37,712 bases of DNA from positions 127,381-165,092 of the forward strand of contig PS015122.1 in NCBI GenBank assembly GCA_048213135.1, in the 5' to 3' direction. Source of the DNA: Reclinomonas americana ATCC 50394. Lineage: Eukaryota. Shown piece by piece: positions 1-37,712 of the stretch. A program made the translations under genes and the position numbers. The notes beneath the pieces are model-generated. The model did not search any database, was not told the origin of the DNA, and was given only the letters and a program-made list of their open reading frames with translations. Each line of letters opens with the position of its first letter. Positions within the stretch are counted from its first letter, which is position 1.

Positions 1-789
1 TATGCATTCAATCGACTCACTCGCGACAGTTGATTGTACACCGACTGGCAGTGGCGCACAAAGTAGATGGTCTTGCGATGACTGGCATCGCTGCTCCCAC
101 TGCCACTTGCCTCGCTCATCTCGCGCGCTTTTGTGATTGGTGTATTTTCGGCTCGATATCCGAACACGACGATGCACGTGTGAAGCACGCAGACTGGCGT
201 GCCCCACTATCGCCCTGATCATGAGTGTTATATATTCTTGCACTCTTGTGTTCACCGTGACAGTTGGCGACAAGTGCAAGTTGCACATTGAAATGTGGCA
301 CGCGTCTGTCGTCATGGTTGTACAAGGAGATTGGTTGTCGATTATTTGGCGCGCGCGCGCGCGCGCTCCTGATCTGCTGTGTGGGTGCGTGGCATGCACA
401 CCAGAAGGAGAGGGGGTGCCACGGGAGAGGCACAGCATCGANNNNNNNNNNNNNNNNNNNNTGTGTGTGTATGTGTGTATGTGTGCAAGCAGCTGCGTGT
501 CTCAAGTACGGATCCGCTTACTCCACTCTCTTACACCTCTCGCGAAAACGATAAAAACCGATCTGGGACGACCGTCCGTTGTCGCTTTCGGCTGCCACTG
601 TCCGGAGTGCGCCGACCGATCGGATGCACGATGGAATCGCGAGTTGCATATTTCTCCGCTGCCAAGGTGCAATGCCCCCTCCGTTGCAAGTCACAAAGGG
701 AATCCTCACTGGTGTCTCACTCTCCTTCTGTCTGTTTGTGCGTCTGCATTTGTGTGTCCGTGTTTTGTTGTTTGCACATGTCTTGGCAG

Positions 790-2179
790 ATGACCAGCAC
801 CAACGCGTCCTTTGTGCAGACCAAGCGGTGAGCTCCTTTCTTCCTTCTCTTCCTCGTCACTAGTTAACCTCACACACTGTGTGGTTGGGGGGAACAACAG
901 ATTCGTCGATGCAGTGCGTCTGTTGAACGAGTTGGAGACTGACGCGACGATTTTGGCGGGCGTCATTACGCACCTGTGCGGAAGCATTCACCTGTCTCTC
1001 GGTGCCGTGACCAAGGACGATGACAGGTGCACACACTCACTCACTCTCACACACACTTGCACACACACACTCTCTCACTCTCACTCACTTGCACACTCTC
1101 ACTCTCCCTCACACCCTTCCCTCTCTCTCCATGCACACCCTTCCCTCCCTCCCNNNNNNNNNNNNNNNNNNNNNNNNNNNNNNNNNNNNNNNNNNNNNNN
1201 NNNNNNNNNNNNNNNNNNNNNNNNNNNNNNNNNNNNNNNNNNNNNNNNNNNNNNNNNNNNNNNNNNNNNNNNNNNNNNNNNNNNNNNNNNNNNNNNNNNN
1301 NNNNNNNNNNNNNNNNNNNNNNNNNNNNNNNNNNNNNNNNNNNNNNNNNNNNNNNNNNNNNNNNNNNNNNNNNNNNNNNNNNNNNNNNNNNNNNNNNNNN
1401 NNNNNNNNNNNNNNNNNNNNNNNNNNNNNNNNNNNNNNNNNNNNNNNNNNNNNNNNNNNNNNNNNNNNNNNNNNNNNNNNNNNNNNNNNNNNNNNNNNNN
1501 NNNNNNNNNNNNNNNNNNNNNNNNNNNNNNNNNNNNNNNNNNNNNNNNNNNNNNNNNNNNNNNNNNNNNNNNNNNNNNNNNNNNNNNNNNNNNNNNNNNN
1601 NNNNNNNNNNNNNNNNNNNNNNNNNNNNNNNNNNNNNNNNNNNNNNNNNNNNNNNNNNNNNNNNNNNNNNNNNNNNNNNNNNNNNNNNNNNNNNNCTCTC
1701 TCTCTCACCTCACTCTGCATTCCTCTTGCAGGCTTCGCGCTGCACTGGATGTCTCCGAAGACGACGGCGACACGATCCTCGACACATGCCGCTACATTAT
1801 CGAGGAGGCCGCGTATCATGCCATGCGACCGGCGGTGTTGAGCGAGAAGCTGGCGGCCGCCGGACTCAACCAGGACAAGGCCGAGCTGTTTGGTGGGGTG
1901 TGGGAGCGCGAGGGAAGGGATGTGCTGGCGGCGTTGCGGTCACGGGGTGTGGGATCGTTCCCGCGTCTCGTGTCGTCGTCGTGGTCGTTGACGGTGCATT
2001 TGGCGTCGGATGGTGTGTCCAAGGTCAAGGATCCGCGCGTGTTCTTGGCGCTGGAGACCACCACACAGCAGGAGCGTGGCAGCGAGAGGAGAATCGATAC
2101 CGAGTTCACAAGGGATGGGCTGGCGGATCTGTTTGCGAAGCTGGAGAGAGTGCAGTCGCAGCTCGACTCGTTGATGTGA
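790..2179 (+). CDS. COMMD10: COMM domain-containing protein 10 (Commander/CCC complex); exons 790-827, 901-1026, 1732-2179
   Basis: GT-AG splicing keeps frame: MTSTNASFVQTKRFVDAVRLLNEL...RLRAALDVSEDDGDTILDTCRYIIEEAAYHAMRPAVL...NQDKAELF...WSLTVHLAS...EFTRDGLADLFAKLERVQSQLDSLM. This parallels recalled COMMD10 motifs (ILEQAVYH, QDKAEAF, KLETIQAQLDSL). Intron 2 contains an N gap but the phases match across it. Confidence 0.9.
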
Positions 2180-2653
2180 TGATGTGCNNNNNNNNNNNNN
2201 NNNNNNNNNNNNNNNNNNNNNNNNNNNNNNNNNNNNNNNNNNNNNNNNNNNNNNNNNNNNNNNNNNNNNNNNNNNNNNNNNNNNNNNNNNNNNNNNNNNN
2301 NNNNNNNNNNNNNNNNNNNNNNNNNNNNNNNNNNNNNNNNNNNNNNNNNNNNNNNNNNNNNNNNNNNNNNNNNNNNNNNNNNNNNNNNNNNNNNNNNNNN
2401 NNNNNNNNNNNNNNNNNNNNNNNNNNNNNNNNNNNNNNNNNNNNNNNNNNNNNNNNNNNNNNNNNNNNNNNNNNNNNNNNNNNNNNNNNNNNNNNNNNNN
2501 NNNNNNNNNNNNNNNNNNNNNNNNNNNNNNNNNNNNNNNNNNNNNNNNNNNNNNNNNNNNNNNNNNNNNNNNNNNNNNNNNNNNNNNNNNNNNNNNNNNN
2601 NNNNNNNNGCGAGGAGATGACCGACGACAATGTGTGTAAGTGAAGCACGGATT

Positions 2654-3062
2654 TCATGGTGTCTTTAATCTCGGCTCTGCCTGGTCGTCATCCGCGCCTT
2701 CATCATCGTCATCATCGTCATCATGGTGTTCTTCGTCGCCCGTCTCCTCGACACGTTTCGTGACGTAGCTCCACAGCTCGGCAAACTCCGCAGGCGGCAT
2801 GATCTGCGTCAGCGCTCTCCTCACGTCCTTGGCCCGCATCTGTCGCGTATCCTCATCCACCTCCACCTCGGCCTCCTCGGCATCGCCATCTGCGGGGGTG
2901 GAAGAAGCGGAGGACGGACCGCCCACGGCCCGACTGGCCACCTGCTGCAGCAGACCAAACAAGACGGCGTGGCATGCCGTAATCGCCTTTTCAGAGATCT
3001 TCAGCTCACCACCGGTCTGCTTGTGCAGCGCCTCGTACAGGATGGCACGGAGATCCAGCGGC

Positions 3063-3097
<35 letters not shown>

Positions 3098-3678
3098 GTC
3101 GGCATCGGCTTCTTCTTCTTCTTCATCGTCGTCGTCGTCATCGTCGTCATCCTCCTCCGGTTCCGCCACATAGTCACCGTCTTCCTCGTCTTCATCCTCG
3201 TCTGCGTCGTCCTCATGATTGTCATACACCTGTCGTTCCACGGCGGAGAAAATCGACTGGAACGGCATCTGCAGAGGCATCGGCGGAGGAGGAGGAGGCG
3301 GCGGCGGTGGCGGCAGAGGCGGAAACGACAGAGGAACACTCTCCCTGCGTGCTCTCTTACGCGTCGGCGACCCGCGCGCACGCTCCTCCTCCAGTTCCCG
3401 CACCAGTCGCGCATTCTCCTTGTGCAAGTGATCACGCCTGCACACACCTCATCAGCAACAGGCAAAATCCAGAGAAGGAGTGGAGACAGCAACTCTTGTG
3501 CCACTCTGCTCAGCTCCACCTCCAGCTGCCGAATGCGCGTCTGTGAGGTCACCGACAACTGCTCATACTGTGCATGCACGCCCAGTGAGCCAGAAAAACA
3601 CAAAAAAAAAGAGAGAAAGAGAGGCGCAACATGAAAACGCAGAGCGCGGATCTCTTCCTCGAGCGCAAGGCGACTCAT
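2654..3678 (-). CDS. About 301-aa protein: N-terminal coiled coil, poly-Pro, long Asp/Glu tract, C-terminal H2B-like histone fold; exons 3678-3631, 3567-3494, 3437-2654
   Basis: Three exons join in frame (906 nt). C-terminal YEALHKQTGGELKISEKAI...LLQQVASRA...QMRAKDVRRALTQIMP...VTKRV aligns by eye to H2B YKVLKQVHPDTGISSKAM...IFERIAGEA...TITSREIQTAVRLLLP...GTKAV. The CDS is well supported; the fold call is moderately supported. Confidence 0.7.
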
Positions 3679-3770
3679 GAATCACAAACAAAGAGCGAGA
3701 AGTCGGAAAGCGTGACAATGGCGCTCGCGGTTGATTGCACTGTCCGCCACTGTCCCCTCAAGTTTGCACC

Positions 3771-4063
3771 ATGGCCGACGCCATTCTCAGTTGCGTTCTC
3801 TCATGCACACACTGCTGCACATAGACAGGCACCGCGTGGCAGTGAAAACGCATTCGATTTCGTGTTGAATGTGTTGTGCATGTTGGGTCATGTCCACACA
3901 CTTGTCTCTCTCTCACTCACTTGCTTGTGCATTGTGTGCGTGTGTGCAGTCACGTATGGCGCATTGTCGCTGATGGCCGTGACCATTGTGGTCATTGGAT
4001 GCCGGAACTTGCAGAAGCAGGTGGTGAGTTGCACACTGTTGATTGTCTCTCTTCCTGTCTCTC

Positions 4064-4104
<41 letters not shown>

Positions 4105-6788
4105 GAGAGTGAGAGAAGAGAGAGAGTGTGAGAGAGAGAGAGCAGGAGAAGAACGAGAGCGGAAAGCGAGTGAGTTGGTGACTTTGGTCAGTTTGGGCAT
4201 TGACTTCAACTGGCCTCCGCCCGTGCGTGTTGTCGCACGAGTGAGACAGTGATGCACTTAGAAAAAGCAGCATTCAGAGCGCACACGACGAGTGTGATTG
4301 CAGTTGTCACAATTGAACACGTGTTACAGGTCGAAAAAGTCGACTCGTCACAAGCATGGCAGTTCCCGTTTGTGGGCGCAGCGGTGCTTCTCGGTCTGTT
4401 CCTGCTGTTCCGGTACTTGCCGCGTGAGTATGTGAATCTGGTGCTGGGCACGTTATTCTGTGTGCTGGGCATTCCCTCGTTGGCGGCGGCCTTGACGCCG
4501 CTCGTCGCCAAGCTCGGTCTGCCGGATAAGTCGGAGCGCGAGTTTGCGTTGTTGGGTGAGTGGGGGATGAGGGGGAAAGGGGGATAAAGGAGAAGGGGAC
4601 AGGGAGGAGGAGAAGGGAAAGGGGGAGAGTTCCTTCTGTGTGTTGTTGTGGAGAGTCGAGAAGAGGTATTCACAACGACCTCTGTCAGCGCTGTTGTGAG
4701 CAGCGAGAGAGTGATGATTGCAGGGAGGAGGTTGAAGTGGTGCAAGTGCGATTCCAAGTGTCAGTGATGAGAGTAAGAGTGGCAAGATAGGTGATCTTTC
4801 AAGTTCATCACTCACGATGACACTGCGCCATCATGTGCGCTTTTGCTTGTGTGAGTGACATTCTAACTGTGTAAACCTGTCAGTGATGAGGGAAGAGTGA
4901 CAGAGCGACGATTACCTTTCTACTCGACGACACTGCACCATCGAGTGTGTTCTTGCGAGATTTTGAATGCGTGAACCTGTCAGTGATGAAGGGAAGAGTG
5001 AGAGGCAAGATAATCTTTCAACTCGACGACACTGCACCATCGAGTGTGTTCTACATGTGTGAACCTGTCAGTGTTGAGAACAAAGAGTGAGCGGGCGACG
5101 ACAGTTGTTCAACTCGAGAATACTGCACCCTTCAGTGTGTTCTTGTTTGTGCAACACGAGTGTGGTGTGAACCTGTCAGTGATGAGAGGGAAGAGCGAGA
5201 GGCGACAACAGTCTTACAACTCTATGAGATTCTGGACGTGTGTGCTTGTCGACGAGTGAGAATTGTCATGTACCTCTCTTCATGATGAGCACCTGGAGGG
5301 ATTCATATGCAAGTTGCCTTTCGGTGTGAGCAACATCCTCATCTTTCCTCTCACTTCCACCAGGTGTCGAGTTCGACCTGTCTGCCGCCGGCATTGTCAG
5401 CTTGCTGTTGGCCTGCGCCGTCTCCATCACCTACATGGTCACGAAGAACTGGCTGGCCAACAACATTTTTGGCTTTGGCGTCTCTGGTATGAACAGCCAC
5501 CTCTCCTCCTCTCCTCCTCTTCTCCTCTTCTTCTCCTCCTCTTCTCCTCATTCCCGCCCACCTCACAGTCGTGTACATTGGCGTCATCTCGCTCGAGTCG
5601 TTCAAGGTCTCGATCATCCTTCTCAGCGGCCTCTTCATCTACGACATTGTGATGGTGTTCGGCACGCCACTGATGGTCACCGTCGCCAAGAACTTTGACG
5701 CGCCGATCAAGCTGCTCTTCCCGCGCAACGTGCTGGCACCCATCTCCGAATGGCAGTTCTCCATGCTGGGCCTGGGCGACATTGTCATTCCCGGCCTGTT
5801 CATTGCACAGATGCGCAGACTCGACGACCACCTGCGCACGGCCAATCCCAAGCGTGGCAACACGTACTACAATGCCACGCTCGGCGGCTACATTTTCGGA
5901 TTGTTCCTGACCATGCTGGTGATGCATGTGTTCCAGAAGCCGCAGGTGGGTGGAGTGGCAAGGGAGGGCAAGGAGAAGTGGCATCTTTCTGTCGCGTGGG
6001 GGTGATCGAGTCAGCACACACAAGTCAGCATTCTCTTGTTCTCGTCTCGATTGTTCATCTCTGCACGCCTCATCGTCCAAGCTTATTCATCTCTGTCCTC
6101 ACGCGCTCATTCAGAGTCTGCTTGTGGAGCGGGCGTCTCTTTCAGTCTTTCCCTCCAGCACGTCTCATTGTCAACAGTGTCTGTCTACGCGCACACGTTT
6201 CCGTCGTGCATCTCGCTGGTATCTCTCTCTCTCTCTCTCTCAGTGTGCGTTCACTGTCCCTCTCCCGTTTGCCTTCTCTCTTTGTCTCGCCCTGTGCTTT
6301 CACCGTTTCCTTCGTTCGCATGTCTCTTCATCCAGGCAGATTCATTCCTGTACGCGTGCATTCGTTGCCCCGTCCTGCATCTCACCGTGTCTCTCGCCCG
6401 CATTTCTCAGCCTGTGCATTCACCGTGTCTCTCGCCTCAGCCAGCAGGCTCATTCACTCACTGTCTCTTTCTGATGCGGGCGTCTTTGCCTGCGTTCACT
6501 TTGTCCGTCTCCTCATTCGGGCGCTCTTTCCCCTGCTTTCATCTCACCTCCCTCCCTCTCCCCCCTTTCCCTTCCCCACAGCCTGCGCTTCTGTACCTCG
6601 TCCCCTGCATCATCATCTTCTCCCTCGGCAACGCCATTGTGCGCGGCGAGCTGAAGATGCTGTGGGGCTACGTGGAGACATCGACCGAGGTGATTGACGA
6701 CACCAAGAAGGACGAGAAGAAGGCCGAGGCCGTGGAGGGCGCCACTGCCGCCGCCGCCGTCGCCGCCGAGTCGAAGAAGGATAAGTGA
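3771..6788 (+). CDS. HM13: Signal peptide peptidase (GxGD intramembrane aspartyl protease, HM13 family); exons 3771-3789, 3950-4023, 4330-4555, 5364-5486, 5569-5945, 6582-6788
   Basis: Catalytic YD (GLFIYDIVMVFGTPLMVTVAK), LGLGDIVIPG and QPALLYLVP motifs, plus FDAPIKLLFP and NWLANN. C-terminal KKDK fits a KKxx ER-retrieval signal. All exon phases are compatible. Confidence 0.95.
4756..5228. repeat. Degenerate tandem repeat, about 5 copies of about 90-115 bp, in SPP intron 3
   Basis: AACCTGTCAGTG(A/T)TGA recurs near 4874, 4974, 5062 and 5170, with a weaker copy near 4757. Each is followed by AAGAGTGA-like and ACTCGACGACACTGCACCATCGAGTGTGTTCT-like blocks. Confidence 0.85.
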
Positions 6789-7002
6789 TGAGGGAGGAAG
6801 CGTAAACAGTGAGAGGTGGTATAGCGCACAATGAAGAAGAAAAAAGTAACCCAAACGTCAACGAATGGAGCGCAGATAACTAATGTACGTTGGTTCTCGT
6901 GGCGGCGTACACGCACACGGGTGAAAAATGGGGGGGAAAGGTGGGGGGGATCAGATTAGCAGTTAAAGAAACACAGACACACACAAGAAAACAAATGTGT
7001 GC

Positions 7003-7834
7003 TTATGCCGAAGGCGGCGCCTTGACGACCTCAAACTCGACCGTGATGGCCGCATAGTCGTCGACATCAATGCCGGCCTGGAGCACGTCGCCGACCTTGA
7101 TCGGCCCCACACCGGACGGCGTGCCAGTGAGGATCAAATCGCCCTCCTCCAGCGTCACATGCCGACTGATGGAGGAGATGAGCTGCGGCACGGAGAAGAT
7201 CATCTCGCGCGTGGTCTCCGCCTGTCGCGGTCCGTTGTTGACATTGAGCCAGATGCGCACGTTTTGCGGGTTCGGGATCATGCTCGGCGGCAGCATGTTC
7301 TTGCTGACTCCGCAAAAGGTGTCGGCGCCCTTGGCCAGCGCCCAAGGAAGCCCCTGCTTCTTGGCATCGTTCTGCCACTGCCGCGAGGTCACATCAATCG
7401 CGCATACGTAGCCTGCACGGACTTGCATAAGAGACTTGTTTCCCGCAAGTTGTCTTTTGTGTGAGTGCGTGTTTACCTGCAACGTGTGACATGGCATCGG
7501 CGGGCTTGATGTTCTTCCCGATGCGGCTAATGACGACTCCCAGCTCGACCTCGTGATGCAGCTCAGTGAGGCCCTCGGGAAGGAGAATGTGCGGAGGGCG
7601 CGCATCGTGTTTCGGGTCCGACAGCAGGTACGAAGAGGGCGGCTTGAAGAAGAACTGCACGTCGGTGGGCACAGGGTTGTTCAACTCCGCGGCGTGGCTG
7701 CATGAGTGGAAAGAGTGAGTGTGAGAGAGAGGGAGAGTCAATGAGTGTGTGCGTGTGTGCATTACTCACGCGCGGTAGTTGCGCAGCACGCCAATGATCT
7801 TGGAGCCGGGTCGGATCCACAGTGGGTACCGCAT
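7003..7834 (-). CDS. FAHD1: Fumarylacetoacetate hydrolase domain protein 1 (acylpyruvase/oxaloacetate decarboxylase); exons 7834-7770, 7697-7477, 7412-7003
   Basis: Motifs KIIGVLRNYRAHAAEL, FFFKPPSSY, LHHEVELGVVI, GYVCAIDVTSR, KKQGLPWALAKGADTFC and TLEEGDLILTGTPSGVGP. Introns are in phase. The start codon is inferred. Confidence 0.93.
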
Positions 7835-8251
7835 GTGTGTGTGAGAGAAAGAGTGTGAGAGGAGAGGGGAAGAGGTGCGCGAATGCGGCGGGAAATTGGT
7901 GGTGCAGCAGTCGCCGCCTTGTCGGACAAATCGCTCTCCACTCTCAACTCCGTGCAGGTGCGAGCGTGTGGGAAGAGCTGCGATGTAAGGAGGCTTGTGG
8001 AGAGAGACATGGTTTGTGGAAAACAAACCATCGTTGCATGCGAACAACTTCACATGATGAAATGTCGACGTTCACGTGCTTTTCTTGCGCTTGCTGAACG
8101 ATGGCATCTTGCCCTTCTTGACCTCCCTCTCACCCACATACAACTGGCGCTGTTCGTCGATGATCTCACGAACTTCGCAATGAGTCGATATCGACTCGGC
8201 ACGCCCGTTACTCGATCAATTTTTCACGCGGGAAGCGAGAGAAAGAGAGAG

Positions 8252-11200
8252 ATGGTCCACCTCACCGTTCTCTCCAGCCACACGAAGGCACATGGCGCGC
8301 TTTTCCCGGTACCCTGTTTTCCCCTTACTCACTGCGTTGAACCACTCGTGCTTGCACTCACGCACGCACAAACACAGACACCAAGTCGCATTCGTGTGAA
8401 GGAACCCGATGGTCTCATGCTGGTCCTCCAAAGCGCAGCACCGCACACGAGAGTTGCGTCACGCACTGCCTTACTCACTGTCACACCACACTCACCCACT
8501 CCTTCGCTTGTCACACAATCACACACTTCCTTCCTCCTCCATTCCCTCCTTCCTTGACTCCTCTTTCCCGTCCTCCTTTCTTCATTCTCCCTCCTCACTT
8601 ACCTGCACACACTCTCCTTCTTCCTACCTCCTTCCCTCCCTCCTTGACTCGCCTTTCCTCATTCTCTCCTTCCCTCCCACACTCTCCCTCCTTCTCCTTC
8701 CCTCCCTCCCTCCCCACCCCCTTCCCTCTCCCTCCCTCCTTCCCTCTCACTTCCCCCTGCTGCAGCCGGAGACGCAGCTCGGCGAACCATCATACTTTGT
8801 GTCGTTCTGCGTGGACGCCTCGGGCAAGCATGCGAGTGTGCTCGACTCGCGCGGCAATGTGTTCTCGTTGTACTTTGAGGAGAATCGTTTTGCATTGATG
8901 TCGCGATGTGGAGGCGGAGGCGGAGTGCTCGTGCAGTACGCCAGCAGCCAGAAGCCACTGGTGTTGGTGGCGCTTCGCAAGTTGTGTTGCACCCTTGCAT
9001 TCACCATATCTCTTTCTCTCCCAGTCTCTGACACGCAAAGCGCAGCTTGCAAGTGCACCTATACAATGCCATTTCACGCAACTTGGAGGCCACGCTGGTC
9101 GGTCTCACTGGCAGCCCGCGCTCGATCTTCTCACACCCCGACGGAAGCATGTTTGGCCTGTGCAGGTGTGCTTGCTTCTCCTGCCCACCCCCGTCGCCTC
9201 CCCTCAATCATTCCTCGCCGCGCAGCAACCATGAAATCGTGTTGTGGGAGTGCATTCCGAGCTGGCGGCGTGTGGCCATTCTGCGCCGCTCGGTCCGTGC
9301 ACCCGGTCTAACGCATGCCACATACGATCCACTCGGTCGTGTGCTGGTCGTGGTCAATGCGCGCGTGTCGCGCATCTTTCTCCTCGACACGCACTCGTTG
9401 AGTGTGATTGGTGTGCTTGAACCGTGGGGTGCCGACATGGAGGGCACCGGTGACGAGAATGATGCCGAGCGTCGTTCCATTGGCAGCGCGTCTGCGACGG
9501 GTGCACGCACCGGTGGCGCCACACGCAAGCGCCGCCCGGGAGACTACCCCGCCGATGTGCTCACCACGTGTGCTTTCTCCTCCGATGGCAAGCTGCTGGC
9601 TGCCGGCGGCAAATCCACCCGACTGTACGTGTGGGAGTACGACACGTTCAACTTGCTGAAGATTGTCGACGTGCCACACGTGGCGGTGGGCACGGCGCAG
9701 ATTCAGTTCTCGCGCGACTCGCAGGTGCGGCAGGGACAAAGAGTTGGTGCTGCTCAGCAGGAGTCTGTTTACCGACCTCCCTATCTGTTGCAGACCATGT
9801 TCTTGTTGGGTCTGGATGGCGCGTTGCGAGCAGTGAGCGCGTCCTCCTTCAAGATCGAGTTCGAGCTCAGCTTGCCACACGCAGTTGCGCACTGGGCATT
9901 CTGCCAGACATACAAGCTGCGCTTCGCTTCCGCTCATCCTCCGTCAAACACCATCGCAGAGTATCATTCAGTTCGAGCTGCAACCGAGCATGGAGCGCAT
10001 GCTCTTTTGCTTGTTGTCGTCTGGCGAGCTATACTTGTACGACGTGGAGGTGGCGCGCACGAATTATCAAAAAGTGCTGCGAGCGCGCAACGTACAAGGC
10101 GACACGTTCCTCACGGTGCGATCGCCGGTGCGCGACGAGGACGAGACGCCGGATCTGTCGCGCTTGCTCAGCCCCGAGTTGTTTGCGCAAGTGCGTTCTG
10201 CGTTGTTTTTTCTTCCGTCTCTCCTTCTTCCCTCTCATTCACACGACACAGGCCACCGCGGAAGCACGCGGAATGCGCACTCCGCCCACCCCGAACACAC
10301 TCAAGCAGTGGCTGCCCAAGAGCGATGCCGGCCCAGGCGACGGNNNNNNNNNNNNNNNNNNNNNNNNNNNNNNNNNNNNNNNNNNNNNNNNNNNNNNNNN
10401 NNNNNNNNNNNNNNNNNNNNNNNNNNNNNNNNNNNNNNNNNNNNNNNNNNNNNNNNNNNNNNNNNNNNNNNNNNNNNNNNNNNNNNNNNNNNNNNNNNNN
10501 NNNNNNNNNNNNNNNNNNNNNNNNNNNNNNNNNNNNNNNNNNNNNNNNNNNNNNNNNNNNNNNNNNNNNNNNNNNNNNNNNNNNNNNNNNNNNNNNNNNN
10601 NNNNNNNNNNNNNNNNNNNNNNNNNNNNNNNNNNNNNNNNNNNNNNNNNNNNNNNNNNNNNNNNNNNNNNNNNNNNNNNNNNNNNNNNNNNNNNNNNNNN
10701 NNNNNNNNNNNNNNNNNNNNNNCGCCTTCCGGCCCCTCACGCGCGAGGTCTTTCCGCCCTTCCACCACTACCCACAGCACGTGGTCGACTATCACGTCAA
10801 GCAGCGTGAGCGATTGCGACGGGAAGAGGAGGAGCTGCTGGCCAAGCGGTGCGACGTCATGTGTTTATTAGTACGGTACACCTTATCCTTCCCTCACTGT
10901 CTTCCGAGCGTGCAGTGCCACGGTGCAAGACATTCAACGACGCGCTGCTTCGCTGGAGGTGGAGGAGCGATCGTGGCGAGCTCGCCAGCGTGCACTGCAG
11001 GTTGCAGAGCAGCAGGCGCGCGATCAGGCTGCCGCGGTCGACTCCAATATGCTGGCGGAGCGCGAACGGTCAGGCTCGCCACATGCATCGCGTCCACATT
11101 TACAACTGCGCTGACACTTTGTCCCTCCTCGCAGCATGGACTTGGTGGAGCGACAGGCTCGTATTGAACAGCTCGAGGCCATGCGTCGGGCCACCGAGGC

Positions 11201-13571
11201 CGCGGCCAGCTACCGAGAGGAGTCGCTGAGACGGGGCGTTTCCGAGCAGGGTACGTGTGTAGCCTTGTTTTGTCTGCTCCTTGCTCTTCAACTGACTGAC
11301 ACCTCCCACCAGTGAATGCACATATCGAGTCGACGGCGGCACGTCTGGCGTACGAGAGGGACAAGCTGCAGACGGAAAAGTCTCTGCGTGCCGCCGAGCT
11401 GGCCACACAGCAGCGGTGGGAGGAGGAGCACCGACGTCGCGAGGAGGAGTTGTTCCAGCGGCAGCTGGTGAACGATGTGGAGGCGCGCAAGCGTCGTCTG
11501 GAGACCGAGCACGACATGCTGGAGCATCAGCGGCGTGCGGAGGAAGAGGAGCGCATACGTTCACGAGACTTGCACCGCGAGCGCAAGGAACGCATGCTGT
11601 CGCTCGAGGAGCGCCTGCAGCGCAAGCGCGAGGTGGAGCTCAAGTTGCAGATGCACGAGCTCGACGCACAGGTGCGTGGCTACGCTCTCTGTCGCTTTTG
11701 TTGTGATGCATGACTCACATGAGTGTCTGCAGCTGCAACGCGACATGGCGGAGCGTGAGCGCCGTCTGCGTGAACTGGAGGACCGCCACTCACTGCTGAT
11801 GGATGAGGACGCCGAGCGGCGGCTGGAACTGGACCGCGCGCGCAGTCGTGCCGACGAGCTGGCGATGCAGGAGATCTCGGTCAAGGCCAGCGACCGTTTG
11901 CGAATTGAGGAGTCGGGCCGTGCACACGAATTCGACGAAGGTGCACGCCTGCTGGCCGAGCAAATGGAGAGGCAAAAGAAGGTGAGTTGTTGCAAAACAA
12001 GTGTGTTTGGAGGCGGAGAACGCACGCTGAACATCTGTGCGAGTCACAGAGGATTGCAGAGTTGGAGGTCCTGCGCAGCCGCGGTCGCATCCAGGAGGAG
12101 CTGCTGAGTCGCGTGCGCGCAGAGGAGGAGTCGGCGCTGCGCGAGGAGCGCCGTCTGCAACAAATGTTGTTGGAGATGGACAATGCTCGGCGGCAGGCGC
12201 GTGTCGACGAATGGGAGCTGGATGCACGAGAGCATGCCACCAAGGTACATGCAGATGATTTATACGATGGTGGTGAATTCATTGGCACTCATCTATCTAT
12301 CGCTGTTGCTCCATCACCAGAGTCAACTCGACCTGCAACGACAGCTGCACCAGACGGCAGATCAGATTTTGATCGAGGAACGCCAGCGCTTCAACGTGCT
12401 GCGCCAGCACCTGGACGAGCGCATGGAGGATGATCTGGCTGTGCACACCATTCGGCAGCCACGGCATCGACACGGCCACGTGGATGTCGGCAGCCCGGCC
12501 ACCGACGACGAGTTTGAGCGACCGCTGCGAGAGGCCGTACATGCTGCCGAGCGTGCACAACTGGAGCGTGATCGGTCGGACTTGGAGCGACGCCATCGCG
12601 AGTTCCTGGACCGCATCGATACTCTCGGACGGTCGCACACGCTTGGTCGCACCTCGGCGTCGGATCGCGACCGACCACGCATGGAGTCGCCGGCACCGCT
12701 GGTGGGCGGCAGCAGTTTCTCTGCCGAGCACCCTGCCCTGTCGGCCATTCGTGAGACGCTGCGACGCGAGTACGGCTCGGAAGTGTCGACGATGACCACA
12801 CCCTCCGGCACCGCCACACCCTCGTCGGGCGGCACCATGTCGTCGCCTTCGTTGACTCCGCCCTCCTCCTCCAGCAGCAACAGCAGCAGCACTACCAACA
12901 CCAGTCGCAGCGGATCGGGCAACGACCGCTCCACTCCCGGCAGCGGCAGCAGCAGCAGCAGCAGTGGCAGCGGTAACGATCGCGGACGAAGACGTGGAAC
13001 CGATTCTTCGTCGCCGTCACCACCGCCACCGCGCGTGATGGAACAGTTGGCGCGTCACTTTGCCGAGCGTCGCACCGCGACATCGCACTTGCTGGAGCGC
13101 ACCGCCGAAGCCGAATCGGCAGCCAGCCGCCGACAAGCAGCAGCAGCAGCAGAAGAAGAGGAGCAGCAGCAGCAGCAACAGGACTTGTCGCGTACCATGC
13201 GACGACCGGTCTCGTCCGGTCGCAGCGAGATGGTGGAGGCCTCGAGACGAAGGGTGAGTGTTGGTGACGGTGATGACGATGAAAGTGTGCACAAAGTTCA
13301 TATGTATGTGTGGTGACGAGTGCAGGCGAGTGCCGCCACAACCACAACCACCACAACGGCATCGTCGTCGTCCGTGTCGCGGAGAGCGACCGTCGGCGTC
13401 TCATCGTCCTCGTCGCTCATTTCGTCGACGGCCACCGAGTCGCACGACTCATACCTCAAGGACCTGCAAGCGGAGGCCTCCGACGTCATTCGCAAGCACC
13501 GGCACTCGCGAAGCATCCTGCAGGGCGCACCGGCAGGCGAGAGCACCATGACACGCGTGTCGCCGCCGTGA
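8252..13571 (+). CDS. TBC1D31: TBC1D31/WDR67-like protein: N-terminal WD40 repeats, long coiled coil, Ser-rich tail; multi-exon, spans an assembly gap
   Basis: LDSRGNVFSLYFEENRFALM and LVALRNLQVHLYN resemble TBC1D31 GDHQGNIYVFDLHGNRFNLV/LVALADYSIKCFD. FPPFHHYPQHVVDYHVKQRERLRREE resembles YPVFNQYPKFIVDYQTQERERIR. A WD repeat is visible (AFSSDGKLLAAGGKSTRLYVWE). Start is 8252, or possibly 8180. Confidence 0.8.
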
Positions 13572-13622
13572 GCACTCCGAGAGGAATTAGCGGCATGTAA
13601 AGAACTATCGTTGGCGTTGTTT

Positions 13623-14391
13623 TCACTTCATGCTCTCGTGCGTCGGCTCTCTACCATCGGCGGGATATGCCGCAGCTGCGGCGGCCTCGGATACCGTCTG
13701 CGCAACCCACCATGTCATTCACTGGGCAAGAACAAGGCGAACAACGAGAAGGTTACCTGCACGGCGAGAGGATCGACACCGGGAAGCGACGAGACGCGCA
13801 AGGCCAGAGAGCAACCAGAGCACATGAGCACTGTATCATCGATTGTACTTTGCCACCAGTGCTGCTGCTGCTGCTCCACCTCGCCATCAGAAGACGACGA
13901 GGACGAGGACGAAGATCGAGGAGACGAGGGCGCATCTTGCTCGGCCAACTCCTCTCTCCGCTCCTCCTCCTGCTCCGCACGCGCTGCTGCCTCCTTCAGC
14001 AAGTGCACTCGCTGCAGCTCATACGTCTCTCCACACCGACACGGCCACATCCACACCTCGTCCAGCGGATTCCACAGCATCTCATGCAAAAACACCTCCT
14101 CATTCGCCTCCAGCTCATCCGCCGACGGATCTGCACATGAGAAACATAAGCAACGCATCTACATAACGAGCAAGGAGGCGGGAAAGCAGCACCTCCCGCA
14201 GGCAGCGCATCGTCGCTGGTGAGCCGCAGATAGGCCTCGTGCAAACGTCGGAACTTAGCAGCTGGATCACTGCCGCTTGCATGCAATTGCCGATCAGGGT
14301 GCAAGTCGCGGGCAAGGCGGCGGTATGCTGAGCGGATCTCGGCCAGTGTGGCGGTGCGAGAGACGCCGAGAATGTCGTATGGTGATGACAT
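13623..14391 (-). CDS. DPH4: Diphthamide biosynthesis J-protein DPH4/DNAJC24 (J domain plus CSL zinc finger); exons 14391-14193, 14130-13757, 13697-13623
   Basis: J domain SPYDILGV...AYRRLARDLHPDR with intact HPD, followed by WPCRCG...CSGCSL. Exons join in frame (648 nt). Confidence 0.88.
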
Positions 14392-14466
14392 AAGTTCGAA
14401 GTTGGTGGTGGTGTCACTTGGGACACGATTTTCGCGCGCGATTTCGTGGTTCCTCACAAAAAAAAA

Positions 14467-14960
14467 GTGTGTGTTTGTGTGTGTGTGTGAAAGTGTGTGT
14501 GTGTGTGAGAGAGAGTGAGAGTGTGTGAGTGAGAGAGCGCAACAAGGAGGAGAAGAAAGGTGAGTGTGACAAATGTGTGACAAAAGTGTGTGTGAAAAGT
14601 GAGTGAGTGTGTGTGATGAGCATAGAAAGAGTGTGCGTGTGTGAGCGAGAGTGTGTGTAAGTGTGTGTGAGTGTGAGTGTGTATGAGGAACAAAATGTGA
14701 GAGCGTGAGAAAAAGTGAGTGAAAGTGTGAATGTGAGTGTGTGTATGAGTGTGTGAGTGAGTGAGTGTGTGTGTGTGTGAGAGAGAGGGAAAGAGAGAGA
14801 GAGAGACAAGTGTGTGAAGTGTATCCCATGTGTTTGAGAATGTGATTGAGAAAGTACGTGTCGCGATTTGGTTCTTTTTTCTCACACTCTTCTCTCACTC
14901 ACACTCACTCTCACTCACTCTCACTCTCTCTCACTCACTCACTCTCTTCACTCACTCACC
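14467..14960. repeat. Mixed GT/GA microsatellite followed by a complementary-type CA/CT tract in the divergent intergenic region
   Basis: Directly visible: GTGA/GAGT/GT-rich sequence at about 14467-14820, then CTCA/CACT-rich sequence at about 14880-14960. Confidence 0.85.
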
Positions 14961-14993
14961 CTCCCTCGACTCAGCACACAATCCGACAACAAT

Positions 14994-17037
14994 ATGTCCA
15001 CTCGGCCGTCTCGCAGTGCGGCGTCCAAATCAGCGGCCGGCGGCAACTCGCCGCACTGGACGCGCACTGCTGCCGGACGCCCGCTGAGTAAGCGCGCAGC
15101 GGCGGGAGACAGCGACGGCGACTTTGACGATGGAGCTGGAGGCGACGCGTCGTCTGGCCGTGCACGCTCGCAGGCGGGCGCACGACGCCCGTCGTATCCG
15201 CCTCCGGATCGAGGACGACTGGCGCAGGCGATTGTGACGGTGCTGCGCGAGGCTGCCGCGCCACTGACGATTGAGGAGATTGTGGAGCGCGTGCACGCGC
15301 ACGATACCGGGCTCACCACCAAGGCGCACCAGCTACACGCGTTCCTGGGGCGCGATATTGCCTCCAAGGGCACTGGCTCGGTGTTCCATCGAGTGGTCCC
15401 CGGTGTGTTTTCGCTCCGTGAACTCGGTCCGGTGTCGGACGACGTTCGCGAGGCGTGCTTGGAGCGCGCCAAGAATCGCCCCAAGCACGGCGGCGCTCGC
15501 GTCAAGGTCATCGACGTCATTCAGCAACTGATCCTCGCCGCCGGTCATCCTCTGACGGTCGAGCAGGTGCGCATTGCACGTCATCCATCCTCTATATGTT
15601 ATCATTACTTTGTGAGCCTCCCTCACACTCTTGGACGACTGCAGATTGCGTCGCAGCTGCGTTCGCGCGAGGACGGTGGCATCAGTGTGGACACGGCCGA
15701 TCACCAGGTGCACGCACTGATCGCCCGCGACATCTCCAACAAAGGCTCCGGCTCGGTGTTTGTGCGCGTGGCCAATGGCGTGTTCACGGTGCCAAGTGTG
15801 GGCGTGCCGCCCGATTATGTCGTTCCCCGTGCGACGTACACCGCCCCATCCTCGTCGTCCTCCACCACGGCAGCAGCAGGGGCGGCGGCGGCGTCGGGTG
15901 ATCGCGTTGTGGCGTCGCCAAGCGGTGTCGCCAGTCGATCGCTGCAGCCCAACCTGACGTCGCTGGTGCGCTGCATCTTGCGGCAAACCGACGATNNNNN
16001 NNNNNNNNNNNNNNNNNNNNNNNNNNNNNNNNNNNNNNNNNNNNNNNNNNNNNNNNNNNNNNNNNNNNNNNNNNNNNNNNNNNNNNNNNNNNNNNNNNNN
16101 NNNNNNNNNNNNNNNNNNNNNNNNNNNNNNNNNNNNNNNNNNNNNNNNNNNNNNNNNNNNNNNNNNNNNNNNNNNNNNGGAGGAGGAGAAGACGACGAAC
16201 AAGGACGAAGCGCCGAGTGGTGATGCGACCGACGACGACCATGCCATGGAGCACGCGAATGGCCATCGGCGACACGATGATGCTGATGACGACGGCGACG
16301 ACGACGTTGCTGGTGGTGGTGGCGGTCCACAACCAGCGGCCCCTGTGGCGGTCGCGGACCACTCGATGTCGAGTGCCGCGAGTGGTGGCGGCAACGGCAA
16401 CGGCAACAGCGGTGATGGCAGCAGCAGTGGTGGTGGTGGTGGAGAGGGTACTGGAGCGAGCGGTAACGGTGGCCAGCAAGAGAGCAGCAAGACGACGGCT
16501 GCGGCCGTACAGATGGGATTCGGTGGTGCCAACGAGTTCACTCCTGTGCGCCTGGCGCTGCTTCCCGGTGGCCACCTCAGCCACGCACGTTCCGCCGTGA
16601 CTCTGACGCCAGACATGCACACGGAGGTGGAGGAGAGCGAAGACGACTCGGAGGCCATGATGGCGTTGGACGGCGACGGCATTGGTGCGCTGAAAGCGAG
16701 ACCGGCAATCAAAGGGTACGTGTACTGGCGACACAATGCATCGATGCCCACGCATTGTCTGACATCGTTGTCTGTGTAGTGTTCGCTCTTCTTCCACCGG
16801 GGCTGCTGCTGCGGCAGCGGCGGCGGCGGTGGCGGCTGCTACCACTGCGGCCAGTGTGGGTGCAATGGTCCGCGATAATACCGAATGCGAACATGCTCTC
16901 ACTCTGTTGCAGTTGTCGGGGTGCGTAAAAAACAACGCACGTCAGCGTGACATTTTCGTGCAGACTGACTGAATTGTCTTCTCCGCAGGTTTGCCAACAC
17001 CTCGTCGTCACTTTCGCGGTTACCCTCCATGTCGTGA
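14994..17037 (+). CDS. Protein with tandem HARE-HTH (HB1/ASXL/restriction endonuclease winged-HTH) domains and a low-complexity C-terminus; spans a gap
   Basis: Two clear internal repeats: LAQAIVTVLREAAAPLTIEEIVERV...FLGRDIASKGTGSVFHRVVPGVFSL and VIDVIQQLILAAGHPLTVEQIASQL...LIARDISNKGSGSVFVRVANGVFTV. A third (LTSLVRCILRQTDD) is cut by N. Downstream exons splice in frame to TGA at 17035-17037; their linkage across the gap is inferred. Confidence 0.75.
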
Positions 17038-17253
17038 GAACGCAGTTCCGGAGATGGTGGTTGCAAGTTGTATGGTGTTGCTGTTTATCAGTGTCGTTTC
17101 CTTTTCGATTCAATGTGGCGTGCGACCCGCACAATGTAAAAACAGAAAGAATGAACGATCAAATGTCGGAGCGCGTGTCGTTAGTGGGCACACTTTGTGT
17201 TGGAATTGATTGGTGCATTCATTCATTCAAGAATAACGAAACAACTACTAGAT

Positions 17254-20105
17254 TCAGTTGACGACTTCTATCGTCGAGGCGAGATTAACACCCTCACCGC
17301 CGTCACCAGTATTGAGCAGGCGTGATTGACCTGCATTCGACATCCGTGCTGCTTGTGAGGGGCCGTGCGACGAGGAGCCGCCGCTGCTGTCGCCGACTAC
17401 GTCCGGCTCACTGGAGCCAATAGGAGGCAGCACGTCCACGGCCGACATGTGACGCGGTCGGGTGCCACTGCCGCTTGCGCCTTCGCGGCCCTTGGTGGGC
17501 GACGAGCTGATGGCTCGCCCGGTCGGCTTGCGGCCCTTGCCGGAAGGAGAATTCTGCAGCGCGCACGCACACACATACAATAAACGTGAGTGACAACCAC
17601 GCTGCTCGTACCGCCTAACAAAAAAACGACACACCGAGGAGGGGGAGCCGGTGCCGTATGGCGAGTGAGCCAGACGGGCCAATTGCGCGCCCGGATGGAT
17701 CAGTTGGGGATCCTGCAAGTGCGGTGGTTTCATGGATTCGAGTCGTGACTTGCGCGCCGCCATGCTGTCGTTCAGTGCTTTCAACATCATGAGGTCCGTG
17801 TTGATGCTGGCGTCCTGTGAGTGGGTGTGAGGAAAAGGTACATGGAGGGAAGGGTGGGTGAAGGGAGCGGGGAGGGGGAAGCGAGAGGGTGCAGGGAATG
17901 GATGGGAAACGAGAAAGGAGAGACGAGGGGGAGTGACGAGGGGGGAGTGACGAGGGGGAGTGACGAGGGCGGAGAGTGGGACGAGAGGGAGGTGGACGAG
18001 AGGGGAGTGACGAGGAGGGAGAGGACGGAGGAGGGGAGGTAGGACGGAGGGGGAGTAGGACGAGGGGGACGTAGGAACGGAGGGGGTAGTAGGGAACGGA
18101 CGGGGGGAGTAGGGACGGAGGGGGAGTGGACGNNNNNNNNNNNNNNNNNNNNGAGAGACGAGGGGGGAGTGACGAGGGGGGAGAGACGAGGGGGGAGAGA
18201 CGAGGGGGGAGAGACGAAGGGGGATGAGAGAGGGCGAAGGGAAAGGGTGGGAGAGAAGAGGGGGGAGAGACGAGGTTCAGAGAAGGGTCACTGGCAATGA
18301 GAGTCACGCACCACCGCCTCGAGGCTTTCAAGCACCGCCAGTTTTGGAAGTGGGTCTGGAAGCAGCAGCATGGGGAGAAGGCTGGGATCCATGTGGGTGG
18401 TGGGATCGCGGCTTGAACTGGGAGTGAGAGGAGAGACAAAGTGAGTGAAGATGAAGGCACATACTGCGTGGCTGCACACATGAAGGGTGCGATGGCTCAC
18501 TATCCACTGAGGTCACGGGTTGTCTCTCTCTTTTTTTTTCTTCGTGCACGTTTGTCTCAAGTCTCTGTTCCTTGCTGCCCCTTTCGCTTCCACTCACCGT
18601 AACCGCTGTGCGTGTGTTGCCGTGCGCGTCCTAGTCGCCGATAATGAACGGACTTGCCTCTCGGCTCCCGGCGGGAGGGCGAGACTCCCCAGATCTGCCA
18701 GTTGCTCCAATGTCACTCCGGGCTGTGACGGTGGTGGTGGCGGTGATGACAACCCGCTACCACTGCCACCAGCAGCTCCGCTACCACCACCTGCCATGGT
18801 TGCCGCAGGCGTTACACTGGGCGACAAGACGGACTGCGATTGGGGGGATGAGCGAACAACACAGAGCGGGAAATACCATGGTCGACCCACACAACACACC
18901 ACTTCGGCCTCGCGCTGCTGCAGCTCTTTGCGCAGCTTGGCGAGCTGCCGTTCCAACCCCTTGATCTGCTGCTCAATGTCGGCAGCACCCTCGTGAGCTC
19001 GCGTCTGTTCTCTCGCGCGCACCACGGCGCCGTGCATGCGGTCCAGGCGATTGCGCAGTTCCACATTCAGGGCTTCCGAGGCGGCGAGTTTCTCCCGCAG
19101 CTCCTTCTGCTTGCCGACCACTGATCGCGCCTCGGTGCGCAGCTGCGTGAGCTGCTGGTGGACCTCGGAGTATTGCGTCTCTGATCGTGCAGAAAGAAAG
19201 CGGTGGGCGGAGAGGCATGCATGACAGAAAAAGCAAGCGAGGGGCGACACCGCACCGTACTTGGCCTTATCGGTCTCCAGCTGCGCTCTCAGTTCGTCCA
19301 CCTGCGTCTGCGAGTGCATCCGTTCCACCGTCAGCTGCTCCTTCAGCTTGGCCACGAGTCGAGTGGCAGTGACACGCTGCACGAGACGAGACACAGATCA
19401 GCAACAAATATCCACATCGTCAGTGAGAGTAGTGACAAGAACGACGCAACATCCTCCAGCAACGTGGCCACCTCTGTCGCCGTCATGCCCTGCGCTCGAC
19501 GCTGCGCCAGCTCCGCGTCGGAGAGACTGACAGCGGTCGGATCGAGATTGCGATCGCGGATGAACGATTCAAGCTCGTCAACGCGCCTGACGAAGGGACA
19601 GGAAGGAGAGAGACCAGCAGTCAGCTCGTGAGCCGCGGGCGATCGTTGCGTTCTTTCTTTCTTCAGTCTCCTCACTTATCCTTCCCTCGAGCGATCACCT
19701 TCTCTCTCTCTTCCCTCGAGCGATCTCTCTCTCTCTGCTTGTGACCCACCTTGCCAGCTCATTGGCTCTCTTCTCCTCCGCATCAGCTCGACTGCGCTCC
19801 GCCTGCAGCTTCTCTGTCAAACGACCGACTCGATCGTCCTGTCCGATTCCGCCGCCACTGCTCTGCTTCCCACTCGTCACTGCGCGTCGTCCGGTGACTG
19901 CACTGGCGGACGGAGGCACTGCCGTTGTTGTTGCTGATGTTGCTGTCTTGTGCCGAGTTGCGACACTGTGTGTGAATCACGGAGAGCAGTTTAGAATGAC
20001 GTGTCCGCTCAGTGTGTGAGTGTGTGTGATCGTTGGGTTGTGAGTATGTGTATGTGAGAGAGGAGGACGAAACTCGGCAGAGCTGGCGTCGCCACCGCCA
20101 ATCAT
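17254..20105 (-). CDS. Uncharacterised multi-exon coiled-coil protein
   Basis: Phase-compatible exons: MIGGGDASSAD-VATRHK...RLTEKLQAERSRADAEEKRANELAR-RVDELESFIRDR...RLVAKLKEQLTVER...DIEQQIKGLERQLAKLRKELQQREAE...DASINTDLMMLKALNDSM...IEVVN*. No family recognised. Confidence 0.7.
17850..18275. repeat. Purine-rich GACGAGGGGG(G)AGT/AGA-type minisatellite in an intron
   Basis: Units such as gacgagggggagt and gacgagggggaga repeat around a 20-N gap. Confidence 0.8.
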
Positions 20106-20470
20106 CGGCGGAGAGAGCGCGTGCGTGCTGAGGGTCGACGAGTGTCTGAAAGCGCGGTGCTGTTTGTCCCGAATTCGCAACAAAACGTCGACGAAGGCGG
20201 CATGCTCCCCCATTTTGCTGCAGCTCATGAGCATCCTGGTCCGCGGTCGATGAAATCCTCCTGTTAGCCCAAAGAGCGAAAGATCGCAGTTCTCGATTTG
20301 CAATTGTTCGAAGTTCCGGTCGTGCAAGTGTCTACCCTCAAGACTGGTGCTTGTGCTGATGTGCTGGATACACGCATGCCTGGACTTTGGCATCAAGACA
20401 GCTGATGCTTGTTTGGTGAATTCGTCCGCAGGTCGTCCCACCACCACTTCACATCCAACTTGGCGCCAAA

Positions 20471-20937
20471 ATGGCCTTGATCCCGGCCTCTGTGCTGGCC
20501 GTGGCCGCCGGCCTGATCCTTCTTGTCGCCGCCGCACACCTCTTCAACACATACCTCAGCCCGTTGCTATTCGGTCGCCGCACTCGCCCTCTGCCTCCTC
20601 CACCTCTCCCGCGCTCTCCCGGCGCCAACAAGACCGCCGACATGTCGTCGCCCTCGTCGCCCTCTCGCCGTCAGCGCATCATTCAGCTCGTTGAAGAGGC
20701 TGATGATAACGTCGATGCATCAGTGGCGGCGGCAGGAACGCCACTGATGCACTCGCGAGACGAGGAGGCGACTGGTGCACCGCTGACGTGCTCGGCGTCG
20801 CCACCGCCCTCTGCGCTTGTCACTACTCCGCTGGGCAGTGAGCGGTTGCGCAGGAGACCGGTGCCTGCAAAGGCGGAGACTGCGGCGGCAAAGGCGGAGA
20901 GTGTGGTCACATTGGGTGAGTGGTGTGCACACACACA

Positions 20938-20988
<51 letters not shown>

Positions 20989-23900
20989 NNNNNNNNNNNN
21001 NNNNNNNNNNNNNNNNNNNNNNNNNNNNNNNNNNNNNNNNNNNNNNNNNNNNNNNNNNNNNNNNNNNNNNNNNNNNNNNNNNNNNNNNNNNNNNNNNNNN
21101 NNNNNNNNNNNNNNNNNNNNNNNNNNNNNNNNNNNNNNNNNNNNNNNNNNNNNNNNNNNNNNNNNNNNNNNNNNNNNNNNNNNNNNNNNNNNNNNNNNNN
21201 NNNNNNNNNNNNNNNNNNNNNNNNNNNNNNNNNNNNNNNNNNNNNNNNNNNNNNNNNNNNNNNNTGTGCTCTCATCTCATCTCTCCCACTTCTCTCCCTT
21301 GTCTTCCTCCCTCTCCCTCGTTCTCCCTTCCTCTCCCTCTCCATTTCTCTTCTTCTTCTTCTTCGTCTTCTTGTTCTTCTTCTTCTTGTTCTTGTTCTTG
21401 TTTTTCTCCTTCTTCTTCTTCTGCTTCGTCTTGTTCTTCTTCTTGTTCTTCATCTTGTTCTTCTTCTTCTAGTTCTTCGTGTTCTTCTTCTTCTTCTTGT
21501 TGTTCTTGTTCTTGTTCTTTTTCTTGTTCTTCTTCTTCGTCTTCTTCTTCGTCTTCGTCTTCTTCTTCTTCCTCTTCTTCTTCTTCTTGTTCTTCTTCTT
21601 CTTCTCCTCCTTCTTCTTCTTCTTCTTCTTCTTCTTCTTCTGCTTCCTCTCGTTCTCCTTCTTCTTGTTCTCCTTCCTCTTCTTCCTCTCCCTTCCTCTC
21701 CGTCAGTCTTCTTCTTCATCTTCTTCTTCTTCTCTCCTCTCCTCTCCATTCCTCTCCTTCTCCCTTCTCTCTCCCTTCTCCATCTCCTTTCCTCTCCTTT
21801 CCTATCCTCTCCCTCATCTCTCCCCCTTNNNNNNNNNNNNNNNNNNNNNNNNNNNNNNNNNNNNNNNNNNNNNNNNNNNNNNNNNNNNNNNNNNNNNNNN
21901 NNNNNNNNNNNNNNNNNNNNNNNNNNNNNNNNNNNNNNNNNNNNNNNNNNNNNNNNNNNNNNNNNNNNNNNNNNNNNNNNNNNNNNNNNNNNNNNNNNNN
22001 NNNNNNNNNNNNNNNNNNNNNNNNNNNNNNNNNNNNNNNNNNNNNNNNNNNNNNNNNNNNNNNNNNNNNNNNNNNNNNNNNNNNNNNNNNNNNNNNNNNN
22101 NNNNNNNNNNNNNNNNNNNNNNNNNNNNNNNNNNNNNNNNNNNNNNNNNNNNNNNNNNNNNNNNNNNNNNNNNNNNNNNNNNNNNNNNNNNNNNNNNNNN
22201 NNNNNNNNNNNNNNNNNNNNNNNNNNNNNNNNNNNNNNNCTCTCTTTCCCTCTCTCTCTTTGCTCATCTCCTCACCTTTGTGAATCACAGCCGAACCACT
22301 TGTCTCTGCATCATCGCTGCCTGTGCGCGTTTCCAACTCCACCGAGGCGCTGTCGACACTGGCCTCTCGTCGTCAGCCCCCACCTCCACTGCCGATTACG
22401 GCTGCTGTGGATGCTGGCATGTCGTCACCGACGGCCGCGCACCGTCGCTTTGCGCAGTCGCCGACGGTCGGCGAGTCGGATGTGCGATCGCCGTGCCGGT
22501 CGGCGCTCAAGTGCGCCACTCGTGTCAAGCAGTCGATGGTCGCCAAGACGCTCATTGACGAGATTGCGCATGGTCGATGGGACAAGTGAGTCGCCTTGGT
22601 TGGATGCCTCTTTCTCTTGCCGTCGTCTCCTCCTCACCCACTCACCCACCTCCCCACCGCAGCGCCCTCACCATTCTCCACGACGGCGAGTTGGTCTCCT
22701 GCACGAGTGCCAGCGACTGGGAAACGATTGTCGACGCCTGTGTCAAGTGCACCACTGGCACCGAGCAGGGTGATATGTTGCTGGCCGCCGACGACCAGGG
22801 CGAGGGTGAGGCCGCCCGGCAACTGGTCAACGGCCTGTGTGCCCGGCGATGCATGGAGTTTTCGCGCTCGCTGACCGCCTTTGGTGCCTGGCGTGACATT
22901 GGTGTTGCTGCTCTGTTGGGTGGTGGTGGCGGCGATGGCTCGTCGGCCTTTGACGATTTGCCCACCGTGGGCGGCGGGCACGATAGCGACGACGGGAGTA
23001 TGGGCTCTGCGGACTCAACTGCTGCGCTCGAGTCTTCGGTGCGCGTCCCTGCCCGTGTTTTTTGGCAACTCGCCTCTGACTGCGCATGCGATCCTGCACA
23101 CGCACACAGTGCCTGCGCATGTACGAGTTGCTCCTCACTCCCGCCCCGGTGTCTGTCGACGAGCAGCGTGCGAAAACTACCGAAATCGGCGAACTCTTTG
23201 TTGGTGCGTGCGCTCGCACTTTGTGTGCACTTTTTTGTTTTCGACTGACTGACATTGTGTGCGCAGATTTGTGTCAGCGAGTGTGCGCGTTGGGTGCTCT
23301 GCATCGACCACCGTGTGAAAAGGCTGCGGACCGCGAGCACACACTATTCCAGCTGGGTACCGTACTGGAGACGCTGCGTTTTGTGCTGCGCTACGCCGTG
23401 GTGCCGTGGGTCGCTGGCCGTCATGCACAGCGCGATGTGCTGGAGGTGACGGCGAATTATGCGTCGACCGTGCTCTCTCCTGGCACGCCAATGCCTGTCG
23501 CCGCCAACAACGAGGGTATCGAACAGTACTTTTCCAGCCGCCAGTTGCACATTCTCTACTGCGATGTGCATCGCGTGCTGAGCCACCGTCACACGAAGCT
23601 GTCGGAGTATGCCCGTATTCTCCGTCAGCTGAGACCGGTCGACGACAGCGCTGTGGTTAGTCGAGTGTTGTGAGAGTGAGCTATTGGTGTGCGATTGTTG
23701 ACACTGGTGTGTGTGTGTGCCAGGAGGATGGTGAATCCGTGTTTGACCGTCGGAGGAGAATCGATGTTGCGTTCTGTGCGCCTTCCGTTGTTGTGACCTT
23801 CCGTTGTTCATCTCTCGCGACGCACAGGAAGTGGCACGCACACTGGCCCTTGTCGAGGTCGCCTGTTTCGACGTGCAGTGGGACACGGCACTGGTGTACC

Positions 23901-26605
23901 ACCCGGCCGAGGACATGGAGACGCGCATGTTTGCCGCTCTGCGCTGCTGCTTGGCCTCGGTGATCAATGGCGCCCTCGTGTTGACACGGATGAAGGTGAA
24001 TCGGTGCTGTTGACGGTATAACGTACCACCCTCTCCCTTACTTCTTTGCACCGCACGCTCAGCTTCCGTGGTTCCCGGCCCTGCTCTCGGCATTAATTTT
24101 CACGTCGTTGGAGGAACACAGTCAGCACCGACTCGACGTATCCGCGTCTTCATCGTCATCGTCGTCGCTGGCCGTCTCATCTGCATCCTCCTCGACGGCC
24201 ATGAAAGGCGCAATGACGCTGGAGGAACTCGAGTGCTTCATCATGTCGCTGATCCTCACGTATTCCCTCAACGAGTCTGCGACTGCGAACGTCGAGGCAT
24301 CGTCATCGCGCCCAAAGCCGACACTGTCAGCCGGTTGCTTGGCGCACTTGCATCACGCTGGCAAGCCGATGCGCCAGTCGGCCTTTGAACACTGGTTCGC
24401 TCCATGTCATTTGCGCACGTTTTTTTGTCGTCGCGCGCTCATTCAATGTCTTTCCCACGGCAGGACCAATCTCGCTCACGGACTGCACTGCCACGTGCGT
24501 CACGTGTCGCTTCCCTACATCAAACCCAACAGCAGCCTGATGGATTTGCGAAATGGCCGTCTTTTCCACCACCTGTCGTCACTGTATGTCACGGCCATGC
24601 ACTTTGACAACAAGCACGGCGGTTTCTTCCGAGAGCGCATGAACAAGCGAGCGAGGTGAGAGTTCTATGTTACCCCCTGTTTCTGTGAGTGCTTTGTCTG
24701 ATTTCACTTCGTTTGTGTGCGTGCAGAACGTGCCGCACGCTCATGACGCTGGTTATCAAATCGGGCGAGAATTCCAAGTGGCTGCGTCATGCGCGCTCCG
24801 TGTCCTCTCGCTCTCCCTCACCCGGAATCTACCGAGAGGAAGCGCATGTGACCGCCAAGCCGTACAAGTCACCGTTCGTTGTGCCCACGGTTGAAGAAAT
24901 CAGATCTGCCGAGTTGGCCAAGATGCAGGCCAGTACCCCGAAACACTGGTCGGCTCGGCACGCGTTGTCGGCGGCCAAGGCCTCCTCTGCTGTGGCGCCT
25001 CCCGCTGCTTCGCCCTCCGATGACGACCAGACGCAGAATCCCTCCATCGAGTCGATGATCACATTTGTGCAGGCGCAGCTCAATGTGTGCGACCGACTGG
25101 TGAGCGTGTTGGCGAGCAGCCCTTGTATTTCGTTGTCAATCAACTCACCGCTGACGTGCGCTACAGCGAAAATGGGTCAGCGAAGGTCAAGATTGGCCCA
25201 ACGCGTGGCTGAGTCGCGGCGCCCAATTGCTGAATCGTGCCATCGAGTGCATCCCGCAGCTGTACGAGCCGACAGAGCTCGCCGCACACGAGGTGGAATT
25301 GGAGGTGAGGAACGCGGCTGCTCTCTGCGGATGGCACTTGCTTGTCTCACCACACGTGTGCGATTGCGCAGCGCCTGAAGAAGGCCGTAGAAGAGTGCAT
25401 GAAGCTTCGCCGCCAACGCCGCGACTCCCTCAGTCGCACGGCGTCCATGGAGCGTGCGCACTCGCAGCAGTACCTGTCCTCCACGGCCTCGCTGGCCAGC
25501 AGCAGCGCTGGTGACGCATCGTCGTCGGGCAACGGCGAGGACGACGACGTCGACGAGGTCGGTGACGACAGTGAGATGGAAGATGGTCGAGTGGATGATG
25601 GCGATCAAAGCGACGACGATGATGATGATGGGATGTCAGTGGACGGGGAGTTGGAGAGTGCCATGGCCGACAGTGCCACTCGCCAGCCGATGATTGCTGC
25701 GAGCGGGTCGACCTTGAGTGCCTCGTCGTTGCAGATTATCGCCTCGCGCTCCGATTCCACCGACGTTGTCGCCTCGTCACCGCTGCTGCAACCCACGGCC
25801 GCCCGACCATTGCAGACGTCACCACTCGTTGCCGCTCTCGGCCACATCGAGTCGCCGATAGAGCTGGCGGTGGACGAGGCCGTCAAGGAGCTGCTTCTCG
25901 CGTCGCATGCCATGCGACAGCAGATGTTGCTGAGGTATGAGGCAAAGAGAGGGAGAATGGGAGAGAGGGAGGGAGGGAGGGAAAGAGGGGGGGAGAGAGA
26001 GAGAGAGCATGGGAGAGAGAGAGAGAGTAAGGAAGAGAGAGAGAGACACACACACACCCAGACAGACAGGCAGACAGACTGGCGGAGACACGGAGATAGA
26101 GAGAGAAAGTGAGAGAGACAGACATAGAGAGAGAGAGAGAGAGAGTATGGGGGAGAGAGAGACAGACAAAGTGAGAGAAGCGAGACAGACAGAGAGAGAG
26201 AGGCAGACAAAGAGAGAGAAATATACACTAAGAGAGAGAGAGAGGAGAACGCGATACTAGTTTAGCCATGCACATAAAATCATGGAACCCTGAATCGCAC
26301 CTCGTCGCGCAGGGAAACTCCCGACGAAGGCAACTCGCAGCTCAAGGCTGCACTTGCTGCGGCACGCATTGCGCTAGATCGATGGAAGGAGAAAAAGGTA
26401 CCAATTGTTTCATGTTTCCCTCCTCCATGTTGATTCAGCTAAACGGGTCCTCGCTTCACTGCAGTTTGCCGACAAGGACTGGCAAGGAGTCCGCGGCAAG
26501 ATAGAGAATGTGTTGGCAGGCGGAGTACTCCCACCGCAGCAGGAGAGCTTGCGGAGGGCGCTCGATCATGTGCTCGACAGCGTGAAGAACGCTGTTGCCA
26601 TCTGA
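20471..26605 (+). CDS. Large multi-exon protein with an N-terminal hydrophobic signal anchor and a putative Asteroid/FAM120-like helical module
   Basis: N-terminus MALIPASVLAVAAGLILLVAAAHLFNTYL. Phase-compatible exons run to TGA at 26603-26605. The segment ELECFIMSL...SAFEHWTNL...LPYIKPNSSLMDLRNGRLFHHL resembles ASTE1/FAM120 C-terminal motifs (weak call). Intron 1 contains two N gaps. Confidence 0.65.
20942..22262. repeat. (GA)n, (TTC)n/(TTG) and CT-rich simple repeats with assembly gaps (intron 1 of the 20471-26605 gene)
   Basis: Directly visible; this is the source of the spurious poly-S/L/F/R ORFs. Confidence 0.9.
25940..26245. repeat. GA-rich microsatellite filling an intron
   Basis: Directly visible between the GTATGA donor near 25936 and the CAG acceptor near 26312. 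Confidence 0.85.
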
Positions 26606-26651
26606 CGACGCGTCCGTGGCAGTGTATTGTCCCCCACGTGCAGATGCTTGC

Positions 26652-29600
26652 TCACTTGCGCGGGGCAGACTTCAGTATGCTGTTGACTCGTATGCGTTCG
26701 TAGTGCATCACTCGCCCGTAGGCATCCTCGTGATGTTGCACCTCGTGCGCCAGGGTGCGGTACGTCTTGTCCGTCGACTCGAACCGAATCAAGCGGCACA
26801 CCTGTCGGTTCCAGCAGCAGAAAGTCAGCAATGGCGATCGGCAGTGTGCTGCATCACGGCCACGGTAACACGCACATCGATGGGAAACGGAAAGGTGACG
26901 GAGAGATTCACAGTACGTTGACTCTGCGCAGCAGCACGTTAGCAACGAAATGGAAGCGGCAGCTGGTGGTGGACGAAACGGGTCCGGCAGACTCGATGGA
27001 CTCGATGGTGTCGGCTGGCACTGCCTGCGTCTTTGGAGGAGCATGGGGATCCGCCACGCGGAACGAGTCGTCGGTCTGCACATTGACAAGACCCGCGGGA
27101 GACACCTCGTATGCCACCGTCACTTGCGTGTCCTCGTCGACTGCACGGTAGGTGAAGATGATGAGCGAGTGACAAACAACACCTTTGCCATCTACCGTCG
27201 AACGCAACGGTTCATCTGTCGACGCAGACAGCGGGAGGTTTGCGCCGGGTGAAAGAGCACTCCGAGCTCCCAGGAAGGCACCACAAAGTCGCCCTTGTCG
27301 ATGAAACCCTGCGCGCGTATGTTAGCAAGGCGTTCGGTTCGTCGCAGTCGACAAGGGAAAAGTGACAAACCCACGCGGCGCCCGTCACATTGTGTGAGCC
27401 AAGGAACACCCACGGCACGGTGCGGTCACCCTGCTCGCCATCTCCGTTGATGGTGGTGTACAGCTTGGCGTGACAAGCGAACGGATGTGGGGCCAGCGAT
27501 GGCGCTGTGGGTGTCCAGCGGTGGAGCAGGCGGCGTAGTGGGGCACTCGGCTCGGTTGTTAGCTTGTAGCACGAGGCCATCGCGTGTCTGAGGGGAAGGA
27601 GAAGGGGAAGGGGAAGTGGAAGGGGAAGGGGATCGGAGAGAGATGAATTGTCACAAGCTAGCCAACCACGGATCTCAAGAACACGCTTCCTATCAGCCAC
27701 ACACATCTGCTCTCGATACTCTGCCCTACAAAGATCCCCTACGCACCCAAACATGCTCATCTCCACATCGGCGATACTTGGCCACACAATGCGACACGGC
27801 AGGGCCGACAAGGACGACGGCTGCGTGTCGACACTCGAAACCGCTTCGTCCTCCCCGACAGCTCTCTGCAACGCAAATGAGTGACACACTTGACATCATG
27901 CCAGGGGAACGAAGGGTAAAAGACCTGCGAGTCCACGAGAAACCAGCGACACAACGACGGGATCAGACTGTCGGCGTGGCGATCGAGCGTGGAAGCCAGC
28001 ATGAATAAGACGCGTTCAGAGGCCGGTGGCTTGTCCGCGATCGGCGGTTCCGCAACCAGCAAGTCATGCAGTGCCAGTGCACCCCACTTGCGCGCTGCGA
28101 CAGCGAGAGGAGATTGAGAAGCGAGGAAAGAGAAACAGAGGGCGGGAGGGCGATTTCTTGCCTTCAGGATTGCGTGTGCGATGCGCACCGGATCCTCGAT
28201 ACAAAGGGTAACGACCGGGTTTGGAAAGGATAAGCGAGACCGCAGCATCGGCGTAATCATCTGCGACTGAGAGTCAGAATGCGAAGCTTGCGGTGCTCCT
28301 CGTTGCCGCAGTAACGCAACAGTTCCACACCAGTCGGCCGGTGAGTTCACTCAGTTCCAGCGACTGCAGGTACGCCGCGAGAGTGCGCGAGAACGGCACC
28401 ATCGGTGGGCGATCGGCGGCCGGAAACTCCTGCGTAAACACCCGACGCGCAGTCAACACATGACGGCCTTTCCTTTTTTGTGTGACCACACACAATATCT
28501 CGCACCTGCGTCCACACCGTGTTCAATCGCCCATGCCAGTCGACCTCGCGAAAGTTGGCCGTGGTGACAGCCACGCGAACCGACTGCGCCCGTCGCACCA
28601 CCAGCAGCTTGACGTGGTGCACGCCGGGTGCGCCAGTGGCGTGTGGGGCCGTCGGCCTGAGCACGAAGCGGTCGGGGAATGGTGATCCGTCGTCCAGCTG
28701 CGGGAGGGGGAAGGGAGGAGCAAGGAAGGTGACGGATGAGAACAAGGGAAAGAGCAAGAGAACAAAGAGGGCAATATAGATGCGAATGAGTTCGAGAGAA
28801 CGACGGAATTGAGTTGAGGTGAAAGGAAGGCAAGTGGAAACTTCGCGCAAGGAGGCTGAGAAAAGATACTTTAGAGTGGAGGTGCAAAAAAGAAAGGAGT
28901 GAGCCGCAGAGAGGCAGAAACGAACAGGCCAATGAGAAGGGCGTTGTGCTTGGAACCAACATGAAAGAGGGCGCAGAGTGAAACGCAGAGAAGGATGAGC
29001 AGGAGGAGACAGAAAGGATGACGTCAAACAGATAAGAAAGCAGAAACATGTGTTGCACGTGGACCAACATCAAAGTGGGAGGGGAAACAGCAGGAAGATG
29101 AGAGACAGAAACTTGTGAGTGGTGCAAAAAAGAGAGGAGAAAGCCACAAAAAAAGACAGAAAAGAGTAAGCCAAAGAGAAGGAGGCGCTCGCAAAGAGTG
29201 CGCAGAGTGTGAATGAGAAAACAAATGAGCAGGGAGAAGACAGAAAGGAAGACGCCAAACACACAAGAAAGCAGACAGGGGTGAAGGAAAGGACAGAGAC
29301 ACGTGTTGTGCGTGGAACCAACATGAAAGAAGAGGAGAGAACGAAAGAGCAGGGAGGAGACAGAAAGGAAGGCTTGAAAAGAATAAGGACACGGAGGCCA
29401 CTCAATCGAGGGGCGACCAACCATTGTGGAAATGCTCTTTGTCGAGCTGTACACGAGCGTAACAGGAACATGCTGCAGCGCTGCAGTTCACGATTAGCGC
29501 CTATAACAAGCGAGAGAAAAGCCCGCGCAGTCAACACGCACCCGGGCACTCAAACAACAACCACGTTGGCTCCGCCTCAAACGAGCACAAGAGCACCTCG

Positions 29601-30031
29601 AGAATGCCTTGCACCTGCCCAACAACAATGAAAAGAGAGAAAGAGAGAGAGAAGGAGAGAAAGACATGGCGCAACTGGTCCAACAAGCTCACTGAGTGTC
29701 ACAGTCCGCTCACTGCCTCGAAGGGTTTCTCCGACGAAAAGCTGACAATGAAAAATGGATTATCAGATCAGAGAATGAGAGACAACTCTCTCACACACTC
29801 ACACTCAACCTTTCGTCTCACATACGATGCACTGGCCTTCTCCGCCAGTGCGGCCGCCTGTCGCTCTCCCTCGTGACACACTGTACGCACGAGATAGAAT
29901 GTGTGCGGAGAGAGCTCGTGGTCTGTGTCGACATCGACTCGTGCAGTGGAGGCAGTGGAGGAGGAGGAGGAGGCAAGACGCGAGCGCGGAGGAGAGCTGT
30001 CGCGTCGTGCACGTTTGCGCAGAGGTTCCAT
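26652..30031 (-). CDS. TDP1: Tyrosyl-DNA phosphodiesterase 1-like (PLD superfamily, two HKN motifs); multi-exon
   Basis: First motif GVHHVKLLVV...VRVAVTTANF...W...NTVWTQ. Also YDYADAAVSLILSKPGRY, KWGALALHDLL and IVWPSIADVEMS. Second motif CHAKLYT...WVFLGSHNVTGAAWG, then SWELGVLF and terminal TFPFPID...EDAYG. N-terminal TFYLVRTV. The order matches TDP1. Confidence 0.88.
28850..29385. repeat. Degenerate repeats in the long TDP1 intron
   Basis: TTG(T/C)(G/A)C(G/T)TGGA(A)CCAACAT(G/C)AAAG occurs near 28943, 29050 and 29303. GAGCAGG(G)AG(G/A)AGACAGAAAGGA occurs near 28997, 29227 and 29347. Confidence 0.75.
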
Positions 30032-30140
30032 TGTGTGTGTGTCAGACAGAGGACGCGACGTGACTCAAAGACACTCTCGTTTCATACAGTTCTCGTTGTC
30101 AGGAACAGCACACGACGGCATGTGGGTTGCCAGAGGTCAC

Positions 30141-33400
<3,260 letters not shown>

Positions 33401-34215
33401 CTCTCAAATAACAAACACACACTATTACTCACAGTGTACGCGCGTGTGTGTGTGAGAGAGAGAGAGTGCGTGTGTGTGTGATGTCAAGTTGTCCGCGCAC
33501 TCTCTTTTCTCTCAAAAAGCTTGTTCCTCCTCTCACTCTCTCTTGTGAGTAGAGACAGGCACCAGACAAAGTGAGCAGTGTCGGCGTGTGTGTTGTGGTG
33601 CTAGAAACAGTGTGTCCTGTGTGTGCGCGACTTCGGAAGTTGTTCATCAAGGAGCTCTTCCTTGCACTCAAGCCTTGCGGAACTGTGATTCTGCGCCTTT
33701 GCTTGCCCGGCTTCGTGGTTGCAGGATTTACGCGGAGTCCAGAGCTGCAGAGGAAATTCGACTTCGAGATCAACTTTTCCAGTCCAAACAGCAACACAGC
33801 TGCATGTTGATCATCATCTTGTGTGAGCACCAGGAACGGAGGATATCCCAGAGCAGTACGAGGAAAGGCCGAAACTCGTACAACAAGGATACAGCTGTTG
33901 CTTGTTTGTTGGTGAATGAATTTGTTGCCAGCGACGGTCGATCTTATCGCCAAGTCACCACAGTCTCGAAGGCAGTGGTGGGTTTGTGTGTGGGCTCGCT
34001 CTCACAAGCCGAGAACTGCAATCTTCACCAAACAGTGGATCTGAACGCAATTACACAGACGCTCAGGACTGAGATGATCACCACGTGAGAGAGTAATGCT
34101 GGTGGTTGAACACATCAACTACACATACATTCGATTGGCGCTGCGATGAAGAGCTGCGACGGGAGGGGTGGATCAACAACAATGTCGCTGCTTTTCGCTC
34201 TCCTTCTCTGTCTCC

Positions 34216-37712
<3,497 letters not shown>

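What the first reader, a model, noticed from the sequence alone, without database searches (positions are those of the whole stretch)
2654..3678. Charge-inverted H2B-like histone-fold protein
Seen: the H2B-like fold (about 2745-3065) is preceded by a roughly 50-residue Asp/Glu-rich tract, a poly-Pro run, a basic patch (TRKRARR) and a coiled coil, in place of a basic tail. It has an acidic insertion of roughly 20 aa (…DGDAEEAEVEVDED) where H2B has the DNA-contacting L2 loop (HYNKRST), and an acidic C-tail. Inference: unlikely to wrap DNA; it could be a histone mimic, an H2A chaperone or a nucleosome-destabilising variant.
Basis: partly seen in the sequence, partly recalled or inferred. Interest (0 to 1): 0.7.

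Follow-up and report, generated by a model that had tools for sequence, protein, structure and literature searches.

The report
Acidic orphan H2B-type histone-fold protein
A three-exon gene of an unidentified protist encodes a very acidic protein ending in a faint histone H2B-type fold that is predicted to pair with histone H2A but lacks the residues needed to sit in a nucleosome, so it probably works as a DNA-free histone partner rather than as a DNA spool.

Summary
The gene is real: three exons on the minus strand (3678-2654) give 301 residues, pI 4.1, and a second haplotype copy keeps the frame with 8 synonymous and 0 amino-acid changes in the fold. The histone fold is invisible to Pfam, PDB and homologue searches. 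It is supported by a predicted handshake with this genome's H2A: score 0.63, best control 0.01, L1-L2 and alphaC contacts in H2B register. This may reflect likeness to solved H2A-H2B. Sequence favours H2B only modestly (14 of 72 identities; shuffle tests p about 0.002-0.07). Two corrections: the folded core is not charge-inverted, only the tails and insert are; and the L2 strand is kept, the insert replacing the end of helix 2. H4-facing residues (E76, Y83, D68) and the acidic patch are lost, while the chaperone-binding pocket is kept and the acidic tract carries a DEF/Y-like motif. Best reading: a non-nucleosomal H2B-class partner that holds H2A away from DNA. A hidden TAF12, CENP-X/W or NF-YB is not excluded. 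No relatives or RNA data were found. The scan had not seen this sequence before, but noted other acidic histone-fold proteins in this and other genomes.

The parts
3631..3678 (-). Exon 1 (16 codons), start of the coiled-coil head
   Evidence: identical in the second copy L001
3568..3630 (-). Intron 1, GTTGCG...CAG, 63 nt (70 nt in the second copy)
   Evidence: the 7-nt length difference would break a coding frame
3494..3567 (-). Exon 2, middle of the coiled coil
   Evidence: identical in the second copy
3438..3493 (-). Intron 2, GTTGCT...CAG, 56 nt (61 nt in the second copy)
2654..3437 (-). Exon 3, residues 41-301 and stop codon
3376..3678 (-). N-terminal heptad repeat, residues about 1-61 (spans both introns); a/d positions I28 L31 L35 V38 L45 N49 L52 L56, leucine-zipper-like
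   Evidence: heptad listing; dimerisation is inferred, not tested
3344..3370 (-). SPTRKRARR: basic patch next to an S-P-x-R site; candidate nuclear localisation signal with a CDK-type site
   Evidence: sequence; motif meaning recalled
3275..3322 (-). Poly-proline spacer
3065..3214 (-). Acidic tract, 42 D/E of 50, directly before the fold in place of the basic H2B tail; length varies between the two copies
3170..3184 (-). EDGDY, DEF/Y-like motif; Y130 is the only aromatic residue in the acidic tract
   Evidence: motif defined in PMC6544321
2924..3064 (-). Histone-fold first half: alpha1, L1 (KISEKA), alpha2
   Evidence: helices 5-17 and 25-47; L1+alpha2 against the H2B profile reached by 3 of 2000 shuffles; L1 pairs with H2A L2
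2846..2923 (-). 26-residue Ser/Gly and acidic insert replacing the end of alpha2; not named in the predicted interface
   Evidence: 4 synonymous, 0 amino-acid changes between copies
2741..2845 (-). Histone-fold second half: L2 strand, alpha3, alphaC
   Evidence: helices 78-88 and 91-107; against the H2B profile reached by 34 of 2000 shuffles; alphaC residues touch H2A
2657..2740 (-). Acidic C-tail, 15 D/E of 28

Best explanation
A lineage-restricted, H2B-class histone-fold protein that has left the nucleosome. Its fold pairs head-to-tail with an H2A-type fold, most simply the cell's own H2A. The resulting pseudo-dimer cannot dock on H3-H4 and is kept off DNA by the acidic tract, insert and tail. 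The tract's DEF/Y-like motif could fold back on the retained H2B-type pocket and the H2A arginine finger, as free chaperones do, making a self-chaperoned dimer. The N-terminal zipper would dimerise it and the basic patch would take it to the nucleus. It would then act as a sink, buffer or exchange factor for H2A. Shown: gene model, conservation between two copies, composition, residue changes. Modelled: fold and H2A pairing. Inferred: everything about function, localisation, fold-back and dimerisation. My odds: histone fold 0.9; descent from H2B 0.6; not a nucleosome component 0.85; H2A as the true partner 0.4.
For: Gene: both copies splice to an open frame with intron length differences of 7 and 5 nt; fold has 8 synonymous and 0 amino-acid changes. 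Complex with own H2A: score 0.63 (runs 0.66, 0.63, 0.63), best of 3 controls 0.01; the mark was reached by 51 of 78 solved and 2 of 108 mismatched microbial pairs, and by 39 of 65 solved eukaryotic pairs without a like complex (71 of 105 in all) and 2 of 126 unrelated pairs; runs share at least 83% of contacts; partner pLDDT at least 68, and 48 beside an unrelated protein. The best-resolved contacts are H2A 65-68 (L2) with fold 22-27 (L1), and H2A 41 with fold 101 (alphaC), the register that the sequence alignment gave beforehand. Both halves score against H2B in register: 3 and 34 of 2000 shuffles; the C half scores better on own H2B (22 of 2000) than on own NC2-beta (1021) or the DPB4-like exon (165). 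H4-facing positions are lost: D68 to G, E71 to Q, E76 to R, Y83 inside the replaced stretch, R99 to T, L100 to Q; H2B E76K alone blocks octamer assembly without DNA (PMC8235166; interface residues in PMC11844553). Chaperone pocket positions Y42, I54, M59 read Y, I, I (pocket in PMC6544321). The genome keeps canonical H2B.
Against: H2A-H2B is a solved textbook pair, so the pass shows likeness, not that this copy binds H2A, and no other partner was modelled. No Pfam histone family is hit at E up to 10. HHalign to H2B is weak: probability 0.1% and 1.6%. The monomer model seeded with H2B sequences was worse (pLDDT 53.9) than the single-sequence model (62.5). No fold search was significant, and the best structural hits of the unseeded model were not histones. 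The language-model neighbours are TAF13, CENP-S, CENP-X and archaeal or viral folds at 0.80-0.87, none a eukaryotic H2B cluster among the rows shown. The halves tested were chosen after seeing the alignment. One aromatic residue in an acidic tract is weak evidence for a DEF/Y motif. No orthologue was found to test conservation.
Confidence: 0.4

Rival explanations
1. It is the very divergent orthologue of a known non-nucleosomal histone-fold subunit (TAF12, CENP-X, CENP-W/T or NF-YB) and pairs with that subunit's usual partner.
For: Family searches of the genome found no TAF12 (only H2B rang), CENP-X, CENP-T (only H3, H4 and CENP-S rang) or NF-YB, although their usual companions TAF6, TAF10, TAF11, TAF13/SPT3 and CENP-S are present. 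Language-model neighbours include CENP-X at 0.86 and CENP-W at 0.80. NF-Y complex chains appear among the weak hits of the seeded model (7 of 44 rows). By recall, D at the start of alpha3 and an L1 one residue longer than in H2B also fit these families.
Against: No Pfam hit to any of these families. The genes are intron-rich and searched exon by exon, so the blanks do not show absence; the CENP-X search rang nowhere, controls included. CENP-X and CENP-W have no alphaC by recall, whereas this protein has one in contact with H2A. The C half fits own H2B better than own NC2-beta or DPB4-like pieces.
Confidence: 0.27
2. It is an H2B-derived scaffold subunit whose true partner is another cryptic, lineage-specific H2A-type fold, for example the acidic three-fold protein noted earlier in this genome, forming a DNA-free histone-like assembly.
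For: Strong divergence of the H2A-facing residues (alphaC G114 to V, A117 to R) would suit a co-evolved partner.
Against: A search of the genome with H2A found only canonical copies and one 84%-identical variant (10 matches), though a cryptic fold would be missed.
Confidence: 0.15
3. It is a true H2B variant that enters nucleosomes and destabilises them.
For: Predicted H2A pairing in canonical register; L1 keeps I-S and L2 keeps basic residues R74, R77, K79; E76K H2B still forms unstable nucleosomes on DNA (PMC8235166).
Against: Several H4-facing residues are lost together and a 26-residue insert sits on that face; an all-acidic tract lies where the tail passes the DNA; whole-protein pI 4.1.
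Confidence: 0.1
4. The domain is an unrelated four-helix orphan and the histone likeness is chance.
For: No database-level match by sequence or structure; the pattern-keeping null was reached by 20 of 300 shuffles.
Against: A canonical handshake at 0.63 against 0.01 in controls; helix lengths and order fit a histone fold with alphaC; all ten best named language-model hits share the histone clan (a third of shuffled proteins also get that).
Confidence: 0.08

Closest known systems
Canonical histone H2B and its divergent variants (mammalian subH2B, H2B.N, H2B.W; 10.1101/2021.09.05.459003, passages seen)
   Same: alpha1-L1-alpha2-L2-alpha3-alphaC layout, predicted H2A handshake, 14 of 72 consensus identities; subH2B and H2B.N also change H4-facing or acidic-patch features and are suspected of non-nucleosomal roles.
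   Different: About 19% identity, below detection by Pfam; acidic tract instead of a basic tail; 18-residue net insert; zipper and poly-Pro head; whole protein pI 4.1.
H2B-class transcription and replication subunits: NF-YB, NC2-beta (DR1), DPB4/POLE3, TAF12
   Same: Single non-nucleosomal fold of H2B type that needs an H2A-type partner, with long low-complexity extensions.
   Different: No Pfam hit; separate NC2-beta and DPB4-like genes exist; the sequence scores better on H2B. NF-YB and TAF12 orthology is not excluded.
Acidic H2A-H2B chaperones with a DEF/Y motif (Chz1, YL1/Swc2, Anp32e, Spt16; PMC6544321, passages seen)
   Same: Long D/E tract with a single aromatic anchor, here EDGDY; the pocket residues that such motifs bind are kept in the fold.
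   Different: Those chaperones bind a complete H2A-H2B dimer from outside and, by recall, carry no histone fold; this protein would supply the H2B half itself.
Double histone folds of SOS, ABTB2, SPT3 and giant viruses (PMC13088155, passages seen)
   Same: Histone folds at about 20% identity reused outside chromatin.
   Different: Those hold two folds in one chain; here only one fold is seen, so a partner in trans is needed.

Membership tests
Histone H2B (canonical or variant) | Three-helix histone fold plus alphaC | tested here: met
   Helices 5-17, 25-47, 78-88, 91-107; alphaC in the H2A interface; models of moderate confidence only
Histone H2B (canonical or variant) | Sequence match to the core histone family (Pfam PF00125) | tested here: not met
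   No hit; locus absent from the 22 matches; only hypothesis-level similarity
Histone H2B (canonical or variant) | Head-to-tail dimer with H2A | tested here: inconclusive
   Model passes, 0.63 against best control 0.01, but a like complex is solved and no rival partner was modelled
Histone H2B (canonical or variant) | H4-facing residues D68, E71, E76, Y83, R92, R99, L100 | tested here: not met
   Read G, Q, R, replaced, K, T, Q; residues taken
Histone H2B (canonical or variant) | Basic N-terminal tail; acidic-patch E105 and E113; K120 | tested here: not met
   Tract of 42 D/E in 50; positions read A, Y, E; patch residues, role of K120 recalled
Histone H2B (canonical or variant) | Incorporation into nucleosomes | not testable with these tools
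   Needs reconstitution or chromatin proteomics
NC2-beta and DPB4/POLE3 | PF00808 match and being the genome's orthologue | tested here: not met
   Locus absent from the 21 matches; other loci hold NC2-beta (L040, L041) and a DPB4-like gene (L046), named from their translations; C half scores 1021 and 165 of 2000
NF-YB | PF00808 match and NF-YA/NF-YC contact residues | tested here: inconclusive
   No Pfam hit, but no other NF-YB was found and no NF-YB sequence could be fetched for a direct comparison (empty)
TAF12 | PF03847 match; pairing with TAF4 | tested here: inconclusive
   No hit to this locus and no other TAF12 found; only H2B rang, 3 matches; TAF4 pairing not tested
TAF6, TAF10, TAF11, TAF13/SPT3 | Being the genome's orthologue | tested here: not met
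   Separate loci over the family cut-offs; TAF13 features are nevertheless the top language-model hit at 0.87
CENP-X, CENP-W, CENP-T | Family match (PF09415, PF15510, PF15511) and CENP-S or CENP-T/W pairing | tested here: inconclusive
   No Pfam hit; CENP-X search rang nowhere; CENP-T search found only H3, H4, CENP-S; CENP-W not searched in the genome; CENP-S is present
Double histone fold (SOS, ABTB2, viral doublets) | Two folds in one chain | tested here: not met
   The other 193 residues are heptad, basic, poly-Pro and acidic sequence; no second fold seen
DEF/Y-type H2A-H2B chaperones | Consecutive D/E followed by one aromatic residue | tested here: inconclusive
   EDGDY at residues 126-130, one such word in 301 residues, with a Gly inside the run; binding not tested

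The most novel reading that the evidence does not exclude
A free-standing H2B-derived protein that carries its own histone chaperone: the fold takes the place of H2B on H2A, the attached acidic tract caps the DNA-binding face of that dimer through a DEF/Y-like motif, and a zipper makes it bivalent. It would be a decoy H2B that controls the supply of H2A, or the missing fourth fold of an all-acidic, DNA-free histone assembly with the three-fold protein noted in this genome. I found no such design in the papers listed by searches.
Probability: 0.25. Interest if true: 0.8.

Novelty: new variant of a known kind. Interest (0 to 1): 0.5.

Why it matters
Known H2B variants stay basic and recognisable, and known acidic chaperones have no histone fold. 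A single protein that joins an H2B-type fold to a chaperone-like acidic tract would be a new way to handle H2A. It also shows that HMM surveys of histone folds (such as 10.1101/2021.11.30.470311, passages seen) can miss such proteins. If it is instead a hidden TAF12, CENP-X/W or NF-YB, it fills a gap in this lineage's gene inventory and is of modest interest. The claim rests on one genome, with no relatives and no RNA data.

Tried and rejected
Homologue searches for the fold were empty. Representatives search: 1 hit, P0001, a 28-fold tandem repeat protein whose summed score is an artefact; rejected. Word-indexed search of longer proteins: 0 of 693 candidates; proteins of near length were not searched with this tool. 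Metagenome contigs 0 of 599 and viral contigs 0 of 22 pattern matches confirmed. Phage tblastn: none. PDB sequence searches: one chance hit on the acidic tail, none for the halves. No RNA run was listed, so no reads were laid; this is no evidence on expression. Foldseek with the single-sequence model: nothing at E 0.001 or better; 18 of 44 rows shown came from nucleosome or histone complexes at E 3.6-7.1, but the top rows were unrelated and such chains are over-represented. VIA-align: best Z 6.9 (rmsd 3.2, 80 aligned) to an RsbR domain; histone-fold chains at Z 4.9-5.6 covered only residues 1-55. A model seeded with 16 H2B sequences had lower confidence, and its fold search is circular and not significant (best E 1.1). 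An attempt to fetch NF-YB/DPB4 relatives with a 43-residue exon found none. In one search the CenH3 piece was cut in the wrong frame and is ignored, and the H2B piece lacked alphaC: there the C half scored 90 of 1000 on H2B, behind NC2-beta (29, out of register) and H3 (56); one search repeated this with the full piece. One mispredicted row (P0100) and one row of other length were dropped, leaving 66 of 68 H2B rows. The overlapping ORFs 2723-3634 (+) and 3001-3678 (-) are shadows of the acidic repeats and of unspliced introns. The three-fold protein of note e1-7398376 could not be located. A passage search of PMC5622370 gave nothing on the DEF/Y pocket. Supplements were not read.

Full report
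Verdict. The finding is a real gene for a very acidic orphan protein with a faint histone fold of H2B type. It most likely acts outside the nucleosome. The partner and function are inferred, not shown.

The gene. The minus strand from 3678 to 2654 holds three exons (48, 74 and 784 nt) and two introns (63 and 56 nt) with donors GTTGCG and GTTGCT. The spliced product has 301 residues, 92 D/E and 32 K/R, pI 4.1. The unusual donor also opens the first intron of the head-to-head neighbour at 3790, and earlier notes report it as common in this genome. A second copy lies on contig C41, 93% identical over 1981 aligned bases including flanks, most simply the other haplotype. It splices to 294 residues at the same sites, with introns 7 and 5 nt longer. 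The 108-residue fold region has 8 synonymous and 0 amino-acid differences; amino-acid differences are confined to the acidic tracts and tail. This supports the exon model and purifying selection. No RNA run was listed, so expression is untested.

Anatomy. Residues 1-61 form a heptad repeat with an Asn at a core position, as in two-stranded leucine zippers (comparison recalled). Then follow SPTRKRARR, a poly-Pro run, a short amphipathic stretch, a 50-residue tract with 42 D/E, the four-helix domain (166-273) and a 28-residue acidic tail.

Is it a histone fold? Standard searches say nothing: no Pfam histone family, no PDB sequence hit, no homologue. The single-sequence AlphaFold model has helices 5-17, 25-47, 78-88 and 91-107 at pLDDT 62.5, but fold searches were not significant and their top hits were not histones. 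The language-model search returned histone-fold clusters and unnamed clusters at 0.80-0.87, below its 0.9 mark, led by TAF13, CENP-S and CENP-X. Targeted tests against 66 H2B folds are positive but modest: 5 of 2000 shuffles and 20 of 2000 pattern-keeping shuffles reach the HMM score; 5 and 20 of 300 with another scoring; HHalign probabilities are 0.1% and 1.6%. The two halves score separately in the expected register, 3 and 34 of 2000 (combined p 4e-4, halves chosen after the fact). The strongest evidence is the complex prediction with this genome's H2A: score 0.63, best of 3 controls 0.01, runs sharing at least 83% of contacts, partner pLDDT at least 68. That mark was reached by 51 of 78 solved and 2 of 108 mismatched microbial pairs; for eukaryotes by 39 of 65 solved pairs without a like complex (71 of 105 in all) and 2 of 126 unrelated pairs. 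H2A L2 (65-68) pairs with fold L1 (22-27), H2A 41 with alphaC residue 101, H2A L1 (27-32) and fold 73-78 are both in the interface, and residues 48-72 are not named. H2A-H2B is a solved pair, so this shows likeness to it, not that H2A is the partner in the cell.

What is kept and what is lost. In the register there are 14 identities to the H2B consensus in 72 positions. The core without the insert is not acidic (10 D/E, 12 K/R; H2B 8 and 12), so 'charge-inverted' applies to the tails and insert only. The insert replaces H2B 78-85, the end of helix 2, and not the whole L2. The H4-facing positions read D68 to G, E71 to Q, E76 to R, R92 to K, R99 to T, L100 to Q, and Y83 falls in the replaced stretch. 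H2B E76 bridges H4 R92, and E76K prevents octamer assembly without DNA though unstable nucleosomes still form on DNA (PMC8235166, passages); Y83, R92, R99 and L100 belong to the same interface (PMC11844553, passages). The acidic-patch residues E105 and E113 read A and Y, and K120 reads E. In contrast the pocket that binds DEF/Y motifs of H2A-H2B chaperones (yeast Y45, I57, M62; PMC6544321, passages; offset of three to mammalian numbering recalled and consistent with the spacing) reads Y, I, I. The acidic tract has one aromatic residue, in EDGDY, 36 residues before the fold.

How it most likely works. The fold pairs with an H2A-type fold. The dimer cannot join H3-H4 well and is shielded from DNA by its own acidic parts. 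The DEF/Y-like motif may cap the pocket in cis, and the zipper may make the protein bivalent. That would be a soluble H2A sink or exchange factor (0.4). The genome keeps canonical H2A, H2B, H3, H4 and a CenH3 candidate, so this protein is an addition.

Rivals. A hidden orthologue of a known subunit (0.27): NC2-alpha, NC2-beta, a DPB4-like gene, TAF6, TAF10, TAF11, TAF13/SPT3 and CENP-S have their own loci, but TAF12, CENP-X, CENP-T and NF-YB were not found and CENP-W was not searched. In an intron-rich genome searched exon by exon these blanks neither show absence nor clear this gene. A lineage-specific partner such as the acidic three-fold protein of note e1-7398376 (0.15) is attractive but untested. 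A destabilising nucleosomal variant (0.1) and a chance likeness (0.08) fit worst.

Comparison with what is known. It is not filed as an H2B: the family match, basic tail, H4 interface and acidic patch were tested and not met. It works like the H2B half of a dimer. Divergent mammalian H2B variants with possible non-nucleosomal roles exist (10.1101/2021.09.05.459003, passages; PMC8015243, passages), as do double folds at about 20% identity in SOS and others (PMC13088155, passages). Acidic stretches are common in histone chaperones (PMC10854748, passages). I also saw passages of PMC10919886, 10.1101/2021.11.30.470311 and PMC5622370 without finding a like protein. Searches were seen as listings with abstract starts; none described a stand-alone acidic H2B-type fold with this layout. 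The library lacks most subscription papers and supplements were not read. The scan's own notes hold no look-alike of this sequence, but 14 findings in at least 9 genomes mention acidic H2B folds, most of the 8 shown being fused doublets (unchecked).

Scores. Novelty: new variant of a known kind. Interest 0.5: the anatomy is unusual and directly testable, but it rests on one genome, predicted structure and an unknown partner.

Noticed in passing
window 3771 onward, + strand: Head-to-head neighbour starting 92 bases from this gene's start; its later exons carry GxGD- and PAL-type motifs of signal peptide peptidases (family recalled, not scanned). Its first intron also starts GTTGCG.
   Followed up: partly
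window 1823-2179, + strand: Last exon of a COMM-domain gene (Pfam PF07258, E 3e-10), converging on the histone-fold gene.
   Followed up: partly
window 14994-16223, + strand: Two or more repeats of a helix-turn-helix-like unit that recall HARE-HTH domains (name recalled, not tested).
   Followed up: no
window about 30150-33130, - strand: Fragments that recall a BIR domain split over several exons (recalled, not tested).
   Followed up: no
L021 and L022 (contigs C10881, C10870): An intron-split H2A variant, 73-86% identical to the main H2A over the matched pieces; a possible alternative partner.
   Followed up: no
L012 and L013: H2A copies with a C-terminal tail ending in SQ-containing sequence, H2A.X-like.
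   Followed up: no
L063 (contig C2, about 238580-241717): An intron-free cluster of bacterial-type ribosomal protein genes (named by recall), so the assembly holds bacterial DNA.
   Followed up: no
L001 (contig C41) against window 462-4584: The assembly holds both haplotypes of this region, about 93-97% identical, which gives a ready test of selection for other genes here.
   Followed up: yes
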